The notes beneath the pieces are model-generated. The model was given only the letters and a program-made list of their open reading frames with translations. It was not told where the DNA came from and ran no database searches. A stretch of 63,603 nt of DNA, filler included, from Globobulimina sp. (taxonomy: Eukaryota), in the NCBI GenBank assembly GCA_003354225.1. It is 47 parts of 47 records of this genome, joined end to end, with 100 filler letters (N's around TTAATTAATTAA, not from the genome) between each part and the next. Parts side by side here need not be neighbours in the genome. Positions count along the whole stretch, not along the records: positions 62,350 to 63,603 come from PIVH01020030.1; 46 more parts are not named here. One strand, given 5' to 3'. Below are positions 1 through 63,603 of the stretch, one piece after another. Positions within the stretch are counted from its first letter, which is position 1, and every line of letters begins with the position of its first letter. The translations under genes and the position numbers were made by a program.

Positions 1-1239
1 TTTTTCAACCTATTTTTCTTCTCTTTCTTGCTCAATTTCAACTCATTGTACTTCTCCATAGTGATCGCTTCCTGTTTCTCCGCGACCACAATGTCCTTCA
101 TACGCCATTCCCGCACAGGGTACAAAAAGTACGCATAATATATCAATATTTTAATCAACAGCAATGAACGGAAGGGGTCCCTCATATTTTGCATATACTG
201 CTTGCTCTCGAAACACATAGAAAACAAACGGGACAACACATGACAGCTCATTCTATTCACACCGTGGTTCAGACTCACTTGTTTGCATAAATGCAATATG
301 AGACTGATTATACCATATCGATGTTGGTATTTTGTGCCAAATGCATCCAAATACATGTCATTTATCACTGCTTTCAATTGCAATAAATTGTCGTATGATA
401 ACGCTGCGACATCGTTATCCAAATCAGCATCGCGCATAGTTTTAGCTGTATTGTTATCAATTAATGTGATGTCATATGTTTTGATTTCATCCAACAAATC
501 TTCGAAATTGTGGTCCCCGAAGATGGAGCATGGCAAATTGCAGAGGAGATATTGCAACGATTTTGCTAAGAGATCTATGTCATTGTATTTCGTTTTTAAG
601 TCTTGCAAAGTGACCAGTTCGTATAACAAATCGTTGCATAATTCATGCTTTACACGAACGACCGATGATTCTTTCCTGAAAATGCCTTTTTTTGTGTGTT
701 TGGAGCTCGTTTTTGGTGGGTTTTGTATGTGTTTTCTGTGTGTTTGTCGTAGATTGTATACCTTGAGTGGTTAACAAATCAGAATGATCGTATAAAGCAT
801 TTAATATATTCCACAATGCATATGAGAAGTTGCTGGGGATAGCCACATAAATACGGTTTTGTTTCCGGTTGACACCCCATGCCGTCAGCACTTTGAGCCA
901 GGAACACATGATGTCTTGGCCTGGTTTTTGGTTCGAATGGAAGCGTAATAATAAGCCGCCAGTTGCGCTGTCATCGTACTTGGTTTTGTCTTTGTTGTTG
1001 CCGATTTTAGGGTGTTTTATATGGAGGTAATTCGGTTTGGGATTTGCTTTCGGATAAAAGGATGCAGAGGCCATATGTGCCAAATCTATGTCTATTTTTA
1101 CTTTGGAAGTGATGCAATCAGTCCATTCTGTACATGAGGAGTTGTAATATATTAATCGACGGTCGCGTATTCTCCAACAGCGTACTTTCCACGATTTAAA
1201 CTTGCCTTGAGCTGCCTTCTTCTCTACTTTGGCTTCCAT
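1..1239 (-). CDS. PH domain + RhoGAP domain protein (3' partial), one intron 686-761
   Basis: N-terminal KKAAQGKFKSWKVRCWRIRDRRLIYY is PH-like. Removing the 76-nt GT..AG intron gives QGIFRKES (arginine finger), then DLLAKSLQYLLCNLP and NRMSCHVLSRLF, open to the contig end. Confidence 0.85.
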
Positions 1240-1256
1240 GATTAAAATGAAAAGTT

Positions 1257-1356
1257 NNNNNNNNNNNNNNNNNNNNNNNNNNNNNNNNNNNNNNNNNNNN
1301 TTAATTAATTAANNNNNNNNNNNNNNNNNNNNNNNNNNNNNNNNNNNNNNNNNNNN
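1257..1356. other. Artificial contig spacer (44 N + TTAATTAATTAA + 44 N); first of 46, recurring every 1,354-1,356 bp
   Basis: Identical spacer with stops in all six frames; contig lengths fall from 1256 to 1255 to 1254 along the window, i.e. a length-sorted concatenation. Confidence 0.99.
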
Positions 1357-1611
1357 AGGATGAACCTGATCCCTATGATTCCGCCCGCCGGCCGCCGCAC
1401 CGCGGCGTCGTTCTTGTGCACAGTTGTCATCGGGGCGATTGCTGAGCCGGGCAGGAAGGATGCTTCCTTGATCGGCCCAAACTCAATGGTTGTGCGCAGC
1501 CCGAGCGCGGCGTGGGTCGGCCGGTCGAGCACCCGCAGGGCCTGCTGCCCTTTCGGTGAATTCAGCGCCTGGCACACCGCGTCGGCCTGCTGGAGGAGGT
1601 TCTTGAACGCA

Positions 1612-1877
1612 GATGTTCTTGGTGTGTTAATATGAATTGATTGATTCTCAAGTAATATCATTGCAATTTTTTGTTGTTCAAACGTTAATGCACAAATTAA
1701 TGGCGTTGCCTTATATAAGTCTGAATATTCATTAATATCAATTGATTTTTGTTCAAGTAATGTTTTTACAAATTTATTATTTCCGTGTTTACAATGATAG
1801 TGTAAATTATTTGTATCCTCAATTTGTTGCTGTGTGGTTGAATACGCATTTTTTGGTTCAATTAGCACCGTTTTCAT
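1612..1877 (-). CDS. Ankyrin-repeat protein fragment, joined to foreign GC-rich sequence
   Basis: LHYHCKHGNNKFVKTLL and ATPLICALTFEQQKIAMILL ankyrin motifs; abrupt switch to GC-rich DNA below about 1612. Confidence 0.7.
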
Positions 1878-2140
1878 CCAATTATCAATTGTTATTTTTT
1901 CTTTTTCTACACTATGTTTATTGTTTTTAATTACTTTTACTTCTCTTTCAAGTGTTAATGTGCCAAGTTCGGTTTTATAATTTAATTTTGTTATTTTAAA
2001 AACTTTCCATTTTTGTTGCAGATCATAATAATCGACTTCATCTCCAATTTGCAGTGTACTCTTCCATTCACCTTTATAGAATTTCGTAAAATCATCTTTG
2101 TTCGGTATTTTCTCTAAATATTGATTGTGATAGATCTATC

Positions 2141-2612
2141 AAATTAGACATCATACAAGTTACAAAACTGGCGTTGGAGTTTCCCATGTTAAACACATAA
2201 GGTTTTTCGATCTAGAAAGGAGAACAATTTTCATCTTAGGTTTTTAATATAAATTCATTTTAGTTAGTTGACCAGTTGAGTAGAGATGGCACCCAATGTT
2301 TCCTAACTGTAAAACACCTGTGCAGACGACGACCCTCCGAGGAACTAAAACTAAGTCCTCAGCGAGTTTAAACACAGCGCCCGATCCAATTAAAGATGCA
2401 TATAAACTAAAATCACAAATCGATGCAGTGCAGAAAAGCCAACAATCCGTTAAAGCATCAGGAATAATCCAAATAAAAACAAAATTATTAACAAAAGCAT
2501 GGAAATGGATTTAATTTTATGAGAGAGTATACCTTTTCTAGGTCGAAAAACCTTATGTGTATAACATGGGAAACTCCAACGCCAGTTTTGTCACTTGTAT
2601 GATGTCTAATTT
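2141..2612. mobile_element. MITE-like element with 78-bp inverted repeats
   Basis: 2141-2218 is the reverse complement of 2535-2612 with 3 mismatches; no transposase between them; right end cut by the contig end. Confidence 0.75.
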
Positions 2613-2712
2613 NNNNNNNNNNNNNNNNNNNNNNNNNNNNNNNNNNNNNNNNNNNNTTAATTAATTAANNNNNNNNNNNNNNNNNNNNNNNNNNNNNNNN
2701 NNNNNNNNNNNN

Positions 2713-3505
2713 AGAATGGATAAATTGTAAACATTTCCTTTTTGAAACATTTATTTAAAATGAAATGTGAAGCCAATAGCATAAAATAACTAAATTCATT
2801 GCCTTGCGCAGAAAAGCCTAATTTTGCAATTTCCCACGGAAGTCTTCCTAAACCACAGCCGGGATTTAATATTTTTATATTTGGCCGCTGCGATCTGTTT
2901 GGAAATAGCTGAGTTAATTTATTTAATATTGGCGAGTAACAATTTTTTCGTTCTTGGCTGCCCAGACAACTCCAATCGCGCGCAATTTGCCTCAATGTGG
3001 AACGTACTTTGTCCATATTTAAGCTGCTTGGCGTTTCGTCCACATTTAGTTTGATAAACGAAGGGTTCATGTTATTATTGGTATTGCCGGAGGTAAAGGC
3101 ACTGCATTGCTGCGTTATTAATGTCAGAAATGATTGGTTTTGGATTATGGCTTGACGGATTTTCGCAAATTTAACGGGCATAAATGGTGTTATCTTTTTA
3201 TAGCCAATATTTAACATATTATAATCATAATTTTTTGATTGAAAACGTAAAAATTGCCAAGTTGCATAATACTCAAAGGAGTGTACAATGGAATAAAAAT
3301 GTTGTAACTCTAAACGTTTATTTTGATGTTCTTTATCTTCCAGTTGTTTATTGGTGGGATTTATTAAAAGTGGTTCTTCGCTCATACAAAATGGATTATT
3401 CCATGGGTTTTGATTTGGATTTGGATTTACATTTACATCCGGTTTATCATGATGACATGTCGTATGGTCGTGAACGTGACTATGTTCCGCTGATTGTGCC
3501 ATCAT
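2713..3505 (-). CDS. CARNMT1: Carnosine N-methyltransferase-like (N2227 family), 3' partial
   Basis: MDKVRSTLRQIARDWS, PGCGLGRLPWEIA and QGNEFSYFMLLASHFILN family motifs. Confidence 0.92.
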
Positions 3506-3857
3506 TACTTTACTATAGTAAATGCTTGAATGTTTTCAGAAACATGAGCACTCTGAAAAAAATGTAGAATTTAAGAAACGTTTCTCAGAAACAACAAATA
3601 TGTGATGTTTCCTAGTTTTAATATCCTTGCACTTAGATACAAGTATAACTATATACTAATATTTTATCAAAAAAAACGCCTATAAAACGTTTTATTTTTA
3701 ACGAACCTAAGCCTCCAATACTAACACGGACCCCACCCCACCCACATTCAAAATATCCCATCCAACGCATTTCAATGACATCAATGCGTGCGACCATTTT
3801 AGGAAAATCCGTATAATTTTTGTACGTATAAAATTGAGAAAAGTCTGAATTGTATAT

Positions 3858-3926
3858 AATTTTGCAATTGACTATGCCCAACTAAGTGATTTTCGAGACC
3901 GTTACATTTCATGTCTCCAATGTCTA
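3858..3926. repeat. Dispersed repeat copy (reverse-strand homologue of 5479-5549)
   Basis: GACTATGCCCAACTAAGT..GAGACCGTTACATTT..GTCT..ATGTCTA aligns with the reverse complement of 5479-5549 on another contig. Confidence 0.75.
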
Positions 3927-4068
3927 CACTTGTCTTTTAGATTGGCGATCATAAATATGATTTTTAAGNNNNNNNNNNNNNNNNNNNNNNNNNNNNNNNN
4001 NNNNNNNNNNNNTTAATTAATTAANNNNNNNNNNNNNNNNNNNNNNNNNNNNNNNNNNNNNNNNNNNN

Positions 4069-4122
4069 GCCTATTTGTTTTTTCAGAGAAAAACATGGTG
4101 TACCCAAAAATGTTTTGATACG
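4069..4122. repeat. Dispersed repeat copy (deleted version of the reverse complement of 5712-5799)
   Basis: CTATTTGTTTTTTCAGAGAAAAACA and TGGTGTACCCAAAAATGTTTTGATACG both match the next contig in reverse orientation. Confidence 0.8.
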
Positions 4123-5711
4123 GAAAGAATTTTTTTGTACTTTCAATCTGCAGTGTCAGAATTCATCCTTGCTTACCAATGTCAGAAATAACTGACTATT
4201 CGCAAACAATTCATCACTAAATATTAGTTAGACACGTTCGCGAATCGCAATGTGCCATAGCCACAAAATTGTATTCCATTCGACATATAAACAGTCCATG
4301 CAAAAAAATCTGTATTGTATGATTTAATGGATGAGGATATTGGATCGTTGACGATACCCATCATGATTCCCGAATAATTTGTATTATAATTCAGGATATT
4401 CTGATTGTCAGATATTTCAGATATTAATATTCAAATATGGAGCAGCGTTCTTGTCGTAAATCTTTGCAGCGGCGTCAATGTTTATGTAATTATTACGTTT
4501 GCACGTGAAATAAAAAAACAGCATCCAGCTTTATATGCACATCAAGCTGTTATTGGTTTTAATTTATGTCTGATACAATTTATCCTTCATTATTATGGGA
4601 GCATTTAGAATCTGATATTCATTATTATGATCAGATAAGTCAGTTGCTCGGTGTCAGTTGCTCTAATACAGTGTTTTTAATATTTGTTTCTAGTGTTTCT
4701 GTAAATTTGTATCATTTTCTTTTATCCTGCAAGGTTCCAGGTTTTTTTGTTTCACTAAAGCCAAAAACATTTTCAACTTCAAAGGTGGTTACAATGAGTA
4801 CGTGGTCTGAGCGATTTGGATCATGGAGGGAATGGAAGATATTCCATTTAGTGTGTTTTAATTCATCATAGATTAGTGTTAAATCAATGGAGGATTTTGT
4901 TTGCTATGATTTATGGATATGAGCGTATGATGGATTAGTTATATTAAGGATTTGCATTTTTAGGAATTCAATTCCATCCACAAAGTTGTCGGACTGTGCC
5001 GTGTAGCAATGAAATTTTTATCGACAGTCAAGGGATAATTAAATATTTTGGTCGCCAATGACTCGCCATCGACGGTATTAATTGATATATGACCAATCTA
5101 TGGATTGAATGGTTGGTATTTGCATGCTTAAAAATTATATTTATCCCTGCGCATAATCTGAGTTTTTTACATTAATCAAATCCATGAATTTACTTACCGG
5201 TGAATATATATTCAATGAGCAAAACCTGTGCAAAATGCACAAAAAAGATTGTTAAATGTACATTAGCAATTGTTTATAAAACCATTGCTGATGCAGATAG
5301 AAAAAATTACACCAATTTACAGAANNNNNNNNNNNNNNNNNNNNNNNNNNNNNNNNNNNNNNNNNNNNTTAATTAATTAANNNNNNNNNNNNNNNNNNNN
5401 NNNNNNNNNNNNNNNNNNNNNNNNAGGCAATAGAGTGAGGACTATTTATTAATCCACGCTGCTGGCAAGCAATCCTCTTAGACATAAGTAGACTTTAAAT
5501 GTAACGGTCTCAAAAAAAACTTAGTTGGCCATAGTCTAATGACAAAATTGAAACAAAACAAAAACATTCCAAAATGTCCATAAATTGCATACAGATTTTA
5601 TAAGAAAATAGGACATAATATTACAGATCTCCACAAGTTGGCGATGTGTTTAGTTTCTCTATTTGAGAACATGTCTACTACCATTTGATAGCCCATTGAT
5701 AAAAACTATAT

Positions 5712-5931
5712 CGTATCAAAACATTTTTGGGTACACCATGTTTTGCCTATCAAAAAAACAATATGCACTTCCATTGTTTTTCTCTGAAAAAACAAATAGA
5801 CAAACAGTATATTTTAGTATTTTATCAGAAGTCAATAAAATCGTCGCTGTGAAAGTGTTTCTAAAAATAAAGTTTTTGAGTGGGGGCGCGTTTTAGGCAA
5901 AACATGGGGTACCCAAAAAAATTTTGATACG
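5712..5931. mobile_element. MITE-like element with 38-bp inverted repeats
   Basis: 5712-5749 vs 5894-5931 match at 35/38 as reverse complements; related copy at 4069-4122. Confidence 0.75.
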
Positions 5932-6390
5932 TTCTGCGAGACAGCGAGAGGAAAACTATTATTTAAAATTTGACACAACACAATCCAAACTCGCTGACAA
6001 TAGAAAAAAAAAACGTACACATAAAAAAATACATTGCCTTGAACTATATTAAAATGAAAAATAAATCACAAAGCACGCATTATTAAATCACTATTTATCT
6101 TTGATAAAAAGCAAATTTTGCGATATAACCATGAATGTCCATGATACAAAATAGGATGAGGCAAACATTCACCACACTCATACAGAACATTCCACAGTAA
6201 ACCAGACGTCTAAACTTTCACATTGGCATTTGAACCCATGTAGTACGGTTTACACCGACATTTTGTATCTCCATTTCCCAACAAAAATAAAAATACAATT
6301 ACAAGAGTTGTTGAATGAACTCATGTTGTCTGGTATACCGTGGAAACTTCTGTATATTATTAATCATGTGTTATTAATATATTATTAAAA

Positions 6391-6678
6391 TTAATCCTTT
6401 TGATAATAATTGATACAAAAATCAATTACCTCCAATGGAATATTGATATTAAACCGCAATGCAGTTCCTCGCATATATCCATATATAATCAACTTATATT
6501 TTACCATTTTTATGCTCTTCATACTATCATCAATGCCGGCCGCCGTATTTGAACCAGTAAGATGCGATGCAGCATAATTATCAGTTGTGACAGTCGTACA
6601 CGTCGAACGAGTCGAACTATTAATACTTGATATAGTATTGGTAGAATGTCGACTTTTCTTAAATCTTTGATGCGTTGC
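6391..6678 (-). CDS. 3' end of an unknown protein ending in KLIIYGYMRGTALRFNINIPLEVIDFCINYY
   Basis: Open frame from the contig edge to TAA at 6391-6393; similar motif in the ORF at 23263-24096. Confidence 0.6.
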   Translation of the reverse strand, partial: ATHQRFKKSRHSTNTISSINSSTRSTCTTVTTDNYAASHLTGSNTAAGIDDSMKSIKMVKYKLIIYGYMRGTALRFNINIPLEVIDFCINYYQKD

Positions 6679-6780
6679 CANNNNNNNNNNNNNNNNNNNN
6701 NNNNNNNNNNNNNNNNNNNNNNNNTTAATTAATTAANNNNNNNNNNNNNNNNNNNNNNNNNNNNNNNNNNNNNNNNNNNN

Positions 6781-7066
6781 GCAATTACAAACCGGTTGGA
6801 TGCGGCGGGAATGGATTGTTGTTATTATTATTATTGTATGTATGTATTGTGAGTGTTGATGAGTCGTTGTTGTTATTGTTGTTATTGTCGGTTTGTTGTG
6901 AATGGGAATGAATTGCATTTGAGAATGGATTTGCATTTATGGACGGATGCGATTGTTTCGATTCGATTGACATTTTTTGGTTTGTGTCGTATGCGTGGTT
7001 TAATTTAGAGGATGACATTAAAAATAATGTTGGTTGACTTCGAAATTGACGAAATGTTAAACTCAT
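6781..7066 (-). CDS. N-terminus of an Asn-rich unknown protein, divergent from COMMD3
   Basis: ATG-initiated ORF with AAT/AAC runs running to the contig edge. Confidence 0.4.
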
Positions 7067-7231
7067 TGATTGATTATATCAAATATTGAGGCAAAAATCA
7101 ATATTTAATTGATTTTGTATATATTTTACTGTATTTGTATATGTGTGGGTGTGACGGTGCAATGATGACCAAGAAAGATGTGAATTTGTTTTTTTTAACC
7201 ACTCAAAAACTCGTATTGCTTGTGGGCAATA

Positions 7232-7852
7232 ATGGAACTCCCAGAACAAGATTTCAGTGATATGAATAACGTGGATTTAAAGATATTTACCAAATTATTA
7301 CGCGTTGTGTGTCAATCGTTGCTAGCAACGGCGTGTGGAGTACCAGACGAACATTTGAATGATTTACAAAGTGAATTTTCAACGTATGATTTAAAGAAAA
7401 TGAGTGGACAGCTATTTAGTTTTATATCTGAAGTATGTCGCAGCGATGCAACAAAGCAAACCATGTCGACGACATTGGACGATTATCAGTTGGATGAGCC
7501 CCGACGGGATAAGATAGCCTCCGCCATATCTCATTATAAACTAAAAATACGCGATAAATTGGCACAAACAAGTGTGCCTATATCGCAATTGAGTGGTATT
7601 GAATGGAGGCTATGTCAAGATATTAAACAAAAGCAAATGTCAAGGATTAATAAACCATCATATCTCATTAAATTTAAATTTAATGTATGTCTATGTGTTG
7701 TATATACAGTCAATATAGTTATATATATATATATTTGTTATATTATATAGGATGGAGAGAAAGTATTTGAATGCGGATATGAACAGTTACAAGATTTGCT
7801 TGCTAGATTGAAGGTTGCCAGGAATTCAGCGCTTAGACTGTTAACACAATGA
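7232..7852 (+). CDS. COMMD3: COMM domain protein 3, exons 7232-7684 and 7751-7852
   Basis: LSGIEWRLCQDIKQKQMSRINKPSYLI; splicing the 66-nt GT..AG intron adds VFECGYEQLQDLLARLK, matching the COMMD3-type C-terminus. Confidence 0.8.
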
Positions 7853-8498
7853 TTTTGTAATTAATTTTGTAATTATTTACTCAAATGGCAATGTGCAAGG
7901 ATATAAAAATTGAAAACAGCTTAAATAAATCTTGGTTAATCCGAGACAAAAAAATAAGAAAACACAGCAACATGTTTCTGTAATTACAGCATATACAAAG
8001 GATACAAAACAAGAATATTATCGGTGAACGGATATTNNNNNNNNNNNNNNNNNNNNNNNNNNNNNNNNNNNNNNNNNNNNTTAATTAATTAANNNNNNNN
8101 NNNNNNNNNNNNNNNNNNNNNNNNNNNNNNNNNNNNTTTCCTTCAAAACACTAAGAAATCAATTTTCCTCTGTCCGTTAACCTTTAATAAGACTGACTTT
8201 TGTCATATGAGAGGACACAGACTGGTGTTGTAAAGAGCGACACGTTAACACGTTGATTCTTAAAGTTTAGAAGAAAAAAAAAAAAAAGAAAAAAAAAGTT
8301 TCTTTCATTACTGGGCAATACTAGTACGTAGTGATAATATTGATCAAAACTAAAAATTTCAAACCTAAAAATACAGACAGTCAAACACACCACAGACAAA
8401 CAGGCAGTCAAACAAGATTTTGAGAGAAATTAAAAAATAATATAAGATATAAAACGATGACGAGGCTGGATCGAAAATAATTATAATGTATAATATTT

Positions 8499-9392
8499 TT
8501 AATACTTTATCTCTTGATAATATTGCTGCAGCCATGTCCCTAATACCTTATACTGCGATTTCTGTAACACCCCGTTGCGTTCCAACTTATTCTCCAACAT
8601 CCAATTCACCGCCGGCACCAACTTTTTCTTCAATTTCTTTTTATCGATCTGTACCACTGCTCTCTCCTCGGTCTTTTCTTTGTATTTCAAAAACAAAACA
8701 CAGGCAAACAACAAAACATGTATACACTGCGATGCTTTGATCACGTCATCGTGCCCAAGCATCTGCTTCCTTTTATTACTTCGTTTCAAATGTTGCATCA
8801 ATCTCTGCGAAGTTTTCTCATTCACTTTGTCAATAATAAACCCTCCAAATTCGAACTCATTCACATCATACGGATCATAAGCATCATTTACCTCCTTTTC
8901 ATCCTGTAATTCCATCATTTTTTGTAACCGCACCTCATTCTCTACGACTTCAGGCGAAGAAACCACAATTTTTACGTCTCCGATTTGCCGGTTTGGACTC
9001 GTTGCATATCTCTGAATGGTCGGTTTATTGACTTTAGTACTTTTCAATACCACAGCACCATTTTTATTGACTGGATAATCAGACTCCGTTTGCGATTCAT
9101 AATCGTCAAAATCTGTCTCAATGTCATCATTCGCGTATTGCTCTGATAAATTGGCAATGCGTAATAACGAAGTTCGGAAACTGCCTTTCAATGTACTTTC
9201 AATCCATTGTTTAAGGGTTTTGCCTTCGCCATATTCTGCAAAATATTGCACAATGTCTCCCAAATCCTTCTCCGCGCGACCCACTAAAATACGAATTAAA
9301 ATGTGTTCCGAAGTGGTTATTCCTTTCATGGATTCCCGTAGTTTGCCAGCAAAAAAATCAAAGCGATTATTGGCGATTTTAATAATATTTTC
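8499..9392 (-). CDS. Annexin (last repeat) with a long C-terminal extension, 5' partial
   Basis: LRESMKGITTSEHILIRILVGRAEKDL..YGEGKTLKQWIESTLKGSFRTSLL fits the annexin repeat consensus. Confidence 0.8.
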   Translation of the reverse strand, partial: ENIIKIANNRFDFFAGKLRESMKGITTSEHILIRILVGRAEKDLGDIVQYFAEYGEGKTLKQWIESTLKGSFRTSLLRIANLSEQYANDDIETDFDDYESQTESDYPVNKNGAVVLKSTKVNKPTIQRYATSPNRQIGDVKIVVSSPEVVENEVRLQKMMELQDEKEVNDAYDPYDVNEFEFGGFIIDKVNEKTSQRLMQHLKRSNKRKQMLGHDDVIKASQCIHVLLFACVLFLKYKEKTEERAVVQIDKKKLKKKLVPAVNWMLENKLERNGVLQKSQYKVLGTWLQQYYQEIKY

Positions 9393-9591
9393 NNNNNNNN
9401 NNNNNNNNNNNNNNNNNNNNNNNNNNNNNNNNNNNNTTAATTAATTAANNNNNNNNNNNNNNNNNNNNNNNNNNNNNNNNNNNNNNNNNNNNTTGAGCAA
9501 AAAACGTGTGTTCGAGTTTCTGTTTTTTTGTTTGGCAGTGAATATTAAATGAATGACAGGTTTTTTTTTTTGAAGATGACAGCTAGAAAAA

Positions 9592-10449
9592 ATGCTCAAA
9601 CGTTTCTTTCTTAACTTGCCAAGTAATGTCAGAAGACACAGCTCATATAATATAGAATTAATAGCAGAAGAAAAGGTAATATTAGCTACTATTAATTCGA
9701 ATGTTGCTAATTATTTAAATTACCAATCACTACAAGATTGGAATAACTTATTGGATGAAATTGAAAATGTTTCAAACAAATCATTGTATAGCAAAAAACC
9801 TATCATCTTTACATCACCAAATGAGAGCAAATACTTTGGATCTGGCATGGATTTGAAATCAACCGCAACTGTCATAGATATGGAATCAAACAAGGAATTG
9901 TTTGGGAAATTTGAAGAAACTGTCAAAAGATTAATGACATTGCAACATAGAACAATAGCTAAGATACATGGATTTGCCATAGCGGGCGGATTTATATTTG
10001 GCCTGTCATGTGATGTAAGATGTGGTTTAGTATCGAATCAAATTTTAATGGGAATTAATGGAATCGAAGTTGGATTATGTTATCCATCAATAACGTATTT
10101 GTTACTTTTGCAGAGAATGCCGCATTTTACATCTAAATTATTAATAGCACAAACAAATAAATTGTTTGATACGGAGACAGCATTCAATTATGGATATTTG
10201 ACAGATTTTGCAAAAGATAAAGATGAACTCATGAAGTTGTGTGTTACTGAAGCATTGCGGATAGACGAAGACAGTATGAATGCTTATTTGTCTGTAAAAA
10301 ATTATTTATTTCAGAAACAAATCGAAATCAAATGGGAAAATGAAAGAGAAGAGGTGATGAGAGAATTTCTTAGGGTTAGAAAATCAAAACAAACACAAAG
10401 ACGGTTGCAACATATGGTTGATAAATTGAATAAAAAAAAGAATGTTTAG
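9592..10449 (+). CDS. Enoyl-CoA hydratase/isomerase (crotonase superfamily), probably mitochondrial
   Basis: YFGSGMDL and TIAKIHGFAIAGGFIFGLSCD oxyanion-hole motifs, GINGIEVGL; Arg-rich acid-free N-terminus. Confidence 0.9.
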   Translation: MLKRFFLNLPSNVRRHSSYNIELIAEEKVILATINSNVANYLNYQSLQDWNNLLDEIENVSNKSLYSKKPIIFTSPNESKYFGSGMDLKSTATVIDMESNKELFGKFEETVKRLMTLQHRTIAKIHGFAIAGGFIFGLSCDVRCGLVSNQILMGINGIEVGLCYPSITYLLLLQRMPHFTSKLLIAQTNKLFDTETAFNYGYLTDFAKDKDELMKLCVTEALRIDEDSMNAYLSVKNYLFQKQIEIKWENEREEVMREFLRVRKSKQTQRRLQHMVDKLNKKKNV

Positions 10450-10475
10450 ACTTAACAAATCATAAATTATTTTTT

Positions 10476-10748
10476 TTACGATGGTGCAGAGGTAAGTTCA
10501 ATAAATAAAATGCCAAAAGTGAACAAAGCAGACAAGAATGTGGCAATAACACCAAAATTCAATGTGAATATGCCGCCAACACTAATTCCATCAATAGAGT
10601 TCATTGAAGAAACTAATAATAATAACAAATTGATGCTTAGCTGTTGATTTGTATCATTATTATTATTATTATTATTATTGTTATTATTGTTATTAGTATT
10701 ATTGTTGGTAGCTGCTTTCAAAAAACTTCGATTGCTGCTACTTAATGG
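10476..10748 (-). CDS. C-terminus of a membrane protein, possibly gustatory-receptor-like (7TM ion channel)
   Basis: Poly-Asn loop followed by LSINLLLLLVSS..GISVGGIFTLNFGVIATFLSALFTFGILFIEL and a stop. Confidence 0.4.
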   Translation of the reverse strand, partial: PLSSSNRSFLKAATNNNTNNNNNNNNNNNNNDTNQQLSINLLLLLVSSMNSIDGISVGGIFTLNFGVIATFLSALFTFGILFIELTSAPS

Positions 10749-10848
10749 NNNNNNNNNNNNNNNNNNNNNNNNNNNNNNNNNNNNNNNNNNNNTTAATTAA
10801 TTAANNNNNNNNNNNNNNNNNNNNNNNNNNNNNNNNNNNNNNNNNNNN

Positions 10849-11746
10849 CTTTTTGCTGCGAATCTTGGCGCGAATCTGGACGTTTATAATCATTTTGATT
10901 GTTTGTGGATCGATCATAGCCACCTCTCGTATCCCTATTTTTATTGTCCCTTCGCGAGTCTCCATATTTATATTCACTTCGCGATTCTCGGTCATATCTA
11001 CGTTTTTTGTATGGTGGTGTATATGGTGCCTGATTTGGTGGAGTTTTATATGAATCTCGACCTCGATCCCGACTGTCCCTCAATCTCTTTCTTAATCTTT
11101 TATTATTTCTCGACAGCTTATTATTGTATTTTTGAGCTAATTTGGGACAATTTCTTTTAAGATGCGGTCCCCCACAGTTATAACATTTTATTTTCTTAAT
11201 ATATTTCTCCTGCTTATCCCTCACCACATTTCCACCAACTTCCTTCCCTCTATTTTCACCAACATCTTCCATCACAATATCAATATCACCATTTCCTACA
11301 TATAATATTTTACATTCACTCGGTAGATTTTCAATCTCATATAATTTGCTTTCATCGCAATTCATATGCATCTTCCATAAATGTGTAAACTCTGATGATT
11401 TCCAGCTCAAAATACCTTCATCATTAAAATCCCTCCATTTATTCACATAAAAAGCAATCGATACCTTCTGCCAAAAATTACTCGCGGTCATCAATCTGTC
11501 ATTTATCAAAGTGAATATTTGCGTTTTTGCAAAGATCCTCATTTCATTTATATTTCCAATAATGAGAGCATATAATTTGTTAAATTTTATATCCTTTGAT
11601 GAATATGTTAATAACGTATCTATGGCCCTTAATGTGATGGTTGACCATAACGTATGAAATGACATTTTACTGCTTAAAAATTTCTTTAATGCAGATTTTA
11701 TATTCGCACCATAACTTAGATGTATTTTCCAATGACTTGCCCACAT
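10849..11746 (-). mobile_element. Retrotransposon gag-like ORF with a CCHC zinc knuckle
   Basis: KCYNCGGPHLKRNCP (CX2CX3HX4C variant) after a helical region, followed by a basic R/D-rich tail; no introns. Confidence 0.55.
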
Positions 11747-12206
11747 AAACTTAATTAAATAAAATGGATCTCAGAAACCATAAATTAAAAAATAAATAAA
11801 TTCTTTTAATGCTATTTTTAACTCCGCATGTTTTAATAAATTAATTCCATCACTTTTATTAATTTTATCATGCAATAAACCTCCTAAAATAATAAAGCAA
11901 TATTCACATCAAACAATCAATAAAATAAATTAAATATAACAAATAATATAATAAAAAGTTTTAAAAGATATTATTTTAAAACATTCTTCAACTGCTTACA
12001 GTATCATATGTGGTGTATAAAATGCGTAAAAATTAAACATAAAAAATAAAGATAAGACCCGATACTAAAAATATATGAGCACACAAACGCAATACACGCA
12101 CGTANNNNNNNNNNNNNNNNNNNNNNNNNNNNNNNNNNNNNNNNNNNNTTAATTAATTAANNNNNNNNNNNNNNNNNNNNNNNNNNNNNNNNNNNNNNNN
12201 NNNNCC

Positions 12207-13196
12207 GCTAGCTCTGATTCTCATTCATCAGAATCAACAAATACTATCAATATTGATATTGAGGAGTTTAATGACAATCGACCAACTCGACCAGTCACAA
12301 GTAAACGGAAATCACGACGTCATTCTGTCGAAATCTCAGCAAAAATTATTGATCAATATGATGGAAATAAGGATATTCGAAATTTACGAAGAATTTATAT
12401 GAAGCAATATAATAAAAATACGATTGATAATCCAAGCAAAAGAAAAAAGAATAAATCGAATAATATGATAACCACAGAATATAAAACCACCAAAGCCGAA
12501 AAACACTATAAAAGCACAAATCGTTATCATAATACAAAGAATAATGATGTTAGCGGTACAACGATTGTACAAATACCACCGAAGCCGAAAAACATTAATG
12601 ATTTTATCAACCAAAAAATAAATATGATATATAAAGAATTATGTGAATATATTAGTGATCATACTCATTATATTGGAATGGCGGAATTTAGACATAATAA
12701 CGAGATTTGTATAGAGATTGAGTTTACCTCCAATGATAATGGTGATATTAAAGGAAAACGTTTATTAATTGGTGATGATATAAAAATAGTTGGAAAGGGT
12801 AAAATATATAAAGATGTGTTGTGGAATTATAATAAGAATAAATATGAAGGATGTGTTAAATTTGAATGGATGGACATTAATGAAAATGAAGATATAATAA
12901 CAAAGTTACTATTTAATACAAATGAGAATGATTTGGATATGGAGCATTTATATTTTGAGGGCAAATGTTATCAATACACTGCAGCTGGTGCTGGCACATC
13001 AAATTCAGATATGATCCATGAAGGAGTTTTTAATATGGTTTGTGTATCGATGCGAAAAAGACATTGTTTCAAACGGAATGGGTTGTTAAATTATCATGAA
13101 ATGGATTATAATAAGGAATTAAAAACGGTAGCAAAATACATAAAATGTATGAATGTAACATCAGTCAAAATGCATCAGATCTTTCTACAAAGCTAA
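12207..13196 (+). CDS. Hypothetical protein, 5' partial
   Basis: About 330 codons open from the contig edge; no motif recognised. Confidence 0.55.
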   Translation, partial: ASSDSHSSESTNTINIDIEEFNDNRPTRPVTSKRKSRRHSVEISAKIIDQYDGNKDIRNLRRIYMKQYNKNTIDNPSKRKKNKSNNMITTEYKTTKAEKHYKSTNRYHNTKNNDVSGTTIVQIPPKPKNINDFINQKINMIYKELCEYISDHTHYIGMAEFRHNNEICIEIEFTSNDNGDIKGKRLLIGDDIKIVGKGKIYKDVLWNYNKNKYEGCVKFEWMDINENEDIITKLLFNTNENDLDMEHLYFEGKCYQYTAAGAGTSNSDMIHEGVFNMVCVSMRKRHCFKRNGLLNYHEMDYNKELKTVAKYIKCMNVTSVKMHQIFLQS

Positions 13197-13560
13197 AATA
13201 ATAAACTAACTTTGTTATATATTTTGTCACATATTATGTCGAATATTTATTTCGTATACAAATATTTAAAAAACCAACGATTAGTTCATTAGGCTTTAAC
13301 TTCTAAACACTTCTTTTGTGATTGGCAAGGTTTTTGGGTTAGCTAGAGTGGCAAAAGTCAAATGTCTATATTTAACGATGAGTTCATAGATAACAACCAC
13401 ACCACCAAGTCGCGCGTTTTTGGTGATCGGATTTCGAATTTTACAGATAGCCCTAATCCTNNNNNNNNNNNNNNNNNNNNNNNNNNNNNNNNNNNNNNNN
13501 NNNNTTAATTAATTAANNNNNNNNNNNNNNNNNNNNNNNNNNNNNNNNNNNNNNNNNNNN

Positions 13561-13921
13561 TGATATTGAAATTTAATCCAGTCTCACTTTCAAAGGAATG
13601 AAGGGTGGCATTTTTTGTTTGAGATATTACATTTAATAGTCCTGGATTATAATCTTTATCTTTTAGCACCTCGATGGAGGTTGTTTTCCCTGTTCGCGAC
13701 CTCCCGACAAATATAATATTACGAACATTGCCAGTATCAATAACTGGTAAAGAAGTGGTATCGCCACAATCTGATGGATGGCGACCGCAACAATAAAAAA
13801 GTGTAGCAATAAAACCGAAAACTAAAAGGAGCCCAATACATATTCCAACATATTTTATTGTGAAAGTAGCATGTTTTGTGATATTTTGGTTTTCAATCGG
13901 TGCGTTAATATTGCTTGCCAT
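13561..13921 (-). CDS. Membrane-anchored AIG1/GIMAP-like P-loop GTPase, 3' partial
   Basis: TM segment (YVGICIGLLLVFGFIATLFY), then NIIFVGRSRTGKTT (G1) and SQTK (G2). Confidence 0.75.
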
Positions 13922-13959
13922 GCAGTACAACGTAAAAACTTGTCAGAGCTAAAAAAAAG

Positions 13960-14816
13960 TTATTTATCTTTTTTATGATTCTTATACAATAAATTTCTCA
14001 ATCGTTTATTCCTTTTATTCCTCAAATGGTGGTGCCGCATGAATGAGAATTTCTTCTTTTGTTGCAATTGATTTGCGAAAACACTCTCTTTGTATACAGT
14101 TAATGATTTTACATTGTATGATCGGGTTTGTTGCACAATATGTTTGAACAATGTTCTCTTTTGAGACTGCACATTATCTCTCAATTTATCAGCATAAAAC
14201 ATCTCTCCTTTTCCAATTGGAATAACACACAAAAAAAATATTTGTCCGTGGATTGTTTCATAGATTGACTGCAATGATGGATTGGATTCGGATTTGAATT
14301 GATTAATATACTCATCATACTCACTCTCGTTGTTGTTGCATATATTCTGTGTCAATGTTGATATAATCATTGAAAGTTTGCCTTCCATTCCCAGAAATAA
14401 GTCAGTAAACAAAGCAAATGCTTCCAATTCGCTTTCAGTGATTCCATTTTCAACAGAAACCAATAAATAAACATGATGAATGCGAGTGAAGTTGAGATCA
14501 ATACATCGATTTATTAAATCCAAAATAATGGCAGACGTATTTGCAGCTGCCAAATCTCGCAACATTCTGTGAAAAAAAGGTGATGAATCCATAATGTTGA
14601 CATTCAATTTGTTGTTATTAATAACTCCTTCTAATTCCGTGTCAAATATATGAATTATGTCATTCTCGTAGGCGTTGGAAATGATATTAAGTAATCCGGT
14701 GTCATTTAAACTTTCCTCATTTTGAAGCACTGCAATTGAACTTGTTATTGCTGCTTTCGATGAACCGATGAATATAATATTGCGAAGATTGGAAACTGCT
14801 TTGTTTTGGTACGTAT
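13960..14816 (-). CDS. AIG1/GIMAP-like paralogue with degenerate GTPase motifs, 5' partial
   Basis: LRNIIFIGSSKAAITSSIAVL..GLLNIIS aligns with the neighbour's VRNIIFVGRSRTGKTTSIEVL..GLLNVIS; G3 position reads IMDSSPFF. Confidence 0.65.
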
Positions 14817-14916
14817 NNNNNNNNNNNNNNNNNNNNNNNNNNNNNNNNNNNNNNNNNNNNTTAATTAATTAANNNNNNNNNNNNNNNNNNNNNNNNNNNN
14901 NNNNNNNNNNNNNNNN

Positions 14917-16172
14917 ACCTCTTGTGCTTCTTGCACAGTCCTTGGTCTTGGTGCCTACTGCATCGATTCCTCTGGTATTACCATACAATGTCACACAAAC
15001 ATGTATGTAGCCCATATTTCGTGCCATGTGATACAAACATGCACGAGCAATGTAAGCAGAATTGCAGAATTGATTGTTGAATTGGAACGTTTACAGATTG
15101 TTGAATTGAGGAATTTCAGTGCCATTTTACAGATTGTTGCATTGCGATATTTACATTTATGCAGAGTCTTACGCATTGTTGATGCCTTTTATGGATTGTT
15201 GTGGAATTGCCATACAATGAGAGATGTTATTTTGATGCGATGCTCAGTCTTTACAATTGTTTTTGGCGTTTTTGGTGATTTCATATATTGGCGTTTTTGG
15301 GAGCTGTTTTGTTGTGTTTATGAGCTGCGAATGTTCCATATCGCCGTAATGTGTTTTGTTGTCCTGTTATGTGTATTGTTTATATTGTGGTTGTTTGTGT
15401 TGTATACAGTGTTGTGTTTTTGGGTCATGAATGTGTTTTACGTTGTCACTTGCATTATGCGTTTTGTTGCAGTCTTCCATTACTCTCTCTCTCACTCTTT
15501 CTGGATATTCATTGTACCATCTGGCACGTTGATAGTTGTTGTAGTACTGGACCGTTGTCAGTACTTCGCTGTTTTTAGCAGTAAAAGTAATTTACACCAC
15601 TCCTTTACCCACTTTCCTTCCAGTTTCCAGTTTGCATATTTGTACATTCAGATCAGTTTGCAATCTCATTTTGTTGACGCAACCCATATTATGTCCCAGC
15701 CAGCCGCCAGTAAGCCAGGCAATAAGAAGAAGAGGACTACAATACAGCCGCCCTCGTCGAAGAAAACACGTACAGCCGCCGGTTCTGTCGAGTCCGTCCC
15801 TGGTAAGCCGCCCAAACGACGTTCTGCCCGTATTCGCGCGATGAATAATGTACCCGGTGTCATTACCCGCACTATCGTTGAAACTGATGGCGAAGATGAG
15901 AATATTGTTAGTGTGCGCGCAAAATGTCAAAACATACATCATATGATGTTTCTACACTGAAATTAAAACTTTTTCTACTCTTTCGTAGTGAGAGTACTGT
16001 CGACCATGGGTTCGTCAGTAGTCAAAGTCTTCCAGTCTTTGGCTTTCTTTAGTACCTCTTGTGCTTCTTGCACAGTCCTTGGTCTTGGTGCCTACTGCAT
16101 CGATTCCTCTGGTATTACCATACAATGTCACAAAAACATGTATGTAGCCCATATTTCGTGCCATGTGATACA
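14917..16172. repeat. Contig with a 119-bp terminal direct repeat; 1,137-bp tandem or circular unit
   Basis: 14917-15035 equals 16054-16172 except for one base (TCACACAAAC vs TCACAAAAAC). Confidence 0.9.
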
Positions 16173-16273
16173 NNNNNNNNNNNNNNNNNNNNNNNNNNNN
16201 NNNNNNNNNNNNNNNNTTAATTAATTAANNNNNNNNNNNNNNNNNNNNNNNNNNNNNNNNNNNNNNNNNNNNA

Positions 16274-16477
16274 GGGGGATGGCGGGAACAAGGACGTAAG
16301 AATATTACTTTTGTGATAGGTGGTTATGCTGGTCTTTGCAGCTCTGTTTTGCGGAAAACAGATATGGTTTTATCATTATCTAAAATGACATTCACCCATG
16401 AAATGACCCGGGTTATTCTTCTTGAACAGTTATATCGGGCCTTCTCAATACTAGCAGGCTCAAAATACCATAAATAA
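16274..16477 (+). CDS. rlmH: 23S rRNA (pseudouridine-1915-N3)-methyltransferase, C-terminal part (bacterial)
   Basis: ITFVIGGYAGL..LSLSKMTFTHEMTRVILLEQLYRAFSILAGSKYHK*; not in the ORF track. Confidence 0.95.
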   Translation, partial: GGWREQGRKNITFVIGGYAGLCSSVLRKTDMVLSLSKMTFTHEMTRVILLEQLYRAFSILAGSKYHK

Positions 16478-16494
16478 TTCATACCGTTCAGCAA

Positions 16495-16629
16495 TTACAC
16501 AGACACAACTTCTTCTACTCCAGGAACTTCAGCTTTTAAGAACTTCTCAATCCCCTCTTTGACCGTTACCTGAGACATTGGACATCCGTTACAAGCTCCT
16601 GTGAGTTGTACCTTTACTATACCTTCCAA
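16495..16629 (-). CDS. NifU C-terminal (Nfu-type Fe-S carrier) protein, 5' truncated
   Basis: [42 protein letters not shown] with the CxxC motif; convergent with rlmH. Confidence 0.9.
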
Positions 16630-16630
16630 C

Positions 16631-17383
16631 ATTGTATTAAAGGTAGCAAATTTTGGAACTAGTACTATTAACATAGGAGATACAATTCCAATTGGTATAG
16701 AAGTAAATGGAAGTCCGGCAGTAATGGAGTCATTTATTCTAACAGCAGTTTTAACAACTGGAAATTCTCAATTCTTTGTATCAGTAAATACCTTCGATTT
16801 CACAACTGTTGGTAGTTACGATATAGTAGCATATACTGAAATGTTCGATGATGTAGTTAATTTAAATGATACAATTTATGGAACAATATTCAATTATGGT
16901 ACTTTAGTATATGATTTAGGCCCTGATATTATTACAACCCAACCTGATACTGTAGTACTAGATGCCGGATCTGTTTATGTATCCTATTTATGGCAAGATG
17001 CAACCACCCTTCAAACATTTGATGTAGATACAGAAGCCTGGTACTATGTAACAGTTACGGATACAAATGGATGTGTTGGAAATGATTCGATATATGTAGG
17101 GAATAGTTTATCAACAAATCAATTGTTTGCAATGGAAAATTCTGTATCAATTTATCCAAATCCAAGTAACGGAATTTTCACAATAAATGCTATTAACGAA
17201 TTTGTTAATGATTGGATCATTGAATTAATTGATGTTCAAGGTCAGTTGGTCTATCAAATTAAAATTGATGATGTAAGATACTTCAGCAAAACAATTGATG
17301 TGTCTGCATTTGCCCAAGGGCTTTATTATATCAAAATAAATAATAACAAAGGATATATGGTTGATAAAATAATTATCAGATAA
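16631..17383 (+). CDS. Bacteroidota secreted protein with a T9SS type A C-terminal sorting domain, 5' partial
   Basis: [58 protein letters not shown] Ig-like repeat. Confidence 0.92.
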
Positions 17384-17399
17384 CTGTATCATTACAAAT

Positions 17400-17435
17400 A
17401 AAAACCCCTGTAATTAGCAATTACAGGGGTTTTTT
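17400..17435 (+). terminator. Rho-independent terminator
   Basis: AAAACCCCTGTAATT-agc-AATTACAGGGGTTTTTT, 17 bp after the stop codon. Confidence 0.9.
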
Positions 17436-17628
17436 GACTATGTTTTATTATAATTCACATAAAAAGTTGACAATAATAATTTTTTTTAATAAATTTATAT
17501 GTTTGTTGGATTTTACATCTAATAAATANNNNNNNNNNNNNNNNNNNNNNNNNNNNNNNNNNNNNNNNNNNNTTAATTAATTAANNNNNNNNNNNNNNNN
17601 NNNNNNNNNNNNNNNNNNNNNNNNNNNN

Positions 17629-18884
17629 ACTCATTTCTTTTTAAAATATTTATACTATCAATATTATCCACAAACTCTATACAAATAAAATATTCACCAT
17701 GGTTTGAATTGAAAAGATATGAATTTGTTGAATGTTTGATTTCATTTCCAACCAAATATATTTTATTTATTACATAATTAATTATATTCCAATTTGATTT
17801 TCTAAATAAAATTTCAGCTTCTTTCATTGAAGTTGGTTTTTCTGTCCCATGCACTTGATTTTGTGATTGCCATTCACAGTCAACCTGTAATTTATCTTTT
17901 GCGCTACAATACAATGCAGCACAATTACGAAGATATAAACTGGTGAATGATCGCACGTGACTCCCAAATCGGTTGTCCATAATTCTACACATTCTATCCA
18001 TGAAGGACTAAGATTTGTATTGTGTTTCTCAACAAAATATATTGCGAGAATGTTGTCAAGATTATAGTGTGAATTATTTGAATCTCTGAAGTTGATATTA
18101 TCACTAAGCTTTCGGCTCACGTAAAGAAGCCATTGTCAAAGTGTTTAATTGAAAGTTATTTGATGTTTTCAATCACAAAAACTACACTACTTAAACGAAC
18201 ACCACACAACAACAACACACGTAAAAAGCTAAAAATAATATAAAGATAACCATAAAATATTACTAAATCATAGCAAACTATGATTCTTTCTTAAATATAA
18301 TTATTTCAATAAAAAATAAAAATAAACAAAGTCCGATACCAAGATTGAAATAATACTAATAATGCAATGTCGCTCTGCAAGCCAATATACTCGTATTTTC
18401 TTTCATTAATTGCAATTCCATTTTTATTTCTTTTAAAAGTATTTGAATATTTTTGCTGGATTCGACTGCAGGCGCTTGCATGAAAGCAATTGGTCTCCTC
18501 CTGATCGCTTTATTATTGCGTTCCTTTCTAGTGCACAATAACAAAGAATAAAGAGTACCATTGGTCCATTTATCCATACCAGCACTAACCACCAATGTAT
18601 CATGTTCAAATATATAATGCAAATAAATATTTTCATCATTTTTATCCAATTCCTTTTCAAATGACCTCACTAATTGTTCCATTGGGGAACAATACCAAAT
18701 TCCTAACTCAACTTCATCAAATTCCTGATCATTACTGTGTTGTTCATCATTATCCATATAACCCAATGCATCAATATCAAATATATTATTCTTCACCTCA
18801 TCACATGTTTTTTTACTTTGTGACACTTGTAATAGTCTATTTTCACAAATAGCTGTCTTCATTTCCTCAGCAGCTCTTGCTCGC
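17629..18884 (-). pseudogene. Possible fragmented hAT-like DDE transposase
   Basis: VSAGMDKWTN (D-x-W-T), LACRATLHY (CxxH-like position) and DNRFGSH (TRW/F-x-S-like) in the expected order across broken ORFs; weak. Confidence 0.3.
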
Positions 18885-18984
18885 NNNNNNNNNNNNNNNN
18901 NNNNNNNNNNNNNNNNNNNNNNNNNNNNTTAATTAATTAANNNNNNNNNNNNNNNNNNNNNNNNNNNNNNNNNNNNNNNNNNNN

Positions 18985-19621
18985 AGAAATATCCAAAATA
19001 TCATGGATTGGAACATTATACATTGCATTCACGGAAATAAAGCGAATAAGCGAGTACATAATAGACATAAACATGGATAACAATTTAATATATAAATCAC
19101 TGCAATTTGAATATCCAATGGAGACGGAAGCATTCCATCGGTCAACATATATCATTTGGACCCGAGAGAGAGGGAAAACGCACCAGTTTGGGACACAAAG
19201 TAACAAACTCCAATCGGCGATAATTTGCCAATGTAAAGGGAACTACAAAATATGTACAAAGTGCATACTCATAAAATTGACATTATTAAGAAAGGAAATA
19301 GCAAAGAAAAAAGGAACAACATTGAAGCAAACAGACTATATCTTTACAGCAACAAATAAGAAAGGAATAGAGATACCAATTAATAAATACATGGTAGGAG
19401 CAAAGATAAAAGAATTATGCGCAAAAACAGGATACGATCCAGAATATTATACACCACATGGAATGAGAAAAGGAGGGACACAGAAAGCAATAGAAAGAGG
19501 AGTTCCATTGCCGCAAATACAAAAGCAAGCGGACTGGAAAGGACCAGCAATGATATTTAGATATAATAACAATATAACAATAAAAAATCAAATCAAAGTA
19601 TTAAAAAAAGCATATGCATAG
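18985..19621 (+). mobile_element. Tyrosine recombinase of a DIRS/Ngaro/Crypton-type element, 5' partial
   Basis: AFTEIKRISEY (catalytic R), YTPHGMRKGG (HxxR), ADWKGPAMIFRY (W and catalytic Y). Confidence 0.85.
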
Positions 19622-20340
19622 AAATAAAATTATTTAAATTTAATTTAACAACTTGCAAGAAAACGAAACACAAAAAACCACACCAAAGATAAGGGAGACG
19701 AATGGTAATATAAACTACAGGAACGAATGGTATATGGAGTGTTTCTGGCTATCCTATAAATCCGTAAATAGCCACAAACATGAAGTAGCCTGCCTAGTTA
19801 TTACCATACGTCCTAACAAACATACACAGGTATCATCGGGTATAATCCACTATTCCGTACCAATGACTCTTCCTTTTATTCATAAAATATGCATATATAA
19901 TACCTGAGCATCACTTCCCTTTAAAAATTAAGCCACCACCTATATCATACCTGGATTTTTAGCTGATGCAAAATTGAGAGCCACCGGATTGTATCCATTG
20001 ACAGCTGATAACCGATAACATCCATTCAATTAAAGTGGTTTCATTTTTTATTATTAAAATCACAGAATTAATTTGCGAATATGTTATCTTCTCAGTGTTT
20101 GGTTTGTATATTTTGTAATATCCTCTTTTTGCAGTGTTTGTTGTATAATCAATATTATTCATTTTCTTTTCTTGTTTATAATCCATATTTTGATTGACTG
20201 TCATTTTTGTTGTTGGGTTTGGAATTCGTTTCTGTTGTTTNNNNNNNNNNNNNNNNNNNNNNNNNNNNNNNNNNNNNNNNNNNNTTAATTAATTAANNNN
20301 NNNNNNNNNNNNNNNNNNNNNNNNNNNNNNNNNNNNNNNN

Positions 20341-21540
20341 CAAATACTTGAGCCAATACATAATGTGAGATATACTGAGATAATCTTTCATTACTTTATG
20401 CTGCAAATGTGCTACGTCTAAACCTGCTATTTTTCCAATGCTTTTCCTGATTTTCTCAATCTTAATGTCCATTTTCTGTATGACATATTCTTCGGAGCCC
20501 ATTGGGATATTAAGGCATTCCGAATTGCCATGTTGATTGATTTTGAATTTCTTCAAGTCTTCGGACAGTAGATCCCATATAAGATCTTTGTGTCCGGCAC
20601 ACGTAATGATACTCTTTGATTCGTTCAAATAAAAACCAAAGACTGGCCCTAAGATTTTGACCATTTTAATATAGAGATTGGCGTCGGCGATTTTCATTAA
20701 TTCCCAGGTGTCGTCAACGTAGCCGGCTTCGCCCAATTTGTGGAAATCCGGTTTAATTTCAAGGCATTTTTGTGTGACTAAGTCATTAAAATGCTTCGCA
20801 ACGACTGCGGTTATTGTATTTGACGAAGTGCTGCCTTGTCCCAATCCCTCTTCGTTTAGCAGCCAATCATTGGTTGCCATATAAATGTAATATGGTTTGT
20901 GGTACAATTGGAAGGCCTGCGGATACATTATAGGCACTTTGGTGTGTATCAGATCCAAAGTGATTTTGCGACTTACATTGTTGAAGAAATTACTCCAATC
21001 TTTTTGCACAATAATCAAATCTGTATTTTTCTTAATGTGATTTAGGGCGCCTTCAAACCCCATAATCATACCCCCGCCCCTGACTTATCTGTACATATTT
21101 GGGTGGGGTCTATAGCTGCTTCGATTTGATTAGTTGCCAAATCCTGGCCAATCATCGTCGAAATCGTTATTAATGAATTGCTTATTATGATTGGTCTGAT
21201 ATCGCAGATTCGACCATTTTTCACCTTATTCGCCGGTATCAATCTACCGCCATTTATGTACGGCGCAACTTCTTCATTCATCTCAGCATTAATCAGCATT
21301 TTGAAGATAGCTTCGAATGCATTTTCCAATTCTGTGCCGTTTCGTTGCTTCCATAGTTGAATAATATGGTTGTTGGATAAACCAATAATTCCCGGCGCCG
21401 CACAGTCATTCAATTTATTAATAAATTTGTCCATTTGCTGAATTTCAATCTTCTTCGTAATGTGTTCCGTTGTCAATGGTCGTTTTTCCACAATTTGGCC
21501 TGACGGGAATTTCGATTTTAGTAATTTCATTTTTTCATGT
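20341..21540 (-). mobile_element. Non-LTR retrotransposon reverse transcriptase (CRE-like), frameshifted near 21066-21069
   Basis: GRLIPANK..DIRPIII, DWSNFFNNVSR, GLGQGS, GYVDD, GFYLNESKS, LNIPMGSEEY; two consecutive ORFs in different frames. Confidence 0.85.
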
Positions 21541-22175
21541 CGATGGGGCGCGCCCTTGGCGCCCCTAGAACATAATAATAAAAAATAATATTCCCGNNNN
21601 NNNNNNNNNNNNNNNNNNNNNNNNNNNNNNNNNNNNNNNNTTAATTAATTAANNNNNNNNNNNNNNNNNNNNNNNNNNNNNNNNNNNNNNNNNNNNATGC
21701 ATAAAAAACAATATGTAGGCAATCCATACTATATCGGAAGCGATATAAATGTCGAGGTAATTGCGCGGATTTGGACCGTATTTGACGCTACGTTTAATGT
21801 AATCAGACACTAAAAATACCCATCCCGCTCTGACAAATGCTACTAATAATAACGAGACATATAATAGGAATCTGAAAAACATCCAAATCCAAATGAAACG
21901 AGAACCAAAATTTAATACTAACTGGGCTGATAATTTCGAAACTAACCATATTTCGGATAATATGCCTTTGGCGGATATATTGGAATTCCGTGGATTAAGA
22001 AAATCCATAAATGACGACATGTGAGATATGGATGGTGAGCGTTTCAGATAAGAATCCATTGAACGCGCGATACTTGAAATTGAATCGGAAACAACCATTA
22101 ATCTCAAAAGCTAGCGAGGAAACGAAAACTTAAAGTTTTGGAGAATGAATAGTACAAATGTTCGAATTTATATGA

Positions 22176-22952
22176 TTACAATTTTTGAATTTCCTGAAAT
22201 ATCTTTAAACGATGTTGCCAATTTTGTATTCCAAAATCAATTTTTAAATGATTCTTTGTCATTTTTTTTAATCCAACTCCATTTACTTCATCTTCTTCAA
22301 ATTTATGTTTCAAATCATACTTTTGAGCCAATTCTTTCATATTATCCGTATCACACCATTCCAATACTTCATTCACAGTCCAATCTTTCACATTTTTGCT
22401 TAGTTTTCTTTTTTTTGTTTGTGGTCCATCCCTTTCTCTTTTAATATTATTATCACAGTCATCATCACTAATAACTATAACATCAATTGCTTCTCTTTGC
22501 CTTTTTCTTTTTCTTTTTGGTTTTATCATTAATATTTTATTATTTTTTACATCCTCCAAAGGTGGCATAACTGGCATCATTGGTCGGTTTGAATCCGATG
22601 TATTTAAATCTTGTTTTAATTCTTCATCCCGCACTATATCAATATCACTGCAGTTCAAAACAACCACATCGCTGTCGACCTCCTCAAAAACAACAGCTTC
22701 GTCATCACTATATCTTGGATTCTTATGATGTAATCTTCTATGCGTCTTCCATTGGCGTACCACATCAAATCGTTCTGCACATCCATCCATACCGCATTCC
22801 CATGGTTTTATATTATGAATCTTTCTAAGATGCGTTGCCAAAATATATTCATCCGCATACATTTTGCCACATTCCTCGCATTCGACTTTATTCTTATTAT
22901 TATTATTGTTGTTGTTTCTTTTATTCGAATTTATTATATTAGTGCGGTTTTC
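22176..22952 (-). CDS. C2H2 zinc finger protein with a C-terminal SAM domain, 5' partial
   Basis: CEECGKMY..HLRKIH and WECGMDGCAERF..HRRLH fingers; KDWTVNEVLEWC..FEEDEVNGVGL..FGIQNWQHRLKIFQEI SAM domain. Confidence 0.85.
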   Translation of the reverse strand, partial: ENRTNIINSNKRNNNNNNNKNKVECEECGKMYADEYILATHLRKIHNIKPWECGMDGCAERFDVVRQWKTHRRLHHKNPRYSDDEAVVFEEVDSDVVVLNCSDIDIVRDEELKQDLNTSDSNRPMMPVMPPLEDVKNNKILMIKPKRKRKRQREAIDVIVISDDDCDNNIKRERDGPQTKKRKLSKNVKDWTVNEVLEWCDTDNMKELAQKYDLKHKFEEDEVNGVGLKKMTKNHLKIDFGIQNWQHRLKIFQEIQKL

Positions 22953-23262
22953 NNNNNNNNNNNNNNNNNNNNNNNNNNNNNNNNNNNNNNNNNNNNTTAA
23001 TTAATTAANNNNNNNNNNNNNNNNNNNNNNNNNNNNNNNNNNNNNNNNNNNNAAAGGTGATGGGTAGTGTACCTCAAAGTATGATGAGGAGCTCATTTGC
23101 TGCGGTGATGCTAAGAAAGAGAAGAGTTCTGAGGACATTGCATATTTAATTGTAGCAGATACCATTCGAAAAACGAAGATGATATTCCTTTTTACGATAA
23201 AAGGCAGGAATCGCTAAATCCTATAATTTGACACATCGCGCATACAAAAAACAGTCGAATTA

Positions 23263-24096
23263 CTATGTTTCTGATAAAATGTATTTATCATTTCTAGCTT
23301 CGAAATGTATTTCTTGTTGTTGTGGTAATTCAATTTTTTGTGCTTGAACCAAAAGATTATTCCTCATTGCTGATAAAACCACTTCTGATTTACATTGAAA
23401 ATATCCGCCACAAATCATTTTTATATCACCACTTCTCACAGCAACACAATGTCCGATTCTTATATCCTGCAAAGCGTTGATATAAATATTGCCACACAGT
23501 GCCGACTTATTTTCAGATTCAGATTCATATAAATATTGCCACACAGCGTTGATATAACTATTTGATTGCATTTGCTTCAAATTGTATGTAGCGATGGATG
23601 AATCCGGCGAAATCGAGAAATTGTTACATCGAATATACAAATTCCCTTCACAAAGAATTTGAGCATGATAATCGAGGATTACATCGCCACCAACATTGAG
23701 GATGATATCGCCATTACAAACTATCTCGGAGTTATAGCCTAAATTTAAATCTTTTAATATTGTCAATCGCAGCATATTCGAGGTACATTCAAGCGAATGA
23801 TCTCTTGGCACATGGATCGTTTCCATAATATGTTCATTTGAGTCAATTGCATTGCATGGAAACTTGTTAATGCACTCTAAAGTTGGTCTGTCATAAAACT
23901 TGCTACAAAGCAATGCAACGTCCATCACAATATCTTTATCATTTATATCTCTGTAGATTCCAGATACCAATGATATAAACTTATTTGCATCCAATAGAAC
24001 TAAGTCATCCAATGTATTTTGTGGGATTTCATTTGGGATTTCTTTTGGGATTTCTTTTGGTGGTGTATCAAATGCAACGGCGAGAACATTGCCCAT
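23263..24096 (-). CDS. Hypothetical protein, possibly N-myristoylated, with a beta-rich repetitive C-terminal half
   Basis: Complete 277-aa ORF starting MGN; LVSGIYR..IVMDVALLCSKFY motif; repeated G-(D/N)-I-x-(L/I) units. Confidence 0.7.
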   Translation of the reverse strand: MGNVLAVAFDTPPKEIPKEIPNEIPQNTLDDLVLLDANKFISLVSGIYRDINDKDIVMDVALLCSKFYDRPTLECINKFPCNAIDSNEHIMETIHVPRDHSLECTSNMLRLTILKDLNLGYNSEIVCNGDIILNVGGDVILDYHAQILCEGNLYIRCNNFSISPDSSIATYNLKQMQSNSYINAVWQYLYESESENKSALCGNIYINALQDIRIGHCVAVRSGDIKMICGGYFQCKSEVVLSAMRNNLLVQAQKIELPQQQEIHFEARNDKYILSET

Positions 24097-24454
24097 GTTT
24101 CAATCACCCACTCGCTGTGTATATTGAGTCGAGTTTTTATGACAGTTTTTCGACAGCAGTGACTCGAGTTGTTCGTCATGTTACCAACGTTACCGCATAT
24201 CGATGAAGATACAAAATTAGCCACTCAGTCCCCCGATGATCTGCCTATTTTTTTTTGATATGTGTGTTTTTATTATCTTTATAATTTGAAAAAAGTAAAT
24301 ACGGAACANNNNNNNNNNNNNNNNNNNNNNNNNNNNNNNNNNNNNNNNNNNNTTAATTAATTAANNNNNNNNNNNNNNNNNNNNNNNNNNNNNNNNNNNN
24401 NNNNNNNNAAATTTAAAAGTTTTTAAGTTGAAGCTATATATATAATTATCTAGA

Positions 24455-25664
24455 ATGGGTTGTGGAAATGCAGGTAATCAGGTTCAACCCGTTGAACATG
24501 ATACGGAGGCATATATTATTCATCTAATCAACAGTTCAAATATCCCAGTTTAATATTCCTGTTTTTGTTATCTTGTAATTCGATTAAATGCATGCATTAT
24601 TATATAGACGCGCGGTGTAGATATCTTGGAAGGAATTCAGGCATATTGCAAAATTAAAGTGAAAAGACCAGACGGAGATAAAAAACGTATAACCGCATCA
24701 AATAAACAATTTACAGAATGTAAAACTACAATTCGTCATTCTTCAGCTGAACCAGCATGGAATTGTTATAGAAAAATCATTGCGTCCAACAACGATATAA
24801 TACACATACAATTATTTGATGAAGACTGGTTTGTTGACGATTTCTTAGGTGTTGCTACCTTACCAATCGATGCCAATACAAAATTCAATGAAATAATCCA
24901 ATTATCCTTTACAATGACAACAGAATTCACTAAATTTGAAGCAAACATTGCTATAAAACTATATAAAGAAAGTGATTATTCGTTTCCACAGAAACGGATT
25001 TATTTCCTTCGTCATGGTGAAAGCGAATTTAATGCAGCATTACAAAAAACTGATTTGGTGCAAATGTACAGCAAAACGGACCATCCATTGACTGAACAAG
25101 GCATCAAACAATGTGAGGTGTTTAATAATAACATGAACAGCGAAGAAAATAAAGAGTTCAATGCCGTGGATGCAATATGGTCCTCTCCATTGACGAGAAC
25201 AGTACAAACAGCGCTCATTTCATTGGATAAACATCCGGTATTGATTAAAAATGGTATATTTTTGACATCCAACTGTCGCGAATTTAAATCGATCGGAGGT
25301 CGCGATAGTACCGGAAACAAATGCAGTGCTGGAATACGTGAAAGGTGTTTGAAAGAATTAAAAAAATATCGACCCGATGCGTATGTGGATAAGTTTGCGT
25401 ACATTGCATGGGATTTTAATGATACATGCTCGAAATGGTGGAGTGGTCTGAATGATAAATCGGATAAAGAGATTAATGAACGGTTTTATGATTTTGTGAG
25501 TTTTTTAAGATATCGACCGGAGAGAAACGTAATTATTGTTACGCATTCTGTGTTTATTCGGTATTTCTTTAAGAGATATTTGCCAAAGAAAGAGGATAAT
25601 AATATGTATTATGATGATATATTTGGTGAGCAGTATGAAACAAATTATGTGAATGACGATGATA
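24455..25664 (+). CDS. C2 domain + histidine phosphatase (phosphoglycerate mutase family), intron 24548-24607, 3' partial
   Basis: Spliced start MGCGN; C2 motifs EPAWN and LFDEDWFVDDFLG; IYFLRHGESEFN, SSPLTRTVQTA, IIVTHS. Confidence 0.88.
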
Positions 25665-25764
25665 NNNNNNNNNNNNNNNNNNNNNNNNNNNNNNNNNNNN
25701 NNNNNNNNTTAATTAATTAANNNNNNNNNNNNNNNNNNNNNNNNNNNNNNNNNNNNNNNNNNNN

Positions 25765-26717
25765 GGTATACAAATAAAATCAATATGCCTCTTTTCAAAA
25801 ATAACAACCTTTGTCGATGACACCTCGTTATTATCGATAGTCCCATTTAATAAACGAAAAAAAATCAATTATGATATGATACAAAATGATCAAAATAAAG
25901 CGATTGAATTAATTTTTGATTTTTATGAAAAGAATAATTTGGTGGTAAATAAGTCCAAATTAAAAAAAATCACATTTCATGGAAATAAAAAAAAAAGTTA
26001 CACACCAAATATTATCCAAATTAAAATAATGAAAATGATGAGAAAATTGAATTAATTGAAGAAGATCACTTAAAATTAGTCGGACTATGGCTCGATAAGA
26101 AATTGAATGGCAAGAAAATGATATCCCATATTAAACAAAAGATGGGTATGGCCATAAGCGGCCTAAACATTATTTTTAAACGAATTCCGAGAATAAATAT
26201 ATTCACTAAATTGTTATTGCTATCGTCATATGTTACGTCTATAATGAATTACGCAGCGATGATATGGACAAATATGGCCAATGAATCTGATTTAAATCAA
26301 CTCAGAAAAATATATTATCGACAAATAAAACGTTTAATTGGTGCCAATAAACAAACATCGTACATCACACTGTGTTTTTTTACCGGTATGAAAAATTTAG
26401 ATATAATATGGCATAAAACAAAAGCTACGTATTTCAGCAAATTATTACGAAATAATGAAGATAACCCAATGAAGATTAAAACAGAAACAACGCATCATTT
26501 TATGAATAGATGTAACCAGTACACCCAGTTACGTCTGGAAAGAGATAATAAATACAAAAATTTGTATGAACAACATGATATTTATTTGGATAACACATTA
26601 AAACCGATTATTTTTCCAAATCTAAAATTAAATATGAATGATCGAATAAGACATCACAAGATAACAATAAATTATATCTTTAATACACACAGATTCAAAA
26701 AATATATTGATTTATGA
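25765..26717 (+). mobile_element. Non-LTR retrotransposon RT C-terminal region, frameshifted
   Basis: TTFVDDTSLL, NNLVVNKSK, then in another frame LKLVGLWLDKKLN..HI and SIMNYAAMIW. Confidence 0.8.
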
Positions 26718-27120
26718 CTATATTGAACTCTTTGCGTTTTGTCTATGATGCAAATTGAGCCTTATTACGTAAATATCTTCGATCTTTTATGATATACAAT
26801 AAACAGAATTTTGTTTTGATTATTTTGTTAAAATTGTTTTATTTTTTACACAAAAACTCTTTTCTTTTGATTGATTACAAATCTTTTTATTATTTTTCTC
26901 TAAATTATATTTGCTTACTTTTTGATTGTTTGGTTTTTTATTTTTCTTAACATTTTTGTGCATGCTGTTGATCTATTGTAAGACGCATGGTTATTTAAAC
27001 TAAGGGCTTTGTTATAGGTCNNNNNNNNNNNNNNNNNNNNNNNNNNNNNNNNNNNNNNNNNNNNTTAATTAATTAANNNNNNNNNNNNNNNNNNNNNNNN
27101 NNNNNNNNNNNNNNNNNNNN

Positions 27121-28376
27121 ACCAGCAACAAAAAAATAGAAAATATTGAATCAACGAACCATGAAGAACCACAACAAAGTGATGAGAAAACCAGTGACAA
27201 GGAAAAAGAGACATTATTGCTAAACAAATCATTATATTTCACCGTCACAACACAGCAGCAAACAGAATTAAACATTCCATCAAATATTTCGACATTACCA
27301 GATTTCTTTGGTGAGGGCGAATCCATCGAAATGCAACCATTAATCCAATATTTTGAAGATGGAAAATGGGATCGAATGGATGAGGACCAAAATAGTAAAT
27401 TATTAAATGTCATAAAAAAATTACAGCATATAAATCAAGGCAATACAGAAAACAAAGAAAATCTCAACGCAGAGGACAGTGAACAAATATACGAGTATTT
27501 AGTAGACATTGTCGAAAGACGTTTGCAAGAAAATGTGTTAGATTTTGGGGCTGCAAACACATGGAACCAATTAACAGTGCAACATTTATGGGAAATTGGC
27601 GACATTGTCACCTTTTTTGGTGAATATATATACACTGAGCAGATTATAAATGGTCTGTTCGATTTAGGCTCATTTTGGTTGCACTCTGTACCAAAACATC
27701 ATGTTAAAAGTGCCAATGGCGAATGGATTGGTGGCTTTGTTCATGTTTTACAATATGTCGAAATGCAGTCACAATTAGAGGACGATGCGGAGGCAAAAAC
27801 AGCGCTATTGAACAAATTCAATGCGTTAAGAGATGGCGCTTTTGATAAGATATTGGATTATTTGAAGATGGATCCTATTCGGTTAGGTGATGATAAATCG
27901 TTTAAAAATCATCTGATGTTTCTCAGTATCAATGCTTTCGAATATATTCAAAATGAATGGCCGCAAATCAAACAACTGTCAATCAATGCGCTGGATAAAT
28001 TAGCTCGTGTTTTGAACAGGAAATATGAACAAGAAAAATGGGCTGAATCCATTGGCAATGTCGAGGTTGTTAAACCATTTAGATCTGGATTGAGGTGTGT
28101 TGATATTGCAATAATTGGATATATAATATGTTCATTGAAATTAAATCGTTTTCAGACAAGATGATGCGACGGTGCATGGTGAATGCGAATGGTATATTAT
28201 GGGTGATATGAAGCTTCCTGATGTGGATAAATTGGAGCTACATTGTACTGGGATGGGACTGGATTATAATGGATTGGTAGATGGGGAGAATGAGGAAGTT
28301 TATTTTGACGTAGAGTTGCCGTGCCGGATGGTTTATGTTTATTTCTTGCGAGCAATAGCATGCAAAGTGAATGATG
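27121..28376 (+). CDS. Hypothetical protein, intron 28095-28155, partial at both ends
   Basis: A 61-nt GT..CAG intron joins ORFs 27217 and 28172 in frame. Confidence 0.65.
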
Positions 28377-28476
28377 NNNNNNNNNNNNNNNNNNNNNNNN
28401 NNNNNNNNNNNNNNNNNNNNTTAATTAATTAANNNNNNNNNNNNNNNNNNNNNNNNNNNNNNNNNNNNNNNNNNNN

Positions 28477-28735
28477 GTTGCTAATAATATTAAAATATAT
28501 TTATATCCGCCAAGTATGTCATAAAATATTGTTTGCATTAACAATTTGTTTGGAGTTTCATTATCATGATTTTCATATTTCTCTATAAATTTATTTAATA
28601 AATTTCCTGCTCTATCTGTAACATCAATATTTTCAATGTCACTCTCAACAATGTTTCTATTTTTACCAATATTAATAACATGAAACATCCAATAGAATGT
28701 CAATTTGGACCATAACGGCGAGTGTGTTTGTCTCC
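28477..28735 (-). CDS. ABCC/MRP transporter lasso (L0) region fragment
   Basis: [42 protein letters not shown] fits the ABCC S-x-LTF-x-W..G..D motif. Confidence 0.75.
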
Positions 28736-28900
28736 AGGTTGGAGCGCCCTCTGCCTCCAAATCCGTTATTTTCCGGCTCAACGTCACCACAGAAACCATC
28801 AATGCATAATGGCTCAGCATCACGCCTTTGGGGTCTCCCGTCGTGCCCGAAGTGTAGCAAATTGTGCAGAGATCGTCCGGTGTTCTTAATAACGACGAGC
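28736..28900 (-). CDS. Long-chain acyl-CoA synthetase fragment (AMP-binding signature)
   Basis: [24 protein letters not shown] at 28809-28880; GC-richer than its flanks. Confidence 0.85.
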
Positions 28901-28931
28901 TAGCTAAACTTACACAACTTTACTTGTCACA

Positions 28932-29510
28932 ATGGCACTGAAAACTGCGGACGGAGAGGGATACGAAGAAAAAGAAGTAGCACCTAATGCAGCAGCAGAA
29001 GAAATGCAGCAGCCTCGCAATCGTTATGATATGGTAAGTCCGTATATATTTTTGCATTGATTAGTGACGAATCAAACATCAAACATGTATACACTGATAA
29101 AATAACATATATACAATAATACAACTATGTACAGGGGATTTGTGATCTGGTCGGTGGTGGACGCAGACAATGCAAGTGAGAAAATGGGTGACGCCCAGTC
29201 TTTTATTGTAGATTATTTTGGCTGGTTTTACATAGCATCATTGATAGTGTTTGGTTCCGCATCGCTATATTTTATGTGCTCTGTTTTTGGAGATATTAAG
29301 TTAGGGCCAGAAGACGAACCACCTAAATATCCCTTATTCACTTGGTTTAGCATGTTATTCAGTGCAGGTCTTGGGACTGGATTGTATTTCTTTGGTATTT
29401 ATGAACCAGTCTATCATTTGGATACTATGCAAAGCGGTTCTTCGCGATGGTACCATTTAACTACAAACCAGCAAGCCATGGAAGCATTAAATATCACTTG
29501 GTTCCATTGG
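28932..29510 (+). CDS. BCCT (betaine/choline/carnitine) transporter, intron-containing, 3' partial
   Basis: FGWFYI..FGDIKLG..TWFSMLFSAGLGTGLYFFGIYEP..TWFHW; GTAAGT donor at 29034, TACAG acceptor at 29134, GTATG donor at 29511. Confidence 0.9.
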
Positions 29511-29834
29511 GTATGCAATATGTATTAAAAAAAGTCAAAAAGAAAATCAAAGATATAGTCATTGGACATCATATGGAGGACATTGGAATGGATAAAAATA
29601 TATGTTTGTTGCGATATGGATATAAATATAAATGGAATCAAGTTTAGAATGCGCTGCAAATGATTTAGAGAGTGGTTCGTGTGCCAATTGGATACACGAC
29701 GCACATTTAGAAGGAGTATCAATGAACAAATANNNNNNNNNNNNNNNNNNNNNNNNNNNNNNNNNNNNNNNNNNNNTTAATTAATTAANNNNNNNNNNNN
29801 NNNNNNNNNNNNNNNNNNNNNNNNNNNNNNNNCT

Positions 29835-29912
29835 AGCAATTCTGTGGGAAATGGTCAATCACATAACAACATGCCACCATATTGTGTGCTTTCTTACATA
29901 ATGAAATTGTAA
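29835..29912 (+). CDS. C-terminus of a phage tail-collar / tail-fibre-like protein
   Basis: SNSVGNGQSHNNMPPYCVLSYIMKL* matches the G-x-G-x-x-HNN-x-x-PY-x-x-L-x-YI-x-K terminus of tail-collar proteins; not in the ORF track. Confidence 0.8.
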   Translation, partial: SNSVGNGQSHNNMPPYCVLSYIMKL

Positions 29913-30044
29913 AATATTGTACTTATATGCTTTTCAGTTTATGTACAGCAAATATTTCACCCAAAGGAGAATTTTGTGTCACAAAAGAGATGACTGTACA
30001 AAAACTAAACTGCAGCACTAAAATCTCTAGGTAACTAACTTTGC

Positions 30045-31055
30045 ATGGCACTTGCTTCGGATACAAATCCACCAAACTCTCACAACAGACTGACCTCACA
30101 ACTACTACGAGCGATTGATAATTGCATGGACGAATTGCAAAAGCAATTGAATAAAAACCCAAACTCCCGTATTCATAATAATCATTTTAAAATTGAGCGG
30201 GAAGAAAAGACGTTTGACAATAACAATTATCATAGGAAGAATAATAAAAGATCGCGGAATAAGAACCCATCCGTTTATATGAGCAAACGTCTATCTTTTT
30301 ATTTACGTCATGGTGCCGAGAAAGCCGGTCTTAAGATTCGCAATGATGGCTATGTAAAAATCTCAGATATTTTGAATTTGAATGAATTCAAACAAAACAA
30401 GGCAACCTTTGATGTGATTAAAAACATCGTTGATACCAACGACAAGAAACGATTTTCGATGATCGAGGAAAATAAGAGATGGCTTATTCGAGCAAATCAA
30501 GGACATTCCATAAAATCTATCAAATCAAAAGAATTATTAAATGAGATTACAATGAATGACATTGATAGATTTCCCGTTGTCTGTCATGGCACATATTTGA
30601 AAGTGTGGGATATCGTAAAAATGCAAGGACTAAAAACCATGTCGAGAAATCATATCCATTTTGTTCCTTCTGATTCGGTGAATGGCCGAGGTGTAATATC
30701 TGGGATGCGGTATAACTGTCAAATATTAATTTATATAGATTTAAAATATGCGTTGCGTGATGGTATAAAGTTCTTTCTCTCTTCAAATAATGTTATTCTA
30801 TCTTCTGGCGCCAATGGACAATTATCGCCAAAATATTTCACAAAGTTATATGTGTCTAACTCTCTCTATGTAATAATATAGATAATTATATATAATATAT
30901 ACAGGGTAACGACTTTTGAAAAAGGAAAACCAGGCAAAATAATATGGATTAATGAGAGCTCAAACTTAAATTCAGACAATGAAAAAAGTAACAATAATAA
31001 TAATAATTATAAATTTAACAATAATGTTGTTCGAGATAGCTGGCATTCAGATTAA
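30045..31055 (+). CDS. TPT1: tRNA 2'-phosphotransferase (Tpt1/KptA), intron 30845-30904
   Basis: SKRLSFYLRHGA, NDKKRF, IRANQGHS, HGTY, MSRNHIHF; the 60-nt intron restores the frame to TAA at 31053-31055. Confidence 0.93.
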
Positions 31056-31279
31056 AATAATAAATATTACTCATCCTTGCACTTTATNNNNNNNNNNNNN
31101 NNNNNNNNNNNNNNNNNNNNNNNNNNNNNNNTTAATTAATTAANNNNNNNNNNNNNNNNNNNNNNNNNNNNNNNNNNNNNNNNNNNNAGATTGCCATTCA
31201 TTTTTAAAAAACATTTATAAATCACATGGTAATTTATACAGAAACAGTAACAACAATTTAAAAAACAATAATAATTTAG

Positions 31280-32107
31280 GCGTATGTTACGGTTTATCCA
31301 TTTGCAGTGGAAATGCGTGGTGGTTTCCCCTCATGTATATGTAGTGGGAGTATTATTGATTTGGGTGAACGACATTATTTACAAGAATCGAGAGCAGCAA
31401 CAATATTAACAGCTGCACATTGTGAAAAATGTGCTGTAGAAGTATATGTTGGTTGCAATAATCCATCACTATGCAATGGCGCTACCGTCTATGTTGGCAA
31501 TGCGTCATCATTTAAAACATGGAGCTATGAGATACCGGTAAGGTTCAGCAACGATATTGATATATTTCAGCTTGAAATAACAGCAGCAAATAATTATGGT
31601 GTAATTGATGATCCATCCAACGCGGTAGCAATCACATTAAATAACAATGTTTTGAATAATCAGTATGTAAATCGGGTTACTGGCTACGGTATTGATCAAA
31701 CACGTAACTTACCACTGTCATTACAAAGTGGTGCAACACAATATATGTCCAATATGGATTGCAATGCTGCGTTGGAAGCGGATGATGTTGAGATTGAAGC
31801 AAATATGATTTGTGTGCAGGACAGAGTTGATATGGATGCGCCAGTTACTATATGCTCGGGAGATAGTGGTGGACCATGGACTTATTATAATTCAACAAGT
31901 GATGAATTTACACAATATGACGTTACTTCATTTGGCTTGGCTGCACTTATCGGAGGTTGTGGTGATTATGAATGTAAATGTTGTCCAGATTATCCACAAG
32001 TTGGCTCAAATGTTGGTTATTTTATTGGATGTATTTGTGATGTTATTGGAAATGACAATAATCGAGGATGTGCAATGCAAAATCTTCATCAGTGTCCATA
32101 TAATTAA
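31280..32107 (+). CDS. Trypsin-family (S1) serine protease, 5' partial
   Basis: Catalytic triad motifs ILTAAHC, NDI and ICSGDSGGP; Thr at the S1 specificity position suggests non-tryptic specificity. Confidence 0.9.
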   Translation, partial: AYVTVYPFAVEMRGGFPSCICSGSIIDLGERHYLQESRAATILTAAHCEKCAVEVYVGCNNPSLCNGATVYVGNASSFKTWSYEIPVRFSNDIDIFQLEITAANNYGVIDDPSNAVAITLNNNVLNNQYVNRVTGYGIDQTRNLPLSLQSGATQYMSNMDCNAALEADDVEIEANMICVQDRVDMDAPVTICSGDSGGPWTYYNSTSDEFTQYDVTSFGLAALIGGCGDYECKCCPDYPQVGSNVGYFIGCICDVIGNDNNRGCAMQNLHQCPYN

Positions 32108-32542
32108 CATTAAGCATATATAGTTATAAGTATATGTGAAAGTAAATCTATTTTGTTTAGAGTCAGGTGCAAGGATCTTACATCCGTGAAAAACGTACTT
32201 TTCTGGACTCGCTTGCTTATAACACGTATCGATCATCGATAAATTATCTGATTGAATTGCTTTCATTCCACACCAACAGGAAGCAAAAAACAACCAACCA
32301 ACACAATACAAACACAAATTAATGTCACTACAATTGCTCTACGATAAATAATTTCCTTAAATCCAACTATTCCGATTAAAACCGCTACACAAATTGAACA
32401 TTCCCGAATAGGAATCGCCATCGAATAATCAATTAACTTATANNNNNNNNNNNNNNNNNNNNNNNNNNNNNNNNNNNNNNNNNNNNTTAATTAATTAANN
32501 NNNNNNNNNNNNNNNNNNNNNNNNNNNNNNNNNNNNNNNNNN

Positions 32543-33797
32543 CACAGCCGGCCGACACACTGCAAAATAAACCCGTACCATCCTCTAAAAATACATGCAC
32601 CGACGTCGAGTCCGTACCGTGTGCCAAATACTGCAACAACGAATATTTCTCTTTGTGCAAATGAGTCCGAATCTCCTTCCAAGCGCCAATGAATGAATAG
32701 AACTCCAAGATAGCAGCAACTCCGCATAGCAAAATGCCCACTTTTACATCAGATATAACATGTATTGAATCATTGAGGAACAGTCCGTAAATGGAGCCAT
32801 ACATCGCATTAAAGCCCATACCAAACAGTACAGTGCCGGATAGGAACGATACGACCCATCGAGAGGCACCGTAACCATACGGATGGTTATAGTTTGGATC
32901 CGTCGCTGATAAGCGAATGGACAAAAATAGCAATCCCTGGTTGGTCACATCGCAAACAGAGTGCAACGTTTCTGCCCACAACGAATAACTCGACGTATAT
33001 AAATATACGCCATATGTTATAAATAGTTTGCCCAGATTTGCCTTTATGGCCCTTTTGACCACAGATTTGCCCCTCTCTCTTTCTTCTGAGTTGTTGTCTG
33101 AAAATATCTGCTTCACTTTGTGCGAAAATAGCCATTTGAATAACGGCGTCTCTTCCGGTAATAAGTTGTCTCTTTGCCAACCGTATAAGGCTTCATATTG
33201 CACCTTGGAATCGATGTTCTTTTTGAATCTTTTATACTGTGTATTAAGTGTATGCTTGTTGCGGTTTTGCGTGTTATTATAATGCGACATACCCATAAGT
33301 TGACCACCTGAGCGCCATAAATGTCGCAGGATTTTTGCCATACATCGCGCAGATAATACCATGTATATACGTCGCATTTTGCATTCGTTTGTTCGGATTT
33401 ATACGGATCTTCTTTACGAATGGCAGTTAATTCTGATAATTGAGTATGGGTCAAACGAAATACATCTTGTGCATCCTCGCTTTTTTATTGGTTGTTTATT
33501 GATTATAAATTGGATATATTTGCAATGCATAAAAGATTTGTAACTTACACACCAATGAGAACCCAGTCGGGTCGCTCGGAGATTGGTGTATCATCTTCGA
33601 AAAACTGCGAACGTTTTAGGTCAGCATTAGGCTGTTCACTGTATTCGTTTGTTTCATCTATAATGACATTATCAAAGTTATCATTTGTTGGTTTGTCGGA
33701 AAAATATAACGATTGTCTGTAAGATGTAATAGTTGTTTTATTGTGGTTGCGGTGGTGATTGTGAGTATGAAATTTCCTTAGTTTTATTGATGATATT
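32543..33797 (-). CDS. SLC30A9: Cation diffusion facilitator ZnT9-like, at least two introns (one at 33237-33292)
   Basis: AETLHSVCDVTNQGLL, HPYGYG, VFLEDG; upstream exons encode the ZnT9-type domain (FRLTHTQLSEL..IRKEDP..YYLRDV). Confidence 0.8.
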
Positions 33798-34069
33798 NNN
33801 NNNNNNNNNNNNNNNNNNNNNNNNNNNNNNNNNNNNNNNNNTTAATTAATTAANNNNNNNNNNNNNNNNNNNNNNNNNNNNNNNNNNNNNNNNNNNNATT
33901 GTGTGTCATGGTGTAACACGAGAAGATTTTAGTGAAATTGTGTGATGCACTAAAAAAAAAAAACATTTCAAACATGCAAATCACATCGAAACAGTTATAT
34001 CATGCTTATATCTATCATGACAACTAAGTTCCAACATGATCCGAACCAACAATACAATTATATAAAAAA

Positions 34070-35152
34070 TCATTTACTTGCTCCTGGCTTTGCAGTGGTA
34101 TCAACGTTGACAACTTTTAATTCCCCGTCATTCGGATCAATATAACTCAAATCAATCCCATTCTGATTATATGTCAATTTTATTTGAAATTGCACTCTAT
34201 TCTTTGACGGATTATGAATGGGAATGCTAAACTTCTTAATCGCAAAACATTGCTTTCCCTCCTCCTCAGGCAGAGTCTCGCCATCCTCATTAAACACATA
34301 TTGACAAAATGCGTCCTCGGAAGCATATAAAAATATTTCCAAATGGTCCGCCAAAGCAGGGATCCAATAATCGAAATCCTCCGCATATCCATCACTATAT
34401 TCTTCATGTCTGCTCACCAATGAACTGAATGCATTCTCCACGATATCCTCCCCGCCGTCCACTCTTTTCCTGCGATTCGCAGCATCGCGGCCGGGGTTAA
34501 ACCGTCGATCAATCGCCATGCCATACGAGTATTTTGCGCGCGTTTTCTGTAACTTTCTCCGCTGACAAATCCAATACAAAGCGCCTTTCACCACTGTCAA
34601 ATGTGGCTGTCGCGGCGTAAAAAACACTTTGTTTGGGAACTCCTTCACTAATCTGAATGGAGCAAGTCATGCACAAATAAAATATAACAAAGCCGACACA
34701 AATTACAAACCTATCTATCAAATATTGAGAGCGCGCAAACCCGCCAACCACTATTATTTTGTCACAAGTTGACACCATGGCATTGTTGAACAATTCCTTG
34801 ACGAAACTCACAATTTTCGTCAATACCTCTTCATGCAAATGCAGCCAGCCCTTTTTGTTAATTTTCAAGTTAGTTCTGCCTAATTTGAACGAGCCGGACA
34901 CTTTTTCTTCTTTAGCGTCCACGTCCTCATAATTGACAATCTCGTACTGTTCAATATGTTTCTTCATCTTCTTATACTTTTCCTTATGTTTCTTGTTCTT
35001 CTTCATCTTGGTCAGCAGCCTATTGATGCCGTAACAAAACGAGACATTCCAACCATCCGTGTCTTTCAACTCCAGAGGACACGAAAACTTCGACATTACA
35101 AACTCCGTTTTCTGCCGCATCCACTGTGCCGGCTGATTGCTGCGGATCGGCT
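34070..35152 (-). CDS. HSP70-superfamily HSPA12-like protein, intron 34653-34710, 5' partial
   Basis: IIVVGGFARSQYL, PHLTVVKGAL and RAKYSYG; the 58-nt intron joins the two ORFs. Confidence 0.8.
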
Positions 35153-36200
35153 NNNNNNNNNNNNNNNNNNNNNNNNNNNNNNNNNNNNNNNNNNNNTTAA
35201 TTAATTAANNNNNNNNNNNNNNNNNNNNNNNNNNNNNNNNNNNNNNNNNNNNTGGTCATCTAGCTCAAGAAGAGCAATTGGCTTATACCATATATGCAGG
35301 TTCAATTCCTGCGGTGACTGGCGGTGGTGGAGACACGAAAGGTGCGTTTTTATTATTTTAAATATGTTGGTCGCGGTGGATATTAATATGACTATATACA
35401 TACAATAAGGTATTTGGGGAAACAAACTGATTGGAACCATGCAATCTGTGATTGGAATCAAGAAATAAAAATATACAGTCTCGAACATACGGAAAGCGCA
35501 CAACTTTTACAGGTGCTGCGATATGGAAACTGTAGAAGGATTAACTGGATTAATTGTGTGCTGTTTCATAAAAAATGCCTTTGTGAATGCTGGGTCCTTC
35601 TTCGATTGGGATTTGAATTTCTTTAACCAATAACCGGCGATCCGATCGACTTCTTTTTGTGCTAAATCTAAATTTCGAGACTGGTAAAGTATTGGATGAC
35701 ACCTTTCGAGACTTGGAAAGTGAAACTCCTTTAGCTGGGAGTGCCATGATTTTCGTAAAGGAAAAAATGCTGGAAAAACAACAAAACCCTACCAAGTCAC
35801 TACAAGAGAAAATGATCATGACTTCTAGAACGTTTTAAGCTGTTTCAGAAAGCACTGATCGCACACAAATAGTCCAAATACCAATATGTCATTACACTGC
35901 AATTTTTAATATGATAGCGTAAATATTGCGGAAGCAGAAATCAGATAGAAATCAGATCGTTGTGTAGAATATTTTATCCAGAAATATTAGGATTGATTAT
36001 CTGTGAGCTTATTGTGACTATTATTCATTTACAAATGGCAGCAATGTTTGATACCGAAATTATATTACTCGCAAAAAAAAATGGTAGTACTGATAAAGAA
36101 GAGATACAAAAAAAAGAAGATATAGTACATTTGCTGTAAATACAAGTAATGAAATTACATCTGCAGAGCATATATAATTTATTCGACTTACTAGTATCTA

Positions 36201-36355
36201 TACATACTTTAGAATAGGACCTGTTTGAAACACCGCGTTTTAGAAAAAATTTAAAAACTATGGAGAGGTCTTCACCATCTCCCAACAAAACGACTTGCGA
36301 ATTTGCGGATTTTAAAAACAATGTGTTTCAAACAGGTCCTATTCTAAAGTATGTA
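36201..36355. mobile_element. 151-bp MITE with perfect 31-bp TIRs and a putative TA target-site duplication
   Basis: TA-CATACTTTAGAATAGGACCTGTTTGAAACAC (36201-36233) is the exact reverse complement of 36323-36355. Confidence 0.8.
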
Positions 36356-36607
36356 CAATATCTATTTTTATTTTTTTCTCTTTTAATTTTTGCATGCTTG
36401 TTTTAATAATATCACAGCAAACTGAAAACTGTTTTTGACCCTCAAAATTGAGTCCGTAATTTCTGCTCTAAAATGCCAGCCAGTTCTCAAAATGCCAGCC
36501 AAATGTTNNNNNNNNNNNNNNNNNNNNNNNNNNNNNNNNNNNNNNNNNNNNTTAATTAATTAANNNNNNNNNNNNNNNNNNNNNNNNNNNNNNNNNNNNN
36601 NNNNNNN

Positions 36608-36898
36608 ACCGCCAACCCGATTGAATCTCTCAACTGTTAATATTTTATAATCATAATATTCATTCAAAAAATAAGAATGCGTTAATCCAGTTATTCCAGC
36701 ACCAACAATAACTATGTCATATTTATCATATTTATTCTGGTTGTCATTATATTTCAACGCTTTTATAATTCTGTCCATATTACTGCCGAAAGTACTCAAT
36801 ATTACGCATAGTGCTACAATACAAACTAACTGCATTGTTGACCATTCATTCTTAATACGGGCGGTGTTTTTATTTAGTAACACTTCTGTCTCCATCAA
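36608..36898 (-). CDS. FAD-dependent oxidoreductase (amine oxidase-like) N-terminus with a membrane anchor
   Basis: YDIVIVGAGITGL..VERFNRVGG Rossmann and GG motifs after a hydrophobic segment. Confidence 0.85.
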
Positions 36899-37059
36899 GA
36901 TGTTGTAAGATAATGCGTTGCTTAGTTTACTTCAATAAAACATTAAGCATGCAAGTTCGCCTTATATGTGCAGTTTTTTGTACACCTTCTGAAATCTAAT
37001 AAAAAAAAAACTTAATAAACTTACACGATTTTATATCAGTATATAACGGTATATATTGG

Positions 37060-37862
37060 TTATGATTGTTTTAATGAAGGATGAACTTTACAAAATTGTT
37101 CATTACCTTCTCTACCAACAGTTTTATCTTTTTTACCCCAAATTCTTTTTAAATCATCTTTACTGGCAACAAAAGTACCAAACCATTTATCCAACGGTAC
37201 GTGCATAGCACCATAATTACAATCAAAATGTAAATGATGCAATTGATGGAAATAATCGCCAGAACCAGGCCATTGGAACCCGTCATGTCCTAACCATGCA
37301 CCAACAGCACAATCCACAATACATCCGAGCGCAATGCATGGATGACAACCAAATGGAATGCAGACCAATGCTGCGCTGTAATATAATGTCGATTCGACCG
37401 GATGCATATTCGTCCCACTAAATGCCGTCGGATTATATGATTTATGATGCAATGAATGCACCCATTTATATAAAAATCGACCAATATCCGGACCAATTGG
37501 AAATTTCCATGGATGCAACATTCGATGAATTAAATGGAAATGCGGCACTCTCCAATGAGTGATCGTAACTATCCAACACAAATTATATACGGGATTATCC
37601 ATTAACGATTTCGATTTATACTGAAAATATCCATTACTCCACATCCAACATAAAAAAATCTCAATAAATGCGCCCATTACGGAGGCGGTAATGGACCAAA
37701 ATGTATCATTACGTAGCTGTTGCATGGATGGATATTCTTTATTAAATTTAAATTTGCTCAATTTGTCTTTTAACGGACTGAAATATAAAATAAAATCCCA
37801 GCCTCCGGCAATTATTATGGTTGCTAATATGTTACGAAATATTATTGGTTTCATCCATGACC
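37060..37862 (-). CDS. Sterol desaturase / fatty acid hydroxylase family protein, 5' partial
   Basis: His boxes HRMLH, HSLHH, HQLHH plus MHPVE and CNYG..LDKWFGT. Confidence 0.9.
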
Positions 37863-37962
37863 NNNNNNNNNNNNNNNNNNNNNNNNNNNNNNNNNNNNNN
37901 NNNNNNTTAATTAATTAANNNNNNNNNNNNNNNNNNNNNNNNNNNNNNNNNNNNNNNNNNNN

Positions 37963-39200
37963 ACTCATTACTAATAACAATATCCGGCCACTGCACAGAC
38001 AACAGTTTGATTGTAAGCAATGGCGAGAAAATCCTGTTTATCGAAATCTTGTCCTTATTCACAGAGAACTGGAAAAACAAAAACCTGGTAATAAATCTGC
38101 CGAAGTTTATCATCGTGGATGGCCAGCGGGGCTATGACTATTTATCTGCGTCAAAAGCGTGTTTATCCGAAGAGAAACAGGACGACATCGCCTATATGGA
38201 AGCACAAATGATGGGCGATGAAGATTGTTATATCACAGACACGTATTCGGCGGTTATGTGCTCCGTATCCAATATTTTATATAGCCGCACCTTTTCCGGC
38301 CAATTAGCCTGGAATTTGACACAGATTTTGTCTGAAAACATCAAGAAAAAATGTGATATCATTTTTTATGACATTATCAAGCAACTTCGCTATCGCATCA
38401 ACAAAGCATTGGATGACTATCAATTCAGTATTGCCTTCATAGAGCACGACATGGATATCGATGATGTCGTGTTCAGAGCGGAAACGTTTTTAACATTCTC
38501 AGCTGTGAAAGATCACAAATTAACCAACAAATTCACAAATATGTCTGGTGGTTATTCTGCAGATACTATTAAAGAGAAAAATATCCGAAATAGATTTCTT
38601 GGCCGCTCTGCTTCGTTGGGCAGTTTGTTGAGGAAAAAGGACAAAAAAAAAGAGCAAAATGAAAATAAATCCGGCAAAAGATCAACAAGTCGCTTTTTTA
38701 AACGTACGCAATCTTTGAGTTCATTTGGGATCAAAAGATCCAAATCGCAGCCACCAAATAAGGACAATGGCGACGCAGTGCCGGAGGATGAAGAGATAAA
38801 TGATATTGTGAGGGATCCAATATTTTGTAAAACAACGGAATGGGATAAAACTGTCGAGGTTTTGTCCAAAACCAAAGAGAAAGTACGTGTGCGTATTGTT
38901 TGGTTGTTTGTTTTGCGCAATAAATCGCATAATATTTCATTATTACACTCGCAAAAGATTCACGATCCATATCGCAAATCAAAACGTGTGTTGTTCATTG
39001 ATGGCAAACAAAGTTGGAGTCATAAGTCGAATAAACAGCAATTGAATGAAATGTGGAATGGGAATGCGGTGGTTATCCATATATTATTTGACGAAAAGGA
39101 AAAACAATTTAACTATAATTTGAAAATTAATAATAAATCGCATAAACAACAATTTCAGAAATGGTGTAAAAAGCAAATTGATCATCAGTTTATTGAATGA
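37963..39200 (+). CDS. Hypothetical protein with a possible C-terminal FAIM1-like domain, 5' partial
   Basis: Long ORF; IVWLFVL..HNISLLHS..SKRVLFIDGK resembles the FAIM W..H..H..KRV..DGK pattern. Confidence 0.5.
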
Positions 39201-39325
39201 TGTACATGTTTTATTTGNNNNNNNNNNNNNNNNNNNNNNNNNNNNNNNNNNNNNNNNNNNNTTAATTAATTAANNNNNNNNNNNNNNNNNNNNNNNNNNN
39301 NNNNNNNNNNNNNNNNNCCAATGAA

Positions 39326-40572
39326 ATGGCTAAAAATATGAAAATATTTCTCAAAAAACAAATAAATCATAGCAATATCATTAAAAAAGGTTTATTTAAT
39401 TTAGAGCAGTTTCAATCGGAATTGTATGTAAATTGTAATCAAATTAATAGTAAAAAAACATCCATTATTAATGATATTAATCCTGTTCAACAATTATTAG
39501 ATTGGATATCTTTAATTGCTTCGTCTCCGTCTCCTCCTTCTCCGAACATAAAAAACAGAATAAACAAAAGTGAGAATGCTAATGATAATGATCGACATTG
39601 TGAGTCCGTATCATCATATTCAGAGACAACGAGCACTAACACTGATAATGGCAGTGTGCAACGAGCACATTCATTGGATTTTATACCTCTAAACAAACTA
39701 AATACGTCTATAAAGAGTAAAGTAGCAAATGATTTATGTGGATTAATAAATGAATATTGGCTCAATGCATTTCCCTCATATAACAGAAATGAGGACGACA
39801 ATAACCACAATATGACAGGACAATCATTACCAATTTTACATGAATCGCCAAATAAAAACGGCTTATATTGTAAAATGGTAAAAGATGACATTGATAAATT
39901 ATTGCTTGAGACAGCAATGGATATTAAAGATTTTAAATCATTGTATGACACAAAGAGTGGATATAATATCTATTGCGAATTTAACCAGTTATTTCCTTGC
40001 AATTTATCATATAAAATATTGGATACGTTTCATTTAAAAGCAAGCGAATGGAATAAAATCTACTTTGAATTTTTAGTGTTAGGTTCGAATTTTTTCAATA
40101 ATATATCACCGCATGTTTATCATATATGGCATCGGCTGATTCCAAACAAACTAAACCTATCAAAAACACAAGTTAACAAATTAGTATCTGTGATGAAGCC
40201 AATTGCAGTAAAGACACGAAATGATGATCTCAATTATTTAACGTTAAATTATTATTTATGGTTAATTTCATCTAAAACAAGGTTTCAATTTGAATGCAAC
40301 AAAGAATATACTTCGTGGCTACGAAGACAATTAACTATTATTACTGCTGTAATTGCATGGAATATGCATAACTTATATCACAGCCATACATATTGGCGAT
40401 TATATGATAACCAATCAATGGATTATCAACAGGTCATATCCCATTTAAATAATCAATGTGCTAAAATTGTAAATACTTCATTTGCAAATAACTATAATAA
40501 CGAATTACAAAACTTTATAAGAAATATCGACTGTTTAATGGGACAGATCAGCAAAGACAACAATAATAATAA
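39326..40572 (+). CDS. Hypothetical protein, partial
   Basis: ORF of more than 410 codons filling the contig; no motif recognised. Confidence 0.6.
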
Positions 40573-40672
40573 NNNNNNNNNNNNNNNNNNNNNNNNNNNN
40601 NNNNNNNNNNNNNNNNTTAATTAATTAANNNNNNNNNNNNNNNNNNNNNNNNNNNNNNNNNNNNNNNNNNNN

Positions 40673-41927
40673 CTAAATCAAATTTAACATATGGTCTGTC
40701 AAAGGCATTTTTTTTTTGTATATTGGTCTGATTCGACCGCGAATGGAAACTAATAATTACGAAATCTGTGTCTTAATCTTAAATCGCAATATGCAAATTT
40801 CCAGTTTGTGTTCGAGCAACAATATTCTTGATAGCATTTCCAGCATTAATATTGCCATAATATTTGCTTAAATAATCGCTTAAAACCATATCATAATTGG
40901 GACATAACCAATCCATGCCCCAATATACAATGTCTTCAATACGTGGATGCCATTGTGGATCGGCAGAGGTATTGTACGGTTGTAAATTATTCCACTTATA
41001 TACATTCAATGTGGTATATGAATCTATATAAATGTGTATGTTCTTAAATTGCTTAAATTTATATTATAGACACTCAGAATATATGTAAACTTACATTCAT
41101 AGCCAGCAAAAGTTCCATTGACTCCATCATTGCCGCATCCAACCCCTAATATTAAATCACAGGTTCTTCTCTCTCGCATCATTCTATTCGTTGCATCTTC
41201 CACCACATTATCAAACTGCAATATATCACGTAACAAAAACGGGAAAGGAATCCCAAATCTTGTCTCAGAACCAAATGTAGAGTCTGGATAAGAAACTCCA
41301 ATCTCTGATATTGAACATCTTGCTGAGGACACACCTGTTTATATGTACATTATTTTGAATTGAACGGAAAAAAGGATACAATGCAACAGTATTAATTATA
41401 TGTGTTATTATACATTGCCAAGGAGTTAGATTTTGGTAAAAGAAAATGTTTTCGAATTCTGCAACAATTTTGGTATGTAAATAACCTGTAATTGAACCAA
41501 TGAAACCGGTGAATGCAATATTAGCAAAAGGATGGCCATCGTCTGGATGATATACGATGACTGCTGGATAATCTTTAAATGGCCCATCCGTATCCCTTTA
41601 CATTGCGTAGAAAATAAAACATTGAAATGTATATTAAACACTTACAACATACCAATCCAATGCACGCAATTGAAGTAACTTTCCATTTTGAGAATTCTGT
41701 GTTGCTGCCCCCTGAATACAGTGAATACACACGATCAAAATTGAAAGTATGTGACAAATATATCATACCCATGCACCAAACATAGAACAATGTCCCTGAG
41801 TCAAGGATGGAAGCATATGAATGCGCAATATTTCATCATATGATACGTCTGTCGCATCGGCTAAACCTTGAATTTCATCGTAGACTGTGTATAATATTGC
41901 ATGTTCTTTTGCAGTGCCGTTCGGTCG
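40673..41927 (-). CDS. Multi-exon Ntn-hydrolase-like gene (acid ceramidase / peptidase C45-related, Dcd1-like), with two in-frame TAA near the 3' end
   Basis: Exon pieces CSMFGAW, LLQLRALDW, SISEIGVSYPD..PFPFLLRDILQFD..RTCDLILGVG and TGNLHIAI, separated by short AT-rich introns. Confidence 0.65.
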
Positions 41928-42027
41928 NNNNNNNNNNNNNNNNNNNNNNNNNNNNNNNNNNNNNNNNNNNNTTAATTAATTAANNNNNNNNNNNNNNNNN
42001 NNNNNNNNNNNNNNNNNNNNNNNNNNN

Positions 42028-43097
42028 GGTCAACACATTATTTTGATAATGATTGGAATGACATAAATCGTAAATGGACGCAAATAAAACATTTCCATAC
42101 AGCCAACGGTAATAATATAAAAAGAAAATGTACAATATATTTTGACGGAAATCAACTCTGTTTATGCCAATTTTTGGACAACATTTTTTATCCAAATATT
42201 CAACATTTATGTTTTCACCAACATCCATCATATTCATTTCCTACTTTATTGATTGTGGATTCGTTTCCAAATCGGATACATAAAAATGTAAACAACGGTG
42301 ATACGGTTATAGCATCGGCCATTAAACACGGATTAGATTTTTACCTTCAACGTTTTACAAACAACAAAAAATTACCCATTGATAGTATATTTTTGCTGAA
42401 ATTAATTGCAAAAAATGATATTTTCTACAGGAAAATTGCGAATTTATATTTTCATAAATTGCAAAATAATAAGAAAGATTCTAATAATCCATTTTTTAGA
42501 GTTTTTAGCAAAAGAAACACGCAGCGATTCAAAGATTTAAAATTTATCCGCTCTCACTCTCATAATTCATATGTTTTAAACAGGAAATATGCGAAATATA
42601 ATGTAGATCCAACGGACGATATCGTTTTAAAGGCTTTATTTTGTGATATTGATGGTTTTGATCAAATTGATTTTGATATTTTGACTCAAAATATGGCAAA
42701 TTATAATGGAGGGTATGAGGATACACATTCTATCATAGCATTAAATTTTTTGGCTGTTAATAAATGTTATGATGCAAATAAAATACATTATGCAATGGCT
42801 GAAACGGCACAGGCAATTTTACTTAGTTTATATGATAATACGTCTGCACTTGGTTTTGGTGATCTGTTTTTTGAAAGGATTGTATGTTTATATTGGTCTG
42901 GTTATGGTGATCATATTAAGAAGGAATGGATTGTAAAAATAGCTAAATATCAAAGTAAAACAGATTATGGATGGTCGCATGATTATGAAATTCAAGACAG
43001 TTCTACTCCACATCCAACTGGCTTGGCTCTATTAGCAATGATATATTATGAAATTGGAGATTCAAAACAATTATTTTACCCAATTGATTCTTTGTAA
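42028..43097 (+). CDS. Secreted or membrane protein, possibly UPF0764 (C16orf89/DUF4735)-like
   Basis: GGYEDTHSIIAL, DLFFERI, WIVKIAKYQ..YGW, HPTGLALLA recall that family's motifs. Confidence 0.45.
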
Positions 43098-43382
43098 ATT
43101 GTTGATACGGATGTATATATGCTTGAAAATAAGACATTCATTGCATTTTTGTTTCACAAATAAAGTTTTGAAGTAAACGCTATTGTTTTTGATTTTACAA
43201 CTTCCCGATAATCCGACTCACATCGCATATTAAAATATGACAAATAAGCATGCAATCCAGCTGACGGTGGAACCAAATGGCANNNNNNNNNNNNNNNNNN
43301 NNNNNNNNNNNNNNNNNNNNNNNNNNTTAATTAATTAANNNNNNNNNNNNNNNNNNNNNNNNNNNNNNNNNNNNNNNNNNNN

Positions 43383-44291
43383 TCATAAAATAATAAATCA
43401 TAATGAGTAGAGATTCCGTGCACATTATACATCACAAAACTTATATAAAATAAAAAATAATCAATGCTCCGAATCATTAATAATACTGTCAACAATTTAT
43501 GATGGATTAATAGCAAATGGCGATGCAAAGATATATAAATTAACCACGTTATAACTCCAAATAAATAAAAAAACATTGCAACTAATACAATTTGGGGATG
43601 CCAACGGTCGGATACATCCAAATGAGAGAAAGACTCCCAAGGGTTTAACAGCATTATCCTTCCCTGTGTTGTGTAGTGTAGTTGGCATTGTTCATCCTCG
43701 CACATATTATAAATTATGTACTTTACTTAACATTTATAGAATAGTTTACTTTGCAAGGATTGATTAATAGGATGCGATATGTGGATGGATATTGGATAGT
43801 ATTTATAGTATTTAATGAGTTGTTTAATGGAATAAAGAATTTGAATGTTGCTTTTGTATAATACCAACAATTTTCTTTTTCAAAATTGTCAGAGCTCTCA
43901 TCATAACAATTACGTGCTCGGCCATCTTGGTTTAGAATTGAAAATTGTTCCTCATTCAATATATATATTTCTACGTAAAATAGATTGTGTATTTTTGGAC
44001 AAGTTTGGTTTGTTGAATCTATTAATTTTGTTGATGTGATGTCAATGGAGATGGTGCCACCACTGTCCATTGAGAATGGTCTTGGATTTTGTTTGCCGAA
44101 TAGTCTTTTTGTATGTTAAATATGTATATACTGTATCAGTCGTGGAAAATGAGAATTGGATTGTATATTACATACAATATCTCTAGATCCCAGACATAAT
44201 CAGAGGTAGTGTTGTCTAGCACGATTGTCGCACATTTGATGTGGTTAATAAAGAGACATATTAATATTAGCTGAAATAGTAACGTTGACAT
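43383..44291 (-). CDS. Multi-exon signal-peptide + lumenal domain + TM protein (GOST / GPR107-GPR180-like), 3' partial
   Basis: Signal peptide MSTLLFQLILICLFINHIKCA, lumenal exons, LLNPWESFSHL before TM1, IHHKLLTVLL in TM2. Confidence 0.45.
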
Positions 44292-44342
44292 GACGGTCAA
44301 GTATAAAAGAAGATCTAGAAAAACTTTGAACAACTTCTGATT

Positions 44343-44637
44343 ATGGCGATGATAATTAAAATTGCACTTAGTGTCGTTATAATTGGTGCATTATTTGCTT
44401 TGTTAAAAAAGCTATGTAATTATCATTCAAAGAGACAACACAAAAAGACACAACTGAATAAGCTCAAGCTTGCAGCACAAGCCATATTGAATGCAGATTT
44501 TTGTTTATTAAGTTCAGGAGCAGGTTGGAGTGCTGATTCTGGGTTGAAAGTCTTTAAAGACTTTGCAAATATTGATGTTTATAAACAACAAAAGTTAACA
44601 TACCATGATTTATCCCGTGCTGATAACATGGAGAAAA
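44343..44637 (+). CDS. Sirtuin (SIR2 family) N-terminus with a signal anchor, 3' partial
   Basis: AAQAILNADFCLLSSGAGWSADSGLKVFKD (GAG-x-S-x-DSG motif). Confidence 0.8.
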
Positions 44638-44737
44638 NNNNNNNNNNNNNNNNNNNNNNNNNNNNNNNNNNNNNNNNNNNNTTAATTAATTAANNNNNNN
44701 NNNNNNNNNNNNNNNNNNNNNNNNNNNNNNNNNNNNN

Positions 44738-45992
44738 GAGCTTATTTGGTGGACACATGCAACAATGATGCTATTGGCATACAACGAAGTGTTGGATTCA
44801 TAGAAAATGTGGATCATGACTTGTGTTACAACAACACAAAATTAGAAGGAAAATATCCATTTATTGTTAGTGGGGCATACAGCAGTGCAGTAGCTCATGA
44901 AGTCAACTATTTGTTGCAAGCATATTGCATCCCTTTTATTGCATCACAGAGCTCCAGTATTGAATTTGACAATGAAGAGCTCTACCCTTACTTTCTGCGA
45001 ACTGTTTCATCTGACAAATACCAAGTTCCAGCAGTTGCCCGTGTCCTGGAAGCAATGGGTTGGAACAGAGTGACAGTAATTTTTGAAAGTTCGGTCTATG
45101 GGGGCCAATTGAAAGATGGATTTCAGCAATGGATTTCTGTAAATACCTCTAATATTTGTGTCGAGTCATATGTGCAATTGAGCCTATATAAACAGCCACC
45201 AGAATGGGACCTAGTCTTGGATACACTGAAACAAAATAACAATGAACCAGGCTCTCCATCTGTGATTATTGTGTTTCTTGATTGGCCGATGGCAAAACAA
45301 TTGTTTGAAAATATACAGCAGTGGCAACTTGCAAAACAACTAACCACAAATAGGTTTCAATTCATTGGTGTTGATGGTTGGAGCAGTCAAATTTTCACTA
45401 GTTGCTCAAATTCAGTGATAAACAATTCAATAACAGTTGAGTACATGACAGACGAGATAGAAATGTTCACGGAATACATTAGTCAACTGCAATTCAATGC
45501 AACTTCGAACAGTTGGATTCAAGAACTGATTCAGAAACAAAATAACTGCAGTAATGATTGTTATGGAAATGAAACACTGCTCTCTGTTCCACCAGGTGCA
45601 CTGCGCAGAGCCACAAAAGTGTTCCAAGCCATACATTTGATAGGCCAAGCTATTCAAAAGTTGCATGAAAACAGCTGCCACGGAAAACAGGAGTTCTGTC
45701 TCGAGCTCAGCGAGTTGATCACTGGCTTTCAAATATACAAAACTATAAAGAATCTAACTGTTGACGTTGATGGTGTTGACTTCTTTGAATTTTTTCAAGG
45801 GACAAACAGTGGTCTCCCGAAATATGCCATCTACCAATTCCAAGGAAAAGAATGGGTTAAAGCTGGTCATTACAAATATAATAACACCACTGCTGATTTT
45901 GACTTTGAGCTGAAATACACCAAACTAGTAACACCTACTGACATCCGAAATAATATCAAATACCAACAGAGTCAGTGTCAACCCAACAGCAA
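44738..45992 (+). CDS. Class C GPCR (metabotropic glutamate receptor-like) Venus flytrap domain, partial
   Basis: VDTC, GAYSSAV, IPFIASQSSS..YPYFLRTVSSD, GWNRV..SVYG, FIGVDGW; intronless over 1.25 kb. Confidence 0.9.
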
Positions 45993-46092
45993 NNNNNNNN
46001 NNNNNNNNNNNNNNNNNNNNNNNNNNNNNNNNNNNNTTAATTAATTAANNNNNNNNNNNNNNNNNNNNNNNNNNNNNNNNNNNNNNNNNNNN

Positions 46093-47278
46093 CAAAGGTA
46101 GTCACCAAATTGTTGGCAAAGTGATCGCCATCGGGCCCGCACGTATTTTCTAAGTTCATTTCCGGATACAACTCGTGGTAATCATCGCGTATTCGCGTCC
46201 AAATCTCGTCTTCCTTCTCCTCCATACACAGCAACGGGAACACTGTGATAAACTGCTTCTCGCCGCTCCAGATCATCCCGACCGGCGCAACCAAGTAATG
46301 CTGACGCTGCAGAATAAGCTTCCTTTCGTCCTGCCGTTGCTCGACAAACTCCGCCATGGAAGCTTGCCGTTGCAAGAAACTTAAATCGGCCAAGCCTCGC
46401 AATCCATTGTCTTGCTCCATTTCAGTGTCAGATTCTGCGTTTTTGTCATAATAATAGCTCCAAAACGATTGGTATTTCAATGCATTTAAGTCCTCGATGT
46501 GAATATGCGCCGGTAATTGGACCATGCTTTGGTTGTAACGGATCAATGGCGGCCCGGAGCCAGCATTTATTTTAAATAACGTCATAGTGATAGCATGGCC
46601 GTATTGAGGGCAAACATAACCAGTTAAAATAGACAAACCTTGCCCTAATAGCGAAATACTGATGGTCTGATCGCGCGGATTGATGATGTTTTCATTGTTT
46701 TGGCGAAAACTGAAGGTCCATAATAATGTATATTCTTTGTCGCCGAACTCAATGCAGTCAATGCACTGTTTACGTAAAGTATAGCCAACGATTTTGGTGC
46801 AGTTTTGATTTAAACCAAAACACATCGAAGCTATACCCATCGAGGTATCGTAGCGGGATCCGCTCGATTTCAATAATTGTAACTGGTTCGCCGGCGTGTT
46901 GGCGCCGACCTGACTCAATGCATTGGCACCGATTTTGATTTTGCTCACTACGAAGCCTAACCAGCCCACATTGTTCGGGTTGGGAAGGAGCGGACTTTCG
47001 TCATTGTCGAAGGCAAACAATAGTTCGTGGTCTTTGACGAGGACTTTGGAGGACAAATCTGTGCCGTCGCCGCCAAAATAAATATTGTCGTTGCTTTTGG
47101 CTTTGGAGAGGCTGCCGTTTTTGTTGAGGATCAATGTGATGTAAAATAAGCGGCCATGCGAGGTACTCAGCAATATTTTATACGTATTGAGCTGAGTTAG
47201 TATTAGATTGAGTGCAAGGATGCAATGGAATAATGAACATATATTTGCGTGTTTTAACTGAATGATGAGTGCCGACAC
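46093..47278 (-). CDS. Hypothetical protein, partial
   Basis: ORF of about 395 codons; no motif confidently recognised. Confidence 0.55.
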
Positions 47279-48293
47279 GCGGCTGCGGCAATATTTGGAT
47301 GTTGGTGATGCGGTGCTTGAAATGTTCGGTGTCGGTTAATAGCCGGANNNNNNNNNNNNNNNNNNNNNNNNNNNNNNNNNNNNNNNNNNNNTTAATTAAT
47401 TAANNNNNNNNNNNNNNNNNNNNNNNNNNNNNNNNNNNNNNNNNNNNCGGTCAGGCACTGAGTTGTAAAGAAAAGAAAAAGGCATGACCCAAACTTCAAA
47501 TCTAGTTGCGACCAGTATGCCGATAACGTTTTATCCATTTTTTGATCCATTTTTTGGTCAATTCCAATTATTGATTATTCCAATTATTTTTAATTATATT
47601 GCAAATCCAAAATGTATATAGTGACTAATACAATTAATGTATATATATATTCAAAATGTAGAATAAAGAAGAGATGCTTTTTACAGCACAGATTAAAAAA
47701 ACAACTTAAATAAATCTTTTTTGTAAAAAAGGAAAACAACGTTTAAAACAAAAAAAATAAAGTCATCAAAGTTCAAACAATCAAATTATTGAAATACATA
47801 ATCAAAAAGTTTTATAAATCAAATTGCAACCAATCAGAAACAATTGAACATTGTTTATTACACTGCTTTAACTTTCGATTGGTGTGTCTGACGATGATAA
47901 TGTGGTATCAAAAATAATATTGTAGTCTATGCATGATTATTTATGTAAATGTTTCGAAAAAACAGCCAGTCACACCATGTCAGTCTACGCGGCAGTCACA
48001 ACCAACCAGACGCAACCAACTGCCAGTCACAACATACCCCACCCACCACCACACACCGCACCATACACCGCACCCCACCCACCACCACCACCACCACACA
48101 CCGCGCCCACCACCACTCACAGACAACCGGCAGTTCAGCCAAATCCATCCATACTGATATGCATTTTGAACAAGTTTAAACATATTGTACGCAACAATTT
48201 AACCCGAAATTTCGAGAAAACAATAAAAAAAATATAACAGTCAGAGATATAATAACAGAATAAAAAAAAAGAAATGAAAAAGAATCAATTTAA

Positions 48294-48702
48294 TCAATTA
48301 ATATTGAAATTCAATCCGAGCATGGAATCCTGAATGGAATTCAAGGTATGCAATATGGACAACATCGTCGGCCTTTGGTCTGGCGACTTGTTCCAACACT
48401 CTTTCATCAACTTATTGATTTTGGGGATGACAGCTTTCTGTTTGTATTGGTATTGCACACCGACGATTGGCCTCATATTATCTTTGACAATTTTCTTGGT
48501 CAACATTGGAATGGTGACATTCTTGTAATATTCCACATTGCTGTACGGCTCTTTTTTGTTCATGATTTCAAACATTGTAATCGCAAACATGTAAACATCC
48601 GATTTGTACGAATATTTTTTCTTGACAATGGATTCCGGCGCCATCCACAGAATGGGTCCAATTTTGGCTTTCGTCTGACAACAATTAATATCATTTCGCA
48701 TC
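48294..48702 (-). CDS. Protein kinase C-lobe (tyrosine kinase / TKL-like), 5' partial
   Basis: GPILWMAPES, KSDVYMFAITMFEI, LMKECW..PDQRPT. Confidence 0.9.
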
Positions 48703-48802
48703 NNNNNNNNNNNNNNNNNNNNNNNNNNNNNNNNNNNNNNNNNNNNTTAATTAATTAANNNNNNNNNNNNNNNNNNNNNNNNNNNNNNNNNNNNNNNNNN
48801 NN

Positions 48803-50057
48803 TGGCGGTGGCTCAGTTATATGGTATTCATCTTCTAATTGAGCACCGACTGATTCGTGATCAGAGGTATAAGATATTTCTGTATCTTCAATGGGTGAGG
48901 TTTCAGAGAAATTGAGTGATATGGAATTGTCAACAGGTAAAGTTTCATTATCCTGACCTATAATATCCAGCAACTTGCTCGCATCAATGGTCATATCTAA
49001 CTTTGATGGACGTGGCTGCGTTCGCTCCACATTCTTAACTGTGTAAATGTCATATTATACTGCTGTTACTTTGCAGTTTCAAATTGTATCCGATTTTGTG
49101 ATGTTGTAAATGTAAAAACAAAATGTTTTTGATGTAGTTTTTAATCTGTTTTATAATGTTTGCTACAGCAAAAAGTCAATACATACATTTATTTAACAAC
49201 TGCGTAAACGCCATATCCGCGTCACGTTCATTCAACTGAATGCGATCAAAAACATCATCATCCACAGTCATCGTAGTCCCCACCGACGACACAGACTCGT
49301 CCGAATCATCTGAATCGCCGTCATATGTGAACCCCGCAAACAACTGATGCTGCGATCGATTGTGCAACGAATTCTTCTCATCATCATAGTGCTCATACTC
49401 TTCCAAGTGTAAAATGTCAGTCCTACTCACAAATATGCCTCGGTATATGCCGCAGGTAAAGAAAAACTTGCCATCCACCACGCCGCTATGCACTCCCATA
49501 TCATCCAGTAACTCAATGCCATATTTCAATGCATTGTTATATAGCCCAATGAAGCGAATCTGTCCTTTGCCCTTTTTCCGTTTGACGCGCACCACTTGAT
49601 TTATATGCAAACGCGAAGTGGCCTCCAAATCTGTGCCTTGTATGTCCGTGGCGGAGGTCAGCCATCGGATTTGTTTCTTTTCCACAAAAGTGCCGTAATT
49701 GTCAGCGCATTTGAAGTACGAAATGCCTTTCAATGTCCCGTTGTTGTGACCCTGCGGCTTTTTGAGCTGGATGCCGTACCATATGGCACCGTTCAATTCC
49801 ACGGCAATCTCGCCGATGAACCGGATGGTGCCTTGCCGATTGTCGTTCAGATCTACTTGGTCGTTGATGGAGTATTCCATGTCTAGGTTGACGATGGTTG
49901 GGTTCAGAGGGAGCGCGTTGTGGTATGAGGGCTGTTTGCTATGTTGTTGGTGCGTTTGGAGAGAGTCTAAGGTGTTGGCACGTGCTCTTCGAGTGGGGGT
50001 GGCAGTGTTGTTGGTGTTGTAGGTGGTGGTGTAGTTGTTGTTGGGTGGCATGTTGTA
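48803..50057 (-). CDS. Protein with two CAP-Gly domains, intron near 49040-49187
   Basis: GTIRFIG..WYGIQLKKPQGHNNGT..YFKC and GQIRFIG..YGIELLDDMGVHSG..FFTC. Confidence 0.88.
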
Positions 50058-50506
50058 NNNNNNNNNNNNNNNNNNNNNNNNNNNNNNNNNNNNNNNNNNN
50101 NTTAATTAATTAANNNNNNNNNNNNNNNNNNNNNNNNNNNNNNNNNNNNNNNNNNNNTACAGTTGATAATACATTGTGAGTGTTTCTGATAAAAGAATGG
50201 ATGATGAACTTTGTCACTTTATTTGCTTCAACAGGAATATCTGACATCTTAAATGTTGTTGCAACAACATTTAGCCATGGTACTAGTAACAATCAGCGTC
50301 ACTAAAACCTTTTCTAACCATAGAGTGTTATGAACTTCATTATTATATTCAAGTGTATATACAGTAAAAAGTAAATTATAACGTGTATGTGTTCCGCTGT
50401 TGTTTTAATTCACAAATAAAATTTAGCTTGAATCTGAAACAAATGGAATCAATCCTATTATAAGCAATGCAGGATTCAATCGTTCCAATGAACATTGACA
50501 GTCAAA

Positions 50507-51349
50507 TTACATTTTTTTAAACAAAAAATAATTTTCTGGCTGTCGTGTTTCAAATAAATCATGCCACTGTTTATCAGTCCAATTTTCCACTCCCAAACTT
50601 GCGTGTATGCTATGTTTCACTCCCATTTGAAAATACCATTCATACCATTTAGTCTCACTTTGTTGGAGATCGTCATTAAAAATAGCTCTGTACCCGTACC
50701 TTCCATAGAAATCACAATCACGTTCAAAATGTCCTTGTTGACCACAATTATAGCATGTTGATGGTCGACTACCTCTACCTCGTCCTCCTCCATAATTATC
50801 ATTTTTTGGTGCATGTTCGAATTCATTTTGGTGAATCTTTATTTTATTTGCATTCATTAATTTTCCATTCATTTCTCGTACTCTCATTTGTTGATAGCCA
50901 GAAAAATATGAACGTAAAGATATTCTATTTGTAGCAAAATCAAATTCCCATTTTGAATATGGTGTAAGTCTCTGTGGAGGATGATTTATCCGGTCATCAA
51001 TTTCAAACATTTCATGACCACAAGCTATCATTGCACAACCACCATTTCTAAGTATCCACAATAGATATTCATCATCAAAATTCCAGTAAGCGCCATAACT
51101 GATTGGATATGAATATTCGGAAATATTTTTAATTATTAAATCGATTCTTAATTCATTTGGCAATACATTTGTCAAAATTGCAGTCCATTGATAACGTAAT
51201 TTTTCTTCATGTGTTGGTATCTGATTGTTTGGATTATCAAGAAAGCAAGCTTGGCACTCTTTTGAACTCTTTTTATTTTGTAAATCACAAGAGGAGCATG
51301 TCCAAAATTTTCTAGTACCTGTACTGAGGTTACCTGTAGTTGTTGACAT
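50507..51349 (-). CDS. RanBP2-type zinc finger + RGG/CCHC zinc knuckle protein
   Basis: FWTCSSCDLQNKKSSKECQAC and GGGRGRGSRPSTCYNCGQQGHFERDC. Confidence 0.8.
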   Translation of the reverse strand: MSTTTGNLSTGTRKFWTCSSCDLQNKKSSKECQACFLDNPNNQIPTHEEKLRYQWTAILTNVLPNELRIDLIIKNISEYSYPISYGAYWNFDDEYLLWILRNGGCAMIACGHEMFEIDDRINHPPQRLTPYSKWEFDFATNRISLRSYFSGYQQMRVREMNGKLMNANKIKIHQNEFEHAPKNDNYGGGRGRGSRPSTCYNCGQQGHFERDCDFYGRYGYRAIFNDDLQQSETKWYEWYFQMGVKHSIHASLGVENWTDKQWHDLFETRQPENYFLFKKM

Positions 51350-51512
51350 CAGACGCAAGATAAAAAAAATTAATTTAAAGTAAGTAAACTTTACATCTCT
51401 GCATCATGGGAANNNNNNNNNNNNNNNNNNNNNNNNNNNNNNNNNNNNNNNNNNNNTTAATTAATTAANNNNNNNNNNNNNNNNNNNNNNNNNNNNNNNN
51501 NNNNNNNNNNNN

Positions 51513-51593
51513 TTTGACTGCATCAATCTGACGTCTGATAACCGTTGTGACACCGCCTGTTTTCAAATGGTAATGGAAATATGCTATTTTCAT
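51513..51593 (-). CDS. Bacterial glycosyltransferase family 4-like N-terminus
   Basis: MKIAYFHYHLKTGGVTTVIRRQIDAV. Confidence 0.65.
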
Positions 51594-51612
51594 ATTATTT
51601 TAGTTTATAACC

Positions 51613-51740
51613 GATGGCTAAGTAAAAATCTTCATATACAATGCATAGTGTTTGGCCAGGCGTGAAGGCATACATTTAGTATGTCGAACGTCTGGCCAAA
51701 CACTATAACGCAGTAGATGGAGACTTTTTACGACGCCATC
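51613..51740. repeat. Bacterial palindromic intergenic repeat (GATGG..GTAAAAA / TTTTTAC..CCATC ends)
   Basis: Imperfect terminal IR plus inner stem ATAGTGTTTGGCCAG / CTGGCCAAACACTAT. Confidence 0.8.
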
Positions 51741-51864
51741 AAAATTTACACTTGCCACATTTTGTAAAGCAATATATCAAATAGTGCCCCATATATCAAA
51801 CATCATGTATGAATGCTGTTAATCACTATTGGTGGCAAATTGATATTAAGAATCACTTTTATAA

Positions 51865-52021
51865 TTGATGGTCTCGTAAAAAGTCCAATTTCCCCTCCCC
51901 TGGCGGGAGGGGATTAAGGGGAGGGGGATATAATAGACTGAAATTCTATCTTATTCACCCTCACCCCAGCCCTCTCCCGTCAAGGGAGAGGGAGATTTCC
52001 GACTTTTTACGAGACCATCAA
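51865..52021. mobile_element. 157-bp bacterial MITE-like element with perfect 21-bp TIRs enclosing REP-like hairpins
   Basis: TTGATGGTCTCGTAAAAAGTC ... GACTTTTTACGAGACCATCAA; inner CCCTCCCCTGGCGGGAGGG and CCCTCTCCCGTCAAGGGAGAGGG hairpins. Confidence 0.85.
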
Positions 52022-52125
52022 ATTTGTAAGTTGTAGTAAAAAATATAACAATTTTGTCTAATATACCATACGATTTTGTGAAAACAACTTATTTGTTCTA
52101 AAAGGATTTTTCATACTCAGAAATA

Positions 52126-52190
52126 GCCACCAAGGCACAAAGACACAAAGAAAAAATAAAAACCTCTTGGTGTCTTTGTGCCTTGGTGGC
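52126..52190. repeat. Perfect 21-bp inverted repeat hairpin
   Basis: GCCACCAAGGCACAAAGACAC / GTGTCTTTGTGCCTTGGTGGC. Confidence 0.85.
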
Positions 52191-52403
52191 AAATAATAAA
52201 TGATGATAGGCATAAAAGCATTATGAACTTTTGAAAATTGAACACTTTTAATTACACCATTTTTCATGATAAGTATTGCATATTACAAAATTGTAAGATA
52301 ATAGTTGATTTTATGACAAATTTGTTTTGCTGATTTGTTTTCCGATTTTTGCATTTATATCATATATCATTAATATTATATCGAATTATAAATATTTCGT
52401 GTA

Positions 52404-52419
52404 TGGCATGCCATTTGCT
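52404..52419 (+). promoter_or_regulatory. Sigma-54 (RpoN) -24/-12 promoter upstream of glnD
   Basis: TGGCATGCCATTTGCT has exact GG-N10-GC spacing, about 110 bp before the ATG. Confidence 0.8.
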
Positions 52420-52528
52420 ATTTAAACAGTTATATGATTTTTGGGGATCACAACAGGTAGAAATCTGTATTGAGAGCTTTCTTTCAAAACAGGGAAATGA
52501 AATTTGTATTAAATGATTTGTATCTATT

Positions 52529-52767
52529 ATGACTGAATTTGCATCAAAATCACTTCAGCAGAAAAGGGAAAACCTGATCGCGCGCTTTATTAAGGGAAAA
52601 GCGCCGGATTTTCTGAATCAGCATGCCCGGTTGTATGATGACTATTTTTGTGAAAGCTTTGAAAAAAGTGTTGTCGGGCTTCAAATCGGTATTATAAAAA
52701 ATCCCTATGCAATCGTTGCGCTTGGCGGTTATGGCCGAGCCGAGCAGTGCATTTTTTCCGACGTTGA
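52529..52767 (+). CDS. glnD: [Protein-PII] uridylyltransferase N-terminus (bacterial)
   Basis: AIVALGGYGRAEQCIFSDV(D) nucleotidyltransferase motif near the N-terminus; sigma-54 promoter fits nitrogen control. Confidence 0.85.
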
Positions 52768-52867
52768 NNNNNNNNNNNNNNNNNNNNNNNNNNNNNNNNN
52801 NNNNNNNNNNNTTAATTAATTAANNNNNNNNNNNNNNNNNNNNNNNNNNNNNNNNNNNNNNNNNNNN

Positions 52868-53836
52868 CCCAATCAACTGCAAATATATTGGCAATCTGTT
52901 ACAATCTGACTTATGATTATTGTATCTCGAGTGACACAGCGGGAAATATTGAATTTTGGGCCAGCGAGGCACCATTCCATAGACCAAGTGGGTCCGCTGC
53001 AAAATGTTTTGATTGGGACTATATATTCTGTACTGATTTGATTTTATATAAACGGGAAAAGATAAGGCCACTGTCGTTAACATTGAGTAATAAGTGCACA
53101 TTAATAGTTATTTTCTCCTCCGATCATTTTATCCGTTTATTCAATCTAAAAACCGGCAAATTGTTATTTGCTTTCAATGAGAAGTTAAGGGGAGATGAGT
53201 CGAATAATGTAAATAATATTTATGGCATTGACTCGATTGAGTTTGGCAAACATGTGGCGGTGGAAAGGCAAATCAATAAAGAAATGGCCGAGAATATCCA
53301 TCAAAATAATAAACAATGGTTGGTTTCGAATATTTTATTCGATGCAGCGGATAAATATATTATTTATTCCACCATGATTGGAATAAAAATAATCTCCGTC
53401 GACACGCAATTGTTATGCCGCTTAATTGGGAAACAAGAGACAAATGTCCGTTTTTTAAATGTGTCATTGTTTCAAGGCTGTGCTGCCACGAAAAATAAGC
53501 AAAAATATTCATCGCAGTTCCAAAAATACAAAGACAGCGAAGAAGTGGATATTGATCAGGAAGATCCGACCATTTTTGCCACGGGCTTTAATATGAGTCG
53601 TTTTTATATGTTTTCGAATCGGACAAATGTAACCGATGAACACCGGGATATCCAAAATGAAAAACCGAGCAGAATACACAGCAAAATCACCACGAATGCA
53701 ACACATCGGACATTGGGCAAATGTGGCATTATTCGGACCAGTTTCGGGGATATTTATATTAAATTGTTTCCCATTGAATGTCCCAAAACGGTGGAAAACT
53801 TTACGGTGCATTCATTGAATGGATATTATAACAATG
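52868..53836 (+). CDS. PPWD1: WD40 + cyclophilin spliceosomal PPIase, partial
   Basis: SIEFGKHVAVER, DPTIFATGFNMSRFYMFS, RDIQNEKP, TSFGDIYIKLFPIECPKTVENF..NGYYN. Confidence 0.93.
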
Positions 53837-55694
53837 TGTGGTCACCTGTTCAGTCCTTGCCCTAACCTTGTTGCATTCCCCCCTCCCTGCACACCCCCAC
53901 CCTATGCACAAATGTCTTAACATGTTTCCCCCTGGCACTTTCTGATAACTATATCTGATAACTACTAGTATATCCTGATACCATATCCGGTCATACTCGG
54001 ATCACTGGAGGTAATGCGATTTTTAAAGATCGTGGCGTGTCAATTGCCCCAGTAAGCCGTGGCCTTGATCACCTCCGAATGGAGACCTTTCCAAAACCTA
54101 CTAAAACATTAGATTCTGAACANNNNNNNNNNNNNNNNNNNNNNNNNNNNNNNNNNNNNNNNNNNNTTAATTAATTAANNNNNNNNNNNNNNNNNNNNNN
54201 NNNNNNNNNNNNNNNNNNNNNNTTAAGCACATGAAAATTGACCAGTCTAATTACCAAATGTGCGGGATTATCATTTATAATATCTGAAATTGATTGATCG
54301 CCTGTTTTATGCATTTAAGTGGTTTAACCTCCCTTCACCGGACTATCCCTTAATGAATATAAGTAGCTGAAATTGACCTAGAGCGTGCCAAGTAATTTCC
54401 GCGTAATAACATTTCGACCAAATGTCTGAGTCCTCAGACACTGAACTCAGATTCGATCCTTAGATAACCTCTCCTATCGTCTCGTATGTTCTTAAGTCTA
54501 AGCTTCTGTTAATTTTCATGATCAAATGCCGTATGAAAATTATTGTAACTTTCTATGTTTAATTTATAATATACTATTATGAGAGCAAACCAGTAACGCA
54601 ATACCACATTTCGAGGTATCACTGTTAGCAAACACTGCATTTGGAGTTATATACGAACTGTGACATCTGACATCTGTGTTGAGCTATATTCATTTATTGG
54701 AAAGGTAAAACGAATAACACACTGCTGTTAATTGCTTGTAGGGTTCTTTACTGTCTATTTCGCTCATATGTAAGTATAGTATAACGCTATACTACTACTA
54801 ATTTATCCCTAACAGACAATTTTACTTTCTGATATATGGAACATATCTAAAAAAAAATCAATTACACAAATATCAAGTTGTGTGGTATTACGAATTATGA
54901 AACAAAAAGAACAAATTATCGGACAAAATTTCCTATCGACGGTTGGCCATTTACATGACGTCTTTGTGCGCGGACAAAGATACCACTAAAATGCGCTTCC
55001 ATTCAGTTATCTTTTGGCGCAAACTTCATCAAATTTAACCAACCCACTGCTGAGAACGTGTGATTTGAAATGTGCCAGTGATTTATGGACCACTCCCTAT
55101 TGTTAAAATCCGGTTTGATTCGGTTTGAACTGGATTTTTTTAACACAATGGTTGGTTATTTTGAGTTCGCGCCACTTAAGATAAACGCGCAATGTCCGAA
55201 TTACCCCAAAATATGAATCATCAAGGAATTCGTTAAAGCTTCAAGGCATCGTATTAGTAAAATAGTTCATTCATTTTAGTTTGAAACACATTACTGTCAA
55301 GTTTATGGTAATCCTGTCAAAGTTTATGTCGAATTGTACATAAGTTTTGTGCATTCTCTTCAGACCTACCCATTACACTCTCAACATAACTTCGGATACA
55401 AATATGTGTAGAACCATAGGGTAATGGAAAAAGGCTTTGACACACGTGACTCGATAGGAGAGACTATCTAGGGACAGNNNNNNNNNNNNNNNNNNNNNNN
55501 NNNNNNNNNNNNNNNNNNNNNTTAATTAATTAANNNNNNNNNNNNNNNNNNNNNNNNNNNNNNNNNNNNNNNNNNNNAGTAAAACAAGTTAACTGATTTT
55601 CAAAATAGACAAATAGAAATAATTAAACAATATAAAGAAAATTAAACAATATAAAGAAAATTAAATGCAAAGATAAATCTTTTGTCATTCATTC

Positions 55695-56832
55695 TTATTG
55701 AATAAAGATACAATTTGGAATTGAAATTTTACAAAATGAATATTTCTCGAATGAATCATAAATATATTTATACAAATTCTTTTGTTTGATTGATAATGGG
55801 CGAACATTGTCATATGCATTACAATATTCATTATTGCCAAATACTTTCTTATTACATGATAAATGTGACGGCGCTACATTTTCTGTGTAATACTGTGTCA
55901 AAACATTATTGGAAATATCAACACTCCATTCATTGACTAACAATTCAAAATATAACATCCTCTCGTTTTCCTTCAACACTTTACAATGACACTCCTTTAT
56001 AAATTGTGCACTTAACTTTGTAATAATTATATAACAATCAATACCGCCCCGATTACCATTTATTTTTATGCCATACACAATGCCTTCAATATAATGAGCG
56101 GAACTCTTATTATTTGTATTTATTAACAGCAACGAACCGATGTTTAAATTGTTTAATTTCTGTATAAAGCCAATCTGTTTGATAATTGACTTAATTTTAT
56201 CATATGGCCCTTCTTCTTCCTCTGCTTCTTGTTGTTGATTATTATTCTTTTTGCCATATTTATTTTCAATGAGTTCAATATCATTTGCTTCTTTTTTCTG
56301 TATCTTGCGGACCCATTCACTTATCCTCCTCTTCAATGTGCCCGTATTCCCCGCCACTCTCAAGCCCAAATTACGACAAACCTCCGTCAATTCCCTCCAT
56401 TTTAAATCATGCAATTTCTCAATCCATAAAGAATAATGATTGTCATTATAATTTCGCGTATTCACCACAATATCATCAAGCTCTCCTTCCCCATTCTCAC
56501 CATTCTCGCTCTCATTGCAATTCTCCTCAATCTCGAGATTATAATTAAACGTATCATTCAATATCAAATAGTTGGAATAACACAACCTATTCTTGCTCTT
56601 ATCCGTTTTTAGCATGTCAATTAACTGCGTGTCTGGATATAATTTTGTATCGATATGCGATTTTCTGCCATATTTAAATAAAAACTGCGCTGTACATTCA
56701 AACGAATATATCTCGCGAATATCATTTATATTTTGATGATATGTATTGCAATATTCACCGTCAAATATCACATTCTTAGTGCAACACAAATAGCCGTCAA
56801 TACATATCAATTGCAACCAAATCATAGACGAT
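55695..56832 (-). CDS. SAP domain-containing hypothetical protein, 5' partial
   Basis: LKWRELTEVCRNLGLRVAGNTGTLKRRI fits the SAP consensus. Confidence 0.7.
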
Positions 56833-56932
56833 NNNNNNNNNNNNNNNNNNNNNNNNNNNNNNNNNNNNNNNNNNNNTTAATTAATTAANNNNNNNNNNNN
56901 NNNNNNNNNNNNNNNNNNNNNNNNNNNNNNNN

Positions 56933-58187
56933 CAAACTACTTAGTTTTCTGAGAGCGATTTGATGGTGTCGTTTCTGTCGCTGCAGCTCTTTGATGTTCG
57001 GTGTATTTTGCATCCAAGGTTGCGGTGGCCTTTTGAAGGTCTTAGAGCGAGCAGGGGCCAATTCATCTATTGTTTGTCTAATATAGGATTGTAAGGTATC
57101 AGCTCTAGTCGTCACATCTGCTCCTCTGTCGTAATTATCCAGCTTTGTAAACAAAGCGTCGATTATCGCGTCAGAGGTGAGACCAGATTTGTCCCTAACT
57201 TGGCATTGGAAAACTTTGTTTTTAGGCACTTTCAGCTTGAAAGCCGATAGCACCAGATTATGATCAGAGAGGTCACACAGCAGGGAATCTGATATAACAA
57301 GTTTGTCTGCCAGAGCACTGCTAACCATCACATGGTCAATCAAAGTTTTAGACAGATTGTTATTCATATAGGCTAAACGGGTGGGCTTGTCGATCAGCTG
57401 TTTCAGGCCGTAATCCGTGCAAACACGCAAAAGCTGTCTAGCTGGAGCACTGCCTGACAATAGATCAACATTCGAATCACCCAATATGATATGATTTGGC
57501 GATAAAGAAATTGTCTCAGCTAGTGTGCCAAAGTTATCTGGGAACTCTGCCGCACTACAACAGCTATGAAAATTTCTATAGAAAGCGGTGACATTTACAG
57601 TACAACCAACAGTTCGCACCGTAGCACACAGCTTCTCAAAGTTCGCCATTTGGGTAGCATTTTCTAAGTCCGTGTTTTGGACCGGGTTTAAGCCCTCCTT
57701 TATGTACAAAACAAGACCCGAACCTTGTCCTACACCATCTTTTCTAAACAATACATACCCGTTTATTTCCAATATATTTTGGTCATCTTTATCGGTTAGC
57801 CAAGTTTCACTTACGGCAAGGATGTCAATTCCGGTGGTTCTTAAGAGTCGATCGACTTGTTCAACTTTATTTCTGAGGCTCCGGATGTTAATATGAGCAA
57901 CTGTGAGTAATCCGTTTCGGTCAATTTTACATTTTCGGATTAATTTTGGTAATTCCCAGCAAGTAGAGATGTTTTGTAGCTCTGGTGCTATTATTTCCAT
58001 AGGTAGATTTGTTGATGAGAGACAGGAAAAGCAAAAAATTGGAAGAATTGGGGGCAATAATTGAGTAGGAATGTGCCGAAGTTTAGCACAGACAGGGTGA
58101 AACCAGAGCTTACATTCATGACATTTAAATGCTCGATCATTTAGCAATGGAACGAGACATTCTGAGCAATTAGATCTTCTTTTATCT
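56933..58187 (-). mobile_element. LINE (CR1/L2-like) ORF: PHD finger + apurinic endonuclease
   Basis: CHECKLWFHPVC..FCFSC; HINIRSL, ILAVSETWL, ILGDSNVD, PTR..LIDH, SDHNLV. Confidence 0.92.
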
Positions 58188-58287
58188 NNNNNNNNNNNNN
58201 NNNNNNNNNNNNNNNNNNNNNNNNNNNNNNNTTAATTAATTAANNNNNNNNNNNNNNNNNNNNNNNNNNNNNNNNNNNNNNNNNNNN

Positions 58288-59541
58288 TTTAATCAATAAT
58301 TTATTATTATATCCAAATATAAACCTTAAAAATTGTCTTGATTTTACAGAGAGTCTAACTCGATGCAATACAATTGATTCTAACTTTGATTCATTATTCA
58401 TATCTGCTAATAATTGACATAATGCCCTGGTCACTTGTTGTGATTCAACTACATCCGATATAGGTCCCTTATATCCGCCACGATAACCTGGTAATTTAAC
58501 ATCGATCGATTTCATAGTTTTAGGAATGTTGCATAGTAATTTGCTGAGCGCAGCCAAATGTTGCATAACAATTTGCTTTTGTTGTAAATTCACGAGACGG
58601 CGCACAAAGCTCTCGCATGAAACACTTAAAGTATTTAAATTTAATTCTTTAATAAATGAAATAATATAATCTTCAATCAATTCATTTAATTTCTTATATT
58701 CAAATATATCAATTCCAAAATGTTTCAAATTACAAAATGTTTCGTTTTTTAAATATATGAATGCATCTATAATATTTTTGCAATTTAAATAAGACATATT
58801 TTTAAATTGTATCGATTCCAATTTATTAACGGATTGCAATTGATTTTGCAGTGAACACAATCTTTTATTTCGAAATAACACAGAAAATGCATGCTTAAAA
58901 TCAATATTACCAGGAATATGTACATATAAATTACGATATAAATTCAATTGAAATTTTTTTAGCCCGATAAATGTCGAAAATAATTGAGATAAAATTAATT
59001 GAATTGATTGATTGATTGGTATTTTTGAGTGATTATAATTATCAGCAATCGATAACTTAATATTTAATTCTTCCAAATTGAGAGTACCATCCATTTTATG
59101 AACATGATCGTTAATATCATCTGTAACTATTGTTTGAATTGATAATTTTTTTAAGTTTTTCATATTATTATTTATTGATTGGATGATATTTATCTTATTA
59201 TTTGGTTCAAATATTTTTAATTTTGGATAATGTAAATCTAATGATTCTAAATTATTATATCTATGAATATATGGAATAATCACAGAATTCAATAATGATG
59301 GTAAATATATACGGTATCCGTGCCGCGCATAATATACATTGTCAAATGAAAAATGTTGTAATTTGGGAAATTTAATATTTATATTTTTTGAATTAATTTC
59401 ATTAAAAATAGTTTGACAACAATGGTTTCCATTTCGTGATGCTTGACAACACTCACTTTTCCAAATTAATTTATTGATTGGTAAATAATTAAACGAATTC
59501 ATTATAAATAATAACATATTAAATGGTTCTTTGCTGGGATC
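58288..59541 (-). CDS. Leucine-rich-repeat-like hypothetical protein, partial
   Basis: Recurrent LxxLxL units (LESLDL, LKKLSI, LEELNI, LKKFQL, LESIVL). Confidence 0.55.
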
Positions 59542-59641
59542 NNNNNNNNNNNNNNNNNNNNNNNNNNNNNNNNNNNNNNNNNNNNTTAATTAATTAANNN
59601 NNNNNNNNNNNNNNNNNNNNNNNNNNNNNNNNNNNNNNNNN

Positions 59642-60895
59642 TATATATATACATTACATACAACATATAAAATATAGCAGTAACACTCCCTAATCTGCCA
59701 CATCTGAGCTTAAACCTTAACGACAGCAAAACCACCGAAGAGGACGTATTATGCGCCTTAGACCCTTCACCCATTGCCATGGTCAATGATGACGTCATTC
59801 GTATCGCCACAGCCACGCCCAAACTAAAATTATTACGCGAAGCTGCTAAATCTGAGCCACCGTATCCCGCGTCGTATCACCAAGCGCCGCCCACTAGAAA
59901 CCACACCAAATCCTCCAAATCATTACACATCAAACACATCACCTCGCAGCCTCCACCAATGCCGACCTATTACATACATTCCAGTTACAGGCAAAAGCAA
60001 AATGCGCCGATCACTATGCATAAAAAAGTCAATGTCCAAACACAGCAACAGCAACATAAGAAACACCACAATCGTGTCCATTTCGATAAGTCAGTCACGC
60101 CCAAACCGAAGCTGTCTGCAAATAATATGGATCTGATCCCTTCCAAATCAGCCCCCGGCCATACACACTCAAAAACAAATTGTATGCAGAAGCATGGCGG
60201 CAAGACGCGTGCCAATGGCAAGAAAATGAAGCGGTCAGAAACGCCGCAACCAGTGTACACTAAGAATAGAAACCAAAAAGACTCGGGCTCGCAAGTGCGG
60301 GTCATGCGCGACAAGGAGGTGCTGCAAATCGACCAGGAAATCCCCATCGAAAAGTTTATCAGCGCACTGAAAAAGGGCTATGCGAGGATCATGACGCAAG
60401 ACCAACAGAATGAGGAATACAACAAATCGGCGCGAATTGCCAGGAGTGTTTCTGTGGGGAATATGCAAGCGTATAAGGATGAGATATTGGCCGCTGCGCA
60501 GCAAGAAAAGCATAGAAAATTAAACCACCGAAAATTAAAAAAAAATCAAAATGTAAAAGGCAATAAACCGTTTCGACCGAAATCGAAATCAGAGCACAAG
60601 AAAAATAAATCAGAGCATAGCAAAAATAAGTTTGAACTCAATGTACATTTATCCAAATCCATACCGCCCAAACTATTGCAATGTGTGGAGAACAATTCCA
60701 GCGATTCTGACGAGAGCATGTCTGGTTCGTCGTCGTTGGACTTATTGGACCCACCCAAACAGATCGAGACTGCGCGAGATATGGTGGTCAAAGCCTGCAA
60801 ACCGAAACGGCCAAAAATGAAAATAAAAATTAAACGTTCCACGACCGGCACAAGACATAAGAAAAATGACCGTATCCGCAGTAAAACCGCCACTG
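59642..60895 (+). CDS. Basic, probably disordered hypothetical protein, partial
   Basis: Long K/P/S/H-rich ORF; no domain recognised. Confidence 0.55.
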
Positions 60896-61277
60896 NNNNN
60901 NNNNNNNNNNNNNNNNNNNNNNNNNNNNNNNNNNNNNNNTTAATTAATTAANNNNNNNNNNNNNNNNNNNNNNNNNNNNNNNNNNNNNNNNNNNNATGTT
61001 CGTCTCATCTTCTGATTCTTCTCGTATCTAGTAGAAACTGTAAATAAAGATCGTACTGCACTATAAATAAGGATTAGACGAACATTTACTTAAGCTTTTT
61101 CTCTAACAATTCACAAATGATTAAAAAAAGTTGATCATGAGCAAAAGCAAGGTCAAATAGGAAAACTCTATTGTGTTTACTGTTTAGGTCTGCTCAGAGA
61201 AAAGAGAATAATTTAAACTTTCTTCTTTTAAGCTAGCTCAGCTGTACTCATTTCTTATATATATTCAACAATCAACA

Positions 61278-62249
61278 ATGCTTCAAACTCAAAGACAAGC
61301 TCTCCCAAAACGAAATGTAAATCCATTCAATCCCCAACTAAAACAATCAAAATCGTTTGTAATATTTGGCTACAAACTGCCACGATTGTTTGTGTTGATA
61401 ATGTGTCTTTTGATCTTAATAATCTTTGTATTGATAATGGAGATCTCACACAATGGACAACACGAAGCCAATCCATCCCAATCAAAAACGCAATTGCAAC
61501 CCACACAGACACCAACAATCACAAACAAACCTGAAACATACATGAAGAATAAAATAACTTTGCAAACCGCGCCGACGAACATCATTCCTGTTTTAATATT
61601 TTGCCATGCTCGGCCACCATACTTAGCGCGTACATTGCAATCCGTATTCAAGCAATTAGACAGAAACCAGTGGCATGAGGAATTTGTCATATTTATCTCG
61701 CAGGACGGCAGTCATCGGGAAATCCAGCAAATCATTGAAAAATATGCCAGACAGCAAAAAGCATACTGGTTACACTTTGATTATGCGTCGACAGCACAGA
61801 AAATGATGAAAGGCTTTGAACAGGAAAACTGGAGAGTGTATCACAAAATATCTGCGCATTACAAATGGGCTTTGAATAAAATGTTCATTGAGCTGGACTA
61901 CAAAAAAATAATTGTCCTCGAAGAAGATATGGAAATCAGTCCCGATTTTTTTAATTATTTTTATAACTTAGCTCCGTTGTTAGATGTTGACAAATCTATA
62001 TATTGTATATCAGCGTGGAATGATTATGGGCAAAAGGGACTGGTCAATGATCCAAATGCATTGTATAGAACTGATGTATTCCCTGGTTTAGGTTGCCATT
62101 TTTTATTTGTTTTGCTAATGAAATAAAAAAAACATGAACTTTGTTTTTAGGTTGGATGTTAACACAGGAATTATGGGAGGAATTTCGTTATTATAGTTCC
62201 ATTGCCTTCTGGGATGATCGGTTCAGACCACCCAAACAAACCACGAACA
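61278..62249 (+). CDS. MGAT1: Alpha-1,3-mannosyl-glycoprotein 2-beta-N-acetylglucosaminyltransferase (GnT-I, GT13), intron 62092-62150, 3' partial
   Basis: Type II TM; FISQDG, YHKISAHYKWAL, LEEDMEISPDFF, CISAWND, RTDVFPGLG spliced to WML..FWDD. Confidence 0.95.
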
Positions 62250-62581
62250 NNNNNNNNNNNNNNNNNNNNNNNNNNNNNNNNNNNNNNNNNNNNTTAATTA
62301 ATTAANNNNNNNNNNNNNNNNNNNNNNNNNNNNNNNNNNNNNNNNNNNNTAGAATATCTTCAAAACTTTAAAGAATCAAGTAATTTCCCAAAACTTTTTG
62401 TTTATTGTTCAGTTTCGTCTTCTTTCTATGTATTAAACATTGTCGTCTATGAGCTGAGAACCCAGATATTATTCATATTAATAACTAACGTGTCATGGGA
62501 AAAAAAAACCATGATTCTCATTTCTCAGTTATTTGAATCTATAAAACGGATAATTATAACAGTATACTGTACATCTGGTAT

Positions 62582-63442
62582 TTATTGATCGCCAGCATAA
62601 ATAAATAAATTTCCAACATGTAGGGTAGGTTGATACACTTCAACACGTGAACCATTACCAAAAGACACAGTTGATACAGTACCATAGGGATGGGATGGTG
62701 CGTATGGATTATAGGCAGTTGGTGCTACACATTTTGTAGGCACTGATGACCAGCCATCGTAATTACACCCCGTAAGCCAAATTTGATGTGAATGTGGAGG
62801 GATATTTGCAATACTTAATGTTATATTTTCTTTCCCAATTTTATCACCAATTGTGTATTTATCACCATTTATTCCAATAACACGATCTCTTCCATTCGGC
62901 AAAGCAAATCTTGTAAGTAAATGATAAGAATCTGCTGCTGTATCAACATATTCATTTTCTGATGTTTTATTTCCGAATACATAGCCAATAATGTTAAATA
63001 ATTCTGTATAATCCCTTGGGTCAAGAAACGAACCATCACATAATAGCCAATTGCTATGACTGTCATTGTGTGCCGATATTTTATAATCACCAATATACGT
63101 TTTGTAAATATCTGATGATGGAATTGCTGTTGGAATTGCTGTTGGAATTGTTGTTGGAATTGCTGTTGGAATTGCTGTTGGAATCGATGATGGAATTGTG
63201 TCTGAATTGGAGCAGACACAATTATTTGTTCGAAAAAATGTCACATATGTTACCAATACAGTACAATAAATCAGTACCAATGAAAGCAATATCATCCAAA
63301 CTATTTGATAAAAGGGTGTATGTTGCCCATGACCAGTTGCATCACTTATCATTGGAATATATCGTTGAGTTCGAGTTGCCTTTGTTTTAGTTGTATTCAT
63401 TTCAATCTGAGGCAACAACTCATCTGAGCACTTTTCATCCAA
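62582..63442 (-). CDS. Single-pass membrane protein with a Pro/Thr stalk and a phage tail-collar domain
   Basis: TM IVWMILLSLVLIYCTVLVTYVTFF; (PTAI)n; IGDYK..WLLCDG..YTELFNIIGYVFG..FALPNGRDRV..GKENITLSIANIPPHSH..QPTL. Start codon uncertain (TTG 63442 or ATG 63400). Confidence 0.85.
   Translation of the reverse strand: MDEKCSDELLPQIEMNTTKTKATRTQRYIPMISDATGHGQHTPFYQIVWMILLSLVLIYCTVLVTYVTFFRTNNCVCSNSDTIPSSIPTAIPTAIPTTIPTAIPTAIPSSDIYKTYIGDYKISAHNDSHSNWLLCDGSFLDPRDYTELFNIIGYVFGNKTSENEYVDTAADSYHLLTRFALPNGRDRVIGINGDKYTIGDKIGKENITLSIANIPPHSHQIWLTGCNYDGWSSVPTKCVAPTAYNPYAPSHPYGTVSTVSFGNGSRVEVYQPTLHVGNLFIYAGDQ
63119..63196. repeat. 12-bp coding tandem repeat (TTGGAATTGCTG), about 5-6 units
   Basis: Encodes IPSS-IPTA-IPTA-IPTT-IPTA-IPTA-IPSS on the minus strand. 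Confidence 0.9.
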
Positions 63443-63603
63443 CTGTTTCGACTCTGGAAATAAACTAAAACAGTGGGGAGGTTATAATGGAATATATCGT
63501 TAAACACCCCTGGTCGACTTTTTGTACAACATTTTTTTCCACCCCTTAACCTCAATAATGTCTTTCGTTGCGCTCACTGCTTTTTATTTATTAGCATCAG
63601 TTT

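Follow-up and report, generated by a model that had tools for sequence, protein, structure and literature searches.

Collar-domain proteins are the parts by which phages, virophages and giant viruses make contact with their targets. In T4 gp12 and gp37, the HxH motif of these proteins binds metal on the trimer axis, and to our knowledge there is no tail in any eukaryote or giant virus. Collar proteins of virophages and of an OLPV family are already in print, as described in two papers (PMC3671162; PMC12724248), where the virophage proteins OLV18/19 are called “closely related to a family of OLPV proteins” (PMC3671162), 45 virophages are reported with three consecutive collar genes beside the minor capsid gene (PMC12724248), and a role in adsorption and receptor binding is proposed for the virophage collar “tail” proteins (PMC3671162; PMC12724248). 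As for eukaryotes, the candidate effector Pb4_109755 of Plasmodiophora brassicae is annotated “Phage Tail Collar Domain” and listed among secreted proteins in a table (PMC9530463), and, this table entry apart, no eukaryote-encoded collar family was found in the literature searched.

The locus compared here with these systems lies in a window of 63,603 nucleotides, filler included, from Globobulimina sp. (GCA_003354225.1), where 47 short contigs (1254-1256 bases) are joined by N spacers, the contig of interest being 29833-31087. It starts with two bases of a codon, then 25 codons (29835-29909) translated as SNSVGNGQSHNNMPPYCVLSYIMKL, i.e., SNSVGNGQS, HNNMPPY and CVLSYIMKL in succession, and the TAA that follows is separated by 132 bases from the ATG of a Tpt1 gene. 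As such, the frame, the stop and the ATG at 30045 confirm what the initial annotation had seen, namely a contig opening with a collar-type C-terminus and a Tpt1 gene 132 bases further on. The features are given below, X1, X5, X6 and X8 denoting runs whose contigs were compared with the window.

29833..29909, plus strand: 3' end of the coding sequence of the collar gene (two bases and 25 codons, SNSVGNGQSHNNMPPYCVLSYIMKL), truncated at the 5' end of the contig
29834..29879, plus strand: conserved block encoding ..SNSVGNGQSHNNMPP, covered by contigs of other runs
29910..29912, plus strand: TAA stop, nine residues past PPY, positioned as in the YIMKL-ending relatives
29913..29955, plus strand: probable 3' UTR of the collar gene, from the coverage by X8 record 25, the limit at 29955 being merely a hint
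29998..30029, plus strand: 32-base element, overlapping the start of the Tpt1 contigs of other runs; X1 and X5 have loose ends there (29998 and 30029)
30045..30844, plus strand: exon 1 of Tpt1 (RNA 2'-phosphotransferase), from the ATG; PF01885
30845..30904, plus strand: spliceosomal-type intron of 60 bases, GT..AG, from the splice joint in contigs of other runs
30905..31055, plus strand: exon 2 of Tpt1 and TAA stop, from the frame 30882..31055 and the splice joint
62582..63400, minus strand: second collar gene, “type 2”, complete, 272 residues, PF07484 at E 2.8e-8, ending QPTLHVGNLFIYAGDQ

Despite its length, the collar fragment could be assigned to a family. When a profile was built from 211 distinct collar C-termini of 25 residues and compared with the 2320 six-frame segments of the window, it recognised the fragment with 54.9 bits (E 5e-16, the runner-up segment having an E of 0.049), where about half of the training tails had been retrieved by a pattern derived from the fragment, making the HNNMPPY part, not the flanks, partly circular. 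The giant-virus-type profile A3 matches the fragment at its positions 230-253 of 253 (E 8e-13). In PHROGs, an independent library, the best match is phrog_8763, a “tail protein” (E 9.1e-5), and the tail-fibre families align end to end; weaker matches fall on C-terminal profile ends, namely positions 279-300 of 303 in phrog_8469 and 523-545 of 545 in phrog_1800, a “tail collar fiber protein”. The Pfam scan of the 25 residues returned no family; the Collar model describes the N-terminal portion of the domain, with the strand ..G-x-I-x-x-W-x-G..P-x-GW-x-x-CDG.., and this portion falls outside the contig. Of the phage tail collar superfamily (PF07484 Collar, with the Gp10_C-like PF21939 at the C-terminus), the fragment displays the C-terminal signature G-x-x-Q-x-H-N-N-M-[PQ]-P-[YF] with its hydrophobic strand and closes with YIMKL-stop, in keeping with relatives that end in [YF]I[MI][KR]x-stop nine or ten residues past PP[YF]. 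Under class models it reaches 59.6 bits in the YIMK-end class (186 tails), against 36.6-38.6 bits in three other HNNM classes and 16.0 bits in type 2. Judged by its sequence, the fragment belongs to the class ending ..HNNMPPYxVLxYIMKL-stop, and 29833-29912 is read as the genuine 3' end, i.e., the stop preceded by the final 25 codons, of a gene of the tail-collar or tail-fibre-tip superfamily. The initial identification as the end of a tail-collar-type protein is thus supported by the tail profile, the A3 profile, PHROGs and the class models. Its further statement, that HNNM-x-PY..YI-x-K is the typical end of such proteins, holds for one class, but several classes exist: out of 131 matches to Q-x-HNNMPPY in 125 metagenome loci, 68 end in W[KR]R, 20 in an MdpB-like ALQGxFPxR, 15 in the YI-x-K type, 13 in IEYVGF and 15 in other ways.

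Relatives were sought with a query (A2) in which the fragment was aligned with the 45-residue tail of L042, retrieval being by words from both. The search of 5.8 billion proteins yielded no full-length orthologue, only 82 candidates having words of the query, and the best agreement was 20 of the 25 residues, the last 16 being identical, in P0300. This closest full-length relative consists of an anchor, a neck and a collar (PF07484 E 4.9e-6, 26.9 bits for a cut-off of 24). The anchor-less P0299 matches at 19 residues, and the margin between giant-virus-type and phage-type relatives, 20 vs. 19 out of 25, is small. The PPYC variant occurs in 8 distinct retrieved sequences, all of the anchor and/or neck class, with 7 passing a crude membrane-helix test and 6 showing the neck motif. 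The full-length relatives closest to the fragment in this class are small type II membrane-anchored proteins, composed of an N-terminal anchor, a helical neck (Y-x-A-D-[IV]-x-[AS]-I-R-N-L) and a collar domain; the anchor, the neck, the Pfam-defined collar part and the HxH motif of the fragment's own protein lie past the contig end. In the alignments of relatives, HxH (..P-S-H-x-H..) is invariant, i.e., H172/H174 in A3 and H202/H204 in A1, the type-2 profile. Compared with PDB, A3 best matches 9qgo, a “tail fiber protein” (E 6e-25) whose chain itself ends ..PPYYLLAFIMKL, as well as 9nxk, 6ov6 and T4 gp12 (1pdi, 5iv5, 1ocy), and the three best entries contain three chains of one sequence each. 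The monomer model of P0300 is poor (pLDDT 65.6, pTM 0.32), and Foldseek with this model against PDB gave nothing at E <= 0.001, the weak rows being tail fibres (9nxk at 1.8e-3, 6ov6, 8on5, T4 gp12 and gp37).

Several of these relatives are found on contigs of giant viruses. Of the 76 IMG/VR loci, 7 bear GVMAG names; at L129 the collar gene adjoins DNA polymerase B, on the 404-kb contig L149 a tandem collar array stands between TFIIB/UDG and an intein-split Rpb2, and a capping enzyme, KilA-N and DUF2738 are encoded on L178. In UniRef, relatives are found on a 160.6-kb contig labelled “viral metagenome”. The gene of the fragment is not seen among such core genes, the sole neighbour being the spliced eukaryotic-type Tpt1 and the contig ending on the collar side.

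The identity of this neighbour, given in the initial annotation as an intron-containing Tpt1, proved correct with regard to PF01885, to PDB relatives and to the intron at 30845-30904, which is skipped in three runs. The Tpt1 frame matches PF01885 (Tpt1/KptA) at E 9e-63, residues 76-255 covering profile positions 3-177 of 177, and its best solved relatives are 7yw3 (E 2.2e-38) and 7yw2 (9e-38), both “tRNA 2'-phosphotransferase 1”. X5, X6 and X8 each have one contig with the joint 30844>30905, the intron being retained in X1 record 5, and the spliced reading, where KYFTK is joined to VTTFEKGKPG, totals 316 codons. Out of 35 listed differences between exon 1 and X5, X6 and X8 (14 further rows being unlisted), 28 are at third codon positions. 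No close relative of this Tpt1 was found in IMG/VR. On the basis of the intron, the Tpt1 relatives and the Pfam content of the open reading frames, the host DNA is probably eukaryotic; Pfam matches were obtained in 21 of the 50 frames scanned in the window, 19 of them to families common in eukaryotes, and the Rfam scan of the window gave one tRNA only and no rRNA. GC content is without discriminating power (0.36 in the collar fragment, 0.347 in Tpt1 exon 1 and 0.31-0.34 in viral relatives). In the spacer, the 32-base element is present as a single copy in the window and recurs, with 2 mismatches, just 5' of the ATG of another gene (X1 record 2). RNA ends are invisible in contigs, and both the end of X8 record 25 at 29955 and the starts of the X5, X6 and X8 Tpt1 contigs at 30010-30019, beside adapter letters, are weak hints of transcript ends.

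The physical link between the two genes is found in X1 only, where record 1 (712 letters) spans 29833-30526 unbroken and reaches 20 letters past the contig start. X1 is probably the source sample of the window, at a depth of about 4, so that this bridge represents a second assembly and not second data. Elsewhere, there is no X5 contig on 29833-29958 and no X6 or X8 contig on about 29959-30000, gaps to which no meaning is attached. On either side of the junction, X8 record 25 (109 letters, from another study) covers the 106 bases of 29850-29955, where it deviates by 4 letters and 3 gaps, and in the X8 contig of Tpt1 41 letters are unlike those of the window along about 830 bases. It is a guess that X6 and X8 are RNA, and their contigs on the conserved block may stem from any member of the family or from a virus of the culture. 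The nuclear location proposed in the initial annotation depends on the Tpt1 linkage in one low-depth sample, bridged again only by the second assembly of probably the same reads, and gains nothing from the second copy, whose contig holds no other gene. The chimeric junction that it had named as a possible objection is countered by X1 record 1, which crosses the junction, with the proviso that the reads are probably those of the window.

The collar gene appears to be one of several members that share a nearly identical block of 46 bases. X8 records 21-24 align with this block from 29834, 29836 or 29841 to 29870 or 29879 and deviate by 0-2 letters, and 29833-29874 is also covered in X6. Three different continuations exist upstream of 29834/29836 in the contigs of two other studies, all open in the same frame by hand translation for the 9-10 codons shown, a length that stops short of the anchor and neck region. 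The shared block is probably the reason why the assembly breaks at 29833. The second copy, i.e., the type-2 gene, begins with a short N-terminal tail, followed by one membrane helix, then a Pro/Thr-rich stalk (PT repeat E 0.01) and a collar domain; its model has a pLDDT of 45.4, the confident part being only the helix at residues 29-56, and an atlas search with the second copy gave a best score of 0.85, which is weak, for clusters that carry Collar and are mostly viral. Its closest relatives, with 34-64% identity in best local alignments, come from ENA assemblies and from the EukProt transcriptome set of the foraminifer Nonionella stella. The type-2 profile A1 does not match the fragment at E <= 1 (16.0 bits under the class model), none of the 150 top representatives retrieved with A1 shows the HNNMPPY..YIMKL end, and the fragment lacks the type-2 C-terminus [IVM]-x-QPT-[ILV]-F-x-G-N-x-F-I-[YF]. 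In a quick tree, with SH-aLRT support only, a midpoint root for drawing, and rows longer than 450 residues and duplicates left out, the fragment-type and type-2 lineages split at 99. That there is more than one subtype, as the two differently ending copies had suggested from the outset, is supported: A3 matches the fragment and A1 does not, the tree splits at 99, and three upstream continuations exist in two other studies.

Giant-virus relatives of both subtypes, those of type 2 lying on the contigs L204, L207, L208 and L213, had been missed initially. Since both subtypes have such relatives, viral origin or an integrated viral element becomes the main question.

The explanation towards which we lean, with somewhat better than even confidence, is that of a eukaryote-resident collar gene end, arranged tail to head with a spliced Tpt1, from a multi-copy family of viral type and of giant-virus or virophage origin. 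Mere chance, i.e., a contig-terminal open frame with an accidental resemblance to a collar terminus, is excluded for practical purposes: the fragment is indeed very short and Pfam silent on it, but the profile E-value is 5e-16 among 2320 segments, the PHROGs matches are independent, the best at E 9.1e-5 and the weaker ones (phrog_8469, phrog_1800) at C-terminal profile ends, and the stop codon falls exactly at the stop position of the family. We regard as very improbable an assembly or amplification chimera, whereby a viral or bacterial collar end would have been joined to the promoter region of the host Tpt1 within 29956-30009. Such an event might be suspected in a window that mixes eukaryotic and bacterial contigs (a T9SS sorting domain at 16574-17380; an integrase at 18986-19618), at a depth of only about 4, and beside a 32-base element recurring at another locus, a type of repeat where assemblies can cross over; the other copy of this element is nonetheless 2 letters off, so that there is no exact 31-base word in common, the second assembler's X1 record 1 starts 20 letters ahead of 29833 and continues without a break to 30526, and X8 record 25 confirms the collar end and its 3' flank to 29955, leaving about 54 bases for a false join.

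Granted a genuine junction, the fragment may mark where an integrated element of giant-virus or virophage/polinton-like type ends, abutting Tpt1 by chance, with a passive viral gene devoid of any host role, a possibility we take seriously while thinking it rather unlikely. All close relatives found are viral or metagenomic and none is from an annotated eukaryote, tandem collar arrays exist in the giant-virus contigs L149 and L042, short gene spacing would be typical of viral genomes, and the virophage papers point the same way with the three consecutive collar genes next to the minor capsid gene (PMC12724248) and the resemblance of OLV18/19 to OLPV proteins (PMC3671162). On the contrary, the closeness of X8 to the window over both the collar end with its flank (4 letters and 3 gaps in 106 bases) and Tpt1 (41 letters in about 830 bases) suits a locus inherited together with Tpt1, and several diverged members in two other studies suggest a maintained family over a single insertion, both points being compatible with an old, fixed insertion. 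A eukaryote-resident gene whose direct source was bacterial or a tailed phage, i.e., an MdpB-like or tail-fibre gene, and not a giant virus, seems improbable to us. The ..YIMKL-stop end does occur in tandem-collar tail-fibre proteins and high-GC loci (L053, L003), the anchor-less P0299 comes to 19 residues out of 25, and the best solved relative is a tail fibre; but the C-terminal extension of MdpB is absent (38.6 vs. 59.6 bits), the PPYCVL variant was seen in anchored or neck-bearing proteins only (8/8), and two anchor-less phage-like rows of the tree sit beside the giant-virus class (support 90), by reason of which the two sources are inseparable with 25 residues.

For the reading we prefer, a eukaryote-resident gene of giant-virus or virophage origin, a collar end 132 bases before a spliced housekeeping gene means that the organism probably carries genes whose kind is known elsewhere from giant viruses and phages. 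If solved tail fibres are taken as homologous models, three chains would assemble into a parallel homotrimer, the HxH motif upstream, outside the contig, would coordinate a metal ion on the threefold axis, the final strand ..PPYCVLSYIMKL would close the domain and the tip would bind a surface carbohydrate. The gene would have been acquired from a giant virus or from one of its virophages, and would at present be a host gene or else belong to an integrated element still transcribed. A bolder proposal, which we offer as speculation and consider unlikely, is that a eukaryote took two giant-virus collar lineages into its genome, multiplied them and kept them in use as membrane-anchored surface trimers, whether as receptors that bind sugars of prey or symbionts or to block, in the manner of decoys, the attachment of the source viruses. 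If true, the near-identical 46-base block with its divergent upstream parts would correspond to a family that varies the binding face and keeps the trimer-closing strand. Collar genes beside a spliced host gene, with members in other studies, would amount to a concrete exchange of attachment proteins between giant viruses and hosts, and such an exchange would give a handle on what collar proteins bind. The evidence, i.e., 25 codons on a 1.25-kb contig of a low-depth assembly, is thin, and its value is that of a pointer to the locus and not of a result in itself.

Considering known systems, the tips of phage fibres (9qgo; 9nxk of Pseudomonas phage Pa223; T4 gp12, i.e., 1ocy, 1pdi and 5iv5; T4 gp37, 2xgf; PHROGs 8469, 8763 and 1800) are homologous across the whole collar or tip domain of the fragment's relatives, P0300 for instance aligning with positions 381-545 of 545 in phrog_1800. 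Both have the same terminal strand, and the solved phage entries are homotrimeric, but the phage proteins are long fibres on a baseplate whereas the relatives of the fragment have 190-300 residues and a membrane anchor. The bacterial MdpB (“microcystin-dependent protein”, a label that JGI attaches to many relatives) and C24 of Bizionia argentinensis (PDB 6ov6) have the collar domain and the HNNM[QP]PY motif in common with the fragment; the MdpB class, however, adds after the strand the ..ALQGxFPxR extension counted above in 20 of 131 matches, for which the pattern is [AS]-[LI]-x-G-x-[FY]-P-x-R-x, whereas the fragment stops before it, nine residues past PPY, and scores 21 bits lower there (38.6 vs. 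59.6). Pb4_109755 provides, by its annotation in a table, a precedent for a eukaryotic secreted collar-domain protein (PMC9530463). The second copy within the window is of the same superfamily (PF07484) and the same contig set, but represents a deeply separate lineage with a QPT-x-F-x-GNLFIY end and a Pro/Thr stalk architecture of its own. The virophage “tail” proteins OLV18/19 and the tripartite tail proteins of DSLV2 are described with the same Pfam domain and link giant viruses with virophages, and their genes stand three in a row next to capsid genes, unlike the locus of the fragment (PMC3671162; PMC12724248). The membrane-anchored collars of giant-virus metagenomic contigs, among which the OLPV protein family may be counted (PMC3671162), include P0300, the P0292/P0293 cluster (UniRef A0A6C0IUI7 and A0A6C0ISM0, “viral metagenome”) and P0345 on GVMAG-M-3300023184-24. 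They end, like the fragment, in G-x-x-Q-x-HNNMPPY-x-V-L-x-YIMKL-stop, the rare PPYC variant is common to them and the fragment, and the last 16 residues are those of P0300; their genes, however, form intron-free tandem arrays among viral core genes, whereas the fragment lies 132 bases from a spliced Tpt1.

The 47 contigs of the window, 1254-1256 bases each with N spacers between them, do not form one genome stretch, and the fragment considered here, i.e., a 25-codon collar gene end, opens one of them:

29833-31087, + strand: contig bearing the fragment, its first two bases being a partial codon
from 29833, + strand: collar gene end, reading SNSVGNGQSHNNMPPYCVLSYIMKL (frame reading)
29910-29912, + strand: TAA stop of the collar gene (frame reading)

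Metagenome contigs were scanned with a degenerate Q-x-HNNMPPY pattern, giving at least 125 loci, and further relatives were taken from IMG/VR; 211 distinct 25-residue C-termini from both sets made up a tail profile. When run on the 2320 six-frame segments obtained from the window, this profile gives the fragment 54.9 bits (E 5e-16) and the runner-up E 0.049, a score that is partly circular because the search pattern was taken from the fragment. Free of this circularity are (i) the PHROGs comparison, where the 25 residues match tail families, the best being phrog_8763 (E 9.1e-5), with weaker matches at the C-terminal ends of two further profiles, phrog_8469 and phrog_1800 ('tail collar fiber protein'), and (ii) the stop codon, which falls at exactly the stop position of the relatives. 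Pfam gave no match for the 25 residues, the Pfam Collar model covering the N-terminal part of the domain. Judged on its sequence, the 25-residue frame is beyond chance and is where a collar-type gene genuinely terminates, its class being one that occurs in giant viruses and phage fibres. The initial annotation had seen a tail-collar end ahead of Tpt1, which is confirmed by the frame, the stop, the 132 bases between this stop and the Tpt1 ATG at 30045, and the profile and PHROGs matches.

Several different endings follow HNNM[PQ]PY (131 matches, 125 metagenome loci listed), namely ..W[KR]R.. in 68 of these matches, an MdpB-like ALQGxFPxR extension in 20, ..IEYVGF in 13, a fragment-like ending in 15/131 and other endings in 15/131. 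The fragment obtains 59.6 bits under a profile of the YIMK-end class (186 tails), 36.6-38.6 bits under the three other HNNM class profiles and 16.0 bits under the window's other subtype. A full-length orthologue was sought in a collection of 5.8 billion proteins with an alignment (A2) pairing the fragment with the tail of the metagenomic sequence it matches best, and none was found by this search. The closest protein retrieved, P0300, shares 20/25 residues, the last 16 being identical; it is 264 residues long, comprises an N-terminal membrane helix, a charged spacer, a helical neck with ..VYLADIDSIRTL.. and a collar domain, and matches PF07484 (E 4.9e-6) as well as positions 381-545 of 545 in phrog_1800 (E 9e-24). 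A monomer model of P0300 is poor, and searching with its fold gave weak matches. Each of the 8 distinct PPYC-variant sequences fetched has at least one of the two features, anchor and neck motif. The family centred on locus L067 counts 804 members (E <= 0.001), the longest of their contigs reaching 313 kb. The giant-virus-type family shares its N-terminal anchor and ..YLADVEAIRNLS.. neck with proteins that bear another C-terminal domain, H_lectin (PF09458) or VOMI (PF03762), which suggests a family of membrane-anchored proteins with swappable heads:

P0020, P0033, P0057, P0063, P0065: proteins with the anchor-neck module on other heads

In IMG/VR, a relative is encoded by 184/196 candidate stretches, and 7/76 loci kept are named GVMAG. 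Four IMG/VR loci were inspected by a Pfam scan of 47/61 ORFs of at least 150 residues. On L129 (157-kb contig), a family B DNA polymerase adjoins the collar gene, and on L149 (404-kb contig), at least 4 tandem collar genes ending ..YI[MI]K[LQ] sit at about 7800-11100, flanked by TFIIB/UDG genes on one side and on the other by an Rpb2 that a LAGLIDADG intein interrupts; L178 encodes mRNA capping enzyme, KilA-N and DUF2738, and L180 collagen, PARP/E2 and kinase genes. Three anchored collar genes stand in tandem on locus L042, and relatives from a 160.6-kb contig are labelled 'viral metagenome' in UniRef. Published work describes virophage OLV18/19 as 'closely related to a family of OLPV proteins' (PMC3671162) and reports three consecutive collar-domain tail genes in 45 virophages (PMC12724248).

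The gene at 30045 matches PF01885 (Tpt1/KptA) over the whole profile (Pfam, E 9e-63), its best solved matches being two 'tRNA 2'-phosphotransferase 1' entries (E 2e-38 and 9e-38) and its nearest Atlas clusters animal Tpt1 families (score 0.93). IMG/VR searched with Tpt1 returned no close viral relative, the one match being weak (31% identity over 74 residues). Public sequencing runs were searched with the contig and four of them aligned to it, i.e., X1, probably the source sample of the window, X5, X6 and X8. One contig each of X5, X6 and X8 has the joint 30844>30905 and so lacks the 60 bases in between, which have GT..AG ends, and one X1 contig reads through the intron bases 30845-30904; spliced, Tpt1 reads ..KYFTK / VTTFEKG.. 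across the joint, for a product of 316 codons. Third codon positions account for 28/35 exon 1 differences between window and runs (hand count among the differences listed), where the sole indel is of 3 bases. Given the intron skipped in the runs, the third-position differences and the 3-base indel, Tpt1 here is thus a conserved, spliced eukaryotic gene.

Over 29834-29879, records 21-24 of X8 align with 0-2 differences, and X6 depth extends across 29833-29874. Upstream of 29834/29836, X6 and X8 contigs run on three ways, all open in frame over the 9-10 codons shown (hand translation), so several family members share a 46-base block, which probably explains the contig start at 29833. The window holds another copy:

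62582-63400, - strand: second collar copy, complete, 272 residues, with N-terminal tail, membrane helix, Pro/Thr-rich stalk and collar, ending QPTLHVGNLFIYAGDQ

Its 15 relatives from a word-indexed search (5 EukProt, 10 ENA assemblies) have the same build, and the three EukProt relatives looked up by accession, its closest named ones, belong to the transcriptome set of the foraminifer Nonionella stella. Run against 1.84 billion representatives, the profile of this second family takes in 24,300 proteins (E <= 0.001); the QPT..FIY ending occurs in 90 of the top 150 representatives, the HNNMPPY..YIMKL ending in 0. Stalk-less relatives with the QPT..FIY ending are found on giant-virus contigs (13 loci, 4 GVMAG-named). 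A quick tree (70 rows) sets the 30 rows of the QPT lineage apart from all HNNMPPY classes (99 SH-aLRT), and the second copy falls in a 15-row clade with EukProt/ENA relatives and four library representatives (support 97). From the tree split and the giant-virus loci, the two subtypes therefore represent separate lineages of old standing, and both have relatives in giant viruses. The earlier suggestion of more than one subtype is borne out by this split and by the three upstream continuations in X6 and X8.

Pfam matches were obtained for 21 of the 50 ORFs scanned (the window has 105 ORFs of at least 90 residues), mostly to common eukaryotic families, namely annexin, ANF receptor, COMMD, CAP-Gly, SAM, GNT-I, tyrosine-kinase-like and LINE-type endonuclease, and an Rfam scan found no rRNA in the window. 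Individual features are:

16574-17380, + strand: type IX secretion C-terminal sorting domain ORF (T9SS, Por_Secre_tail), E 3.8e-15, bacterial-looking
18986-19618, + strand: phage-integrase family ORF, E 3.8e-8, bacterial-looking
29106-29525, + strand: BCCT betaine/carnitine/choline transporter fragment (PF02028, E 5e-33), on the contig preceding that of the fragment
35254-35320, + strand: tRNA gene, sole Rfam match in the window, 44.2 bits
50510-51403, - strand: zinc-knuckle ORF (Pfam)
56933-58186, - strand: LINE-type endonuclease/reverse-transcriptase ORF (Pfam)

By such matches, the contig set is seemingly mostly eukaryotic with bacterial contigs mixed in. The BCCT family is best known from bacteria. 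Retroelements occur among the window contigs, as the LINE-type and zinc-knuckle ORFs.

One alternative reading is a chimeric junction between the collar gene end and Tpt1. X1 record 1 (712 letters, different assembler) spans 29833 to 30526 without a break and extends 20 letters further out on the 29833 side; since X1 is probably the window's source sample, this bridge, of depth about 4, is a second assembly and not second data. From another study, an X8 contig on 29850-29955 carries the same gene end and 3' flank, differing by 4 letters and 3 gaps, and for the Tpt1 contig of X8 the difference is 41 letters in about 830 bases. Present once in the window, a 32-base element (29998-30029) overlaps the start of the other runs' Tpt1 contigs and recurs with 2 mismatches directly 5' of another gene's ATG, in X1 and X5 contigs; because of these 2 differing letters, the two copies have no exact 31-base word in common, and the element may represent a core promoter or leader common to both genes. 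Such a chimera is judged highly improbable. Another alternative, for which the fragment would be the edge of an integrated viral element, is considered unlikely. Most likely, the collar gene end resides in eukaryotic DNA beside Tpt1, in a multi-copy family, and there is a slight inclination to regard the collar gene as a host gene in use. The family to which the fragment's gene belongs is a known one, and its location is unusual for it.

By homology, the collar protein would form a parallel homotrimer, the tip of which would bind surface carbohydrate, and the strand encoded by the fragment would close the collar domain. Because a helical neck links the collar domain of the relatives to a membrane anchor, the same display on a membrane may be expected here. 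The HxH motif, invariant in the relatives, lies outside the contig; in these proteins it would hold a metal ion on the trimer axis, a role we take to be that known for T4 gp12 and gp37. Tailed-phage fibres with tandem collar domains have the same ending as the fragment. Among solved structures, the tail fibre 9qgo comes closest to the class (E 6e-25), with its own end ..PPYYLLAFIMKL, followed by 9nxk, 6ov6 and T4 gp12, and each of the three best solved entries contains 3 chains of one sequence.

Follow-up and report, generated by a model that had tools for sequence, protein, structure and literature searches.

One open reading frame (ORF) in the window analysed here, a 63,603-nt stretch of DNA from a Globobulimina sp. 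assembly, encodes a protein in which a phage tail-collar/fibre-tip domain is preceded by an N-terminal tail, a single transmembrane (TM) helix, a CVC motif and a Pro/Thr-rich stalk. The ORF is real and is built as a preliminary description of this DNA had reported, with N-terminus, TM helix, CVC motif, (PTAI)n stalk and collar domain all present where it had located them. The balance of the evidence favours a gene of the nuclear genome in an AT-rich, foraminifer-like eukaryote, whose product would be a single-pass type II protein that bears the phage-type tip as a surface receptor or adhesin.

Layout of the protein and its gene

The window consists of 47 separate contigs of 1254-1256 bp each, chained by 46 spacers that are all built as 44 N, TTAATTAATTAA and 44 N; the collar ORF is the sole gene on the last piece (62350-63603, a 1254-bp contig). 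Because these contigs of about 1.25 kb are unlinked, neighbouring genes in the window are uninformative on linkage, and the reasoning from 'this contig' by which the preliminary description had argued for host origin fails. The ORF was listed mechanically from a TTG start and its frame stays open upstream as far as 63481, and the protein read from the first ATG (Table 1) served as the query in the homologue search. An antisense ORF at 63016-63390(+) is a reverse reading of the stalk repeat and was rejected as a gene.

Table 1. Features of the collar gene and of a second collar-type fragment, in positions of the whole window
Feature	Position	Strand	Basis or remark
ORF as listed mechanically	62582..63442	-	TTG start to TAA stop; 286 codons
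Minimal coding sequence from first ATG (at 63400)	62585..63400	-	272 aa
Candidate first mini-exon	63508..63532	-	Hypothesis; starts at ATG 63532
Candidate 54-nt GT-AG intron	63454..63507	-	Hypothesis; phase 1, pyrimidine-rich acceptor
Predicted cytoplasmic N-terminal tail	63305..63453	-	Includes in-frame coding-like sequence upstream of first ATG
Single TM helix (residues ~47-70)	63233..63304	-	Hydropathy scans; aligns with TM helix of homologues
CVC motif (residues 75-77)	63212..63220	-	Membrane-proximal
Pro/Thr/Ser-rich stalk	63110..63211	-	Core 12-nt tandem repeat encoding PTAI units
C-terminal tail-collar/fibre-tip domain (residues 112-286; ~175 aa)	62585..63109	-	Pfam, PHROG, AF2, VIA, BFVD
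PPHSH (PxHxH motif)	62786..62800	-	Within predicted trimer interface
Variable head loop (residues 221-261)	62660..62782	-	Highest family entropy, lower model confidence
Conserved C-terminal strand	62585..62632	-	Family signature QPT...GNLFIYAG
AATAAA hexamer over stop codon	62581..62586	-	Weak evidence in AT-rich DNA
C-terminal 25 codons of second collar-type gene	29835..29909	+	Bacterial/MdpB-like subtype; cut by contig edge

The TM helix was called by a Kyte-Doolittle scan, run on the homologues and on the window protein, and 40 family members, the window protein counted, have a TM helix N-terminal of one C-terminal domain. A CxC motif is found in 21 of these 40 TM-type members, and stalks in the family run from 17 to 349 aa (median 62). 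The tandem repeat in the window gene comprises 7.7 copies (63119-63209) coding for (PTAI)n; the Pfam PT repeat model scores 15.9 bits on this stalk, under its cut-off, and the Pro/Thr-rich segment is probably O-glycosylated. Since the 15-residue flanks of the TM helix hold no K or R before it and one after it, the topology of the window protein is judged from the wider tail and from the family, in which K+R is greater before the helix than after it in 30 of the 40 TM-type members. This points to a type II orientation with the tip outside the cell, and the type II surface-protein layout put forward in the preliminary description is supported, the order of tail, TM helix, stalk and tip being common to about 40 homologues.

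Coding-like sequence that is conserved in homologues continues upstream of the first ATG, where an acidic stretch ending IEM matches them, and a plausible splice acceptor precedes it. A gene model with a 54-nt intron at the 5' end and a mini-exon ahead of it is possible, and the earlier statement that the gene has no intron is therefore not safe. The GNT-I gene on the adjoining piece of the window has a 59-nt GT-AG phase-1 intron. Contigs of other runs give no cover at 63426-63527, and X1, X2 and X6 part from the window at 63425, all with the same loose end, which we read as an in-frame indel allele that keeps the frame open.

The tail of the window protein also contains a YxxPhi-type motif (YIPM) 19 residues ahead of the TM helix, and a YxxPhi motif lies 16-36 residues N-terminal of the helix in 11 of the 40 TM-type members; chance occurrences of such motifs are frequent, and we record it as a weak lead only. 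Inspection of the tail by eye gave no match to an acidic dileucine motif.

The phage-type fibre tip

The C-terminal domain is of the phage tail-collar/tip type. The collar-model match on which the preliminary description had staked its claim is present, the Pfam Collar model (PF07484) scoring 34.2 bits where the gathering cut-off is 24 (E = 2.5e-8) over residues 128-160 (62963-63061), and precomputed annotation places PF07484 on 14 of the 15 homologues from the first search and on 43 of the 49 from the profile search. The WLLCDG, PPHSH and QPT motifs of the window protein are invariant or nearly so across the family, all six PHROG matches are to tail or tail-fibre families, and comparison of the family profile with PDB sequences matches the long tail fibre of cyanophage A-1(L) (8kec; E = 7e-4). 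With the AF2 model of the domain (pLDDT 80.0, pTM 0.64), four VIA-align matches reach Z >= 8, namely 8kec_A (Z 9.4, rmsd 4.6, 118 residues aligned, 25% identity), the T4 gp37 tip 2xgf (Z 9.0, rmsd 2.1, 78 aligned), T4 gp12 1ocy (Z 8.8, rmsd 3.4, 91 aligned) and 5iv5_O (Z 8.3), while unrelated rows stay at or below 2.4. Furthermore, 50 BFVD matches were obtained at E <= 1e-3, and the named ones are all collar, baseplate or tail-fibre proteins.

Foldseek against the PDB returned nothing at E <= 1e-3 (best E 0.039), and the NCBIfam prokaryotic families gave 0 matches at E <= 1. Pfam PF21939 (Gp10_C) stayed below gathering at 14.3 bits versus a threshold of 27, and the T4 gp10 C-terminal domain (2fkk) had a VIA Z of only 2.1. 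The nearest ESM Atlas clusters are phage/bacterial collar/MdpB proteins (cosine 0.82-0.84), which we treat as a lead only. No phage N-terminal shaft or baseplate-attachment domain was found in the protein, whose N-terminal half is tail, TM helix and PT stalk, and no tail gene module on its 1254-bp contig; in contrast, the nearest metagenome relatives sit among baseplate, fibre and sheath genes.

Both the stalk and the head loop vary. Contigs of three other runs have in-frame skips of 36, 60 and 72 nt within the 12-nt stalk repeat, and in the contigs of those three runs positions 62693-62773, inside the head loop, are strongly diverged. Across the family, entropy is 2.62 bits in the head loop versus 1.36-1.68 elsewhere, with loop lengths of 39-70 aa. 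A diversity-generating retroelement was considered as the source of the head-loop variation and rejected: run X2 has 15 differences in 62693-62771, which hit six G, five C, three A and one T when read on the + strand, and which show no adenine specificity on the coding strand.

The PxHxH motif, whose first His is invariant and whose second is at least 90% conserved in a 67-row alignment, is a putative metal site. A three-copy prediction, made without the alignment and without scoring Zn, reached an ipSAE of 0.85 versus 0.10 for the best control, with contact agreement of at least 89% over the runs and a partner pLDDT of at least 80; the predicted interface includes residues 100-118, with the HxH motif inside, and residues 160-170. 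The margin over the control speaks for a trimer in this prediction, which the preliminary description had proposed as a check, but is tempered by the calibration: 21 of 30 solved homo-pairs pass the mark and none of the 23 single chains does, and for eukaryotes 17 of 29 pass, but only one of seven that lack an older solved relative. The prediction is consistent with trimerisation in the cell. The score may also stem from solved phage fibre trimers that the model has memorised.

The family and its foraminiferal labels

The first homologue search returned 15 proteins at 34-64% identity, the profile search 49 homologues at E <= 1e-5, and an exhaustive search 2642 matches at E <= 1e-3, with 266 at <= 1e-10. 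In a tree built without giant-virus, virophage and Plasmodiophora brassicae sequences, one 64-row clade (SH-aLRT 97) takes in every named foraminiferal row (10) and every unnamed TM-type row (30) together with the window protein, and the window protein's own subclade of nine rows (SH-aLRT 98) includes four with foraminifer names. Outside the 64-row clade lie 37 of the 40 multi-domain rows and all seven metagenome and viral loci in the tree; those of the loci that were examined are phage. The window protein shows every part of a TM-stalk-collar family member, with a tail, one TM helix, a P/T/S stalk and a single tip ending QPT...GNLFIYAG, in addition to its place in the clade. Fifteen of the 27 proteins looked up carry an organism name, and all 15 are foraminiferal, nine from Nonionella stella and six from Bolivina argentea; one looked-up cluster (P0016) has a further member that is again from N. 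stella, bringing that species to ten.

The phylogeny that the preliminary description had called for sets the window protein apart from phage and bacterial forms, in a tree that leaves the giant-virus side of that comparison out. Eukaryote ownership, which it had also claimed, is supported by the single clade of TM-stalk-tip homologues, and its hint at rhizarian relatives was right. The owner is most likely a eukaryote, rather than a phage or a bacterium, and in the sequence records searched the TM-stalk-collar family has so far been seen only in foraminifera.

Host origin rests on these homologues and not on contig context, because the pieces of the window are unlinked and composition does not discriminate. 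The target ORF has a GC3 of 0.18, and its RSCU values correlate at 0.80 with those of the eukaryote-like ORF pool, as against 0.68 for two bacterial-looking ORFs in the window, a difference that does not carry the argument from composition advanced earlier. The FYMINK/GARP ratio was tried as a pointer to unnamed homologues from the same genome and set aside as not discriminating. Other contigs of the same assembly encode eukaryote-type domains.

The second copy at 29835 that had been counted towards host origin amounts to a 25-codon fragment of another collar subtype on a separate contig. A search of the window with the family HMM gave it an E value of 0.018, its C-terminal motif matches bacterial-type tails, and a Tpt1/KptA gene lies 135 nt downstream on the same 1255-bp contig; tblastn of the ORF protein against the window gave the self match only, with nothing near 29835.

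The organism labels come from transcriptome-derived protein sets, which transcripts of associated microbes or viruses can enter. We take the N. stella and B. argentea sets to come from one polyA/total-RNA study of foraminifera. The available part of that source describes both polyA-selected and total-RNA libraries (PMC8153729). A literature search, with supplementary files and subscription journals outside its range, found no work linking the collar domain with foraminifera and, for PF07484, nothing on eukaryotic cells.

Proposed role and known systems

We propose a protein laid out, from N to C terminus, as a short cytoplasmic tail, a TM helix, CxC, a length-variable P/T stalk and an extracellular fibre tip of about 175 aa, the tip combining the collar domain with a variable head loop and a putative metal site at PxHxH. 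It would form a homotrimer as in phages, with three stalks raising one binding head above the membrane. The head would bind surface polysaccharide or LPS of bacteria, or other particles, and the receptor or adhesin would act at the pseudopodial surface, where it would help to capture, take up or recognize them; the ligand and cellular role suggested are thus those of a trimeric receptor for microbial glycans. The large foraminiferal family would go back to a collar module acquired once from a phage or a bacterium, which then duplicated and diversified in head loop and stalk. More tentatively, the dozens of paralogues arising from that one capture may make up a germline repertoire of trimeric receptors for different bacterial glycans, carried on the pseudopodial net; this would amount to a means by which a phagotrophic protist recognizes prey and microbes with the host-range determinants of phages. 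If true, a eukaryote that preys on bacteria and displays many diversified phage tips at its surface would be a clear cross-domain co-option of a recognition device and would give a molecular handle on how foraminifera recognize and capture prey, symbionts and particles, a largely open question. The tip module could, furthermore, yield bacterial binders suited by nature to membrane display and to folding inside a eukaryotic cell.

The same architecture and family evidence would serve a foraminiferal surface protein whose ligand is something other than bacterial prey, acting in self/non-self or gamete recognition, in substrate or mineral adhesion, or in recognition of symbionts or kleptoplast donors. 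A hypervariable loop and a length-variable stalk would fit allorecognition or mating-type-like systems equally well, and particle adhesion is real in a many-copy species, as N. stella is found in a cocoon of inorganic debris according to the available part of one source (PMC8153729). We nevertheless regard a non-prey ligand as doubtful: the solved tip relatives with a known ligand bind bacterial surface structures, virophage collar proteins are reported, in the portion of the source at hand, to bind Synechococcus LPS (PMC12724248), and there is no pointer here to a specific alternative ligand.

If the family came instead from a foraminiferal giant virus or virophage, or from recently inserted viral DNA, the protein would be a virion or viral-factory membrane fibre. 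Collar and mucin-like repeat proteins are present in the Organic Lake virophage and its giant-virus host, as the accessible part of the report has it (PMC3671162). Cafeteria roenbergensis virus, Orpheovirus (collagen-like stalk plus collar), Fadolivirus and Terrestrivirus are among the BFVD matches, and AT-richness and intron-poor genes, on a contig this short, would also suit a giant virus. Such an origin is unlikely, however, given the many diverged subfamilies common to two foraminiferal species and the window, which fit long vertical inheritance, and the candidate spliceosomal intron. A scan of 2.9 M IMG/VR contigs with two family motifs, narrow in its reach, found no clade member; its two matches were weak and phage-like, and one of them, L002, has tail-fibre and phage-type neighbours.

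A contaminating bacterium or prophage with a membrane-anchored collar protein on a PT linker is very improbable: bacterial-looking contigs are present in the window (a T9SS sorting-domain ORF and a phage-integrase fragment), codon usage is compatible, and PT linkers and N-terminal membrane anchors do occur in bacteria, but a GTDB motif scan of 185,579 prokaryote species, one genome per species, found no clade member and only two partial relatives (36-41% identity), no phage record exceeds about 35% identity, bacterial-type relatives have two to four tandem domains and another C-terminus and fall outside the clade, and the named clade members are all foraminiferal.

For the reading we prefer, a foraminiferal surface receptor or adhesin with a phage-type tip, the best match by both profile and structure is the cyanophage A-1(L) fibre 8kec, with which the protein has the collar, the PxHxH region and the C-terminal strand in common; 8kec differs in being a 379-aa virion fibre with an N-terminal tail-attachment shaft and without TM helix, cytoplasmic tail or PT stalk. 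T4 gp12 (1ocy, 5lye and 5iv5; Z 8.8, 7.3 and 8.3) and the gp37 tip (2xgf; Z 9.0) have the same collar fold, but are long fibrous proteins anchored to baseplate or fibre and encoded in a tail gene module, and identity is only 14-22%. Among the determinants of phage host binding, tail-fibre tips are the best studied; gp12 and gp37 are trimers with His-x-His metal sites that bind LPS or Omp proteins of bacteria, and T4 fibre folding needs phage chaperones.

The MdpB or 'microcystin-dependent protein' collar proteins (COG4675-like) and the multi-domain bacterial ones contain the same domain in full length and are the next-best matches after the foraminiferal clade. They differ in being an unanchored single domain of about 160-230 aa or two to four tandem domains, in lying outside the clade, and in ending QPY..LNY.I where the foraminiferal clade has QPT...GNLFIYAG. 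Collar proteins of giant viruses and virophages (CroV E3T4R8, Orpheovirus, Fadolivirus and Terrestrivirus; OLV18/19; DSLV2) are viral structural proteins, some of them on a repetitive stalk (PMC3671162), and lack a TM-anchored type II layout as far as the available descriptions go; the DSLV2 tail proteins are reported, in the part of the source available, to bind cyanobacterial LPS (PMC12724248). Among rhizarians, the Phage Tail Collar Domain protein CEO97090.1 of P. brassicae (191 aa) appears among putative secreted effectors in the available part of PMC9530463. It differs in being short, listed as secreted and not of TM-stalk form, and is absent from our homologue matches.

Class A scavenger receptors and membrane collectins of phagocytes are likewise type II trimers with a stalked, C-terminal, microbe-binding head. 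Their stalk is collagenous or coiled-coil and their head an SRCR or C-type lectin domain, so that, with sequence and fold unrelated, they would be a functional analogue only of a foraminiferal receptor that presents a phage-type tip.

A phage fibre-tip domain on a single-pass membrane stalk

The reading frame at 62582-63442 on the minus strand is present in the window sequence and encodes a hydrophilic N-terminus, a single strongly hydrophobic helix (residues ~47-70), a CVC motif (residues 75-77), a (PTAI)n stalk and a C-terminal domain of ~175 residues. The preliminary description had presented this gene as a phage tail-collar domain on a membrane-anchored stalk, and every feature listed there was borne out, including the motifs WLLCDG, PPHSH and QPT, which are invariant or nearly invariant columns across the family. 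The start of the C-terminal domain also matched the Pfam Phage Tail Collar model, as had been anticipated (PF07484; E=2.5e-8; 34.2 bits, cut-off 24), and all six PHROG matches of the protein were to tail or tail-fibre families, while NCBIfam returned no family match. On the opposite strand, a 124-codon frame (63016-63390) was rejected as a gene, being an antisense reading of the PTAI repeat as an ELLL run.

An AlphaFold2 model of residues 110-286, built from a 67-row alignment, reached a mean pLDDT of 80.0 and a pTM of 0.64, and was weaker between the His-x-His (HxH, here PPHSH) and QPT motifs (pLDDT 59-73). Foldseek against the PDB gave nothing at E≤1e-3; its top rows were all phage fibres, led by 8kec (E=0.039). 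Comparison with 48,161 representative chains using VIA-align yielded 17 chains at Z≥2, of which four reached Z≥8: a tail fibre of cyanophage A-1(L) (8kec_A; Z 9.4, rmsd 4.6, 118 aligned), the T4 gp37 tip (2xgf; Z 9.0, rmsd 2.1, 78 aligned), the T4 gp12 receptor-binding domain (1ocy; Z 8.8, rmsd 3.4, 91 aligned) and gp12 within the T4 baseplate (5iv5_O; Z 8.3). Lower-ranked matches were other fibres, one of them a Photorhabdus eCIS fibre, and unrelated chains stayed at Z≤2.4. Among predicted viral structures there were 50 matches at E≤1e-3, comprising phage baseplate, collar and MdpB-type proteins together with collar proteins of the giant viruses Cafeteria roenbergensis virus, Orpheovirus (collar on a collagen-like stalk), Fadolivirus and Terrestrivirus. 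The protein belongs to PF07484 by both score and fold, and it carries a phage fibre-tip domain at the C-terminus of a one-helix membrane protein with a predicted cytoplasmic tail and a stalk of Pro/Thr repeats. It is not a structural tail fibre, because both the N-terminal attachment part and a tail gene module are absent.

A trimer was also predicted: three copies of the domain formed a complex with an ipSAE of 0.85 against 0.10 for the best control, with contact agreement between runs of at least 89% and partner pLDDT of at least 80, in a run made without an alignment and with Zn unscored. In calibration, 21 of 30 solved homo-pairs and none of 23 single chains attained the same mark; for eukaryotic proteins the figure was 17 of 29, but only one of seven for those lacking an older solved relative, so that the result may reflect likeness to, or memory of, solved fibre trimers. 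The predicted interface takes in the stretch around HxH as well as the QPT strand at the C-terminus.

A foraminiferal clade of stalked tip proteins

A word-indexed search found 15 homologues (34-64% identity) and a profile search 49 at E≤1e-5 (PF07484 in 43 of them), and an exhaustive domain search of 1.84 billion representatives returned 2642 proteins at E≤1e-3, 266 at ≤1e-10 and seven at ≤1e-30. The closest homologues repeat the whole layout, a membrane helix upstream of one C-terminal domain (n=40 including the window protein), with a median tail of 71.5 residues and stalks of 17-349 residues (median 62; Pro/Thr/Ser mostly 30-60%). CxC follows the helix in 21 of the 40, and in 30 the flank before the helix holds more Lys+Arg than the flank behind it. 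Type II proteins show this positive-inside arrangement, which would place the N-terminus in the cytosol. Remoter homologues differ: they lack an anchor, carry 2-4 tandem domains and end in a QPY..LNY.I-type C-terminus.

A maximum-likelihood tree (LG+G4, quick search, no bootstraps, midpoint-rooted) was built from 129 domains, namely all stored proteins or locus reading frames covering at least 120 domain-HMM positions at E≤1e-5; shorter matches were excluded, and labelled giant-virus and Plasmodiophora sequences were absent. A 64-row clade (SH-aLRT 97) unites the window protein with all ten foraminifer-named rows, all 30 unnamed rows with a membrane helix, three rows scored as multi-domain and 20 unnamed rows without a detected helix, of which many are short and probably truncated. 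Seven loci from metagenomes and viruses, 37 multi-domain rows and all but one of the 21 remaining rows without a helix make up the opposite half of the tree; the last of these (P0121) is sister to the 64-row clade. The window protein lies in a nine-row subclade (SH-aLRT 98) with, among others, three Nonionella stella proteins and one from Bolivina argentea. Exact-sequence look-up of 27 proteins gave an organism name for 15, all foraminiferal (nine N. stella, six B. argentea); one extra cluster member was also N. stella, and the remaining 12 were unnamed ENA, JGI or Logan entries. The family thus constitutes a distinct, diversified collar/tip lineage in which every named owner is a foraminifer. 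The layout of tail, helix, stalk and tip is conserved across this large foraminiferal clade, while stalk length and head loop vary.

The second collar-type copy announced at 29835 proved to be a real trace of such a gene, but one of only 25 codons, of another subtype and on another contig. The protein query gave nothing there by tblastn; the family HMM matched 29781-29909 on the plus strand (E=0.018), and frame 3 from 29835 runs 25 residues to a stop with the pattern G.GQ.H.N..PY..L.YI of the bacterial/MdpB-type C-terminus. The fragment lies 135 nt upstream of a Tpt1/KptA gene on the same 1255-bp contig. That 47 random contigs of 1.25 kb should include two collar-type genes hints at many copies in the assembly.

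Eight sequencing runs from four studies, none recorded as RNA, contain at least part of the target contig, and contigs from four of them were compared with it. One (X1) is near-identical and may be its source; the other three are ~90-97% alike and show in-frame skips of 36, 60 and 72 nt within the 12-nt repeat, equivalent to three, five and six PTAI units fewer. These three also diverge unusually at 62693-62773, where run X2 has 15 listed substitutions, X8 an equal-length 79-nt block too divergent for alignment and X6 contig breaks on both edges. This interval encodes residues ~224-250. They belong to the loop that runs from HxH to QPT, the most variable segment of the family (mean column entropy 2.62 bits versus 1.36-1.68 in the other three segments; top-residue frequency 0.36 versus 0.52-0.65; length 39-70 residues). 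The variants are either alleles or close paralogues, two cases that look alike in contigs. A diversity-generating retroelement was considered as their source and set aside, since the X2 substitutions are not adenine-specific.

Proposed working of the protein

Phage T4 gp12 and gp37 each form a trimer that His-x-His metal sites hold together, and their targets are LPS or outer-membrane receptors. By analogy, the ectodomain of the window protein would trimerise, the PPHSH histidines of the three chains would surround a metal ion and the variable head loop would form a distal binding surface. The membrane-adjacent CxC may make interchain disulfides, and the stalk, probably O-glycosylated, would keep the head off the membrane. 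On the same analogy, surface polysaccharide or LPS of bacteria would be the likeliest ligand class, and a recent report describes LPS binding by virophage collar proteins (PMC12724248). Its likeliest task at the pseudopodial surface would be to capture or recognise bacteria or particles. In 11 of the 40 members (YIPM in the window protein) a YxxPhi-type motif precedes the helix by 16-36 residues, which would fit internalisation, although this is a weak lead. Taken by itself, bacterial-surface binding as the function of the family is put forward tentatively, at somewhat under an even chance; a foraminiferal surface protein of the same layout with a ligand other than prey has perhaps one chance in four.

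Probable host origin and relation to known collar domains

The window consists of 47 pieces of 1254-1256 bp, ordered by falling length and joined by 46 identical 100-nt spacers, each 44 N, TTAATTAATTAA and 44 N. The pieces are separate small contigs of a fragmented assembly, so linkage of genes on adjoining pieces cannot be assumed, and neighbourhood arguments that cross a spacer are unsafe. The target frame is the sole gene on the last piece (62350-63603), with no link to any other gene. Many pieces have partial matches to eukaryote-type families (GNT-I, ANF receptor, Tyr/Ser-Thr kinase, annexin, COMM, CAP-Gly, SAM and C2), and the intron in the GNT-I gene shows the assembly to be genomic, from a eukaryote whose introns are very short. 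One frame pairs two domains in the manner of non-LTR retrotransposons. Pieces of bacterial appearance are few, one with a phage-integrase fragment and one with a frame ending in a type IX sorting domain; the latter feature is Bacteroidota-type, from either a bacterial contig or a transferred gene. The codon usage of three GC-richer frames is nearly uncorrelated with that of the AT-rich eukaryote-like pool (r=0.03-0.18), pointing to mixed organisms or isochore-like heterogeneity; one of these frames has CAP-Gly domains. Together, the eukaryote-type matches, the short intron and the few bacterial-looking pieces argue for an assembly that is mainly of an AT-rich, short-intron eukaryote with some foreign or mixed material. 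Judged from sequence, the organism is foraminifer-like by the target gene and eukaryotic by the other contigs.

Features located in the window
Feature	Position	Strand	Basis
Spacers	1257-1356, 2613-2712 ... 62250-62349		Window sequence
ORF ending in type IX secretion C-terminal sorting domain (Por_Secre_tail)	16601-17383 (contig 16273-17528)	+	E 3.9e-15
Phage-integrase-family tyrosine recombinase fragment (PF00589)	19073-19621 (contig 18985-20240)	+	E 3e-8
MdpB-like collar protein C-terminal fragment, 25 codons, cut by contig edge	29835-29909	+	Family HMM
Tpt1/KptA RNA 2'-phosphotransferase gene (PF01885), complete, intron-less	30045-30881	+	E 9e-63
ORFs with GC3 0.52-0.60	49176-50051; 46093-47278; 59779-60895	-; -; +	Codon usage
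ORF with endonuclease/exonuclease/phosphatase and endonuclease-reverse-transcriptase domains (PF03372, PF14529)	56885-58147	-	
GNT-I (N-acetylglucosaminyltransferase I, PF03071) gene	contig 60996-62249	+	E 2e-47
59-nt GT-AG phase-1 intron in GNT-I gene	62092-62150	+	Splicing it out restores conserved reading
12-nt tandem repeat encoding PTAI units, 7.7 copies	63119-63209	-	
Candidate intron, 54 nt, phase 1	donor GT at 63507, pyrimidine-rich AG acceptor at 63454	-	Model only
Candidate first exon, 25 nt	ATG at 63532	-	Model only

The family results favour a host gene. Composition fits a host origin but does not discriminate: the target gene (GC3 0.18) correlates with pooled eukaryote-like frames (RSCU 0.80), and so do two bacterial-looking frames (0.68). 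An AATAAA hexamer that overlaps the stop codon speaks weakly for a host gene. The frame is open upstream to 63481 with no ATG ahead of the first at 63400, and the acidic stretch ending IEM that precedes it is internal in homologues, ~15-40 residues from the start; a candidate first exon and intron were modelled there, the latter resembling the intron of the GNT-I contig. At 63425, just upstream of the first ATG, the contigs of runs X1, X2 and X6 depart from the window in one common loose end, which suggests an indel allele or a local assembly problem; we read it as an in-frame indel allele with the upstream frame kept open. None of the compared contigs covers 63426-63527.

In our judgement it is quite probable that the gene family is foraminiferal and arose from a captured fibre tip, and we lean modestly towards the combined statement that adds bacterial-surface binding as its function. 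The protein sets of N. stella and B. argentea are presumably transcriptome-derived. The sequencing study of both species used polyA-selected as well as total-RNA libraries (PMC8153729). This leaves room for a microbial or viral origin of the family transcripts, and giant-virus collar proteins are among the fold matches. Of 40 stretches matched in an IMG/VR scan for the family signatures, only two were relatives, both weak; one lies on a plain phage contig (portal-like, fibre and terminase-like frames). A viral owner of the gene is judged improbable. JGI metagenomes held 15 relatives among 440 stretches, with whole-domain identity of at most 31%; the best correspond to the tip at the C-terminus of a fibre of 341 aa, which is flanked by baseplate, fibre and sheath genes. 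In this myovirus-type module (metagenome locus L006:1286-11144; also L004 and L005), the 160 C-terminal residues of that fibre come closest to the tip domain among the metagenome relatives, and baseplate, sheath and head-closure genes accompany three fibre genes with a common N-terminal domain, an arrangement suggestive of swappable fibre tips. That the contig stems from a bacterial or phage contaminant is very improbable: some bacterial-looking pieces occur in the window, yet one genome from each of 185,579 prokaryotic species gave two partial relatives among 29 stretches, and matches in 140 phage genomes were all below 60% identity (28-36% among the matches listed).

Outside phages, collar domains have been described from the Organic Lake virophage together with the giant virus that hosts it (PMC3671162), from Dishui Lake virophage 2 (PMC12724248) and from the rhizarian Plasmodiophora brassicae, in which a secreted protein of 191 aa with the domain figures in a list of putative effectors (PMC9530463). 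We found no paper tying the domain to foraminifera or describing the layout of membrane helix, stalk and collar in a search beyond whose reach lay supplements and most subscription journals; such proteins are probably already auto-annotated in domain databases. The use of the collar domain is probably new, and the family represents a known domain in a new architecture with a new lineage-specific expansion.
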